Assembly: GCF_044704955.1 (NCBI RefSeq)
Contig: NC_092003.1
Span: forward strand, 4,216,001 to 4,280,000
From: Pristiophorus japonicus
Lineage: Eukaryota
Direction of reading: 5' to 3'
DNA length: 64,000 nt
Shown: in pieces, positions 1-64,000 of the stretch
Layout: every line of letters starts with the position of its first letter
How positions within the stretch are numbered: the first letter of the stretch is position 1
Made by a program: the position numbers and the translations under genes
Notes under the pieces: model-generated
Seen by the model: only the letters and a program-made list of their open reading frames with translations
The model's database searches: none
Told to the model about the DNA's origin: nothing

Positions 1-144
1 CAGAACAGAACCATTTTTAAGCATGTTTCACAGATTTTTACATAATTTTTCTGGTGAGTCAAGGTTTGTGGGTTTTCTCAGCCTCACTTGGAAATATAAT
101 CTTGTGTTGTAACTTTGTAGTTTCTAAGTATTAATTTTAATAAA

Positions 145-698
145 AACAACAACTTGTATTTATATAGCACCTTTAATATAGTGAAACGTCCCAAGGCGCT
201 TCACATGAGTATTCTGATAAAAAAATTTGACACCGAGTCGCATAAGGAGAAATTAGTGCAGGTGACCAAAAGCTTGGTCAAAGAGGTAGGTTTTAAGGAG
301 CGTCCTGAGGGAGGGTAGAGAGGCAGAGAGGTTCAGGCAGGGAGTTCCAGAGCTCAGGGCCCAGGCAGCAGAAGGTACGGCCACCGTTGGTTGAGCGATT
401 ATAATCAGGGATGCTCAAGAGGGCAGAATTAGAGGAGCGCAGACATCTCTGGCAGGTGGGGGGTGGGGGTGTTTGCTGGCGGAGGTTACAGAGAAAGCGG
501 GGGAGGGGAGAAGCCATGGAGGGATTTGAAAGTAAGGATGTGAATTTTGAAATCGAGGCAATGCTTAACCGGAAGCCAATGTAGGTCAGCAAGCACAGGG
601 GGTGATAGGTGAGCAGGACTTAGTGCGAGTTAGGACACGGGGCAGCCGAGTTTTGGATCACCTCTAGTTTATGTTGGGTAGAATGTGGTTGGCCAGCC
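145..698 (-). mobile_element. L2-clade LINE, 3' fragment
   Basis: Reverse strand ends ...GCTATATAAATACAAGTTGTTGTT; remnant peptide GGRTFCCLGPELWNSLP is typical of the L2 ORF2 C-terminus; about ten sibling copies in the window. Confidence 0.85.
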
Positions 699-998
699 AA
701 AATGGTACGGTATATAATTTAGCAATGCCATTGTAATAACATACCAGCAGGACATAGTAACATTATGTGCTTGCATCTCAAGATTGAGGTCACTGGGATG
801 GAGTTGTTTCACCCTGTCCTATAATCTTGCTGAAATTCAGTTCCAGAACTTAATCATCAAGAAGAACTAGCATTACTTGAGTCCCCGACGATAGTGTTAC
901 AGAACTCCCAAATTGCATACTGAATTTTTATCCAGCTCAGCATAGGTAAACCAATACACACTTAAGTGATGTTGCTATACCAGCACTTGTGTATAACA

Positions 999-1243
999 CA
1001 GCAGGTCTCCAGTTGTCTTGGTTAACCCTTGCCACTGGACCAAGACCTAGCCTCTGTGAAGCCCATGTGGTGGCACCAGCCACCACACGTTAAAAAAATC
1101 CACGCACAGGCATCTTCCACCCTTCAGGATGTCGTTCAGGACCTGGAATATTAGGTCCTTCATTGAAACACCTGTGAGTTCATCCCTTTTTGGCGTGGAA
1201 GCAAGTCATCCTCGTTTCGAGGGACTGCCTATGATGATGATGA
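999..1243 (+). mobile_element. RTE-tailed non-autonomous retroposon (5'-truncated copy)
   Basis: Ends GTGGAAGCAAGTCATCCTCG...GAGGGACTGCCT(ATG)n like the RTE LINEs at 34600-34660 and 63940-63985; body shared with copies at 15040, 24220 and 42445; imperfect TSD tgtgt(a)taaca. Confidence 0.85.
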
Positions 1244-2487
1244 TGTGTGTTAACATTTTCACTTGGTTAATGAACTGAATGCAATGATTGATCAAATGGT
1301 GATGTTACACATTGGAATATTGTTACAAGAAAATACATGGCAGATTTGGAACTTGCGAGGAACAAGGGGGAAAATAACAGGCACGTGAGCTTGATATTGA
1401 TAAATTAGAGAAAGATGGTAACTGTGAAAGAGGTTGAAGCCTAAAAGTGAGGGCAGGATTGCCCATTGTGTAATAAGTTTTGTTCTTGTATCCTGAGCGG
1501 GAGTGTAAGAGAAGTGCTGGAAGAGCCTCCCAGATACTGTTTTTGGGTCTTGGGATTTTATTTGGAATTAAGGTTGTTGAGAGGAAAGCTGGTGTTTGTC
1601 AGGAGAGAGGCAAGCCGACGTCTTGGAGGCAGCTTTAGTAATGAAGGAATTGCGAGATTATCACGAGATCGAATGGCGAGACCAAGAATGTTGATAGCTG
1701 AAAAAGGATTAAATACCAACATAGGTCTCAGAAGCAAGCTATTCAGATTAGCCATTTCCACTCACAGGCTTAATCGACAGAATTATTGTTGAATTTAGCA
1801 AGCATTGTTTAACAAGCAGCTGGCCACTTGTTGCAAGATTGACCTATTCTGCACAGGAAAATGGGAGTGATTCTGTGTAATCAGAGTAAGGATAGATTAT
1901 GTTTTCATCACTCTCTTTTGCTCACTTGGTTAAGAGCCACAATAACACGCTCCGGTAAAAATCAAAGCAAGACTACAGATTATCGAACTGACAGTCCATG
2001 CTCAGAGCTGTAGTAAATATTTTTATGAGCAGTATTACATGCTGTTGAATGGGAAAAAATATGAAAGTGCCACAACATCTGTTTGGAAAAGATTAAAAAG
2101 TTTCTTGGCAGTGCTTTTGTTGTTTTTTAGATTTAAGGAAACGGGGAAAAAAGTAAGGCAAGATTAAAACGCAATGTTAATGCTTCACTTTGGAATTGGG
2201 AAACTGATAGGAAACTTATCATCTGGTGCAGTATTGCTTTATAAGATTAAAATTAAACTTCCACCACTACAGTATCTGCAAGACTCACTCGTCAGTGTTT
2301 CTATCAGTGAGCACTTGGAGTGCAAAAGAACTGTGTGTTCATAATGCATCTTCTTGATCCAATATCCTATGTCCCTTCGTGGTAGAAGACATCTTTACAA
2401 TTGAGAACTTACAAGTAGATAAGGCATCCATTTTCCTACTTTCTGAAGACGTGTCACACTGGACCTGCTCATCCGCCCCTTAATGTT

Positions 2488-3443
2488 GGGCTCAAGTTTC
2501 GGCCTGAAATGCTCCTATTTTTTTGGAGCAACTAGTTTAGAATGGAGCATCTAGTTTAGAATGGAGCATCTTAGAAATTGCAATTCTCGGCATTTAGTTT
2601 GCTCCAGTTCGAGTGAGTTAGAATAGTTTCGTTTTAGAACAGATTTTGTTTTTCAAAAGGGACCGTGTCCAGCCACTTACGCCTGTTTTGCAAGTTTAGG
2701 CAGCGAAAACTTACTCCAAACTAACTTAGAATGGAGTAAGTGTAGATTTTTGTACGCTCAGAAAAACCTTGCCTACACTTTAGAAATTAGGCGTAGGGAA
2801 CGAGAGATGGCGGCGGGGGGAGGTTTACAACATTAAACACTTCACTTTTATAAATAAAGAGCCATCATCAATAATAAATGATAAATAAATCAACCAATAA
2901 ATCAATCAAAAAAAAAACAATAAAAAATCAATCAATAAATAAAAAATCAGGTTTCTAATCATCTACTGCAGCACCGGGAGCCCTCCAACAGCGTGCAGGA
3001 AATGCCGGTCAGGCGGGCCCCACCGCCGCCGACGCCACTTCGGGCGGGGCCTGCACCCAGCAGATGATCGCCGGCGCGGAGGACTTCGGGCAGAGCCCAC
3101 CCCCAGCGAGATGCCGGGCTCCGCCGCCGACGAGGTAAGAGGTGTCAGGCCACTTGGCCCGGGATAGGGGCGACGTCCCTTCGGCCAGAGATAGGATCGT
3201 CGCTCGGAGACGGGACGCGCTGGGAGGGCCAGGAGCTACTGCGCACGCGCGCAGCTGCCGGCACTGTTTTTGGTGCAGGGCTGTAGCTCCGCCCCCAGAA
3301 GCTCCTGCTGCGCCGCACCGAGCTGGAAACGGGCCTACAGATATCGGAGAATCGCGAGGTAAGTATTCGGCGCAATTTCTGTTCTACAAATTAGGCGGGC
3401 CTCTGATGTGCGCCCTTCTAGCGACGGTCCAAAACTTGAGCCC
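2488..3443. mobile_element. Non-autonomous DNA transposon, PIF/Harbinger-like
   Basis: Terminal inverted repeats GGGCTCAAGTTT / AAACTTGAGCCC; CpG-rich interior; TIR related to the element at 25304-26577. Confidence 0.7.
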
Positions 3444-5375
3444 AATGTTACCGAGGACATACTGAGAGAGTCCCAAGAATAGTGGCTTTCCATTCTTTCT
3501 TGGTTGAGAAATGATACTGCATGGCACAGGGAATGTAGAAAAAAAATGACCTGATGGGTGATTTGAAACAAAAATCATTGTGTTATTTTTCTGTTTCTCG
3601 TATGTATCACATTTGGCTGTGTTTTGAATTGCTGTGATTTAGTAATCCTTTCCAGTTACAGTTCTTATGGGCTTAACATACAAACAAATCATGCTGCACT
3701 TTCACGCGGAAGATTTAATTGAACATGGATCCAAAAGATTATTCCTTACTTTATCTGGGGATTTAGATGGCATTCGGAATTGCTTAATCTTCACTTGTAC
3801 TCTTTATTATGGCATTGGAAACCTCCATTTGATCACAGCTTTGTAGATTACTCCCAACAAATTATGTTCTGCCTCTCCCTTTGTCTCTAACATTTCAGTT
3901 ATATTGGCTCTGCAAAAAAAAACTTTTAAGTATGTTGTTGTGCGTGTTTGGTTCCAAAATATATCCCAGAACAGTATAATTATATGCTTCATTGTACAAT
4001 GCTTTCTAGGACACACAGTTTTGAGCCAAAACTGTCGTGCAGTTACACTACAGACAGATGCTCAGCGTTGTTTCCTTTGTTCTGCCTTTGCCCAGATCAC
4101 GACCGAACCTTCTTGGTTTACTGCACGTTGGGGACTGGGTTTTGGAACTGTTCCAGTCCCCAAATTGCAGTGCAATCGGAGCATTACATAAATGTCCTCA
4201 TTCTTTGTGCTGTTTATCATACTTATGTGAGTTGGGTTTGTGTAGATTCCAGCACTCTTGAGGGATGGCAACAGGTGACTGTCGGTGAAGGCAATGACCA
4301 CATCATCGATAATGAAACCATGCTTGGGGATAGCAAGGACAGGCTTGTGTGTGTGTTCAATTCATCTTCTCAAGTAATGCAGAGTTTTTTCTTTGCTAAA
4401 ATTCTAAACATGTCCTTGCATGGTTTAAGGGCTATTCAGAGCTTGCTACGGTACTGACGATGGAAACGTTTAATTCGTATACTTACCTTCCAAAGGCAAG
4501 TGTACATAGAGATGCAATACATTAAAAAATGTTATAAATGTGAAGAGTCTTAAGAGCATAATGAGACCTCAATATGTTCACTATTAGAAATGGGTGAAGT
4601 TAATGATAAACAGGTTTTCTAAGGAGATGAAGGTGACATGGGGGCTATATTATGTCTGCGAGCACTTGCCTACGTCTCTTGAAATGATATGGTCTGTTCT
4701 GGATTATATATGCTACAAATCCTAAATGCATTAAATCTCTGTCATCACGTAACAATTTGCTAATCCAAGGAAGAGATATTGCCTTCTGTTTTCTCATGAC
4801 TGTACCAAAGCGCGCTCTCTTCCCTCAGGTAATTATTTCCCCTCCCCGTTACTATCCCAAAAGAAATGGCTTAGTGGCACAGCGCTTTGAAGTTGTACTG
4901 TGGAGTGGCAGAGTTGTGAGCTTTTACCCCCCTCAATTATTTTCTCATGGCAATAGGTTCCTGCCTTAGCCAGGTTGTCTGCGCTGAGGAAGAGGGGGGT
5001 GTGGAGGGCAAGGCATTGTTCCAGAGGACAGGAGGAAAATTGGACAGCGAGTCAACTCTGCTCCACTACTGGGTTCCTCCTCTTGGCGAGGTCAAGAACA
5101 CTATGATCAGATTGCTGATAACGGGGTTCCTTGTTGGATTGGGGATGATGCCAGAACTGGGAGGACTTGAACATGGCGGGGAAAGAACATCTTGCATGCT
5201 GGATTTGCAGTTGGGGGTGGGGGAATATGCATTTATTTTGGCATAATTTGAATCTTGCCTGCTGTGCCTGTGAAAGGTGTTGTGCAAGTTTTTTCTTTCT
5301 GTAAAATGTATCAATCACTTTAATTCAGTCATAACACTAAAGGAGTTGGAAAAAGTAGCCGCATTCAAGATCATA

Positions 5376-6020
5376 AGTCCGTAATTGCCCCCCCAGACCG
5401 AAAACGGGTGCACCTACTGATATAAATGATTTGGTCAAGCAAAATTGAGATCTTAAAAGTTTTTTTCTGGGGCGGCTGATGGGTGGAAGTCGTTTGGGAG
5501 CGGAGCGGGGCGGAAGGCAGGCCGTCACCGCGACGCGGTCGTGCCGCATTGCGCTGACGCGTCACAATGTCCCTCTCCTTCAGTTAAAGGGGAGGGCCGC
5601 TGTGAGCTCTGCACAAAGTTTAGTTGGGTCCACTGGGCCACCAGGGATTGCTTCGACTGGGCCAGCGGTCCGGTACCCAAGAGGGGGTCCCTGCCAGTCT
5701 GCCTGTTGGCGGCCTGGCCGAACCAGTGGCCGCCATTGTCGGGCCGGCTTCGGAGTTGACCGAGTCTAAAAATAAAATGGCGGCTGCAGCAGTGCGCCCT
5801 CCCCTTTAAGGGCGGATGCGCCTCCCAGCCACTAGCAGTTTCTCGCCGGGGAAAGCTGTCGCTGGCACCGAGCGGCGGCTGATCCGTTATCGTAGGGCAA
5901 TATTCCGCGGGGCAGTTTCCCACACGGGGCGGAAAGGGGGTCGCCGCCGGTCGGTAAGGGGTCGGCGCGTGCCCGACGGCGTGGGAACACCCCCACAAAA
6001 ATAAAGGAAGGCAATTTTTC
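5376..6020. mobile_element. Probable degraded Harbinger-like MITE (CpG-rich)
   Basis: Sharp GC/CpG-rich block in AT-rich DNA; residual inverted ends AATTGCC / GGCAATT; composition resembles the other MITEs. Confidence 0.45.
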
Positions 6021-6263
6021 AAATGTCAGCACCTCCGCCCCGACTAAGCAGTAGGTGCTTACCGACCCGTTACTGCCCCTTTCATCTCCATGCAGCTCAC
6101 TAAGTGAATACATTTTATCCAGTTTAATTGAATGATATATTTCTGTACCTTTCTACAAAGTGGATGCAGTTTGCTTTTGCTTCATATTTCATCATGTTTA
6201 CAGTCTAAATTACACCCAGCTTCATTATCTCTTCTGTCGTAGATGGCTACTGCATTAAGTAAA

Positions 6264-6438
6264 TACTCGAAGGGCCGAATGGCCTACTCGTGCACCTATT
6301 TGCTATGTTTCTATCAAGGGGTATGGAGAGAAGGCAGGAGTGGGATACTGAAGTTGCAGGATCATATTGAATGGTGGTGCAGGCTCGAAGGGCCGAATGG
6401 CCGACACCTGCACCTATTTTCTATGTTTCTACGTTTCT
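6264..6438 (+). mobile_element. CR1 LINE 3' end fragments (two tandem tails)
   Basis: GGCTCGAAGGGCCGAATGGCC hairpin followed by TTCTATGTTTCTA tail, present twice. Confidence 0.8.
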
Positions 6439-7182
6439 AAATTTTTGACTCCATAAATTTAAAGACCGCTTGGTCTTGGAATTTCTGCCTTGAGACGCAC
6501 ATAATTGGTCTCCACCAACAACCTATCGGATGTTCTCGTTATGAAGTTATTTTTGCACGCATTGGCAAATGCACTAACTTTGAAAATTATTTTAACAGCC
6601 TTGCATCAGCTGGCAACTGTGGCACCGTTTACCATGTTTCCCGTAGTTGTTGTTTTGCAACAGTCCAGTGACAACATCACCAGATTATTTTTCCAGTTTT
6701 ACTGGCATAAAGTTTTAAAAAAAGGACAAAAACAATAAAAATGAATCGACTAGGTTTAGTAGTTATATTATTATGAGCATTTTTGAAAAGTTTTTACTTG
6801 TGCGGTTGACTGTAACTTGCTTCCGATTTTGGCGTTCGAGTTATGTCAACGGTCCCTGTGGAAGTATTGTATTTCTTTCCTCTCAAAATATTTCCCCCCT
6901 CCACTCCAGACAGCGTTAAGTCACACTGCGATATGTCTTCTCAGGCGCCAGCAGCCACTCAGTACTTTGCCTGTGTGTCATTCTTCATTTAAGAACCTAG
7001 ATCACTATTTGGCTGTGAGGGACATCACCTGGAAACCACGTGCATTTAGTTTCTAGCAGAGTTAAACTGACAATCCGAAGCAGACTTGTTAGCTGATTCT
7101 TTTTTTTAAACTTCTGTTTAGCTCCACAACTCTTGGGCCCAGTACTACTCTGGGGAGGGTTCTTTGTGTAATAAACTCGTCA

Positions 7183-7733
7183 GGGCTGGGTTGGCCTCCC
7201 ACATTCTACCCCACGTAAACTTGAGGTCATCCAAACCTCGGCTGCCCCGTGTCCTAACTCACAAACTCACATCAAGTCCCACTCGCCCATCACTCCCTGT
7301 GCTCACTGACCTATATTGACTCCCGGTTAAGCAACGCCTCGATTTTCAAAATTCTCATCCTTGTTTACAAATCCCTTCATAGCCCCTCGCCCCCTCCCTA
7401 TCTCTGTAATCTCCTCCAGCCCCACAACCTCCCCTGAGATGTCTGCACTCCTCAAATTCTGCCCTCTTGAGCATCCCTGATTATAACTGCTCAACTATTG
7501 GTAGTCGTGCCTTCAGTCGCCTGGGCTCTAGGCTCTGGAACTCCCTCTCAACCTCTCTTTTCTCTTTTAAGACGCTCTTTAAAACCTACCTCTTTGACCA
7601 AGCTTTTGGTCATCTGTTGTAAATTACGTGGCTCAGTGTCAAATTTATTTGTTTTGTCTTATGACACCCCTGTGAAGCGCCTTGGGCTGTTTCACTATGT
7701 TAAAGGCACTATATAAATACAAGTTGTTGTTGT
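7183..7733 (+). mobile_element. L2-clade LINE, 3' fragment
   Basis: Same family as 145-698; ends ATATAAATACAAGTTGTTGTTGT. Confidence 0.85.
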
Positions 7734-8869
7734 ATAATAAAATGGGAAATAACACAAAATAAGCAAAGCTGAAATCAAACTCTTTTCCCCCCGCCTCCCT
7801 CCCCCAGCATCTCTGTTCAATCTTCCCTCTTTCCTTCTGTTCTGATTAAAAACAAAGAGCTTCCTCTTGCAAAATCACATGTCACTACCGAGCCTCAACA
7901 TCATCTCCGTTTTTTGTGGGTGATCGCAATGCATTGTTCGTAATTAAGTGCTGTGGTCTTTGAGTGGTCTGTGACTTTATTTGGTTGGTGGGGAATCAGG
8001 CGACCAGCACCTTTTTAATTGTTTTGCTCGCAGTGTTGTTTGAGTCGTGCAGCTCCGCAGCCAAATACTAATTATCAACCTATTTCTGGCGGGCATCTTG
8101 TTGCAAACAGCAATTTTCTTTTTCTAAAAGCACTAAACTTATTCAAATTTTATTTTAATTAATTGATTTACCTTTCATTTCCCTGCGGGCTCCCAGGTGT
8201 CGTGACCAGGGGCGCCGCTGGGTATGCTCGTATCAAGCATCAACCAATTTCGATTTTTCATCTCTTCACCTCATTTGAATTTATCTTTTCAGCGCCAGTT
8301 GCTTGCCCTTAATTTTTCTTTCTAACTTAATTTGAGCTCCCGAGTGGTGTTGAACAGATGCGTTCATTTATTTTTTTTTATACTGCAGCCATTTTAGGAG
8401 GGATAACTCGTTTTAATCAGGTTTCTCTCAAGTTCAATTTTACTTAAAGGGTTTTAAATCAAGCCCTTTATTCAGAATCAATTTATATAGTGGGATTACA
8501 TTTTATATTGCAGCTATTTTAGGAGGATATCATGATTTCCAGTTTCATTTTTATCTACCTTTTTCAATTAAAACCTTTTCCCGAATCTTGATTTTAGCAA
8601 TTGTGCTATCTTTGAAGTACATCCAGCCTTCTAATTGTTTTAAATTAGGTTTTCCATGATATAATTTGCGATCATTTGTTATCATGTGGCCAAATCCTGA
8701 CTCTTGTGGCAGCCATCTTAGGAGGCTCAACCAGTTTTGATCTAATTTCACCCAATTTCATTTTTATTTGGTTTAAGTTTTTTCTAAATCAGTATTTGTC
8801 TTTCTTCCTGTGTGTTTGTTTATAAATAAGAGTGCTTTTAAACAAATCTGTTTAATATATATTTTTAAA

Positions 8870-9562
8870 GAAAAGAAATACTTACATTTATATAGCATCT
8901 TTCACTACCTCATGTTTTCAAAGCGCTTTTACAACCAATGAAGAACTTTTCGAAGTGTAGTCACTGTTGTAATGTAGGAAACGCGGCAGCAAATTTCCAC
9001 ACAGCAAGATCCCACAGACAGTAATAAAATAAATGACCACATCTGTTTTAGTGATGTTGGTTTGAGGGATAAATATTGGCCCCAGGCCACTGGGGAGAAC
9101 TCCCCTGCTCCTCTTCTTGTAGTGGCCGTAGGATATTTTACACCCACCTAAGAGAGCAGACGGGGCCTCGGTTTAACTTCTTATCCAAAAGATAGCACCT
9201 CCAACAGTGTGGCGTTCCCTCAGTACCGCCCCTCCGACAGTGCAATGCTCCCTCAGTGCTGTCCTGCGATAGTGCGGGCTCCCTCAGTACTGCCCCTCCG
9301 ACAGTGCGGCGCTCCCTCAGTACCGCCCGTCCGATAGTGCCGCGATTCCTCAGTATTGCCCCTCCGACAGCGCATACGGCACTCCCTCAGTACTGCCCCT
9401 CCAACAGTGCGGCACTCCCTCAGTACTGCCTCTCTGACAGTGCGGCGCTCCCTCAATACTGCACTGAAGTGTCAGCTTGGATTACTCACTCAAGTCTCTA
9501 GACTTGAACCAATGACCTTCCTTGGCGGTGGGAGCTCTGCCTACTGAACGACAGCTGACACT
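8870..9562 (-). mobile_element. tRNA-headed Deu-domain SINE (SacSINE1-like) with internal 33-bp tandem array (~8 units, 9205-9465)
   Basis: Reverse strand shows a tRNA-like head (GGTTCAAGTC B box), the Deu core (AGCAGGGGAGTTCTCCCC...GCCAATATTTATCCCTCAA) and an L2-like tail. Confidence 0.85.
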
Positions 9563-9889
9563 GTATATGGGGTACATGAATATACTCCCATCATACAGTG
9601 AGAAACAAGTAATTGTTTTGTGCCCTGACCTCAATAACGTCATTTTACAAGGATCAGCCTATTTTTTTTGTTGCTGTCTCATGACGACAGTTAAACATTT
9701 AAAAAGGTAATTCATTTGTGAAATGCTTGGGAGATGTATTAAGGTACAAGACAGTGAAGTATTTTTTATGTATTTATAGCTGGGGTTTGTAAGGGGCTGC
9801 ACATTTTTTCCATTTGCTAAGTTATTTATTTAATTTTGATCTGCGAGCAACACCAGTGGCAATCCATCAAAATTAAAAAGTGTAAGATA

Positions 9890-10265
9890 ATAACTTGCAT
9901 TTATCTAATGCTTTATCACAAATTTCAGAAGACATCCCAAGCACTTCACATGCAATGAGCTCCTTTGAAGTGCAGTCACTTTTGTTATGTAGGTGAATCT
10001 GGCAACATTTTACTCACATGGTCCCACACAGACAGCAATGTCCAGGTCATCTGCTTTTGGTAGTGTTGGCTGAGGTAAAAGAATTGGCCAGGATAATGGG
10101 GGAACTCCCTGCTCCTCTTTGAATATTGTTATGTGGTGTTTAACATCCACCAGAAGAGGCAGACAGGGACTCGGTTTGAAGACCTACTTGAAGAATGATA
10201 CCTCTGACTGTGCAGCGCACTCTCAGTACTACTTTGGAGTGTCAGCCTCCATTACGAGCTTGAGT
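9890..10265 (-). mobile_element. Older diverged Deu-domain SINE
   Basis: Degenerate match to the same SINE body and tail. Confidence 0.7.
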
Positions 10266-10402
10266 CATGATATTACATTTCATGCGTCTCTTTTTTTAAT
10301 GGTTTTTGCCTTATGCCGACATGCCACATTATTAAAAATACTTCTGGTAGTGTTCCTGCCAGTAACATAAAAGGTTATGCCAAGCCAATTATTTACTTGC
10401 GT

Positions 10403-10920
10403 AACCTACGTAAACTTGAGGCCATCCAAAACTCGGCTGCCCGTGTCCTAACTCGCACCAAGTCCCGGTCACCCACCTGTGCTCGCTGACCTACATTGGC
10501 TCCCGGTTAAGCAACTCCTCGATTTCAAAATTCTCATCCTTGTTTTCAAATCCCTCCATGGCCTCGCCCCCTCCCTATCTCTGTAATCTCCTCCAGCCCC
10601 ACAACCCCCCCCCCCCCGAGATGTCTGCGCTCCTCTAATTCTGCCCTCTTGAACTTCCCTGATATTAATCGCTCAACCATTGGTGGCTGTGTCTTCTGTT
10701 GCCTAGGCCTCAAGCTCTGGAATTCTTCCCTCCCTAAACTTCTCTGCCTCTCTACCTCTCTCTCTCCTCCTTTAAGACGCTCCTTAAAATCCTCATTGAC
10801 CCTCATCAACCCTAATTTCTCCTGTGTGGCTCTGTGTCAAGTTTTTTGTCTTGCAGTATAACACTCCTGTGAAGCGCCTTGTGACGTTTTAAGTTAAAGG
10901 CTCGATATAAATACGTTGTT
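10403..10920 (+). mobile_element. L2-clade LINE, 3' fragment
   Basis: Same family; remnant GGCVFCCLGLKLWNS; L2-type tail. Confidence 0.85.
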
Positions 10921-11139
10921 ACTTCTGTGGGTAGCTGATATAACGAAAAGAATTCTGTTTAAATTAGTTTAATTCTTCGTGTATCTACCTGTGAATTGTG
11001 ATTCATTGAGTCCTTTTTGTAAATTTATCTTGTGTAGAAATCTCAAACCCACTCCCGTTGTAGTTGTACAGCATACACATCCCTGAGGCCGAATGGCTCC
11101 AATGAACCGAGGGTCCTGAGAATATTCCATTGTAACCTC

Positions 11140-11585
11140 TGTCAGCTGTGGCTTAATGAGTAGCACTTTCACCTCTGTGAGCCTGAAGGTTGGGAGTTCA
11201 AGTCCCACTCCAGGGACTTGAGCACAAAAAAATCCAGGCTGACACTCCCAGTGCAATGCTGAGGGAGCGCTGCACTTCGGAGGTACCATCTTTTGGATGA
11301 GACGTTAAACTGAGGCCCCGTCTGCTCTCTCGGGTAGACGTAAAAGTTCAGTTGGCACTTTTTCGAAGAAGAGCAGGCGAGCTATCTCCTGTGTCCTCGC
11401 CAATATTTATCCCTCAATCAACATAACACATGATCTGGTCACATTGCTGTTTGTGGGTGTGTGCTCAAATTGGCTACATTACAAGTGACTACACTCCAAA
11501 AAGTACTTCATTGGCTGTAAAGCGCTTTGAGACATCCGGAAGTCATGAAAGGTGCTATATAAATGCAAGTCTTTTTGTTCTTTCT
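11140..11585 (+). mobile_element. Deu-domain SINE, near full length
   Basis: Head TGTCAGCTGTGGCTTAATG...GAGTTCAAGTCCC, Deu core, tail GTGCTATATAAATGCAAGTCTTT. Confidence 0.85.
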
Positions 11586-12938
11586 GTGACCAACCTTGAT
11601 TTTCTTCCAGTAAGACCGTTGTGATAGCCATCATTCACCGGCTTGACTAAAGATTTCTTCATTTCAACTGGGGAGGGTGATCGTTGAGGAAACGCAAGTG
11701 TATTGGGGACTTTTAAAAAAATATATATATGAATGAGTAAACAAAAACGAATCTCCCAGAAACACATTTCATTGAGACCTAAATCACTGCTGTCACTTTT
11801 TGTCATTCTGAGTGTTCCACACTTCAGACTGAGGATTCAATCACCCGACTCCATTGCTAAGTGTTTTTGATAAATTTTTTTCCCCGTTTTTACATGTTGA
11901 ACAACATGGTGCTACTGTAAAGAAAAATCACATGCTACTCCTGATCTTCAATCCTTACTCACAAGTGTGCATCCAGATGAATAATTTGCAGCTTTTATCT
12001 CCCAACGTGCCTTTGGGAACAGGCAAGAAGCAGTGCAAGTTATCTGTTCTCTGCGTCACTGCTTTTTCTTTGTAGCTTCTGTTGTAAAAGTGAGATTGTG
12101 GGGTGGGGGGGTTGGAGAAGGGGAGCGAGTCCCGGCAAAACTGAGTAATATGCAATATTTGAGTCTCGTAAGATCTGGACCCCTGCCATTGCAAGTTGTT
12201 ATTACAGTTGTTTCAAGGTATCAGGTTTTTGTTGTGGTAGGCACCACCAGGCTGGCTACCTGCTAACTTAGTCAAACAAAAGTGCATATGTTCTCACTTA
12301 GTCACACTGGCACTCTGTGAATGAGGTTTCTTTTACAGTTTAATGGTGCGTTTTCCGTCACATAAATAACGTTCTGCGACTGGTGTTGAATAATGTAGAC
12401 AACTTTCCTTTCCCCCCACCCCCGCCTCATCAGAACTGAAATAGTACAAACCAAGTGATGTAATCTTTATTTAGTTTCTTTTTTTATTTAAGTGTAAAAC
12501 AACTAGCAGGTTTTACTGAAACACATAATCAGTGGCCCGTTGAGGGATAGTGTTTGTTGGCGTGAATGCTTTGTATGTCTTGTTGAAATCATTCTTCCCC
12601 ACTATTTTAGAGGAGGCGATGGCCCAATTACTGGAATAATGTTGACACGAACAGAGAAAAGAAAAGCATTTCAGATGAATGTGTTCGGTATCCCAACAAT
12701 AGCACGCCAAAATGTTGTTTCGGGGTCAGTGGGTTTCAGGAAATGTTACTGGAAGGTAAAAATGTGCTGAAAGTTTAAACAGTTTGCAGTTTTCTTATTG
12801 GTCTCACGACACACGTGCGACTCAGGACGGCTAGGGTGAGCCATCTGAATGGCTGTTCTGGGTGACTGTCTCTTTTCTGGCAGTCTTGCCAGTGAGTGAG
12901 GCTGAGGAACCCCCATTGCCTTACAGTGTCCAATTCAA

Positions 12939-13445
12939 GAAAGAAGAAAGATAGATTTCTATGGCGCCTTTCACGACCACCGGACATCTCAAAGCGCTTT
13001 ACAGCCAATGAGGTACTTTTGGAGTGTAGTCACTGTTGTACGACAAATCAAGCACCCCACCCACCCATCCCTCCAACCACCATCTGCCCTACCTGTGACA
13101 GAGCCAATTTGCACACAGCAAGCTCCCACAGACAGCAATGTGATAATGACCCAGATCATCTGTTTTTTTTGTTATGTTGTTTGAGGGATAAATATTGGTC
13201 AGGACACCGAGGATAACTCCCCTGCTCTTCTTCGAAAAATAGTGCCCTGGGACATTTTAAGTCCACTTGAGAGAGCAAACGGAGCCTCATCCGAAAGATG
13301 GCACCTCCGGCAGTGCGGCACTCCCTCAGCACTGCACTGGAGTGTCAGCCTGGATTTTTGTGCTCAAGTCTCTGGGGTGGGATTTGAACCCACAACTCTC
13401 TGACTCAGAGGCGAGTGTACTGCCCACTGAGCCACTGCTGACACT
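12939..13445 (-). mobile_element. Deu-domain SINE, full length, interrupted by an RTE fragment at 13041-13101
   Basis: Collinear with other copies apart from the 61-bp insert. Confidence 0.85.
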
Positions 13446-13659
13446 GTGTTTTAAGTATTCATTATTAATTCAAGTATGGAATGAGTGAAGCCCCCTCGAG
13501 CGTTGGTGCTGTGGAATGTCCACAATGGTGCCTTTTAAATTGAAAGCCGTGGTTTGATGCTGCAGCAATGAGAATGAAGTGGATGCTGGTTAGGTGGGAG
13601 TGGATTACAAACTTGTATCCAGTTGAAGGATTCAGGTTACATCATTAGCCATAAGGCCA

Positions 13660-14182
13660 TAAGAACATAAGAATTTGGAGCAGGAGTAGGCCATTCGGCC
13701 CCTCGAGCCATTCAAGAAGATCACGACTGATCTTCTACCTCAACTCCACTTTCCTGCACTGTCCCCATATCCCTTGATTCCCTTAACATTCAAAAATCTG
13801 TTGATCTCTGTCTTAAATGTACTCAAACCCTCCACAGCCCTCTGGGGTAGAGAATTCCAAAGATTCACCACCCCTGAGTGAAGAAATTCCTCCTCATCTC
13901 AGTCCTAAATGGCCGGCCCCTTATTCTGAGACTGTGACCCCTGGTTCTAGACTCCCCAGCCCGGGGGAAACATCCTCCCTGCATCTACCCTGTCAAGACC
14001 TGTAAGAATTGTGTATGTTTCAATGAGATCACCTCTCATTCTTCTAAACTCTAGAGAATATAGGCCTAGTCTACTCAATCTCTCCTCATAGGACAATCCC
14101 CCCATTCCAGGGATCAGTCTGGTAAACCTTCATTGCACTCCCTCTATGGCAAGTATATCCTTCCTTAGGTAAGGAGACCAAA
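13660..14182 (-). mobile_element. CR1 LINE, 3' fragment
   Basis: Starts with CATAAGAACATAAGAA (reverse complement of the CR1 tail); encodes a remnant of the LYSLEFRRMRGDLIE-type C-terminus. Confidence 0.85.
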
Positions 14183-14509
14183 GTTTTTCAATTCATACAA
14201 GTTTTTAAAAATTCAGGTATCTGTGAATGCTGCTTTGCCACATCTTTTATTGGACAGTAACACGAGATTATAAATGTCTGGTCACCCCACAAAGTAATTC
14301 AGGACCTGACAACAGTGTTTTTTGTCATCTGGTGAATACGCAATTGATCATCTTGCATAGTGCGAAGACCTGTCTAAACAGGATGTTTAACTTCTGGACA
14401 AATACTCCACACGTGGTTAGGTATAGATGACAAAGTGTCTCTAATAATAGCTATGAAACTGGTCAGGAACTAAATTTCAATCTCTCTTTCTGCCTCTCCC
14501 CCTCTTTCA

Positions 14510-15410
14510 TGTTAGCTTGGTTCAGTTGGTAGCATTCTCACCACTGAAAATTGTGGATCCAAGTTGCACTCAAAGATACGAGTACATAATCTGGGCCACA
14601 TTTTTTTTTAAAGAGATGTCATCTTTTGGAGTGAGATGGTAAAATGAGTGGATGTAAAAGAAGAGCACGGAAGTTTTCATGGTGTCAACATTCATTGCTC
14701 AGGCAATACCGGCGAGGTCCGGAGGTCGGGGCGGGCGAGGTCCGGAGGTCGGGGCGGGCGAGGAGAGAATGGACAAGGCACGGAGGAGAGGACAGGTCGG
14801 AACCGGCGAGGTCAGGACGGGCGAGGTCCGGAGGTTGGGACTGGCGAGGAAAGGTCGGAGCCCAGAGGTGGAGCAGTATGAACAAGATCAGGTGAAGGCG
14901 CAGCACAGGCCAATAGCGAGGCTGTGAGGTGGTGAGGCTCACGATACGTACTATGAACTCCACGTGGAGAGAGGTCCTGTGGGAAGGAGGAACAGTAGGA
15001 GTATGTTTGAGTTTGTGTGTATGTATTGGCACAAGCAGCTGAGCCTGGTCTCCAGACGTCTTGGATCCCCTTGCCACTGGACCAAGACCTTGCTCCGTCA
15101 AGCCCGTGTGGTGGCTGGTGTGCAACGGCCACCCCACGTTAAAATAATTCACGTACAGGCATCTTTCCACTGTTTAAAATGAGCTCATCAGTCACTCATT
15201 TTTAGTGTGGGAACAAGTCATCCTCGGCCCCAAGGGACTGCCTATGATGATGAACACCAGCAGAACAAATGAACTGGTCATCCATCCCTTTGCTGTTTGT
15301 GGAATCTTGTTGTGTGCAAATTGACTGCCAAGTTTGCCTATATAACGGTCACTGCATATCAAAAAGTAATTAATTCGCTGTGAAGTACAGTTAGGGATGG
15401 CTAATAAATG
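14510..15410 (+). mobile_element. Old Deu-domain SINE split by the insertion at 14711-15252
   Basis: Degenerate head and body at 14510-14710; continuation (CTGGTCAT...TTGCTGTTTGTGGAATCTTG) at 15253-15410. Confidence 0.65.
14711..15252 (+). mobile_element. RTE-tailed non-autonomous retroposon with GC-rich tandem-repeat 5' part
   Basis: 5' repeats of GGCGAGGTCCGGAGGTCGGGGCG; shared hairpin body; RTE-type 3' end GGGACTGCCTATGATGATG; imperfect TSD aatacc/aacacc. Confidence 0.8.
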
Positions 15411-15581
15411 CTGTTTTGCAAATTAAAAGATGAATAGCAAAACTGCAAGCTGTCTTTATTTTGATAACTTTAGCTGTATTATTTACAAAAATGCAGCAGC
15501 AGTCTACTGTGCTGTGAAATACTGAACTCCATTTGCCATAATTTGATGGATTCACATCAATACTTCTTTCCACGACATATT

Positions 15582-15800
15582 CATAAGAAATAGAAGCAGG
15601 AGGGGGCCATACGGCCCCACGAGCTTGCTTCGCCATTCAGTAAAATCACGGTAGATCTTCGACCTGAACTCCACTTTCCCGCCAGATCCCCATATCCCTT
15701 GATTTTTCCCTAAAGTCCAAAAATCTAGCAATATCAGCCTTGAATATACGCAACGATTGAGCCTCCACAGCCTCCGGGATAGAGAGTCCGAAAAATTCCA
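15582..15800 (-). mobile_element. CR1 LINE, short 3' fragment
   Basis: CATAAGAAATAGAAGCAGGAG start; collinear with the copy at 13660. Confidence 0.8.
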
Positions 15801-16315
15801 AAAAGTTTTCTAATCTGAGAAAGTGCTATTTAAATTATATAGGTGTCAAAATGTGGCAGCATCTTAAATAATGCCAAAACTAACGCCTAAAAATATAAAA
15901 CTATAGTTTGATGGATTCACAGCCATGCTTCTTTCCACGACATATTCTAATCCAAGAAACTACTACCATGTAAATTATACAGGCAGGACAAAAAGGACCT
16001 TAAATAATGCCAAAGCTAACGCTGAAAAGAAATGTAACGAAGGACATCGTTCAGATCTGTGTAACCTTTATCAGTAGAATGTGACATTTAATTTGAGCAT
16101 CTAGCTAATGTTTTTTCCCTTGGGGTCTTTAAGTAAAGAAGGGATTTCAGTGCCATGGTCAATTAAATGTTATGATGGAAAAAAAATTTTTGTCTCAAAA
16201 TGTCAGTCAGTAAAAGCTTCAAAGAACAGTAACTACATAGAGGATTTTAAGTGTTTTAAAAATAAAAACGTGTTGAAATAATATAGACTGGAGAAAGGAG
16301 TATTATAAAAATTCT

Positions 16316-16617
16316 TGCTCAAATTCTGCCCTCTTGAGCATCCCCGATTATAATCACTCAACCATTGGTGGCAGTGCCTTCTGTTGCCTGGGCCCCAAGC
16401 TCTGGAACTCCATCCCTAAATCTCTCCGCTTCTCTTTCCTCCTTCAAGACGCTCCTTAAAACCTACCTCTTTGACCAAGCTTTTGGTGACCTGCTCTAAT
16501 TTCTCCTTATGTGGCTCGGTGTCAAATTTATTTGTTTTGTCTTATAACACTGTTGTAAAATGCCTTGAGACATTTTACTACGTTAAAGGCGCTATATAAA
16601 AACAAGTTGTTGTTGTA
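16316..16617 (+). mobile_element. L2-clade LINE, 3' fragment
   Basis: Same family; tail GCTATATAAAAACAAGTTGTTGTTG. Confidence 0.85.
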
Positions 16618-16994
16618 CATATTCTAATATTCACACAAATAAAATGACTTTCATTCAATTTCTTAACTTCAGTGATGTATCAGAATTTTATTGTACCTCT
16701 TTGTTGATGCAAAATAATTTTTTTAATTGGTTAGTCTATTGCTGTCTTGCCTCAGCCTCCCATAAGCCATCTTTTCCCAGGCTGAGCAGCTTAACAATTG
16801 ACCTGTTCCCAGGCTTCTGCTAAGATACCCTCGAACCAGGTGCTGGGATATGCCAGAAGAGCAGTCTGGGATGATTCTCCCTCTGATCTTCCCTTCCTCC
16901 CTGTGAGAGAGAGCTCGTCGCCTCTATTTAAGTGGCATTGAGTGAGATTGGGAGCTCACTTGGTACAAATCTGTGTTCTGGAATTCTGCGGATT

Positions 16995-17852
16995 ATAGAA
17001 ACATAGAAAATAGGTGCAGAAGTAGGCCATTCGGCCCTTCAAGTCTGCACCACCATTCAATATGATCATGGCTGATCATTTTTGCAATTTTAGTTCCCCA
17101 TTCCTGCTTTCTCTCCATACCCCTTGACCTCTTTAGCCGTAAGGGCCACATTAACTCCTTTTTGAATATATGTAATGAACTGGCCTCAACAACTTTCTGT
17201 GGTAGAGAATTCCACAGGTTCACAATTCTCTGAGTGAAGAAGTTTCTCCTCAGTCCTAAATGACTTACCCATTATTCTTAGACTGTGGCCCCTGGTTCTG
17301 GACTTCCACAACATCGGGAACATTCTTCCTGCATCTAACCTGTCCAATCCCGTCAAAATTTTATGTGTTTCTATGAGATCCCCTCTCATTCTTCGAAATT
17401 CCAGTGAATATAAGCCTAGTCGATCCATATGTCTTTCTTCATATGTCAGTCCTGCCATCTCGGGAATCAGACTGGTGAACCTTCGCTGCACTCCCTCAAT
17501 AGCAAGAATGTCCTTCCTCAGATTAGGAGACCAAAACTGCACACAATACTCAAGGTGTGGCCTCACCGAGGCCCTGTACAACTGCAGTAAGACCTCCCTG
17601 CTCCTATACTCAAATCCCCTAGCTATGAAGGCCAACATGCCATTTGCCTTCTTCACCACCTGCTTTACCTGCATGCTAACTTTCAATGACTGATGTACCA
17701 TGTCTGACGGGTCTTGTTGCACCTCCCCTTCTCCTAATCTATCACCATTCAGATAATATTCTGTCGTCTTGTTTTTGCCACCAAAGTGGATAACCTCACA
17801 TTTATCCACATTATACTGCATCTGCCATGTATTTGCCCACTCACCTAACCTG
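16995..17852 (-). mobile_element. CR1 LINE, 3' fragment with ORF2 C-terminal remnant
   Basis: ORF 17186-17821: WQMQYNVDKCEVIHFG...VRPHLEYCVQFWSP...RMRGDLIE; TTCTATGTTTCTA tail. Confidence 0.92.
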
Positions 17853-18268
17853 GCAATATGTTGGAGAATCAGACATGACTGATGGTGACTTTAGGGTCCT
17901 CAGCTTGCACAATGACATTGCTGTCATTTTACATAGAAAGTGTCGTTCAATGCAAGTTTTTTATTCATCCATTTGGTGAATTACTTAAACAATTTAAATA
18001 AATAGGTCTTTATTACTTCTGTAACAGTGTTCAATCTCTCTTCCTCCTCTTCTCCACCCCGCAACCATCCCTAACCTTGCGATTTGTGTGCATTAAAACA
18101 ATAGTGCAAAATCAATACATTGCTAATTCAAATGAAAATGTTTGCAAGGCTGACGAACAGTTAAAAGATCAAGACCATCTGCTGTTTTAGAGAGTACAGC
18201 TAAGATTCGGAACCTCCTCCTTCCCCTCTCCCCCCTACACCCCACTCCGCAATGTAAGGAATAAAGGT

Positions 18269-18385
18269 AATATGAACAAGATAAGGAATGTAACCCGGGT
18301 GGGCCAGTACATTACTCTGTGGCCTGGCATATTGGAGCTCCAGTATAATGGCCCATCCTGTTACATTTCTTATCTTGTTTGTATT
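18269..18385. repeat. Imperfect inverted repeat, ~38-bp arms (fold-back or MITE-like)
   Basis: AATATGAACAAGATAAGGAATGTAACCCGGGTGGGCCA pairs with TGGCCCATCCTGTTACATTTCTTATCTTGTTTGTATT. Confidence 0.75.
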
Positions 18386-18557
18386 GTCAATGGAAACCTG
18401 GAGGAATGTTAGTCACCAGCAGACGTGAGATCACTAATTCAGCACATGGAGGATTATAGCTGCAATCAGCCCATGCGTCACCATTCCATGGCGCAAGTCG
18501 CTGCTCAAATTCACTGCTTATCTCTGCTGCGCCAGTGATTGTTGATTTTACTTACTT

Positions 18558-19483
18558 GAAAGAAAAGAAATACTTGGATTTATATAGCGCCTTTCACTAT
18601 CACTGGATGTCTCAAATCGCTTAACAGCCAATGAAGTACTTTTGGAGTGTAGTCACTGTTGTAACGTGGGAAACGCAGAAGCCAATTTGTGCATAGCAAG
18701 CTCCCACTCACACCAATGTGATAATGACCAGATCATCTGTTTTTTTGTTAAGTTGATTGGGGAATAAATATTGGTCCCAGGACAAAGGGGATAACTCCCC
18801 TGCTCTTCTTCGAAATAGTGCCATGGGATCTTTTACGTCCCTCTGAGAGGGCAGGCTGGGCCTCGGTTTAACATCTCATCCGAAAGACGGCATCTCCGAC
18901 AGTGCGGCGCTCCCTCAGTACTGCCCCTCCGACAGTGCGGCGCTCCCCTCAGTACTGCCCCTCCGACAATGCGGCGCTCCCTCTGTACTGCCCGTCCGAC
19001 AGTGCGGCACTCCCTCAGTACTGCCCCTCCGACAGTGCGGCGTTCCCTCAGTACTGCCCCTCCGACAGTGCGGCGTTCCCTCAGTACTGCCCCTCCGACA
19101 GTGCGGTTCTCCCTCAGTATTGCCTCTCCGACAGTACGGCACTCCCTCAGCACGGCACTGGAGTGTCAGCCTAGATTTACGTGCTCAAGTTCCTGGAGTG
19201 GGACTGAAACCTTTTATGTATGTAACCCTTGGCAATCTGTATCACATCACCACCAGAGGGCCGACCTGTTGGAGGCCCAGGGGAACCCAGCATCCCTTGG
19301 AAGCACGGTATATAAGCAGGCCACCCACACTGTACCAGCACTCTGGAGTCTAATTAAAGGAGCTAAGGTCACACTTACTCATTGCGTACAGTACTCAGCT
19401 GTATCACTTTATTATGAGCGTAACAGAACCCAACCTTCTGACTCAGAGGTGAGAGTGCTGCCCACTGAGTCACAGCTGGCAGC
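18558..19483 (-). mobile_element. Deu-domain SINE with 8 x 33-bp tandem array (18900-19160) and a nested solo LTR
   Basis: Full tail, core and head; head interrupted at 19212-19425. Confidence 0.88.
19212..19425 (+). mobile_element. Solo LTR, Gypsy-type
   Basis: T(T)TTATGTATGTAAC...GTAACA ends, TATATAA box, ATTAAA signal, blocks similar to the 42004 LTR (GCACTCTGGAG, GGTCACACT, CAGTACTCAG); imperfect 5-bp TSD aaacc/gaacc. Confidence 0.85.
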
Positions 19484-21475
19484 ACTCAAAGTGTATAAAT
19501 TTGATATCGGAATTTCTCCCCAGAATATTTTTGTTCAAGCTAATTCAGCAAAAAAAAACAGAAAATTGTATTCGCGGAAAAATATTAGGAATTTTCTTTT
19601 CAACAATTTGACAATACTGTAGTTGGAAAGATGTGAAGATCTTAAGTTACTTTGATTTAAAGGAAAACTTGACGTTTTTAATTTTAAAAAAAGTATGCTG
19701 ACTTTTTACTCGTTTAAAGAACTGATTCTGAATGAAGTGGCTGTGCAAAATTTTATTACAATATTTCCAGTGTCTCCAGCAATGATCTTTGAATTAGTTA
19801 AATGTTCCTTCCTTAAATGGTGTAGATTTGCAATAAGGCGGGTGTCAGTTGTTCTGACGCCATTAGCTGCAATTCTTAGCAGAAACAATAGTCAAGAAAA
19901 TATGTGCTTACGAAAGTGCGACTTGCTGAATTCTTGTCGGCTCCTGTACTGTAAACACAGGGAGCCAGTCCCTTGACACTCTAATTGCAATTGCGTCTCC
20001 GCATTAGTAGGACGCCAGTGTAACCAGCACGTGACTGACAAATAAAGGGGAGAGGGAGACTCAAACAGGAACAGCAAAATAGCTAGTGTAAAAGCACCTC
20101 ATTATTCAATGTTGTTTCTGCTAATGCGAGCCCCAAACACTTAATTTATTTTAATCCTGATTTTAGCCCCTGCATCTGCTGGAAAAAGGCCAGTCTAAAA
20201 ATGTTAAATGTTCCCAAGTGTCAATTGCTCACAGAAATCAGAAAAAAGCACTGTGGCCACTCTTGTCACTGGCCTTATTCAGCATATTTCTTTCTCTCCA
20301 CAGCATATTGGAAATAAAATTACACGGTAATGTGTGATAATCTTAGTTCATCACCTCAAATTACTCCCGCAATTATCATCTGCAGTGACAGACCTGTAAA
20401 GCCGGTATTTCTGTCTGGTTCAGGTGCATAGTTCAGAATGCTCCCTTCAGCACAACCCGAGTTCAGAAAGGTAATTATTTTAAAAAACTGGGTGTTTTCC
20501 CACAGTTTAAGTGAACAGCATTTGAAAATTTCATGTGCCCCTCCGTTACAGTTTACTGAAATCCTCGTGAGAATATCGAGTCTGACTTTGAGTCTTACCT
20601 TCGCTGTGTTTTCCGCTCTTGTAGCATCTGAATTGACCAGAATTAGCTGGAGTGGTGCGCATTCAGCGGCTGAGGGGGTCCTCCTTTGGTCTGTTTAATG
20701 TTTCGGTTCAGGCATACATCAGTCGCTTTGCATTATCCCACTTACACAGGCAAATCCCCCACACATTCCAGCGTACGCATTCCAGGCTCTCAGTGAGATC
20801 TTCCCTCTCTTTCCTCTATTCATGCAGAGGTACAAAAAGGACTTCAGCTTCTTGTATATATTTGTCTTTTTTTTAAAAGCTTGAAAATTCCTCTCTTTTT
20901 TTTGTTGGTTTCAGCCAAAACCAGCTTCTTGCAAATTACTTCCAAGCCGTATTCTTCAGCAGCAAGCAAAGGGAGTTAACAAGCAGAGGAAAGGCTCCAG
21001 TCTATAGTCCTGCTATTGGGGAGAGCAGTCTCCAGAATGAAGTAGGTGGGATTCCTGGTATAACATTACATAGCTGTGGAGTTGAAACGCAGTCCCTTAT
21101 CTGTTCAATCACTTCACTTGCAATTCAGAGCTGTCACAACTCTTGAGGAACTCCCAGTGTGAATATTGACCGGTGGTGCCCACTTGTATGACCCGGGAAT
21201 CTGGCACCAACCTACTTCTCGTCGCTTGTAGTACTTCTTTAGGAACACGGTAAACAGTTTAAACGACAAGAGCGCTGTTTTGCCACTCGTCCTTTCTGAA
21301 CAAGAAAAGATTTCTTTCTCCGGGCTTGCCTGTCTTTTTCGTTAAAGCAGCCAGAGGTTGGTCCCTACAAATAGTAAAAGAAAATTAGCCACACCTATTA
21401 AACTGTTTGCTTGCAACTTTGCTCTAGATTTGAAGGAATATTTATTTTTGCTTTCATTCCTCTTTTTTGAGACAC

Positions 21476-22312
21476 GGGCCGAAATTCGTTTGATAAAGGC
21501 GCCCGTTAACGGCGGCGATGGACGGCTAACGGGCGGCAAAGGCGTGCCGTCGGCAGAGAGCGGCGTCCACGTCCCCGTAGAAATTGTTGGGTCTTTGATA
21601 GAGGTGCCAAGAATTAATGCTGCGCCCGCTAACGCCACCCACGTGGTGACATCAACGAGCATGCAACGTACCCTTGGCGCCGCTGCAGCGATACTTGGTT
21701 TGTACGGCGGCCTAACAGGCGTCCATACAGCCTGCAAAAAGCAGTCGCAGCATCGGGTACCCAGGCGGCATGGCCCAGAGAGCAAGGTAAGTGTTATGTA
21801 TGAATAAAGAGTCTGACTGGATACTGTGAGCTCAAAGCAAAGTGTGACCTTAGTCTTTTATTGCAGGTCTCCAGAGTGCCTCTCCAGCATGTGAGGCCTC
21901 CTTAAGTACCTGTACTCCCAAGGGATTGTGGGATCCCTTGGGACTCCAGGGGATGAGCCCTCTGGTGGCTGTACAGGGTATATACAGGTTTACATATATA
22001 GCAGTAAGTTTTTCTCTCTCTTTATTTCAGCCTTTATTTATTAGTTGCAGCAGTGGGGAAGTGTGGTGGGTCGGAGTTTTTCTCCCCGTTTTTGCAGCTC
22101 ATATGCCGGCAGCCTTCCGTCAGGAAATTGAGTGGGCCTCCTGAGCTCCTGCCCCGAGGATGAGTGTGAAACGCCACCTTTTGGGCTGCTCTCTCATCCT
22201 TGGGCGTAAAAACTGAATTTGGCAGTTTGAGGCGGCACCTAACGCCTACTGCTAAAATCAGCCCTCAGGCGGTGACACCGCATCAAAAAATGGCAATAAT
22301 CAATTTCGACCC
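21476..22312. mobile_element. Non-autonomous PIF/Harbinger-like DNA transposon containing a solo LTR
   Basis: TIRs GGGCCGAAATT / AATTTCGACCC; 3-bp TSD cac. Confidence 0.75.
21792..22003 (-). mobile_element. Solo LTR, Gypsy-type
   Basis: TG...CA ends with short inverted termini; exact 5-bp TSD gtaag; reverse strand carries GCCACCAGAGGGC, GCACTCTGGAG, AATAAA and AAGGTCACACT as in the 42004 LTR. Confidence 0.9.
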
Positions 22313-22359
22313 CACAGAGTTTGATTTGGGTACAGCTTCGCGGGCACTGTGACTCTCCA

Positions 22360-23062
22360 AGCGACTATTCTTTGTGTATTAACCTAAACGGAGAGTGTTG
22401 ACAGGCAGTACAGCTGAGCCCTTTCCTGTCCTTCCCTGGCGTCCACGTAAGTCAACTCAGCAGGGAGGGATCACTGAAGAGTGATCAGGTGCAGGGGCTC
22501 TGGTTGATTTCCTCTCCTTCCTCAAAATTCTCATCCTTGTTTCCAAATCCCTCCTTGCCCTTGCCCCTCCCCCTCTCTATCTCTGTACTCTCCTCCAGTC
22601 TCACAACCCCCCCCCCCCCCCCCCCCCCAACCATCCCAAAATATCTGCACTCCTCAAATTCTGCCCTCTTGAGCATCCCTGGTTATAACTGCTCAACCAT
22701 TGGTGGCCGTACCTTCAGCTGCCTGGGCCCTCAGCTCTGGAACTCCCTGCCGAAACATCTCCGCGCCTCTACCTCTCTTTCCTCCTTTAAGACGCTCCTT
22801 AAAACTGATCTCTTTGACCAAGTTTTAGGTCATCTGCCATAATTTCTTCCACTCCGGCTCGGTTTCAAATTTTTTTTTTGTGTTACGATACACCTGCGAA
22901 GCGCCTTGGGATGTTTTACTACATTAAAGGCGCTGTATAAATGCAAGTTGTTGTTGTTCCTAGCCCTGAAGCCATTCTCACTCTGACGCTGCCACCCTAG
23001 CTGAAATTGGGTAACCTGGACTAAGGATCATCCCTGGGAGCCTCCTGGTCTGTGTGATTAAG
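22360..23062 (-). mobile_element. Old unclassified SINE-like repeat, split by the L2 at 22520-22958
   Basis: Weak similarity to 39330-39625 (-) and 52700-53045 (+). Confidence 0.4.
22520..22958 (+). mobile_element. L2-clade LINE, 3' fragment with expanded poly-C
   Basis: GGRTFSCLGPQLWNSLP remnant; L2 tail; C-run at about 22606-22628. Confidence 0.85.
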
Positions 23063-23064
23063 TG

Positions 23065-23405
23065 TTACCTTTATCTCGGGAGCCTCCTATCAACAAGAGC
23101 AGGCATCGACGACGAGATCCAACACTGCCTCCAGTGCGCCAGTGCAGTCTTCGGCCGCCTGACGAAAAGAGTGTTTGAAGACCAGGCCCTCAAAACTGCC
23201 ACCAAGCTCATGGTCTACAGGGCTATAGTTATACCTGCCCTCCTGTATGGCTCAGAGACATGGACCATGTACAGTAGACACCTCAAGTTGCTGGAAAAAT
23301 ATCACCACCGATATCTCTGCAAGATCCTACAAATCCCATGGGAGGACAGGCACACAAACATCAGCGTCCTCATTCAGGCCAACATCCCCAGCATTGCAGC
23401 ACTCT
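23065..23405 (+). mobile_element. RTE LINE internal fragment (C-terminal to RT)
   Basis: YLGSLLS...IDDEIQH...TKLMVYRAIVIPALLYGSETWT...ILQIPWEDR is the typical RTE/BovB-like C-terminal region. Confidence 0.9.
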
Positions 23406-24077
23406 GTACAGCGCGTGTTGCAGCGCTCCACTGCGGTTCCCAAAATTGTGTCATTACTGACCACCACTCTCAAATCCTGCCAAAGTCCACTACTCCTCAA
23501 ATATATACAGAATGGTGCTTTTGTTTTCTCTTCCCCCACCCCCCGCCCCCCGTGGATTTTGCTGTCAACGTGACTTGTCCCTTTGTTGAAAAATCAGAGG
23601 TTCACCTGCAAATGGTTCCGAGAAAATGAGGCTGCACGCTGGGAACACATTTGAGAGCAATTCTGTTTCAACTGCGACATTGGCTGCCTTTTATTGCCGA
23701 GTCCATTACTGTTGACAGTGGAGTAATTGTTTGAAATGGAGAAAGCAGTAATGTAAGAACAAAGTGATTACTACATAACTGATTAATTTCCCTTATCTCT
23801 CAGTGGAACAGAATGAGTGAAGTACACAAAATGGGAAGTTTGTCTTATCACACCCCACCCTCATTATAAAGCGCCCTGTTACAACAGTGCTAATAATTCA
23901 GTGTTTGCTGCACAGCCCTTAGTTGCCACTACTGTTGGTTACAGCACCCGCTATATGATTGGGCTCTGAATCTATTTATTAGAAAAATGGATTTTAGCAC
24001 AGCAATGCAGTGATTCAAGATGAATGATGTGAATTAATTTATAGTATTTTAACAATAAAACCATGCTACCTGTGCCC

Positions 24078-24463
24078 GTGGCGAAGGAGCGGCGAGAGAC
24101 TGTAGAGGGACATGGTCTGGGCCCAGGGGAGGTGTGAGTTTGGGGCCAGGGGCCGAGGAGCAGCACGGGCCAGCCCACACTGCGATGTGTGCCCCCGTTC
24201 GGTCTGTGCAGCAGAGCAGGTCTCCAGTTAGTCTTGGTTAATCCTTGCCACTGGACTAAGACCTAGCTCTGTCAAGTCTGTGTGGTGGCTGGTGTGCAAT
24301 GGCCACCACACGTTTGGAAAAAAAAATCCACGCACAAGCATCTTCCATCCTTCAGGATGTAGTTCAGGTCCTTCATAGAAACACCTGTGAACTCATCCTT
24401 TTTTGGCGTGAAAGCAAGTCATCCTCGTTTCAAGGGACTGCCTATGAGTGAATGAGTGAGTGA
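24078..24463 (+). mobile_element. RTE-tailed non-autonomous retroposon, second 5' variant
   Basis: Shared hairpin body and RTE tail; ends in (TGAG/TGAA)n; 5' part differs from the 14711 copy. Confidence 0.8.
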
Positions 24464-24734
24464 ATCATAACACCCGTCTTTGTTTCAAGCTCTTCTCACA
24501 AGAAAGACCTGTGGACTTCTACAACAATGGCATCTGCGATTTCGGAGGTAGCCCTGGAAAGTAAACGCAACAAAGCAGTGCTGCTGTAGAGAAGCTGAGA
24601 GCTGCATAAAGCGTGGGTTTTGTCTGGCACCTCTGGCGGCAGCATTGTTCTTGATGGGTAAATAGAAAAGCTGAGCCTTGCATTTCTCCCGACTACTGGT
24701 GGGCTGAGGGCGTGCGGGCCACCACTGAAGTTAA

Positions 24735-25185
24735 AGAACATAACAAATAGGAGCAGGAGTAGGCCATTTGGCTCCTCGAGCCTGCTCCACGATTCAATTG
24801 CTGATCTGATCTTGGCCTCAACTCCACTTTCCTGCCTGTTCCCCATAGCCCTTGACTCCCCTGTAATTCAAAAATCTGTCGATCTCCAACTTAATATATT
24901 CAATGGCTCAGCCTCCACAGCCCTCTGGGGCAGAGAATTCCAAAGATTCACCACCCTCTGAGAGAAGAAATTCCTCCTCATCTCTGCCTTAAATGGGCTG
25001 CTATGCCCCCTAGTTCTAGATTTTCCCACGCGGGGAAACTTCCTCTCTGTATCTACACTGTCAAGCCCCCTCAGAATCTTATATGTTTCAATAAGATCAC
25101 CTCTCATTCTTCTAAACTCCAATGACTATAGGCCCAATCTGCTCAACCTTTCTTCATAAGACAACCGTTTCATCTCGGGAATTAA
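24735..25185 (-). mobile_element. CR1 LINE, 3' fragment
   Basis: EFRRMRGDLIETYKILRGLD...RVVNLWNSLPQRAVEA remnant and CR1 tail. Confidence 0.88.
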
Positions 25186-25303
25186 CTTTTCCTGATGCAC
25201 AGGTCTGTATAGACTTTACTCATCCATTGAGGAAGGAAGGTGACCAAAAATGAAGTCACAAATTGCAAACGACTGTACAGGTATAACTCTGTGTACATAC
25301 ATT

Positions 25304-26577
25304 GGACTCAATTTTCCCCAAAGCTGTTTTTTGCTGTACTTGAAGAGTTACGCCCGTTTTTTGCTGGGCCCAACTACGCCAAAAAAAAATCATTCCACTT
25401 TCCCCGTTTGAATTGTTCATTTTGACGTTGCCCAGCCTGTCCTTTAGCTTTGGGGGTGGAGCCTAAGATCTGCGCCAAAAAGAACGCACGGTAACCAGGA
25501 ACACATTGCGGGCTAAGGCTGGAAAGTGACACATATAACACACTCTGGCTAGCTCACAGCAACCTGCACAAGCACCTTGCACATTGCAGCAGCGTTCCAT
25601 CATTAAATTATTAAAGTGCACCCCCTGCCCCCCACCCCTGGTGCCGGTGCCGCTCCTAACCCTGGCTGAAAGGCTTCCCTCCCCTCCCGGTGCCGGTTAC
25701 TGCTGCTAGCCCTGGTCGAAGGGCCTCCCGGTGCCGGTCACCGCTGCTAGCCCTGGTCAAAGGGCCTCCCGAGCCGGTCACCGCTGCTGGCCTGGTCGAA
25801 GGGCCTCCCGGTGCCAGTTACTGCTGCTAGCCCTGGCTGAAGGGCCTCCCGGTGCCGGTTACCGCTACTAGCCCTGGTCGAAGGGCCTCCCCGTGCCGGT
25901 TACCGCTGCTAGCCCTGGTCAAAGGGCCTCCCGGTGCCGGTCACCGCTGCTAGCCCTGGTCGAAGGGCCTCCCGGTGCCGGTCACCGCTGCTAGCCCTGG
26001 TCGAAGGGCCTCCCGGTGCTGGTTACTGCTGCTAGCCCTGGCTGAAGGGCCTCCCGGTGCCGGTTACCGCTGCTAGCCCTGGTCGAAGGGCCTCCCCCTC
26101 CCGATGCTGGGTGCTGCCGCTAGCCCTGGCCAAAGGGCCGCCACCTCCCTATGCCGGTTACCGCTCCAAACTCTGGCCGAAAGACTTCCCTCCCCTGCCA
26201 GTGCCGGTTGCTGTTCCTGACCCTGACCGAAAGGCCCCCGCCCCCCCACTCCTCTGCTGCTGTCCGGGCCATGGAATTGCATCTGCTGTGCTGATTTTCT
26301 TAACTGCGCGATTTTCTTAACTGCCCAGAAGGTTTTTCCACAATGATCACAAATGCTGTTTTAAGAAAAATTGGAGTAAATCGGAGCTGGCCAGAATTGG
26401 CGCAGGTGGCAGGTTACGCCCCCCAATGAAACAAAAAACAACTAACCTAAAAAAAATTGTAACAAACTGAGTTACACTGACGCACAATCTCTGGGGAAAC
26501 TTGGATATTTTAATTTAGGCCAAAAAATATGGTGTCCGCCAAAAAAACGGCGCAGATAACTGGGGAAAATTGAGCCC
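25304..26577. mobile_element. Non-autonomous PIF/Harbinger-like DNA transposon
   Basis: TIRs GGACTCAATTTTCCCCA / TGGGGAAAATTGAGCCC; 3-bp TSD att. Confidence 0.8.
25637..26240. repeat. 41-bp GC-rich minisatellite inside the MITE
   Basis: Unit CCGGTGCCGGTYACCGCTGCTAGCCCTGGTCGAAGGGCCTC; about ten homogeneous units plus degenerate flanking units. Confidence 0.92.
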
Positions 26578-27012
26578 ATTGGATTGTCTTTTACTCTGGT
26601 GCTGTGAAATCTGTCCAGCATTTTAATCAGGGTGGTTTCCATAGAAGCAGGAATCTAGGGTATTACAGAATTACTTCTTGAAGCAGCTCTATAATATAAA
26701 GAAGTGTCTGTTGTAACATCCCAGTTATACATTACAATCTGAATATAAGCCTGATTTTTTTTGATACATTCTCTGTGCTGTATATCCTGCAAGTCAATTA
26801 TAGAGCTGTCAATGAAAAGTGGGGGTTGGACATCTCAGATGTTCTTTATCAGAAGAATGAAGAAGCTTAACTGGTTTATATCTGTCTTGTTAACTTGGAC
26901 ATGAGTTTACAACATTGAACTTGCTCCCTGGTAAGTCTTGTAAAATTAATAGGATTTCATTCATTTGGGGGATTTTCAATTGGGTTGTCATCTTTATACC
27001 AGTAAAAGGTAC

Positions 27013-27038
27013 ATATATATATATATATATATATATAT
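27013..27038. repeat. (AT)n microsatellite
   Basis: Pure AT dinucleotide run. Confidence 0.9.
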
Positions 27039-27051
27039 TGATTGATTGATC

Positions 27052-28035
27052 GTGTCAGCTGTAATTCAGAGCTAGCATTCTCACCTATGAGTCAGAAGGG
27101 ACTTAAGCACAAAATCTAGGCTGACACTTCAGTCCAATACTGAGGGAGTGCTGCACTGTAGGAGGGGCAGTACTGAGGGAGAGCCGCACTGTCTGAGGGG
27201 CAGTACCAATGATGTGCCACACTGTCGGAGAGGCAGTACTGAGGGTGTGCCGCACTGTCGGAGGGGCAGTACTGAGGGAGTGTTGCACTGTCAGAGGGGC
27301 AGTACTGAGGGAGTGCTGCACTGTCGGAGGGGCGGTACTGAGGGAGCACCACACTGTCGGAGGGGCAGTACTGAGGGAGCGCCGCACTGTCGGAGGGGCA
27401 GTACTGAGGGAGTGCCGCACTGTCGGAGGTGCCGTCTTTCGTTAAACTGAGACCCCGTCTTCCCTCTCGGGTGGATGTAAAAGATCCCACGGCCACTATT
27501 GGAAGAAGAGCAGGGGAGTTCTCCCCAGTGTCCTGGTCAACATTTATCCCGCAACCAACATCGCTGAAACAAATGATCTGGTCAGTATCTCAATTCTTAC
27601 AGGGCTTGACAGGGTAGATGCAGGGAGGATGTTTCCTCTGGCTGGGGAGTCTAAAACCAGGGGTGTCACAGTTTCAGAATAAGGAGTCACTCATTTAGGA
27701 TTGAGATGAGGAGAAATGTCTTCACTCAGAGGGTGGTGAATTTTTGGAATTCCCTATCCCAGAGGGCTGTAGCGGCTCAGTCGCTGAGTTTATTCAAGAC
27801 AGAGATCGATAGATTTTTGGATATTAAGGGAATCAAGGGATGTGGGGATAGTGCAGGAAAATGGAGTTGAGGTCGAAGATCAGTCATGATCTCATTGAAT
27901 ATCGGAGCAGGCTCGAGGGGCCGAATGGCCTACTCCTGCTCCTAATTCATCTGTTCTTATGCGCAAATTGGCTGCTGTGATTTCTACATTACAACAGTGA
28001 GCTCGTGAAAGGCGCTATATAAATGCAAGTTCTTT
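27052..28035 (+). mobile_element. Deu-domain SINE with 9 x 33-bp array (27135-27430), interrupted by CR1
   Basis: Head, array and Deu core, then CR1 at 27591-27960, then the SINE resumes GCGCAAATTGGCTG...GCTATATAAATGCAAG. Confidence 0.85.
27591..27960 (+). mobile_element. CR1 LINE 3' fragment nested in a SINE
   Basis: GGGCTTGACAGGGTAGATGCAGG...GGCCGAATGGCCTACTCCTGCTCCT...TTCTTAT. Confidence 0.85.
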
Positions 28036-28973
28036 TTATTATATACCTTAATGTATGATGACTTTCACAATATTATTAATGGTTTTAGATACATATAGCA
28101 GGCTATCGACAAGTGTTACTAGGCGTTTTTTTTATATTATAATGTTTGAAATGTTTGCCCCATGAGAATCATGATATTAATGCGGATGGAATATGGAATG
28201 TATTTACAGCATTGGTGCAAAATAAAGGCTTATGTTAAATAGAATGTGCAATAGTTTCATTATTAAACTGTTGCAAACTCACTTCTGTCTCACATTTTAT
28301 TATTGGAATGCTTCTGTGTGAAAGAGAAATGGTGTGGTTCGGGTTGGCAGAACAGGAATCATGTCTATAGTTCCACAAATGATGAGTTTTTACTCTCAGC
28401 TGGGGTGTTGCGGAGGAGAGATCCAGAAAATAGACGCTTTTCTCCTGAAAGTGAGTTCATCTGGGCCGTGAACGATTACGTCCCAGGAGCCAGTTCAAAA
28501 CCACAAACGTGCCAAGGAGCAGAATGCCTGTCCAACCTCTCACCTGGGGCCATGGTACAGGAACATTGTTGGGAGATAGCCCTGTAAGAATCTGACAGCA
28601 ATGTCGGTGGGACTGGAATCCTCCTCGGGAGGGAGATTTCACCAGATGCGTTTGACAGCTGCCTCTCGTGGCATGTGCGTCAGATCTGCCATCTTGGCTC
28701 AGGCATACGTTGGTTGAGCCCTCAACCTGGCAATGTCATCAAGCAAAGCCTGACTGGGGAAAGACTTCAGTCAAAATGCTGTTAGAAACATATCTGTAAT
28801 GTAAAAGGGCATCAATTGGAAAATTCAATCCCTTCAGATAACAACGCTTTAGGTTTGTGAACTAAAATTAAAATGAAATTTAGGGGTGAAATTCTTCTAT
28901 AGTTGCAACAAAGAATAGGCAGCTGAAAAAAAAGCCACTTTCGACTTAATTTTTGATGAAATTAGTGAATACT

Positions 28974-29483
28974 TAAACTTGAGGTCATCCAAAACTCGGC
29001 TGCCCGTTTCCCAGCTCGCACCATGTCCCATTCACCCATCACCCCCTGTGTTCGCTGACCGACACTGGTTCCTGGCTAAGCCTCGATTTTAAAATTCTCA
29101 TCCTTATTTTCAAATCCCTCCATGCCCCTCGCCCCTCCCTATCTCTGTAACCTCCTCCAGCCTCACAACCCCCTGTGATGTCTCTAATTCTGCCCTCTTG
29201 AGCATCCCTAATTATAATCACTCAACCATCGGTGGCCGTGCCTTCTGTTGTCTGGGCCCCAAGCTCTGGGACTCCCTAAACTTCTCCACCTCCACCTCCA
29301 CCTCGCTTTCCTCCTCTTATGTCGCTCCTTAAAACCTACCTCTTTGACCAAACTTTTGGTCATCTGTCCTAATTTCCCCTTATGTGGCTCGGTGTCAAAT
29401 TTTTTGTCTTATAATATTCCTATGAAACACATTGGGACATTTTACCACATTAAAAGTGCTATATAAATACAAGTTTGTTGTTG
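28974..29483 (+). mobile_element. L2-clade LINE, 3' fragment
   Basis: Same family and tail. Confidence 0.85.
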
Positions 29484-30109
29484 AAGGCAGAAATTTCAGT
29501 CCAGTCATTTTTTTTAAGTCAGTGAATTGTGAGTTTAACTAACAGACTGTTGATTTTAATCTGCTTTCTTTTGCCTTTTAACACGGTAAATAATGAGGGT
29601 CTGAGAGATGCTTTCTTCCACTTTTTTTTGAGCTGGTGTTTGTCACCATTATTTAAGCATTTGGCTTCCTAATTGTGATTATTATCGAAACAGCTGCTGT
29701 GTAAAATGTTTTGTCTTATCAGTGGCGCTGCTGCTGGTTTGATAAAGACCGAGATAAACATGTTAATGGTGATTGATGAGAGTGATTTTCCTGACGGGGT
29801 TGGGTCTGAAAATTGAATGAAAATTGATTGGGTCAGTTTCCAGCATTTGCACTTAGTGAGAGGTTTGCTCATTTTCCTTTTAAGGTTTTTTTAATCCCCT
29901 TTCGCTCTCTGCTGTGCACTGTACCATGGTCACGAGGGCAAGATGACTTGATCCCACACCAATGCCAATGTAACCTTTCAGTGGGAGATACGCAAGTGTG
30001 AGCCAGAGCGAATGTCTTGCTGATTCATCCCTTCCATACTGGAGGAAGTGCATGGTTTCCAAATGAGGTATTCCTTGGGTGGCTCAACAGATATTGTGAA
30101 CTTGCTGAA

Positions 30110-30617
30110 CTGTGGCTCAGTGCCTCTGAGTCAGAAGGTTGTGGGTTCAAGTCCCATTCCAGGGACTTGAGCACACAAATCTAGGCTGACACTCCAGTGC
30201 AGTGCCGAGGAAGCCCTGCACTGTCGGAGGGGCAGTGCTGAGGAAGCCCTGCACTGTCGGAAGGGCAGTGCTGAGGGAGCCCTGCACTGTCGGAGGTGCC
30301 GTCTTTCGGATGAGACGTTAAACCGAGGCCTTGTCTGCTCTCTCAGGTGGATGTAAAAGATCCCACGGCCACTATTTCGAAGAAGAGCAGGGTAGTTCTC
30401 CCCGGTGTCCTGGGGCCAATATTTATCCCTCAACCAACATCACTAAAACAGATGATCTGGGTCATTATCACATTGCTGTGTGTGGGAGCTTGCTTTGCGC
30501 AAATTAGTTGCTGCGTTTCCCACATTACAACAGTGACTGCACTGCAAAAGTACTTCATTGGCTGTGAGGCGCTTTGAGGTTGTGAAAGGCGCTGTAGAAA
30601 TGCAAGTCTTTCTTTCA
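30110..30617 (+). mobile_element. Deu-domain SINE with 3 x 33-bp units
   Basis: Head TGTGGCTCAGT...GGTTCAAGTCCC, core and tail. Confidence 0.88.
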
Positions 30618-30997
30618 ACACAAAGCACTCTGCCACACTACCTGCAGCAAATTTCTTGTCTTTGCTTCAAATACATTTTCACTGTTACCTGAAAAAGTTA
30701 TTTTTACCCAAGTCACCCTGTAAATGCCTGACCTAAGATGGCCCAACGAACGTTTATATCTCTTGAGACGCAGCTTCTGATGTGGCATAATGATTACACA
30801 TGCTGCAGATATCATTTTATTTCATATCCAACCAATCAGAATTTTCTTCTGACTTTTCACATGGATTTCGGTGACAGAAAAGTTAGTGTGCAGCAATTGA
30901 TACAAACACAGATTTACTCTACTGGGTACTTAAGTATATATATATATATATATTTTTTTTTTAACAGTGCCAACAACAACCACTTGCGTTTATATAG

Positions 30998-31136
30998 AAG
31001 CAAAAAGCAAAATTATATGGATGCTGGCATTCTGAAAGAAAAACAAAAAATGCTGGAAACACTCATCAGGTCAGGCAGCATCTGTGGCGAGAGAAACTAC
31101 TTTAACGTTTCAGGTCGATGACCTTTCATCAAAACT
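30998..31136 (-). mobile_element. Penelope-like element terminal fragment with hammerhead relic
   Basis: Reverse complement of the 53290-53430 tail; TTGATGA-stem II-GAAACGTT core. Confidence 0.7.
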
Positions 31137-31185
31137 CTCACCAGACCATGTCGCGGGGTACATATGCACCTATGAGGGCACACGT

Positions 31186-31703
31186 CAATGTTCCTGTTAA
31201 GCTGTGCGGCCGCGTGGCAGTCTTAAGGTCCCGCACAGACCGCTTGTCGGCTTTTAAATGGAAAAAAACGCGCACGTGCGATAATTTCATATAATGCCTT
31301 TAGCGTAGTGAAACGTCCCAAGGTGTTTCACAGGAGTATCATGAGACAAAAAATTTGTCATTGAGCTGCATAAGAAGAAATTAGGGCAGGTAACCAAAAG
31401 CTTGATCAAAGAGGTAGGTTTTAAGGAACATCTTGAAGGAGGAAAGGTAGGCCGAGAGGCGGAGAGGTTTCGGGATGGAGTTGCAGAGCTTGGGGCCCAG
31501 GCATCAGAAGGTACGGCCACCAATGATTGAGCGATTATAATCAGGGATGCTCAGGAGGGCAGAATTGGAGGAGCACAGACATCTCGTGGGTTTGTGTGGC
31601 TGGAGATTACAGAGATAGGGAGGGACGAGGCCATGGATTTGAAAACAAGGGTGAGAATTTTTAAAGGAGCCGTGCACCCAAAAAAAAGTTTGCAGGAACA
31701 CAG
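31186..31703. mobile_element. hAT-like MITE interrupted by an L2 fragment (31289-31660, minus strand)
   Basis: Ends CAATGTTCCTG / CAGGAACACAG; resembles an inverted sibling of 60951-61106; partial 8-bp TSD gcacacgt/gcacatac. Confidence 0.6.
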
Positions 31704-31842
31704 GCACATACAATCTTCCCCCCCCCCCCCACCCCAATTTTTGCCCCTTGCTAGTTTCAATCGCTGGGCACCATACCTCCTACTTCCAGGTCACCACTAA
31801 TGGCTGAGCTACTGGACATCATGAGGTGTTACCTCTGTAACA

Positions 31843-32502
31843 TCGCCCCGCCCTTGCCTCAGCTCGTCCGCTGCTGAAGCCCTCATCCATACCTCTGTTA
31901 CTTCTAGACTCTAGACTTCTAGACTTGACTATTCCAACATTCTCCTGGCTGGCCTCCTACATGCTACCCTACGTAAACTAGAGGTGATCCAAAATTCAGC
32001 TACCCGTGTCCTAACTCGCACCAAGTCCCGCTTCTCCCATCGCCCCCTGTGCTCGCTGACTGCTCGCTGACCTGCATTGACTCCCGGTTAAGCAATGCCT
32101 CGATTTCAAAATTCTCGCCCTTGTTTTCAAATCCCTCCATGGCCTTGTCCCTCCCTATCTCTGTAATCTCCAGCCCCATAACCCCACGAGATGTATGTGC
32201 TCCTCAAATTCTGCCCTCTTGAGCATCCCTGATTATAATCGCTCAATCATTGGTGGCCGTGCCTTCAGCTGTCTGGGCCCCAAGCTCTGGAACTCCCTCC
32301 CTAAACCTCTCCGCCTCTCTACCTCCCTTTCCTCCTTCAAGATGCTCCTTAAAACCTACCTTTTTGATCGAGCTTTTGGTTACCTGCCCTAATTTCTTCT
32401 TATGCAGCTCGATGGCAAATTTTTTGTCTCATAATACTCTTGTGAAGCACCTTGGGAAGTTTCACTACGTTAAAGGCGCTATATAAATACAAGTGATTGT
32501 TG
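31843..32502 (+). mobile_element. L2-clade LINE, 3' fragment
   Basis: LIHTSVTSRL...DYSNILLAGL and GGRAFSCLGPKLWNSLP remnants; L2 tail. Confidence 0.9.
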
Positions 32503-32921
32503 TGTGTGAGAATGGATTGGCGCTGAGTCCCCATCTCACTTTCCCTCCCCCTTTATGGGGAGATGACTGGCTTCTACTCTGCACATTCCTGGAGCAATAG
32601 GGATGAGTTTGCGAACTCAGTGGAGTGGAGGATTAAATATGTGTGTCACGATGTGTGTCGTGATCCAAGGCACAGAGGCCTGCAACCTTTTGCCAAGTCA
32701 AATTCAACAGAGTAGGAATGAAGCAAATGATGAGTTCAAAGCTTGAATTTTGATGAATATTAATTGAAAACCTTAATGGTAATATCTTCATCTTGTGAGT
32801 CATAGAAAATAAAGATTCAAACAGCCATCTGTTGTAAAAGACAGACTTGAAGGAATGGAAATTACCCTGCGCCTTCTTAAATTAATGTGTTCAGCTGAAA
32901 TTCTTGTTGTTAATTGGGTTA

Positions 32922-33405
32922 ATTAGCTTGGGGTCAGTCGTGCAGGGATATCTTTGCCACCATGAAAGTGTCCGTCTTGTCTCAGAGGTCGAGCCAGAAA
33001 GTCCTGGGTTGAAGCCCCATTGCAGGACTTGAGCATGTAATTTAGGCTGAGGCGCCAGTGCAGTGCTGAGCGAGTGTTGCGTGGCTAGAGGTCCTGTGTT
33101 TCAGATGAGACGTTAAACTGAGACCCTTCTACCTCGGGTGAATTAAAAAGAAAAATGAAATGGCACTATTTGAAGAGGAGCAGGGGAGTTGGCCTGTCAA
33201 TATTCAATATTCAACTTTCAACCAACCCCATCAAAACAGGCTAACTGGTCATTCATCTCCATACTCTGTGTGGGATCTTGCTGTGCACACGCTGGCTGCT
33301 GCATTTGCCTTCAGCATAAAGTTGCCTGCGTTTCATTGACTGGGAAGCACTGTGGGACCTCCTACGGATGTGAAAGACTGTGTGTGAATGGAAATTCATT
33401 CTTTT
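32922..33405 (+). mobile_element. Older diverged Deu-domain SINE
   Basis: Degenerate but collinear head, core and tail. Confidence 0.7.
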
Positions 33406-33946
33406 CTTGTTACAGTCAACCACATTAAAGACTAGTTAAAATAACACAAAATGTAACTCCCACTTGGTGACTATTTTAGAAATTTAAAGACTGCTTACTC
33501 AAGAACCAGATGGTAGAACACATCGTACAACCTTTATTCCCTCTCGTGTTTAAATGTTCTGTGTTTTTTCCCCACAGCACAGTTTTCAGTTTGGCTCCAG
33601 GGGTGTATCCGGAGATGGAAACAGGTGATACAAATGGCCATTCTGCAATACAGTTTGCAGTCTGGGGTGCCTTGCCAATTTAATTTTACTTTTGACAGTG
33701 GGCGACCACTTGTTTACGCACCTCCCCAAGATAGTTTAATTGTCAACAATGCACACGGGCCATCATGAGTCTCTCATATACTTCTGTCTCCTCTCGCCCG
33801 TCGCCCTGCCCAAATAAATCGCCGCTGTTCATGCCAGATCACGCTCGATCAGCGGGCCACATCGTTCGCATACCCGACGCAAGACTCCCAAAGCGCTCTA
33901 CACGGCAAGTAGAGTCCCAGGTGGGTAGAGGAAACGCTTCGGGGAC

Positions 33947-34017
33947 ATGGCGGTCTAAGGCGCTGCGTTCAGCTCGCAGTCTCCTCTGGTGGTGTGCGTT
34001 CGAATTCCACTTTGACA
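33947..34017 (+). pseudogene. tRNA-Leu(CAG) pseudogene or fragment, 5'-truncated
   Basis: GCGGTCTAAGGCGCTGCGTTCAG(C)TCGCAGTCTCC...GTTCGAATTCCACT-TTGACA matches the recalled vertebrate tRNA-Leu-CAG; anticodon at 33970-33972; 5' acceptor strand missing; no CCA. Confidence 0.9.
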
Positions 34018-34142
34018 GCGGGCGGCCGAGGGGGTTGTTCAGCCTGACTACCTGCCTCTTTTCCGCGGTTACATCCAAGCCAGGGTGTCCCTGGAGATGG
34101 AGCATACGGTGTCCACCGGTATGCTCGCGGCCTTCCACAACG

Positions 34143-34318
34143 ATGTAACGAGTAGAGTGGTCAAGGGAGAACCAGTGGATATGGTGTATTTGGACTTTCA
34201 AAAGGCTTTTGACAAGGTCCCACACACGAGATTAGTGTGAAAAATTGAAACACATGTTATTGGGGGTAATGTATTGACATGGTTAGAGAACTGGTTGGCA
34301 GACAGGAAGCAAAGAGTA
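34143..34318 (+). mobile_element. CR1 RT-domain internal fragment
   Basis: Encodes KGEPVDMVYLDFQKAFDKVPH...WLENWLADRKQRVG; no CR1 tail. Confidence 0.88.
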
Positions 34319-34764
34319 GGACACCCTCAAAGCCTCCTTGACAAAGTGCAACATCCCCACCGACTCCTGGGAATCCCTGGCCCATGACTGCTCAAAGTGG
34401 AGGAAGAGCATCCGGGAGGGCGCTGAGCACCTCGAGTCCCGTCACCAAGAGTTAGCAGAAACCAAGAGTAGACATGGAAGGAGCGTGCGGCAACCCAGGC
34501 TCCCCGACCACCCTTTCCTTTAACGACTGTCTGCCCCACCTGTGACAGAAACTGTCGGTCCCGCATTGGACTCTTCAGTCACCTGAGAACTCACTTTTAG
34601 AGTGGAAGCAAATCTTCCTCGACTTGGAGGGACTGCCTATGATGATGATGATGATGATGACAAGTGATTGACAGAGTCACTTTGCAATAATTGATTGAAC
34701 ACAACTATGAGACAGGTGCATTTGAATAATGGTATCCAACTCCCCCCGCCCCCAAAATACACCT

Positions 34765-35328
34765 AGAGAAAGAAAAAGAAAGACTTGCATTTAAAAAGCG
34801 CCGCTGTTCACGACCACCAGACATCCGAGAACGCTTTACAGCCAATGGAGTACTTTTGAAGTGTAGTCACTGTTGTAATGTAAGAAACCTGGCTGCCAAT
34901 TTGTGCACAGCAAGCTCCCAGAAACAGCAATGTGATAATGACCAGAAAAATCTGTTTTTGTGATGTTGGTTGAGGGATAAATATTGGCCCCAGGACACCG
35001 GGAGAACTCTTAAAAATAGTGCCATGGGATCTTTTACGTCCACCTGAGAGGACAGACGGGGCCTCGAATTAACGTCTCAACCAAAAGATGGCACCTTTGA
35101 CAGTGCACTGCTCCCTCAGTACTGCCCCTTCGCCAGTGTGGCGCTCCCTCAGTACTGCCCCTCAGACAGTGCAGCACTCCCTCATACTACCCCTCCGACA
35201 GTGCGGTGCTCCCTCAGCACTACTCTGGAGTGTCTGCCTAGATTTTTGTGCTCCAGTCTCTGGAGTGGGACTTTAACCCACAGTCTTCTGACTCAGGTGA
35301 GTGGGCTACTCACTGAGCCACAGCTGAC
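34765..35328 (-). mobile_element. Deu-domain SINE with ~4 x 33-bp units
   Basis: Full tail, core, array (35101-35225) and head. Confidence 0.85.
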
Positions 35329-36410
35329 AGAGGGTTTGAATCTGTGAATTCTGAGCAAGTGCATTTGCTGCAGTAATTGTTATAATGTCTGTATTATTTT
35401 GAATGCGCCTACTGTTAACATTTCACATTTAATATACTGCTACAAGTCCCTACCATGCATCTTTTCCACATTAATGTGACTGGTTTATCTCGTTTCCATG
35501 TTAATTCAGCATAATTGTACACATGACAAATTGGGCCAAATGAGTGCTGAGTTAAGCTCTAAACTGGCTTAAGGGGAACAGGGAAAGGTTGACAGAACAT
35601 TTGTCAAGGACATTACTGTAGCTTCTAGAACACAAGCCATTGCTAATAAAAACTTCAGAACAAATGTGTGACATTTTCGCTGTACTGTTCCCCTTGCTAT
35701 CCTTTGATATCCCCCATCCCTGCCATCATGCCAAGCCAAGCACCATTCTCTGCTACAGCCAGTGCCGTTGTCTAAGAGCTACAAAGTGTGTAACCAATTC
35801 TGGGGTACCTTTGTTATCCAATTTTCCCTCCGGCACTGAGCTTCCTCTTGGCACTTGTCGTTGACAGCCTGACTAAGATCTAGAACTCAATGTGTGGAGA
35901 ATCATGAGCATTAACTGAGATGCTGTGATCGGTGAACATTAGTAGTGTAGCAATTATGTTGCTGGTACACTAACATGGCTGTTCAACAATTACAATTCAA
36001 CAAAATATTACTACAAAGCTGTATCTCTCAACTACTATTGTACATTGAACATTTCCCTGCATTCGTGGATAAAATCTGTCTTTGATAGAAAACAAATTCA
36101 ATTACTATAAGGGCTGACTAATTGTCAGAATTTTCACAGTTGTTCTTTGTTCTTAATTTATGATACAGTTAATACAATTAATCAAAGCATTATGATTATT
36201 CAGATTTAAAAATAGGACAGGGCACCGAATACAGGTGGGATAGAAATGAAAGAAAGACTTGCACATGTGTCGTGCCTTTCATGTTTTCCAGATGTCCAAA
36301 TGCATTTTACAACTGCTGAAGTGTAGTTACTGTTATTATGGGAGGATAGAGTAGAGGTGACATAGACAATATAAAGCTTTTGATGTAGGTCGTGCACAAT
36401 GTGTAATCTA

Positions 36411-36540
36411 GTGTCAGCCAGTGGCTCAGTGGGAAGCACACTCGCCTCTTGAGTCAGAAGGTCGTGGGTTCAAGTCTCACTCCAGAGACTGAAGCACAAA
36501 AATCTAGGCTGACAGTCCAGTGTAGCACTGAGGGAGCGCC
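36411..36540 (+). mobile_element. Deu-domain SINE head only (body displaced by an inversion)
   Basis: GTGTCAGCCAGTGGCTCAGTGG...GGTTCAAGTC...GAGGGAGCGC, then an abrupt switch to CR1. Confidence 0.85.
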
Positions 36541-37472
36541 CAACCTACTCAACCTTTCCTCATAGGTCAACCCCCTCATTTCCGGAATCAACCTAATGAA
36601 CCTTCTCTGAACTGCCTCCAAACCAAGTATATCCTTCCGTAAAAATGTAAACCAAAACTGTACTCAGTATTCCAGGTATGGCCTCACCAATACCCTGTCT
36701 CACTGTAGCAAGAGTTCCCTGCTTTTATACTCCATCCCCTTTGCAGTAAAGGCCAAGATTCCATTGGCTTTCCTGATCACTTGCTGTAACTGCATGCTAT
36801 CCTTTTGTGTTTCATGCATAAGTACCCCCAGGTCCTGCTGTACTGCAACACTTTGCAATCTTTCTCCATTTAAATAATAACTTGCTCTTTGATTTTTTTC
36901 TGCCAAAGTGCATGACCTCACACTTTCCAACATTATACTGCATCTGCCAAATTTTTGCCCACTCACTTAGCCCGTCTATGTCCTTTTGCAGATTTCTTGT
37001 GACCTCACACATTGCTTTTCCTCCCATCTTTGTATCATCAGCAAACTTGGCTACGCTACACTCGGTCCCTTCTTCCAAGTCGTTAATATAGATTGTAAAT
37101 AGTTGGGGTCTTAGCACTGATCCCTGCAGCACCCCACTAGTTACTGATTGCCAACCTGAAAATGAACCATTTATCCCGACTCTCTGTTTTCTGTTCGTTA
37201 GCCAATCCTCTATCCATGCTAATATATTACCCCCAACCCCGTGAACTTCTATCTTGTGCAGTAAGCTTTTATGTGACACCTTGTCAAATGCCTTCTGTAA
37301 GTCCAAATACACCACATCCACTGGTTCCCCTTTATCCACCGTCTTCGTTACATCCTCAAAGAATTCCAGCAAATTTGTCAAACATGACTTGCCCTTCATA
37401 AATCCATGCTGACTCTGCCTGACCGAATTATGTTTTTCCAAATGTCCTGCTACTACTACAATAATGGACTCC
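36541..37472 (-). mobile_element. CR1 LINE RT-domain fragment
   Basis: ORF 36812-37474: SQHGFMKGKSCLTNL, YLDLQKAFDKV, SGVLQGSVL, KFADDTK. Confidence 0.93.
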
Positions 37473-37497
37473 ACATTTTAGGGAGAGATAAATAATA

Positions 37498-37810
37498 AAT
37501 ATTGTTGAGGGATAAATATTGGCCAGGACACGGGGAGAACTCCCCTGCTCTTAAAATAGTGGCCATGGCATCTTTTACGTCCACCCGAGAGGGCAGACAG
37601 CCTCGGTTTAATGCCTCACCAGAAAGGCGGCACCTCCGACAGAGTTGCACTCCCTCAGTACTGCCCCATCGATAGTGCAACGCTTCCTCAGTACTGTCCC
37701 TCCGACAGTGTGACACCCCTCAGATTGCCCCTCCGACAGTGCGGCGTTTCCTCAGTACTGACGCTCCGACAGTGCTGTGCTCCCTCAGCACTGTCCCACA
37801 GACAGTGCAG
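37498..37810 (-). mobile_element. Deu-domain SINE middle segment with degenerate 33-bp array
   Basis: Core and array present, head and tail absent; continues the 36411-36540 head when inverted. Confidence 0.8.
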
Positions 37811-37999
37811 GTGATCATAAGGAGGAAGAGATTACAAAAAGAAAGACTTGCATTTATATAACGCCTTTCATGACCACTGGACGTCTCAAAGTGCTTAAAA
37901 GGAATAAGTGACTTGTATCTGATGTAAAATGAGTTCAAAAGTGAACCCCGTCTTATTTCCACTAACCAGAAAGAAATTCCAAAGCAAAATACTGGCAGC

Positions 38000-38305
38000 T
38001 GGTCATTATTCCACCATTCACACCCTGTCTGGGCGAACCTTTTTCTAACTTCTGCCATTACCATCGCAAGTCGGCCCATCATCCCTTTTGTCTCTCTAAT
38101 CTCTCCTGCCTTCCACCCTATCACAGACCTTCCCTTTTGTTATTTCTTCCCCTCCCCCTTTTCAGTGCTCCGTAAGAATGTGTTCTTTTCAAACACTCTC
38201 CAGTTCTGGCAAAGGGTTGTCGAGCTGAAACGTTAAATCTGTTTCTCTCTCCACAGATGCTGCCTGACCCGCTGAGATTTGCAGCATTTTCTGTTTTTAT
38301 TTCAG
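38000..38305 (+). mobile_element. Penelope-like element terminal fragment
   Basis: CCCATCATCCCTTTTGTCTCT...CTGAAACGTTAA...CACAGATGCTGCCTGACC; sibling of 53130-53431. Confidence 0.7.
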
Positions 38306-39329
38306 AAAGAAATTCAGTTGTTTTTGGATCTTCATCATTGCCTTTTTGACATGATTTGGGGCCGTTGTGATGGTACATTGAAATGCAAAGCAGTGCTTTT
38401 TTTTTTAAACGATCCTGTGAAGAGTCAGAATGGACAATTTTTTTTTTACTCAAGACCTTTCAGCAAACCTCAATTTTACCAGGGTCTAAATCTATTGGCT
38501 TTGTAATGAGCACAGTGTCTGCTGAAACGCCATTAAGCAGAAAGGAAAATGGTGTGACCACTTCAATAACATCAGCGCATCTCTCTCGCTGATAGATTGC
38601 AGAGCCTCTGCTATTAGGATGGGCAACTGTGTATACAGATTTATCCTGCTAATGGACAGAAGTGGAAAGTAATGAATATTTAGTTACCGCTGGCACTGAA
38701 ATTTTAAACTGCAGTATTGATGCTGCAAATGGCTTCTGATTTGGTGATGTATTGTACAATTATGTGCCGAGCAGAAAATAATGAGGGTGCAGATATGATG
38801 ACTTTAGTCATTTTCTCTTCATATTTTGACGTGTACCGTGATGAGCTGTTTCTTTAACTTAAGCCTGCACTGAGCGCACAATATTAACTTTTTCAGTGGT
38901 ACAGGTATGCTGCATTTACTCCACTTTGCATTGTGCTTCTGTAATTATAACCTCATGTACATCTCCAGTAAAAAGCACTCTGCTTTTCTGGCAGCAAATG
39001 CACAACGGTATATTACCACTGTACAATGCATGCCTTCAGGTGCGTGCGTGTCACTATAAAGGCAGCTGTCTGCAGAGTGATATAAATATAGACTTTCTGG
39101 AAACTTGGACAGTGAAGATTGCATTTGCACATTTACTCGGTCACGTGCTACAGCAGCTTCAAGTCTGCCTTTTATATTGCCTTCTGGGGTGAAAGACGTA
39201 GGCGTTATTGTAAGATTGCTACATTCTCTGTTTAATCATTTTCAATTATTGTCCCTATTTAGTCTCTCCTACCTCCAACCCAGCCCTGCAGGCACTGACC
39301 CTTGTTGGGCCGTTCTTCATGTGCACATG

Positions 39330-39625
39330 CAGATAGTGAATTTCATCAAGCTGTTCAGCTGCAAGTGGGTGGTGGTGTGGCTGGAATCAGAGCCGAGTCT
39401 AATCCTTTCCTTACTCGATGTCCATGAACATGTACTTCCATTAGATAGCGATTAGAAATGAGAATGCTGGCTGTTTTCCTCCCTCGCTCACTAGCCTATG
39501 AGCAGAGGACAATTGTATTATTCAGCCAGATAATTCAGTCGAGATTGACAATGGCACTTGGAAGCTTCCTGATCTGCATGGCTCCACACCACATCGATAC
39601 TGCATTCCCCATTGAGCCATTAAGG
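39330..39625 (-). mobile_element. Old unclassified SINE-like repeat
   Basis: Reverse strand begins with A-box-like TGGCTCAATGG; weak similarity to the 22360 and 52700 segments. Confidence 0.4.
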
Positions 39626-39754
39626 GAGCTTTCATTATACAGGTATTTTTATAATTAGATGCAGCTACAATGAATATACTTTCTCACCATTATAACGTTC
39701 TGAATGAATTACATTGATGTAATAAATATCTAATTTACAATCTTAAAAAAAAAT

Positions 39755-40193
39755 AAAGACTTGCATTTATATAGTGCCTTTCATGACCATCAGCCGTCTC
39801 AAAGCACTTTGTAGTCAATGAAGTACTTTTGGAGCGTAGTCACTGTTGTAATGTGGGAAACGCGGCAGCCAACTTGCAGCAAGCTCCCACAAACAGCATG
39901 CGATAATGACCAGATAATCTGTTTTAGTGATGTTGATTGAGGGATAAATATTGGCCCCAGGTCACCGGGGATAACTCCCCGCTCTTCTTCGAAATATTGC
40001 CACGGGATCTTTTACATCCACCTGAGAGGGCAGACGGGGCCTCGGTTTAACGTCTCATCCGAAAGATGGCACCTCTGCTAGTGCAGCACTCCTTCAACAC
40101 TGCATTCGAGTGTCAGCCTAGATATTTTGTGCTCAAGTCCTAAGAGTGGGACTTGAACCCACAACCTTCTACCCACTGTGCCACAGCTGATAC
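39755..40193 (-). mobile_element. Deu-domain SINE, near full length
   Basis: Tail, core and head collinear with siblings. Confidence 0.88.
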
Positions 40194-40861
40194 TGCTAGA
40201 ACCTCAGACTCTAACTGGTAGTTTGAGAATAGTTTTATCATAAATTTCAAACCATAAGCAATGATGTTGGCCCCAAATATTTTATTTTAACCAAACTGCC
40301 TTAGACCAGAGTAGAAATTAGTTCCCGAAAGCACTCGTGATTCCTCAATGCCTCCTTCTGTTATATGGCAGTAATTACCAAGGCATGCATACAAGCTGAC
40401 CTGTTGCCTCTGAATAATTGCACCATGGCACAGCCTTTTATCACAGGAAATGTGATCCCAGACTTTGATAAATGCTTGTTTTGGTTTTCTATGCTGAATT
40501 TGTAATTCATCGCTATTAAATGTTTCTCCCAACAATAGAAGATGCGCTCTCCCTCACATCATTGTTTTTTTTTAAATGGCTAACAGTACTTGACTGAGCT
40601 TCTTAAAATTGCAATTGTCTTCATTTTTCTCAAAAGTTTGGTGCATTATCTTATATGCAAGTTTCCTCACAGTATCTTACTTAGAAGATATTTTTTAATT
40701 CAGTAATCATTTTAGCTGGTTCAGATAACACCATAAATGAGGACAAGGTTTGAGTGGTTTATAGCTGTTGTCTGAACCCCAGTGGAAGATTCTGTTTGTT
40801 GCTTTCGGTGTCATGGCAGACATAAGCCATCGCGCTCGCTGAAGTTCATACATGGTTTTTT

Positions 40862-41092
40862 AAAATTCCTTCTGGGATGCGGGCATCGCTGTCAAGGCCA
40901 GCATTTATTGCCCATCTCTAACTGCCGTTGAGAAGGTGGTGGTGAGTCACCTTCTCAAACCGCTGCAGTCCCTGTAGAGAACGTTACTCCCACAGTGCTG
41001 TTAGGCAGGGCGCTCCAGGATTTTGACCCAGCGATGATGAAGGAAGGTGATATAGTTCCAAGTCAGGATGGGGTGTGACTTGGAGGGGAACT
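40862..41092 (-). mobile_element. 3' end of a second CR1-like LINE family
   Basis: Reverse strand: WNALPNSTVG...GLQRFEKVTHHHLL then GGGCAATAAATGCTGGCC...CATCCCA tail. Confidence 0.65.
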
Positions 41093-41097
41093 TACCA

Positions 41098-41328
41098 TTC
41101 TTCTTTGAAATAGTGTAATGGGATCTTTTACGTCCACCTGAGAAACCGAGGTCCTGTCCGCTCTAACATCTCATCCGAAAGACGACACCTCCAACAGTGC
41201 AGCGCTCCCTCAGCATTGCACTGGAATGTCAGCCTAGATTTATGTGCTGAAGTCCCGAGAGTGGGACTTGAACCCACAACCTTCTGACTCAGAGGCGAAT
41301 GTGCTGCCCATTGATTCACAGCTGACAC
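41098..41328 (-). mobile_element. Deu-domain SINE, 5' half
   Basis: Head and part of the core; small internal inversion (AAACCGAGGTCCTGTC); shares its 5' flank with the 39755 copy. Confidence 0.85.
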
Positions 41329-41759
41329 TGCTAGAACCTCAGACTCTTAACTGGTAGTTTGAGATGTTGCTGACTTTGACAGATCCGAACAGTTAATATC
41401 CTTGGTAATGGCGGGAGGGCGGGTAGTAGGTTGAGAAGAAGCAATATTCTTAAAAGGTGATTGCTATTAAGTGAGCAGTTTACTTCTAAAGCTTTAGCTA
41501 AACCAAGGACATTAGGAAATAAATTAGATGCATGGGTAATTAATGTAACCAATCTCATAAGTACCTGATCACAACATTGATCTGTTGAGAGCAGGGCTGT
41601 GAGCTACAATGGTAATACGTACATATATTACCTGCAGGCCTCCGAATAATCCATATGTTGGATCACCCGTGTGTTCTTTTCATGTTGGCTGCTTGTTGCA
41701 GAAACAATTCTTACTGGTTAACGCATTGAAAAACAGAACAACCCTCCAACTGAATAAAT

Positions 41760-42003
41760 ACAAAGCAAAAACTGCAGATGCTGGAAATCTGAAACACAAA
41801 CAAAACAAGCTGAAAACACGGGTCAGCGTACATCTGTGGAGAGAACAGACAAATTAATGCATCAGGTTGTTGACCCATCACAGCTGAGGAAGGGTCTGCT
41901 CACACAATGTTGACTTGTCTGTTCTCATCACAGATATTGACTGACCTACTGACTGTTTCCAGCATGTTCTATTCGTTTTAAACCCTCCTACTGTTTTTGC
42001 TTT
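41760..42003. mobile_element. Penelope-like inverted terminal pair (old)
   Basis: CATCTGTGGAGAGAACAGACAA...TTGTCTGTTCTCATCACAGAT fold-back. Confidence 0.6.
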
Positions 42004-42237
42004 TGTTATGAATGTAACTATGTAATACTTGCCACCAGAGGGCGCGACTGTTGGAGTCTTAATGGTCACCTGCACACACGTGCAGGGCCAGTATAAAAGG
42101 TTGGCTGCCATGTTGTTTAGGCACTCTGGAGTTGTAATAAAGAAGACTACGGTCACACTAAGTTTAACTCACAGTACTCAGCCTCGTGGAGTTCTTCTAT
42201 ACACAACAACTGGCGACGAGTAATAGAATACTAACCG

Positions 42238-43290
42238 TGGCTACCGTTGGAATATTAGAGATATTCATAGAGGGTGATGATTGGGGAGCCTTCGTCGAGT
42301 GTCTCGACCAGTACTTCGTGGCCAACGAGCTGGAAGGAGACACTAACGCGGCCAAGCGCAGGGCGGTTCGCCTCACCGTTTGTGGACCTAAAATATACGG
42401 CCTCATCAAGAATCTGCTTGCACCAACGGAGAAGGAATATACAGGTGGTGGCTGGTGTGCAATGGCCACCACACCCATTAAAAAAAGCACAGGCATCTTC
42501 CACCCTTCAGGATGTAGTTCGGGATCTGGAATATTAGGTCCTTCATTTAAATACCTATGAACTCATTCCTTTTTGGCGTGAAAGCAAGTTATCCTCGCTT
42601 TGAGGGACTGCTTATGATAATGAATATGCAGAGTTGTGCACGCTGGTTCGGGACCACCTCAAGCCGAAGGAGAGTATCCTCATGGCCAGATAGCGTTTTT
42701 ACACGCATCATCGCTCCGGGGACCAGGACGTGGCGGATTATGTCGCCGATCTGAGACGCCTCGCGGGACCTTGCGATTTTGGAGCTGCGTTGGGGCAAAT
42801 GCTGCGGGACTTTTTCGTGCTGGGCATCAGCCATGAGGTCATTCTTCAAAAGCTGCTGGCTGCCGAAACCCTCGACCTGAGCAGGGCCATCGCGATCGCA
42901 CAGGCATGCATGGCCACGGATGGTAACATCAAACAGATATCATCTCAACATCGAAGCTCACCAGCAAGTACTGTGCATAAATTGACGTTGCTAGCAGACC
43001 GAACTGCATATGGCAGGGCCTATATGTCTGCGGCTGTGATGACTCAGAGTCGGCTATCGGGGGTGAATGTGAATCCATTAGCACCGTGTTGGCGCTTCAG
43101 GGGTAATCATTGGGCCCATCAATGTCGATTCAAGCACTACATGTGCAAAGGCTGCGCAACGATGGGGCACCTTCAGCGAATGTGCAAACGTGCTGCGACA
43201 TACCACGTGGCAGAGGATGATCGATCCGGCGCGGATTACGCAGCACAGGCAACTCAACCTGAGCAAGAAGTGTATGGGTACATACCTTCA
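42238..43290 (+). pseudogene. gag: Gypsy gag, disrupted
   Basis: DDWGAFVECLDQYFVAN, YVADLRRLAGPCDFG, MLRDFFVLGI, two zinc knuckles (degenerate CWRFRGNHWAHQC; CKGCATMGHLQRMC); in-frame stop and nested retroposon. Confidence 0.9.
42445..42621 (+). mobile_element. RTE-tailed non-autonomous retroposon nested in gag
   Basis: Same family as 999-1243; 10-bp TSD gaatatacag/gaatatgcag. Confidence 0.9.
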
Positions 43291-46200
43291 CCACCAAGAG
43301 TCCTCCTATAATGCTGAAAGTCAAATTAAATGGAGTTCCAGTATCCATGGAGTTGGACACGGGTGCGAGTCAGTCAATAAAGAGCCAGAAGGCTTTCGAG
43401 AAACTGTAGGGCAATAAAGCACAAAGGCCCAAACTGAGCCCGATTAATGCAAAGCTGCGAACCTACACCAAAGAGCTCATACCAGTCATTGGAAGTGCGG
43501 CAGTGAAGGTATCGTATGATGGAGCTGTGCATGACCTATCATTCTGGATTGTTCCAGACAATGGCCCAACGCTATTCGGCAGAAGCTGGCTGAAAAACAT
43601 TAGATAGAATTGAAACAACATCAAAGCACTATCTTCAGTGGATGACGCCTCGTGTGCTCAAGTGCTGAGCAAGTTTCCCTCGCTATTCGAACCAGGCATC
43701 GGCAACTTTGCAGGCGCAAGGTACAAATCCATCTAGGCCCTGATGCACGGCCCGTCCATCACAAGGCTCGGGCGGTTCCGTACATGATGAAGGAAAAAGT
43801 CGAGATCGAACTGGACAGACTCCAACGTGAACGAATCATATCGCCAGTCGAGTTCAACGAGTGGGCCAGTCCAATTGTTCAGGTGTTGAAAAGCGATGGC
43901 ACGGTCAGAATCTGCGGAGACTACAAGGTAACAATTAACCGAGTCTCACTACAAGACCAGTACTTGCTGCTCAAGGCGGATGACCTGTTCGCAACGTTAG
44001 AGGTGGGGGGGGGTCGGTCACCAAGTAGGACCTAACCTCCGCCTACATGACACAGGAGCTGGCTGAATCTTCGAAAAGACTGACGTGCATCAACACATAC
44101 AAAAGGCTGTTTATATACCACAGGTGCCCTTTCGGGATTCGCTCGGCTGCAGCCATTTTCCAGAGAAACATGGAGAGTTTGCTGAAATCTGTTTAGCGCA
44201 CCGTGGTGTTTCAAGACAACATCCTGATCACTGATCGTGACAACATCGAACATCTACACAACCTGAAAGAGGTTCTAAGTCGCCAAGACAGAGTGGGACT
44301 CCGCTCCAAGTGTGTTTTCCTGGCACCAGAAGTCGAATTTTTGGGGAGAAAGATTGCAGCAGACGGCATCAGGCCCACAGACTCAGAGGCCATCAAGAAT
44401 GCACCCAGACCACAAAATGTGACGGAGCTGCATTCGTTTCTGGGACTTTTGGTAACTTTCTACCCGGGTTGAGCACATTGTTCGAGCCTTTGCACATGTT
44501 GCTACATAAGGGTGACGACTGGGTTTGGGGCAAATCTCAAGACACAGCCTTTGAGAAGGCCAGGAACCTGCTATGTTCAAATAAGTTACTTGTACACGAT
44601 GACCCATGTAAACATCTAGTGCTAGCTTGTGACGCCTAATCGTACGGGGTCGGCTGTGTGTTACAGCAAGCTAATGTATCGGGCAACTTCCAACTAGTTG
44701 TATATGTGTCTAGAAGTCTGTCTAAGGCTGAGAGAGCCTATAGTATGGTCGAGAAAGAGGAGTTAGCATGTGTATATATGGGGTTAAGAAAATGCACCAA
44801 TACCTATTTGGACTTCGGTTTGAGCTTGAAACTGACCACAAGCCGCTCATTTCGCTGTTTTCAGAGAGCAAATGTATAAATACCAATGCTTCGTCCCGCA
44901 TTCAAAGATGGGCACTAAGATTATCCGCTTATGACTATGTTATCCGCCACAGACTAGGCACTGAAAACTGTGCCGATGCTCTCAACCGGCTGCCATTACC
45001 CACCACTCGGGTTGAAATGGCGCAGCCAGCAGACTTGCTGCTGGTCATGGATGCTTTTGAGAGTGAGGGGTCACCCATCACAGCTCGCCAAATCAGGACC
45101 TGGACCAGCCAGGGTCCTGTGCTATCATTAGTAAAGAGTTGCATCCTAAATGGGAACTGGTCAGCCGTTCCCGGGGAAATGCAAGGTGAAATTAAGCCGT
45201 TTCACCGACGCAAAGATGAAATGTCTATCCAGTCGGATTGTCTCTTATGGGGTAATCGCGTGGTTTTGCCAAAAAAAGGCCGGAAAACTTTTATACGCGA
45301 CCTACACAGTACCCACCCAGGCATTGTCATGATGAAGGCAATTGTCAGGTCGCATGTTTGGTGGCCCGGTATTGACTTGGACTTGGAGTCATGCGTGCAT
45401 CAGTGCAACACTGGCTCGCAACTGAGTAATGCACCAAGGGAGGCTCCACTGAGTCTGTGGTCATGGCCCTCCAAACCATGGTCCAGGATTCACGTAGATT
45501 TTGCCGGCCCCTTTCTCGGAAAGATGTTTTTAGTAGTTGTGGACACTTACTCCAAATGAATTGAATGTGTAATCATGTCATCCAGCAGGTCCACAGCCAC
45601 CATTGAAAGCCTCATGATCATGTTCGCCACCCATGGCTTGCCCGATGTCCTTGTCAGCGACAATGGACCGTGTTTCACCAGCTCGGAATTTAACGAGTTT
45701 ATGACCCGCAATGGCATCAAGCATGTCAGGTCTGCTCTGTTTAAGCCCGCGTCTAACGGTCAAGCGGAGCGGGCAGTCCAAACAATCATGCAGAGCATGA
45801 AACGCGTGACGGACGGCTCCCTGCAGACCCGCTTGTCTCGCATTCTGCTCAGTTACCGGACGTGACCCCACTCACTCACCGTTAATGAAGAGAGCCCTCA
45901 AAACCAGGCTCTCCCTAGTCCACCCGGATCTTAATGAGACATCGGCAGAACATGTACCTCGATCGCGCGGCTGTTTCACGTGACATTGACGTTAACGATC
46001 CTGTGTTTGTCCTGAATTACGGTCATGGTCCCAAGTGGGTTGCTGGCACTGTTTTGGCCAAGGAAGGGAATAGGGTGTTTATAATCAAACTGTTAAATGG
46101 CCAAACGTGCAGAAAGAATTTAGATCAGACCAAATTGCGATTTACTGACAACCAGGAGCGACTTGAAGAGGACATCACCGTCGACGATCCACCAACACAC

Positions 46201-46380
46201 ACCCAACCAGCAATCGACCTCGCTGTCAATCACGAGGATGAACCCACCGTTCCTGACAGTCCGGTCAGACCAGCCGCGGTACAGTGCTGCAATGGTCCAG
46301 CCAACTCACACACGCCAGGGTTTGAACTTAAGACGATCAACCAGGGAGCGAAGGGCTCCAGATCGCCTCAACATGTAAAT
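43291..46380 (+). pseudogene. pol: Gypsy pol (protease, RT, RNase H, integrase), disrupted
   Basis: MELDTGAS; WASPIV...VRICGDYK, VFQDNILI (catalytic DD mutated); LACDA, TDHKPL; HSTHPG...WWPGID, IHVDFAGP, VSDNGP, SNGQAER; several stops and frameshifts. Confidence 0.93.
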
Positions 46381-46737
46381 AACTTGTACCGAAGACTTAT
46401 GGGGGGGGGGGGGGCGTGGGGGGCGGGAGAGTGATGTTATGTATGTAACTATAATACTTGTCACCAGGGGTCGCGACTGTTGGAGTCCTAATGGTCACCT
46501 GCGCACACGTGCAGGGCCAGTATAAAAGGTTGGCTGCCATATTGTTTAGGCACTCTGGTGTTGTAATAAAGAAGACTAAGGTCACACTAAGTTTAGCTCA
46601 CAGTACTCAGTCTCGTGGAGTTGTTCTATACACAACAGCTTTCATAATAGTATGAAACTTTGATTCATGAAGGACATTTTAAGCTGTTGGGGAGGACGGT
46701 GCAACAGCAACACAGTCCTCCCCAACCCTAGCCACAT

Positions 46738-46897
46738 CTAAAAAGTGTTTGGATGTGCACTTGAAGTGCCGTAACCCACAGGGCTACGGACCAAGAGCTG
46801 GAAAGTGGGATTAGGCTGGATAGTTCTTTGTTGGCCGGAGCGGACACGATGGGCTAAAATGGCCTCCTTCTGTGCTGTAAATGTCTATGATTCTATG
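46738..46897 (+). mobile_element. CR1 LINE 3' end
   Basis: GGACACGATGGGCTAAAATGGCCTCCTTCTGTGCTGTAAATGTCTATGATTCTATG tail. Confidence 0.75.
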
Positions 46898-47131
46898 AAG
46901 ACACAAACGTTATTTTTACAAATAGAGGGGATTGTACTTCCATTCATAACAAACAAAAATATTAAAAGGCATTGAAAAAGCTCCTGTAGCAGCAGATATA
47001 GTGCCTGCTGAATTGTGAACTTGTTGTTGCAGCCAACGTGATAATGAAGCAGCAGTTTTAAGAGCACGTTGATCCTAGGTTGATGCCTGCCGATTTCCTA
47101 ATGAGGTGATAAAATCTGCTTCCAGAACTAA

Positions 47132-47836
47132 GAGGTTATAACTACCAGCAAAGGCTGAACAGACTAGGGCTCTTCGCTAGAAAAGAGAAAAAGAAAGAAA
47201 GACTTGGATTTATGGAGCGCTTTTCACGACTATCACTGTTGTAATGTGGGAAACGCGGCAGCTGATTTGCGCACAAGCAAGCTCCCACAAACAGCAATGT
47301 GATAATGACCAGATATACTGTTATGTTGATTGAGGGATAAATATTGGCCCCAGGACGCCGGGATAACGCCCCTTCTCTTTGAAATAGTGTCATGGGATCT
47401 TTTGTGCTCAAGTCCCTGGATTGGGACTTGAACCCACAAGCTTCTGAGTCAGAGGTGAGAGTGCTACCCATGACCATGAGAGGTCTCTTAAAGGGTTTTG
47501 ATAGGGTAGAAGTAGAAAGATTTTTCCACTTGTGGGGGAGGGCCATCAATATAAGACAGTCACTAATAAATCCAGTGGGGAATTCAGGAGAAACTTCTTT
47601 ACCTAGAGAGGGGTGAGAATGTGGAATTTGCTACCACAGGGAGTGGTTGAGGCGAATAGCGGAGATGCATTTCAGGGGAGGCTGAATAAACACATGAGGG
47701 AAAAAGGAATAGAAGGTTATGCTGATAGGATGAGATGAAATAGGATTGGAGGAGACTCGTGTGGAGCATAAACACCAGCACGGACCAGTTAGGCCAAATG
47801 GCGTGTTTCTGTGCTGTAATTTCTATGTAATTCTAT
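47132..47836 (+). mobile_element. CR1 LINE 3' fragment containing an internally deleted Deu-SINE (47190-47470, minus strand)
   Basis: RLNRLGLF...; TTCTATGTAATTCTAT tail; SINE tail, core and head in between. Confidence 0.8.
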
Positions 47837-48607
47837 TGCAGAGAACACGCAGCAACATACCCGAGGTTGCTCCTTTGTGTACGTTATTTTGAGTGTGCAC
47901 ACTTTTCAGAAATAGCAATCCTCATTACCCAATCTGGTGAAACATTATACTTTGTGCCCTGGATAGTAAGATTGTTTCCAGCGTTATTTGTCACTGCAGT
48001 CTCATTTTAGTGTATTATTACAAAACATTGCTTTTCATCACTTCTGCTCAGAGTGACGTAAGCCACTATAGTATCCACTAAGCCTGCGGGATTTGTACTG
48101 GAGCCTAGCAGTGCACCTTCTCCAAAACTAATGACTTAAAATTTTCAAAGAAGAAACTTTCTTGTGAGCTTTAATCCCTCAGAAAAATGGTCAGACTAAG
48201 CTGCTTAAAAATTGGTTTTCTTAACCACAGTGCAGTTAACCCAACATTTTTTTCCTTGCGAGCGCATAAAATTTCAGCACGTTTTTGAATGTCCACCTTG
48301 TACGCCACAGGTGCATTACTGCGTAATAAATTAGAATTGATGAGCATTGAATTAACTATCTCTGCAGACAGATATTGAATTAAATCCTTGCTTGTTGCAC
48401 GGCTCGCACAGTATATGACCTCGTTATTAAATCCTTGCAGGAAGCAAATGTTTTCCTGATGAAATGGACACAAATGAGCAAGTCTCACATGATTAATTAT
48501 AAATCCTGATGTATTGCACTGATAAAGGTGGGGTTGCAGCTTTTTATTTTACAAACGTGAAGGGCTCATAACTAGTGTAAGTTGAATAAAAGCAGTAACA
48601 CATTATC

Positions 48608-48884
48608 ATAGAAAATAGGTGCAGGAGCAGGCCATTTGGCCCTTCGAGCCTGCACCGCCATTCAATATGATCATGGCTGATTATTTTTGCAACTTCAGTA
48701 CCCCACTCCTGCTTTCTCTCCATACCCCTTGATCCCTTTAGCCATAAGGACCACCTCTAACTCCTTTTTGAATATGTCTAACGAACTGGCCTCAACAACC
48801 TTCTGTGGTAGAGAATTCCACAGGTTCAGAATTCTCTGGGTGAAGAATTGCTCCTCATCTCGGTCCTCGATGGCTTACCCCTTA
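48608..48884 (-). mobile_element. CR1 LINE 3' fragment
   Basis: Sibling of 16995-17270. Confidence 0.85.
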
Positions 48885-48896
48885 CAGTACAGTATT

Positions 48897-49243
48897 ACAT
48901 AAGAACATCAGAAATAGGAACAGGAGTAGGCCATTCGACTCCTCGAGTCTGCTCAGTCATTCAATAAGAGCGTGGCCGATCTTCTACCTCAACTCCACTT
49001 GCTTCACTATCCCCATATCCCTTGATTCCCTTAATATTCAAAAATCTATCGATCTCTGTCTTGAATATATACTCAACGACTGAACCTCCACAGCCCTCTG
49101 GGGTGGAGAATTCCAAAGATTCACCACCGTCTGAGTGAAGAAATTTCTCTTCATCTCAGTCTTAAATGGCCGACCCCTTATTCAGAGACTGTGACCCCTG
49201 GTTCTAGACTCCCCAGCCAGGGGGAAACATCTTCCCTGCATCT
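48897..49243 (-). mobile_element. CR1 LINE 3' fragment
   Basis: Sibling of 13660-13990. Confidence 0.85.
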
Positions 49244-49351
49244 GGTTGAGTCGTGAACTCCGGTAATGCATTCATTCCATAACCTCAGAGACACCTTTGT
49301 TTTAACCCTCTGTTCTCAATCTGTTGCATTCAACCTGGTCTCTATAGGTGG

Positions 49352-49690
49352 AAACGTTACAAGGAGACCCTCAAAGCATCTCTGATAAAGTGCAACATTC
49401 CCACTGACACCTGGGAGACCTTGGCCAAAGACCGCCCTAAGTGGAGGAAGCGCATCCGGAAGGGCGCTGACCTCCTCGAGTCTCGTCGCCGAGAGCATGC
49501 AGAAATCAAGTGCAGGCAGCAGAACGAGCGCGCGGCAAACCAGTCCCACCCACCCTTTCCCTGAACGACTATCTGCCCCACCTGTGACGGAGACTGTGGC
49601 TCTCGTATTGAACTGTACATCCACCTGAGAACTCACGTTAAGAGTGGAAGCAAGTCTTCCTCGATTCCGAGCAACTGCCGATGATGACGA
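49352..49690 (+). mobile_element. RTE LINE 3' fragment
   Basis: TLKASLIKCNIPTDTWETLA...CPTCD; GTGGAAGCAAGTCTTCCTCG...GATGATGA tail. Confidence 0.88.
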
Positions 49691-51039
49691 ATTTCAATAA
49701 ATTGAAATAGCCTAATGACCCCCACTATCGAGGCTCTATTTGCATTTGGTTTATTCTGTCTCCATTAATGTGTTCATTGTGTTGTGTTGTAACGGCCCTA
49801 ACTTATGAAGTGGACGCGTGTGTGTGTGTATTAAAATGTAGGGCCTGAAATCTCTGTGCACTGAAGAGGTAACTGAAGAGGTGTGAGGGGAAAGTGTTGG
49901 TGCTGAGCTCATTTCTTTTGAAGAATGGCTGCTTGTGTGAGGTTCCAGAGGGTGGCTGATGAACAGGAGCCTAGAATAGGTCAACACCTTTCAAGCAGGA
50001 AGAGAGAAACTTGAGGAATAAAAACACACTGTGAAGCCTTCCAAAAAAAAAAGTCCTTCAATTTTGTGATCGTGATGTCATCTGAAATGTTTGATTGGAT
50101 TACTACCTTGTAATCACACCCAGGTATCCATTATTTTGCATATAGTTTTTAGCAGTACCCTCGTGAATTATGGAATTAAGCCACCTGGCAGTAAAATTAT
50201 CATCAGCTACTGTTGGATAAATAAATATCGCTGCAGCAATAATACTGCAGATTTTTGCAGTGGTAATGGCATAATGAAGGGGTTGGGAAAGAATTATGTG
50301 GCTGGATCTCTCGCTCACATTTCGGCATTTATTGATCAGGGGGCTGTAAATCTTTCGCTTATGATAGAAAGTCGTTGGTTCAACCCAAGACAAATTTGAA
50401 TCATAAAATATATATACCTTAGTGACCCCACACTTTAAGGAGATGAAAGGGAGGACAATTTGACCATACTATAGCCATTAGCTAACTCAATATTCGACTT
50501 TTGCTTTTTTAAGTCTTTAGTTTTTAGTTTGGCTTATGGAATATATTATAATGTTGCCAATTGAGTCATGATATAATGTGAGCTTTTAGAAAAATATGTG
50601 TATATTACACCCTGCAAAATAATACAGCTATAATTTAATTCACACAGCTAACAGTGCAGTTGACCTCCAGCCATTGAATTCATGACATCAATCTGCAAAC
50701 AACATAAATCTGTTATAAAATTGAAAGGAGTATATTCAGGCTTTAAAGTGTTGCAGTATTAGAATGTTAACAAGAATCCTATTATTTGTGGAAGTTGACA
50801 GATTTGCTGCTAGAAATTTTAGCTGAGGGACTTTACTGTAAAAGAAACTGTTCGACACGCACCACTGAGTGGCAGTGATGTGCTTCTGTTTTTCCACTTC
50901 ACACTTCATTATGTGGCAAGGTACCAGTCTCGGGCATAATGTTCTGAGTCTTTGAGTGGATACTTGGTGTACCTCTCCCCTGCGAAGGAACGGGAGTGGA
51001 GTGGGGAGGGGTGATGAAATGGTGAGTGAATTACTTTCT

Positions 51040-51455
51040 ACAGCGGTGGCTCAGTGGGTAGCACACTCGCCTCTGAGTCATGGGTTCAAGTCCCACTCCA
51101 TGAAATTGAGCACATAAATCTCGGCTGACACTCCAGTGCAGTGCTGAGGGAGCGCCACACTGTTGTTGGTGCCGTCTTTCGGATGAGACGTCCGCCCTCT
51201 CAGGTGGACGTAAAAGATCCCATGGCACTATTTCGAAGAAGAGCAGGGAAGTTATCTCTGATGTCCTGGGGCCAATACCTACCCCTCAATCAACATATCA
51301 AAATCAGATTATCTGGTCATTATCACTTTGCTGCTTGTGGGTTGCCATATTTCCCAAATTACAACAGTGACTACACTCCAAAAGTACTTCATTGGCTGTA
51401 AAGCGCTTTGGGACGTCCGGTGGTCGTGAAAGGTGCTGTATAAATCCAAGTCTTA
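51040..51455 (+). mobile_element. Deu-domain SINE
   Basis: Head GGTGGCTCAGTGGGTAGCAC...GGTTCAAGTCCC, core and tail. Confidence 0.88.
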
Positions 51456-51639
51456 TTTCGCTTATATTTTTTACAAATGGATGAACGGCCTAGAAAGGAC
51501 TAAGAGAAGCAAAAGTTGACATAAGTAAAAATTGTTCAGGAAACGAGTTCAGGGAATACAAAAACAAAACATGAGCTCCACACGTTACACTGTTCTACAC
51601 GAGCCGCCTTCATCTCAACCAATCAACATATCCTGCACG

Positions 51640-51827
51640 AAAGTAAAATACTGCGGATGCCGGAAATCTGAAATAAAAAGGGAAAATGCTGGAAATACTC
51701 AGCTGGTTAGGCAGCATCTGTGGAGAGAGAACGAGACTATATGTTTCAGGCCGATGTTAACTCTGTTTCTCTCTCGACAGATGCTGCCTGACCTGCTGAG
51801 TATTTCCAGCATTTCCTCTTTTTATTT
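51640..51827. mobile_element. Penelope-like inverted terminal pair (fold-back, ~65-bp arms)
   Basis: AAATAAAAAGGGAAAATGCTGGAAATACTCAGC...GCTGAGTATTTCCAGCATTTCCTCTTTTTATTT. Confidence 0.75.
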
Positions 51828-51844
51828 ACGTTTAGGGTGTTGGT

Positions 51845-52557
51845 GATCAGAGGGACCTGGGTGTGCTTGTTCACGAATAACTGAAAGTTAACATGCAGAT
51901 ACAGCAAGCAATTAAGAAAGCCAATGGTATATTGCCTTTATTACAAGAGGATTTGAGTACAAGAGTAAAGATGTCTCACTGCAATTATATGGGGCCCTGG
52001 TGAGACCGCTCCTGGAGTACGGTGTACAGTTTTGGTCTCCTTATGTAAAGAAGGATATACTTGCCATAGAGAGAGTGCAACAAAGGTTCACCAGAGTGAT
52101 TCCTGGGATGGGGGGGATTGTCCTCTGAGGAGAGATTGAGCAGACTGGGCCGATATTCTCTCGAGTTTAGAAGAATGAGAGGTGATCTCATTGAAACATA
52201 CAAAATTCTTCCAGGGCTTGACAGGGTAGACGCAGGGAGGATGGTTTCCCCCGGGCTGGGGAGTCTCGAACCAGGGGTCACAATCTCAGAATAAGGGGTC
52301 TGCCATTTAGGACTGAGATAAGGAGGAATGTCAGAGGGTGGTGAATCTTTGGAATTCTCTGCCCCAGAGGGCTGTGGAGGCTCAGTCTTTGAGTATATTC
52401 AAGACAGAGAGCGATAGATTTTTGGATATTAAGGGAATCAAGGGATATGGTGATCGGATAGGAAAGTGGAGTTGAGATCAGCCATGATCTTATTGAATGG
52501 TGGAGCAGGCTCGAGGGGCCGAGTGGCCTGCTCCTGCTCCTAATTCTTATGTTCTTA
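51845..52557 (+). mobile_element. CR1 LINE 3' fragment
   Basis: QRDLGVLV...LYGALVRPLLEYGVQFWSP...RMRGDLIETYKIL; TTCTTATGTTCTTA tail. Confidence 0.9.
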
Positions 52558-52699
52558 AATACTTTCCCTCTAGCTTGTGCAATTTAAGGGAATATTTGTG
52601 GAGAGTCCTGACTCCGTAGGGTGAAGAATTTATTTTCCTTTAGTTGAGAGTGTTAGGGCAGTAGTATTAGTCGATGAGTTCCCCATTACCAGCTTTGTT

Positions 52700-53045
52700 G
52701 ATAACCTGGTGGGTCAAGATACTAGACTCTACAGGTTTAGTCCCCTTTCTGTGCTCAGTTCGCTGTTTTCAGCCAGGGTGCTAGTAGGTCTCTGATAGGT
52801 GTGGGTACCTCTCGGCTAGGGCATGGAAAGACCATCCCGGACTTTAATTCCTGATTACTATGCTGCTGGAAAATGATATGGGAAACTACATTCGCCTGGG
52901 CTGCGATGCCCTCTGTGGAATAGTCTGCTGACGCTCACCATCTAGGCTCGTGTATGAACAACTTGGGTGAGGTACCTGAGTTTTGCTGGCCCCTGTGGAA
53001 TTGCACTCCAGTACGAGTCGCCACCTTCAAGAAAGTAAGGAAGAA
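52700..53045 (+). mobile_element. Old unclassified SINE-like repeat
   Basis: Weak reverse-complement similarity to 22360-23062 and 39330-39625. Confidence 0.35.
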
Positions 53046-53129
53046 GATTTGGAGGGGTAAACAAGATTGTGGTCATGCAGCTTTACTGTAGAGTTGTGTG
53101 TTTACCAACTAGTACTTTTATAATATAAA

Positions 53130-53431
53130 TCCCATTACCATCTCCTTTTGCCATTGCACCATCATCCCTTTTGTCTCTCAATTCTCCTCCCTTCCACCCT
53201 ATCACAGACTTGCTTTTGTTCTTTTTCTCCTCTCCCCGCTTTCCCTGTCCCTACACTTGCCTAAAATCCTCTTACATCTCTTAAGTTTTTCCAGTTCTGA
53301 CAAAGGGTCATTGACCTGAAACGTTAACTCTGTTTCTCGCTCCACAGATGCTGCCTGACTTGCTGCGTGTTTCCAGCATTTTCTGTTTTTATTTCCGATT
53401 CCAGCGTCCCCAGTATTTTTGCTTTTGTATT
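53130..53431 (+). mobile_element. Penelope-like element terminal fragment with hammerhead relic
   Basis: Pyrimidine-rich tail with AGTT-CTGACAA-stem II-GAAACGTT-AACT at 53293-53329. Confidence 0.75.
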
Positions 53432-54106
53432 CGTACTTCTATAATCTTTCTCTGGTGAGAGCAGTGGTATTCTACCTTATTATTTAATCCCCTAAGCTTG
53501 CTAACTCATAAGTGGCAAAATCGAAGAGCGGGTGATGAAGGACTTTCTCACTTGGATGGGATTAAATTGGATGATTCTCCAATTCCGTGATTCTCCGTCT
53601 TCCATTTCCGCTAGCGAAACACTCGGGACGTTAATGGACGTTAGGATGTGTGATGAAGGAGGGGTCTGAGCATATAATCTGGAAAGTAATCTTCTTATTT
53701 TACACTGGCCAGTTTGTAGGATAGAAGTCGATAGTGATGAATGAGTTGAGCCGTAATTGAGCTGAGCTGGTATGGTGCTGTCCGGCTTGTGTGGCTTGCT
53801 CTGCCGATGCAATTATATAGTTCATACAGACTTTTCATTCATCTGCAGCGTGCTCAACTTACTGTTATATAAAGGTTGGAAATAAAATGTTGATGTATGT
53901 CCTCCTGTAAGGATGTAACAGTTAGTCTTGGTCCCCAATCCATCACATGGACATTTTACACTGCTGAGCTAAGTTTTTTTTTTATGATCTTCAGAAATGA
54001 ACTTCAGGTTCAAACAGCTTTAATCCCTTAGAGTGACTGGGGTTGTAGGTTTTGACATCACAGATAGATGTCCAAGAAAAAGTTTAAGTATTAAGCCTAA
54101 AGGTCT

Positions 54107-54790
54107 TAAGAACATATGAAATAGGAGCAGGAGTAGGTCCGACAGCCCCTCGAGCCTGCTCCGCTATTCAATCAGATCATGGCTGATCTTCAACCTCAAC
54201 TCCACTTTCCTGCCCAATCTCCATATCCCTTGATTCCCCGAAACTCCAAAAATCTATCTATCTCAGCGTTGAATATATTCAGAGACTCAGCATCCACAGC
54301 CCTCTGGGGCAGAGAATTCTCAAAAAAGTCTTCCTCATCTGTGTCTTAAATGGCTGACCTCTTATCCTGAGACTGTGCCCCTTGGTTCTAGTCTCTCCAG
54401 CCAGGGGGGAAACAACCTCTCAGCATCTATCCTGTCAATCCCCTTGAGAATCTTGTATGTTTCAATGAGATCACCTCCCATTCTTCTAAACTCCAGAGAG
54501 TATAGACCCATTCTACACAATGTCTCATCATAAGACAGCCTTCTCATCCCTGGAATCAATCTAGTGAACTTTTGTTGCATCACAAGTATATCCTTCCTTA
54601 TAAAAGGAGACCAAGACTGTGCACAGCACTCCAGGTGTGGTCTCACCAAGGCCCTGTACAATTGTAGCAAGATTTCCTTACACTTATACACCAGCCCCTT
54701 TGCAATAAACATGCCACATGCCTTCCTTATTGCTTGCTGTACCTGCATGATAACTCTCTGTGTTTCTTGCATGAGGACATCCAATCTCTC
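54107..54790 (-). mobile_element. CR1 LINE 3' fragment
   Basis: ORF 54362-54784: LYRALVRPHLECCAQSWSP...YSLEFRRMGGDLIETYKIL. Confidence 0.9.
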
Positions 54791-55188
54791 TGAACACCGA
54801 CTTTTAAAAGTCTCCTAAAAGATTTGTTATAGCGCATGCGTTCCAGTAGTTTCTTTTCGTAAAGTTTAAACACATACGTTTTTCTTTTTGAAAGTTGCCT
54901 TCTCGTCTCCTGAAGGCAGCAACTCATACCGGTATGCAGTTCCACAGGCGTTAGCAACCTTCTAGTACTTCATCTAAGGGGTTATTTTTCTCGTGTGAGG
55001 CTATACAGTAATTGTTGGCAAGCTTTTTGACTGTGAGGGGTACCACAGGCAATTCAGATGTCGCCCTCACTCAAAACGTACTTGGTTGGTGACCAGTAGT
55101 AGGTGCGCAGGCATTGCTTCCACTCTACCTCGGGGGACGTTAATTGTAGCACCCCACTGCTATCCTGGTGGAGATGAACTAACTCACA

Positions 55189-55545
55189 AAAGCAACGTGC
55201 ATTTATATAGCGCCCTTAACGTAGTAAAACATCCCAAGGTGCTTCACCCGAACGTTATAAAACATCACTTGACACCGAGCCTCATAGGGAGATATTAGGG
55301 CAGATGAAGAGGTAGGTTTTAAGGAATGTCTTAAAGGAGGGGAGAGAGAGGCAGCAAGATTTAGGGAGGGAATTCCAGAGCTTGGGGCCCAGGCAGCTGA
55401 AGGCACAGCCGCCAATGAGAGGGGCGATGAAAATCGGGGATGCTCAAGAGGGTAGATTTAGAGGAGCGCAGACATCTCGGAGGGTTGTGGGGCTGGAGGA
55501 GACTATGGAGATGGGAAGGGGCGAGGCCATGGAGGGATCTGAACA
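55189..55545 (-). mobile_element. L2-clade LINE, 3' fragment
   Basis: Same family and tail on the reverse strand. Confidence 0.82.
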
Positions 55546-56365
55546 TAAAAAAGAATTTTAAACACAAAAACAAACCAGCATTGAACCTGGTACCTTTCTA
55601 GTTTGTATTATTCATTACTACATCACGCATGAATTTACTTGCTGAGCCATATCCTTGAACATTGATTTAACCCAGTCCCACTCTACAAACATGTACGACC
55701 TGACCATTCAACAAATTCCCTTCCAAATAGTCTCCGCGTGGATCGTTCCCACCTGCCAGTCAAAGAGGGAAGGACACAGAAGAGTGAAAAACTTTGGGCC
55801 GCTCTTGCCTCTCTCCAAGAGCTTAGTTCTTGAATACCATTGGCAGAAGAATGGCAGCGCGTGCACTAAATTGCAATAAAAAGATGATTGCACATCAAAC
55901 CTTGTTATATAAGGCTGTTCTGTGCTGATAGTGTGCCACTGCCACCTTATCGACAGAAAAAAAAATCATATCCTATGCTTTGACATCTAGGACCTGACTT
56001 TTCTGGATCCTTGTGTGCAGCTTTAGGAGGCAGCAGAAAATGGAGTTCTTTCCAGTTGGCTCTCCACTTGTGACTGCTGACAAGCTGCTAAAGAGGGAGA
56101 GCAGTGCTGGGAGGTCAGCAGTCCCTCCATAAGCACCATTCCGTAGCGCTCCAAGATCAATATAAAAATGCTTTACATGGAGTTAGCTGGCTTTTCATAT
56201 ATTCCACCGACCCAGATGGAGAGCAGTGTGAATAAGTTTGCAGTAGAATCTTGTTTCGTCATGTTATAAAACTCATTAACCGACTGTGTACTAAAAGGCT
56301 TTCTCCTTTTCTTCGTGCCCTGACACAAGAATGCAAGAGATATAGACAAACCTTTTGAGAACAAG

Positions 56366-56720
56366 GGGCCGAATTTGGTGCGGCCTGCACCCACAGCCGC
56401 CGAGGATCCGCTGGAAATGTATGTTTTCTGGGCGATTCCTCCGGAACCGCCCATCTGCCGTCCAGGTTCCGCCCGGCGCGAGATTGGTTGCGGAGGGATC
56501 CACTGGCGTGACGTCATGCCGCCCGTCCATGCCGGATGCTGCAAATCGGCCAGTTTGGTGAGGGATGCTGGCCTCAGATCTACCTGCCGCCCGCCAGAAA
56601 GACCGCTCGCAAAAAGCAGGTCTGACCTGGCCGTGAGACGGGCCCCGAGTGCTGCAGCGCTGCACATTACGGCTGTTGTGCAGACGCTCGACCGTCGGGA
56701 GTGGGACTGCTGGAAAAAAG
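56366..56720. mobile_element. Probable Harbinger-like MITE fragment
   Basis: Begins GGGGCCGAATTT, like the TIR at 21476; CpG-rich; right TIR not found. Confidence 0.35.
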
Positions 56721-57504
56721 TTAGCTGGATGTTGCTTTACTTTATTGCTGATGGTCATGTTTAATTTGGATGTGATAAAAGCGACTGGAATGTGTCTAGG
56801 CTGATGGAAATTTTTTTCTTTGACCTTGCTGAAAGACCTTCATTGAGAAGCCCAAAGGCGAAGGCAAAATAATTATGAATAAGTGAAAAGTCACATTTTG
56901 GCCATCCAAGCTAATTAGTTAATTCTGTGACACAGTCCTTCAAGAAGTTCTCAGGAAAGCACTACATATCACATAGAGGGTGAGGGGGTTAGGGTTAGAA
57001 TGATCTATTGTAAGCCTGAGACAGCTGCAGACTCTGACAACATTTGTATGGGAGGAAAAGGGTATAAAGTTACAGCTATTTGACTTTAGGGGCAGCACGA
57101 TTACAGACCAAACTGAGGAAAGACTACGGTCAATAGAACACAGCAAGTGACAAGTGCTGCAGTTTCTCAGTGGCCGACCGTTCAGGTTTCAACGACTAGA
57201 CTGTCACGATCGCCTTGTTAATGTGTCTTTCTTTGTACTGCAAGGAAACGACTTCATAAAATCTGTTCTGATTCGTCACAAAAGACCTGTACCCAGCGTG
57301 CCTTGTGGTAACAGACATAAGTCTATTCTGAGAGATGTAATTAATCTGACACATCGAATAACCCTCACAGCACATAAAGCGTGTTGCGATGGGCTGATGA
57401 CCGTACCAATTATACAGTGCAATCATATGTGGATGGGAAGATATTCCTTATAAAGCAGATGTCCTGAGGGACAGATGTGTGTTTCTCACAAAGCATCACA
57501 CATG

Positions 57505-57753
57505 GTGTGTAAAATAGGAGGTGGGTGGGGTGGCTTGACCCATCCACCTCCACGGAGGTGGGTGGGGGGCACACACCCACCTCCATGGCACGAACCTGGT
57601 ATTGCAGTACTTCCAGGAACGGTGCAGTGGCTCTAGGCCTTTTGGCTAAGAGCATTGGCGCAGAGTGATCCTTGACAGGTGCAGGGTGACCTCTGGCGTT
57701 TGTGATTTGACAAAGAATTGGAAAGATTGGCAACGAATAAATTTTTTTAAAAA
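57505..57753 (+). mobile_element. U2 snRNA-derived retroposon with permuted modules
   Basis: 57594-57626 ACCTGGTATTGCAGTAC(T)TCCAGGAACGGTGCA = U2 3' stem-loop IV; 57636-57651 GGCCTTTTGGCTAAGA = U2 5' stem-loop I; AATAAA and short A-tail; exact 10-bp TSD atcacacatg (57495-57504, 57754-57763). Confidence 0.85.
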
Positions 57754-57799
57754 ATCACACATGATTTTAAAATCAGACACTCACCGAGAGAGAGTCAAC

Positions 57800-58790
57800 A
57801 ATGTGAGTGTATTTGCAACAAAGTTACATAACATTACATTTACAAACATTTACACCACCAACACCCACCGCTCTACCTGGCACCATCACCTCTCTTTCCG
57901 CCCCACCCCACCCCCGCCCCGAAACAATGCGCAAGCCTCTTCCTTGCCCCGCCTACACCATTGCATGCCGCTCCCCTGCCCCTCACTGCTTCTGGTTGAC
58001 AAGGTTGCGCAGGAGGGCAGCGAGATGTCTGCAGACGTGTGCGTCTTGGTGAGAAGGCAGGGGGCGTGACCAAAGGCGCCGGGATCTCTTGCTCCTCCTT
58101 AGCTGTCTGCCTTGAGGGTGTGGGCTCGAGGGCTTGCACTACGCGTCCCGAAGCCACCTCTTGCCTTATTGCCTCAACGGTCTTGGTTGTGCGCTGCAAC
58201 GCAGTAATTGTCCACACTGTCATCGTGCTGCTGGGTGACGGTGGCGATGCTGTCAGCGATCCTAGCCATGGTCTGGAGCATATCGCGACCTATCTGCACG
58301 CTCATCCGTGATAGCTGGACCATCTCCTGAATTGCAGAGAGCGGTGCTGCATCCTCAGGTAGTTGCTCGCTTCTGGTGGGTTCTGGCAACTTGTTTGCCT
58401 TTGTGCCACGGCCTCTGCTCTTGGTGGAGCTTGCCAGTGCGGAGTCCGTTCCAAACCCCAGAGCCCGACGTCGAGGTTCTGTGGACAGATGGCAGGAGGC
58501 TGCTGTCATCCTGTTCCGGCTCCTCGCGCTCAAGGGCCACAAAGTCTGGCCCTTCTCTCTCCTCTCTCTCCGTTGCTCTGGGTGGGAAAGGTGGAAATGG
58601 ATTATCGGGAGGGGGGAAGGATCCGTTGTCTTGAGCTGGGGGCAACATCGGGGTGGGAGACGTTTGGGTCTGACGGCTTCTCTGAAGGCCAGAGGTCGAT
58701 GGTGAGCCTTGATCCGTGCTGTCAGAGTCATCACCTGCACGTAGAGGACAACATTTCAATCGAGGTGGGGGGGGCGGGCGGGCGGTGCTG
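57800..58790 (-). mobile_element. Probable relic of a Harbinger-type accessory (Myb/SANT-like) gene, last exon
   Basis: Acceptor TCCTCTACGTGCAG|G near 58735; acidic/proline-rich low-complexity ORF followed by amphipathic helical MVQLSRMSVQIGRDMLQTMARIADSIATV...; frameshifted; the SANT domain itself is not seen. Confidence 0.4.
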
Positions 58791-59160
58791 GTCAAGCTGA
58801 GATGTGAACCATGCCATCTCACATTCCGCCAGCAAGGAGTTACATCTCTACATGGACACACTAATACTGGGCAACAAAGTGTGCTATCCATTAGGAAACA
58901 GTAGAAAGGAAAAACTGAAGTTTTGGAGCTGGGGGTGGTGAGCACACTGGGGAAGAAAATCATAGATGTTTCCTTGATGCTTTCCTCAGTGGTGTTACTT
59001 GCGATTTGATTTGTTTCTCAGCTCAGCCACAGGTTGAATGTGGCTCACTGGGGAGCACAATTGTTTATTTATGAGGTGAGGGATGTTCAATGTAGCACTG
59101 ATTGCATCAGATTTGAAATCATCTAGTTTAGTGAATTGGGATTATAATTAAGTATAAGTG

Positions 59161-59413
59161 GGTCATGTCTGTAAAGTCCTTACTCAATGGCACAAAACCC
59201 ACACGAGGCACATTCTATGGACAAGATCACTCTATGACTTGAACCTTTATTCACAGGACCAAGAAGTGATGACCCTGTGTGGGACCTCCCTTTATATACC
59301 TGGATGACCAGGTAAGGAGTGTCTCCCACAAGTTCACCCCTGTGGTCAAGGTGTGCATTGCTTAAGTATATACAGTATTGCAGTGGTGTTGCATAGAGGT
59401 TACATACATGACA
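59161..59413 (-). mobile_element. Solo LTR, Gypsy-type
   Basis: Reverse strand starts TGTCATGTATGTAAC, has TATATAAA and AATAAA, ends AGACATGACC; TSD not evident. Confidence 0.7.
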
Positions 59414-60219
59414 ATATCAGTGAATACAGAGGAGGAGGTGGTCCGTGTAATGGTGCATTTACCTTATAGTGCTGTTTCGTCGAATCGTAGCAAAATTTAC
59501 GGCACAGAAGGAGGCCATGCAGCCCATCGTGTCCGTGCCTTGTGGCAGTCCTGACTTTGGCAGTAGTGCTGTAAGCTGAACGAGGTGGCACTGTTGCGTT
59601 TGGTGTTTGTAAAGGTATCTTTCCACGGTGCCTCCAGAGGCAATGGCATCAGAGCAGTAATGTAAACACTGGCCTCTGACAGGGTGCTGCTTACCATTTC
59701 TCTCCGGCTGTAAATGGACTGAGCACTTGGACCACCTGCAAAGACCGACAATGTGGCTTCTGCAATTCTGGCCTTTCCCAGCCACTGGGGAAAATTAGAA
59801 CTTCAGTCACAAATTGCACCTTTTTTATTTTGTTTTGTAGCCGGTGCTTTACAATCTACCTCACTGTACAAAGGCTATAATTTCAAATTGCTCTTTGAAA
59901 ATAGAAAGCGGACGTGAAAGGAATTATTTAACAGGAACTTGTTTGTACGTTTTTTCTCTCTCTATCTCTAGAGTTTCGAGTATTTCATGCTTTTTAGAAC
60001 GATTTTCATTTAAACAGCAAGTTAATGAGATCAGTGGAACTAACTTCAGTGACTTTGCTGAGTTTGATTGTGTGACAGGACAGCAGGAACTGAACCACTA
60101 TAACATTAATGTGAACTTAATGACGGTCTCGTTCTCGCTACTGACAATTTAGTTGCTTTGCACTGTGTCTCTCAGAGCTCCTAAAAGTCTGTTCTCCCAG
60201 TGACATTATTAGCATTCAT

Positions 60220-60612
60220 CAACAACAACTTGTATTTATATAGCGCCTTTAATGCAGTGAAACGTCCCAAGGCGCTTCACAGGAGTATTATGCGATTAAA
60301 AATTTGACACCGAGCCGCATAAGTAGAAATAAACGCAGGTGACCGAAAGCTTGGTCAAAAGAGGTTGGTTTTAAGGAGCGTCTTGAAGGTGGAAAGAGAG
60401 GCGGAGAGGTTTAGGGAGGGAGTTCTAGAGCTTGGGGCCCAGGCAACAGAAGGCACGGCCACCGATGGTTGAGCGATTAGAATCAGAGATGCTCAGGAGG
60501 GCAGAATTAGAGGAGGGCAGACATCTGGGCGGGGGGGTTGTGGGGCAGGAGGAGATTACAGAGATAGGGAGAGGCAAGGCCATGGAGGGATTTGTAAACA
60601 AGGATGAGAATT
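60220..60612 (-). mobile_element. L2-clade LINE, 3' fragment
   Basis: Sibling of 145-550. Confidence 0.85.
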
Positions 60613-60950
60613 CACTGTTGAACCAAAAATATTTAGTTGGCGGGAGGGGGGTGCTTTTTACAGAATTGTAGGTTCCAGGTCTCAGGAAAGCAACCGATGT
60701 GAATTGTGCTCCTGCATTTAGAGAGTGAACTTGCAGTTCCAGTCTCCATAGACAGACTATGACAACCCTCTTATTGTGTCCTTGCCATCGTCTGTTTTAT
60801 GACCAGCATATATCTATCCTAATCTGTGCCATGCCATTGTAACCTAAATTTCCTCTGTGTCCATTTACATGCGCATTTTGGCTGCTGCTGTGGATCGGCA
60901 TCCTTCACCAATGCCTCCCCTCCATTGTTCAGATGAATGGGACTGCCCTC

Positions 60951-61106
60951 CAATCTTCCCTCTAATTATTTTGTGGGTGCGCGTCTCTTTAACTGGCTGC
61001 GTGGCCCATTCAAAGTTTCGCACAAACGCGGTTTGTTGCATTGAAAAGACGGTGAGTGGCCTGAGCGGGATCTCCAGACTGGCCTTGCAGCTTAGCAGGA
61101 ACGTTG
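60951..61106. mobile_element. hAT-like MITE
   Basis: Imperfect TIRs CAATCTTCC / GGAACGTTG; exact 8-bp TSD ctgccctc. Confidence 0.8.
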
Positions 61107-61460
61107 CTGCCCTCGCTTGGGTCCACTGTTACCTATTAAGTCGCAGCCAGAGCATCTCCAGCAATGGTTTCTCTTTCTTCCCTCTCTGGTGCTCTCTCCC
61201 AAGAATCTATCCTTGGCCCCTCCTATTCCTCATCTGCTTGCTGCTGCTCGGCAACATCATCCAAAGCCATGCCATCAGGTTCCACATGTATGCTGACGAC
61301 ACCCAGCTCTACCTTTTCCACCACCTCTCTCAACTCCTCCACTGCCTCTGCGTTGTCAGCCTGCTAGTTCAACATCCAGTCCTGGATGAGCCTCAATTTC
61401 CTCCAGTATCACATTGGGAAGACCGAAGCCATTGTCTTCAGCTCCTCCACAAACTTCATA
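61107..61460 (+). mobile_element. L2-clade RT-domain internal fragment
   Basis: GALSQESILGP...LLFLIC...FHMYADDTQLY...KTEAIVF. Confidence 0.85.
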
Positions 61461-61549
61461 CCGCCGCCCACGCCCCCACCCCCATCCCATGTCGGATTCC
61501 ATCCCCTTCTTTGGCCAGTGGTTGAACCAGATTGTTTGCATCCTCGACA

Positions 61550-62042
61550 GTGTCAGCTGTGGCTCAGTGGGTATCACTCTCGCCTCTGAGTCAGAAGGTT
61601 GTGGGTTCAAGTCCCACTCCAGGGACTTTGGCACAAAAATCTAGGCTGACACTGCAGTGCAGTACTGAGGGAGTGCTGCACTGTCAGAGGGCAGTACTGA
61701 GGGAGCGCCGCACTGTCGGAAGTGCCGTCTTTCGGATGAGACGTTAAACCGAGGCCCCGTCTGGTGCCGAGGCCTCTCAGGTGGGCGTAAAGATCCCAAG
61801 GCACTATTTCGAAGAAGAGCAGAGTAATTTTCCCCGGTGTCCTGGGGTCAATATTTATTCCTTAATCAATATAACACAAAAACAGATGATATCATTATCA
61901 CATTACTGTTTGTGGGAGCTTGCTGTGCGCGAATTGGCTGCCGCGTTTCCCACATTACAACAGTACCTACACACTGAAAATACTTAATTGGCTGTAAAGC
62001 GCTTTGAGTGGTCGTGAAAGGTGCTATATAAATGCAAGTCTT
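61550..62042 (+). mobile_element. Deu-domain SINE, full length, 2 x 33-bp units
   Basis: Complete head (A and B boxes), core and tail. Confidence 0.9.
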
Positions 62043-62067
62043 GATTTATGACTGACTTCCCATCTTC

Positions 62068-62091
62068 CCCCCCCCCCCCCCCCCCCCCCCC
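62068..62091. repeat. Poly-C tract
   Basis: About 24 consecutive C. Confidence 0.9.
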
Positions 62092-63289
62092 ATAAACTTG
62101 AGCTCTGCAATATTTTTATATCGAGGGATCAGCCATGGCTCAGTGGTAGTAGATTATGGCCAGTTCCGGACACATATGCGGAGGAAACTCCAGGCCACAG
62201 TTAAAAAAAAATCTTGGAAGCAGTGCTGATGGAGGGAGATATCTTTTGAAATTCAACAAACAATATAATTGGTGTTTAAAATGTAAATTACTTATTTGAA
62301 TCAGAATGGTAATTTTTTTGTCCTTGGAATAGGACAAGTGCCAAAATACAGTCGCAAGGAAACGGATTTATAAATAATCTGGCCTTAAGAACCCTCCTTT
62401 TGTGCTCTTACAGCTCTTCTCACTGCCATTCTTGAAGTGATTGTACTACAGTATCCTGGTGTCTTTGTTCATTTTTGATGGCCATCATTTACATTTAAAT
62501 GACATGCTGAACATTTCAAACCGCTAAGCGCAGAAGAATTAGGATATCACATAACTGAAAGGTGATGAGAAATTTACTGCTGTGCTTGTCTGATTAACGT
62601 TGCAGTCTTAATTCCAACCTAAAGGCAGATAATCTCTGGAGGTCAGCAATGAATGTACTCTTTCTTCCTAACAAGGAAAAAAGAATCAGTGTGATTCAGT
62701 ATTGTCGCGCTTTGCGTTTAGGTTTTCCTTCAGAGACCCAGGTACTGAAGCCCCAGAAAAATGGACATTTCTCCATTGGTCCTCCAGCGGACAGTGATTC
62801 AAATCCTAATCTCAAATAACATTCTAATTATATTGCTGAAGGCATGCTTGTGAAAACATTTTGCTCTCATTGTAGTTTGATTTGATGAAATTATTAAGGC
62901 CATGCAGTTTTCAAATTTTACAATTACTTTCCGATTGTTACTTGGTAAGTTTTGGGTTCATCAAGCCAAGACCGATAAATGGAACATTTTTCAACTTTTT
63001 CTTGACTCACTGTCCAGATTCTCATCAAGCATTTCTCGTTTGGGTTTAGTGGAAGATAGGAAAATGTTCCAGCAACACTGACCCAAGAATGCTCCTTGTA
63101 TATTGTACTTAGTGCTGTGCTAATAACGCTGCTAGCTCCTGATGCACAGGTCAGGCATAACCTGTGGCAACACTGAAATAAACGCACCAGTAGAGTGGTC
63201 TTAGCCACAGGCCAAAGTGAATCTGATGAGCTGACTTTGGTCTTGCTGCCTGTTGCACAAGACCTGTTGTAGGGAGCTGTTGGCACTGT

Positions 63290-63985
63290 CATCCAGCATC
63301 GCCTTCAGTGTGCCAGTATAGCCTTCAGTCGCCTGAGGAAGAGAGTGTTTGAAGACCAGCTCATGGTCTGCAAATCAGCAGTGATACCCACCCTCCTATA
63401 TGCTTCAGAGACATGGACTATGTACAGCAGGCACCTCAAAGCACGAGAGAAGTACCACCAACGCTGCCTCCGCACCAACGTCAGTGTTCTCACTCAGGAA
63501 AAACATCTCCAGGATTGAAGCATTGACCACGCTCGATCAGCTCTGATGGACGGGCCACATCGTCCGCATACCCGATACTAGACTCCCAAAACAATAGCTC
63601 TACTCTGAGCTCGGACATGGCAGGCGAGTCCCAGGTGGGCAGAGGAAACGCCTCAAGGACACCCTCAAAGTCTCCTTGTAAAAAGTGCAACATCCCCACC
63701 GACACCTGGGAATCCCTGGCCCAAGACCGCTCAAAGTGGAGGAGGAGTATCCGGGAAGGTGCCGAACACCTCGAGTCTCTTCGCCGGGAGCACGCGGAAG
63801 CCAAGTGCAAACAGCGGAAGGAGCGCACGGCAACCCAGGCACCCCACCCACCCGTCCCTCCAACCACCGTCTGCCCCACCTGTGACAGACAGGGGTCCTG
63901 CATTGGACTCATCAGTCAACTGAGAACTCATATTAGTGTGGAAGCAAGTCATCCTCGACTCCGAGGGACTGCCTAAGAAGAAGAG
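63290..63985 (+). mobile_element. RTE LINE 3' fragment
   Basis: LLYASETWT...GHIVRIPDTRLPK...GGQRKRLKDTLK...CPTCDR; tail GAGGGACTGCCT(AAG)n. Confidence 0.92.
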
Positions 63986-64000
63986 CAAGATTCTAATCTC

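Follow-up and report, generated by a model that had tools for sequence, protein, structure and literature searches.

A young U2/U1-derived short retroposon that shares the nt 38/39 site of U2 genes with a Tx1-type LINE

The feature described here, in a window of 64,000 nucleotides (the whole stretch of DNA that was analysed), belongs to a young short retroposon derived from U2 and U1 that occurs at more than 5,000 places in the genome; this copy is truncated at its 5' end. On the sequence evidence we consider it likely that this retroposon is copied by a Keno-type Tx1 LINE and transcribed from captured U2 promoters.

The limits of the window copy are given in Table 1. The earlier note had described a 249-bp unit between exact 10-bp direct repeats. 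The flanking repeat has paralogous copies elsewhere, and 17 of the 19 examined show an empty site, with a single 10-mer and no element, and the repeats are thus a true target duplication with exact boundaries. The receiving repeat gave 920 first-look candidates at 83-88% identity; the extent listed, derived from 4 loci, is a lower bound, and its open frames (~190-220 aa) had no Pfam or homolog match. The filler between duplication and element is, judged by eye, probably a fold-back copy of the target end. From there, the window copy aligns at 98% to nt 115-340 of a full copy, the first ~114 nt being gone.

Table 1. Features of the window copy and of the repeat that received it (positions in the window)
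Feature	Position	Strand	Basis
5' target-site duplication, 10 bp	57495..57504	+	Exact repeat and empty sites
Filler of 7 nt between duplication and element	57505..57511	+	Not in empty sites; family alignment opens at 57512
5' truncation point, directly 3' of the full element's Sm-type U-run (nt 115/340)	57512..57516	+	
U2 stem III derivative, copy 1, extended to a near-perfect GC-rich stem	57517..57551	+	Host U2 alignment, inverted repeat
U2 stem III derivative, tandem copy 2	57554..57584	+	Inverted repeat
U2 stem-loop IV	57588..57627	+	Host U2 alignment, variant survey of 90 copies
Second U2 5' fragment (stem-loop I, U2 nt 7-29)	57630..57654	+	
Non-U2, non-U1 tail	57656..57737	+	Main hairpin 57658-57698, loop differs among subfamilies
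A/T-rich end: AATAAA, seven T, five A	57736..57753	+	Sequence
3' target-site duplication	57754..57763	+	Exact repeat and empty sites
Older interspersed repeat receiving the element; host sequence, outside the SINE	56363..58884	.	Similarity

Most of the modules that had been read from the window alone were recovered. The two tandem stem III-like stems were confirmed, the second being missing in some subfamilies (single-stem examples L084 and L094). The matches to stem-loop IV and then stem-loop I also held against the host's own U2 gene, with 57594-57627 corresponding to U2 nt 153-186 at 32/34 positions and 57632-57654 to U2 nt 7-29 at 21/23. Two non-U2 hairpins had been proposed; the main tail hairpin stood, and the one at 57699-57714, partly deleted in 6/90 copies, did not stand as a family feature. 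Nor is AATAAA with an A-run a signal of the family, since AATAAA was found at the end of only 13 of 85 copies and the A-run of the window copy is broken by seven T. The predicted fold of the 249-nt unit had a z-score of -5.78, and none of 200 shuffles was equally stable. Rfam matches to a prion pseudoknot and to miRNAs were below the cut-off and were taken as chance. Two fragments of other retroelements were observed elsewhere in the window, one with an RT domain (36812-37477, minus strand) and one with RNase H and a piece of an integrase zinc finger (44744-45559, plus strand).

Copy searches and 5' extension, as proposed in the earlier note, yielded thousands of copies and a full U2 head with a U1 segment. 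The first genome search returned 1,682 candidates, the 40 scored being 97-100% identical, and the true U2 5' end was reached at 9 of 30 extended loci. A diagnostic junction 24-mer gave 5,111 exact matches and a head 24-mer 2,164, with no match for either reversed control. With these junction matches and common derived changes, the prediction of an evolved, multi-copy mobile element rather than a one-off pseudogene was borne out. A sample of 90 copies, the first 90 junction matches along contig C1, unranked by similarity, was studied further. Over 108 positions, 62 of the 90 had no private changes (mean 0.4%); the family is young. The element starts within U2 nt 1-15 in 50 of the 90, and the suggested check for independent target duplications found them, at 6-24 nt, in 57 of 85 copies (5 of the 90 had no readable end).

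A full copy is ~340 nt plus an A-run, begins at U2 nt 1 (+1) and consists of a U2 head (nt 1-29), U1 nt 3-57, an Sm-type U-run, stem III once or twice, stem-loop IV, the second U2 5' fragment, the tail and the A-run. When compared with the Rfam U2 model, three full copies passed the cut-off (46) collinearly with 58.5-65.8 bits. The permuted, 3'-before-5' order of U2 modules reported for the window is thus an artefact: the window copy is 5'-truncated and its second U2 5' fragment remains. The supposed absence of the 5' part and of the Sm site likewise does not extend to the family, given the 50 copies that start at the U2 5' end and a T5-6 run at the Sm-type position in 52 of 52 near-full copies read. 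Element nt 36-89 align to host U1 nt 3-57 with a score of 72, as compared to a maximum of 40 in 500 shuffles and to 30 for the same segment against the U2 gene. In the subfamily resident in the U2 arrays this segment is more diverged (score 33; 3/500 shuffles as high). It is altered in the splice-site pairing end of U1 and in the loop of stem-loop I. In the window's family (family A) the U1-derived sequence replaces the Keno site, the branch-point pairing sequence and the stem II region, but it leaves the U-run, stem III and stem-loop IV in place; the branch-point sequence is retained in 5 of the 50 heads listed. As to a Pol III head, the element has a U2 head and internal T4-T6 runs, and no tRNA, 5S or 7SL match was found in 5 loci or the window stretch. 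The element is short (<500 bp), non-coding, A-tailed and multi-copy with a common structure.

Two older sister families, B and C, carry the same tail as family A. Family C (170 exact matches) consists of a U2 that is nearly intact apart from an 8-nt deletion; the 3' flank of a C19-type gene connects it to U2 nt 7-38, and a 46-nt tail follows. Its second fragment stops exactly at U2 nt 38. Family B (281 matches) is a drifted version. By its sequence, the second U2 5' fragment of the window copy reads as a relic of the nt 7-38 fragment in family C. In the simplest origin, a short A-tailed RNA would have entered a U2 gene at nt 38/39 and later been joined to a whole U2, through either a template switch or the deletion of the spacer that separates tandem units; family A would afterwards have exchanged its branch-point and stem II region for U1 sequence. 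A derivation of the tail from U1 or U2 was rejected for want of a convincing match (scores 13-22), and none of 30 family-C copies had the tail without preceding U2 sequence. In two re-headed subfamilies (L085, L089), U2 nt 1-38 or 1-42 are kept, followed by a jump to the family-A body, which suggests one way in which heads could be added repeatedly, as has been described for SINEU.

The U2 genes form a ~765-bp tandem array, which gave 291 promoter-plus-start matches, and also occupy larger repeats on C9. The junction of A8 with U2 nt 39-58 occurs 86 times (control 0) and was classed, in three cases by eye, as 37 LINE copies, 21 family-A copies in U2 genes, 25 family-A copies in B/C copies and 3 B/C copies. 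In both the SINE and the LINE the A-run is joined to U2 nt 39 and a U2-like head of its own replaces U2 nt 1-38, so that the element lies at +1 behind an unchanged U2 upstream region, the order being upstream flank, element from +1, A-run and U2 from nt 39. This common U2 nt 38/39 junction agrees with the tie to a U2-targeting Tx1 element that the earlier note had put forward. Eighteen of the 21 family-A copies in U2 genes, all of one subfamily but in two array types, stand directly behind the upstream flank, which equals that of intact genes at 260/260 positions (3 units of L073) and 300/300 positions (C9-type unit L100). No PSE motif was recognised upstream, and none was common to the U1 and U2 upstream regions; the term promoter thus rests on position and on identity to intact genes.

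We examined 271 of the 291 array units and found 241 with U2, 13 with the LINE and 17 with the SINE. All 17 SINE units belong to one subfamily with the same head and may therefore stem from two or three insertions amplified by array turnover; the array copies could be progeny, not sources. The commoner head type of the window was found behind the promoter in none of the 271 units. The subfamily at the array keeps a canonical A-U5-G Sm site and makes up 13 of the 90 dispersed copies, 4 of which are within 1.3% of an array copy. Dispersed SINE sites favour G-pyrimidine before A (24/43, as compared to a background of 487/1,985, 25%; p = 1e-5), a preference that resembles U2 nt 36-39 and the window site.

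Several further arrangements were observed at and around these sites. One end of the U2 array (C19:69.62-69.73 Mb; L071-L073, L173-L180) is almost fully occupied, its 17 promoter units leading into 11 LINEs, 5 SINEs and 1 intact U2, and LINE copies here insert in each other's U2-like head, giving tandem pairs. Orphan array units lie outside the main array at C14:76.77 Mb (L303) and C17:74.99 Mb (L304), the former with a truncated A-lineage SINE within the head of a LINE copy directly behind a U2 upstream flank. Insertion at the same base recurs in different copies of abundant repeats (L119/L228, L221/L337, L244/L347/L348 and L116/L383), and 15 of 86 SINE copies, one pair being a segmental duplicate, have a site in common with another copy (controls 0-3).

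The LINE in the same arrays is 5.7 kb long. Its ORF1 has a zinc knuckle and its ORF2, of 1,147 aa, contains endonuclease, RT and zf-RVT domains (Pfam). One array stretch holds 16 LINE copies at 98.7-99.8% identity with 15 unbroken 1,147-aa ORF2 frames. One named protein match was 'transposon TX1 149 kDa protein' at 47%, and no protein match was labelled Keno. Keno and Utopia have as their site the U2 flank from nt 39, as at the junctions here (PMC4640811 and PMC6136364, in the portions available). A 24-mer of the LINE 3' UTR gave 242 matches, which reveals wide off-target insertion. Six of 24 off-target LINE copies occupy the same insertion position as a SINE copy (shifted controls 0-2/24), and 5 of 29 LINE copies adjoin a U2-derived copy. 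The 3' UTR of the LINE and the 3' sequence of the SINE have nothing in common beyond the A-run, contrary to the suggestion that the feature is the 3' UTR of a U2-associated LINE. The common target preference suggests that the SINE is likely mobilised by a Keno-type Tx1 LINE with the same U2 site, the assignment being drawn from this one Tx1-type LINE of the genome.

The LINE 5' UTR also contains, just after the U2-like head (L077), a perfect octamer motif, which could enhance the captured promoter. The 260-300 nt upstream of the two U2 array types contain no such motif; one lies upstream of U1 at -204. Each large U2 repeat on C9 (L101-L112) has a LINE 3' fragment and, a few hundred bases downstream, a second, 5'-less U2 or B-type copy that was amplified with the repeat. 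At L189 (C36) and on C19 near 69.626 Mb, the end of a LINE runs into part of U2, starting at nt 39, and then into a second A-run, possibly a 3' transduction of read-through U2 sequence.

Variation among the 90 copies was compared with the predicted structure. In stem-loop IV no variant is common to four or more copies, apart from a CpG site and the two flanking bases at the end, and stem-loop I, which the fixed search pattern does not cover, shows variation at the bulge alone. Stem substitutions in the main tail hairpin stay paired via G-U, save for one weak loop-closing pair. Common variants occur at 10 of 56 stem positions as compared to 14 of 46 elsewhere, a depletion that is not significant (p = 0.16), and covariation within family A was not significant in the 90 copies either. 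Of the stem covariation that had been anticipated, what stood is one compensatory change between families: a two-sided change in the tail stem separates B/C from A, with the G-U intermediate present (A-U 97, G-C 164, G-U 5 and mismatch 1; n=267). This is one event, and the covariation is thin.

The 5' ends of truncated copies are unevenly placed. As many as 29 of 40 start between -4 and +15 nt of the U-run end, where ~3.5 were expected (p = 2e-22; starts taken from local alignments and good to a few bases), and the truncation of the window copy falls in this pile-up. Families B and C show the same trend weakly (3/7 and 3/8, p about 0.03-0.04, two family-C starts being re-read by eye). A single truncated master is unlikely, since the start points cover 20 nt and the copies have five types of tail loop. 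The footprint of the Sm ring on U2 extends 3' of the U-run (PMC9610496, in the text available), which fits a block to reverse transcription. However, the subfamily with the canonical Sm site contributes 0 of 12 copies to the pile-up versus 29 of 78 in the others (p = 0.008), which makes RNA structure an equal rival. Because of this result, and because the commonest head is without the A before the U-run, the Sm ring as sole cause is a candidate that we put at somewhat less than an even chance.

These observations suggest how the element may propagate. U2 promoters are wholly upstream of the gene (PMC4494074, as far as its text was available), so that a dispersed copy would be without a promoter and a copy at nt 38/39, with its head replacing nt 1-38, would regain one. 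Pol II would start at +1 from the external snRNA promoter of an array-resident copy and, with no 3' box after the element's U2 unit, would read through the tail and the genomic A-run. ORF2 of the LINE would nick U2 at nt 38/39 or, at other places, a relaxed G-pyrimidine-A-(A)-T site, and would reverse-transcribe the SINE RNA from its A-run. Insertions on target would renew the promoter-bearing sources, and insertions off target would give rise to dispersed, duplication-flanked copies. In family A, selection may have favoured a splicing-inert snRNA scaffold that would no longer be cut at nt 38/39, and a bound Sm ring or RNA structure would cause the truncations just 3' of the U-run. A bolder and tentative version, which we regard as possible yet rather doubtful as a whole, would make the element a self-renewing, U2-homing snRNP-mimic parasite that has taken the promoter, disarmed both splicing-active sequences and erased the cut site of the LINE, and that still acquires an Sm ring, the footprint of which would be preserved in thousands of truncation points.

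The same SINE and LINE partner could instead be supplied from dispersed copies read through from unrelated upstream promoters, with the array copies as dead ends. Such read-through was proposed by Kojima for crocodilian SINEU (PMC4494074, in the part available), and the dominant subfamily is indeed behind a U2 promoter in 0 of 271 units. We consider this unlikely, because the 5' end lies at U2 nt 1-15 in 50 of 90 copies, no common 5' extension was seen by eye beyond the target duplication, dispersed copies are nearly identical to the array-resident subfamily and one family-B copy (L058, a single case) carries 5 nt of the U2 upstream flank. The 5' ends at nt 1-15 and the dispersed copies of the array subfamily favour the cycle with sources in the array. 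If the array copies were a host-functional variant snRNA and the dispersed copies its pseudogenes, the 18 units behind intact upstream regions in two array types and the canonical A-U5-G Sm site of the array subfamily would be accounted for. Yet in every unit a U2 gene is broken at the retrotransposon site and a long A-run closes the insert, and both splicing-active pairing sequences are altered; the chance that this explanation holds is slight.

Independent chimeric retro-pseudogenes, formed by repeated template switching between U2, U1 and other RNAs, would be in line with the re-headed or chimeric copies L085, L089 and L303 and with a U1 segment that looks refreshed in some subfamilies. However, thousands of copies have the same junctions, target duplications and diagnostic changes absent from host U1 and U2, and the subfamilies form a series whose common internal junctions contradict an independent formation, which makes this very improbable. 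An RNA of permuted U2 modules, or the 3' UTR of a U2-associated LINE, finds support in the window copy alone, where stem-loop IV precedes stem-loop I. We attach almost no credence to it: full copies are collinear with U2 from nt 1 and begin at U2 +1 after a duplication of their own, family C explains the origin of the second fragment, and the LINE 3' UTR is unrelated.

By the class features tested, and compared with SINEU by description, the window family is SINEU-type. In the available text of PMC4494074, the crocodilian SINEU-1C/1H, SINEU-2 and SINEU-3 are likewise short and non-coding, with U2-/U1-derived 5' parts, an A-tail and internal oligo-T; they too show repeated addition or replacement of snRNA sequence, tandem copies that sandwich a target duplication, and a Tx1-type partner without a tail in common with the LINE. 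The same text gives a Mariner transposon (Mariner-N4_AMi) as the SINEU target, whereas the window family uses U2 genes at nt 38/39, the targets seen for it being U2 genes, B/C copies and positions in repeats. Further differences from that description are the copies at +1 behind U2 upstream regions, where SINEU transcription was left open, the intact co-resident LINE, and the number of copies (at least 5,111 versus 1,058 for SINEU-2). Kojima (2015) found no SINEU outside crocodilians (PMC4494074, part available), and in the open literature, Repbase/Dfam aside, we found no account of an snRNA-derived SINE in any other group, nor of a SINE in U2 arrays (including PMC5381603 and PMC7245038, in the parts available). 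In its pieces the window family matches the U1/U2 variants and the 3' flank of its own host, a sign of an origin independent of crocodilian SINEU; set apart by description and by these host-specific variants, the family looks unlikely to descend from SINEU-1/2/3.

The LINE resembles Keno in its AP-type endonuclease, RT, zinc-knuckle ORF1 and identical 3' flank from U2 nt 39, and the SINE resembles it in using the same U2 site (PMC4640811 and PMC6136364, in the portions available); site and domains, rather than an RT tree, make the LINE a putative Keno-type element. Unlike Keno, the window element is non-autonomous and has no 3' sequence in common with the LINE. No Keno-dependent SINE was found in the open literature searched. 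Utopia has the same U2 insertion site and reportedly a relaxed specificity in crocodilians, but a restriction-like endonuclease in place of the AP-type of the LINE here (PMC4640811, portion available). Ordinary U2 retro-pseudogenes and snRNA-L1 chimeras (PMC4494074, in the text available) are alike in snRNA sequence, A-tail and target duplications; they are, however, one-off copies of the real snRNA, whereas the window family has its derived junctions and substitutions in thousands of copies.

New here are SINE copies at U2 nt 38/39, the Keno site, which is also used by an intact Tx1-type LINE. As snRNA genes have no internal promoter, the description of SINEU named the mode of transcription of an snRNA-headed SINE as an open question (PMC4494074, in the available text). 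This genome offers a testable answer in an element at the Keno site of U2 genes, at +1 behind the upstream region. The partner LINE found with it is intact and very young, the sister families document how a near-intact U2 became the mosaic step by step, and the SINEU class appears to have arisen here independently. If the pile-up reflects a bound Sm ring, the copies in the genome preserve the imprint of a protein that sat on the RNA as it was being inserted. If the reading as an snRNP mimic is true, no earlier SINE would have had its promoter source, partner LINE, stepwise origin and protein coat all legible in a single genome, and SINEU would have arisen a second time, independently.
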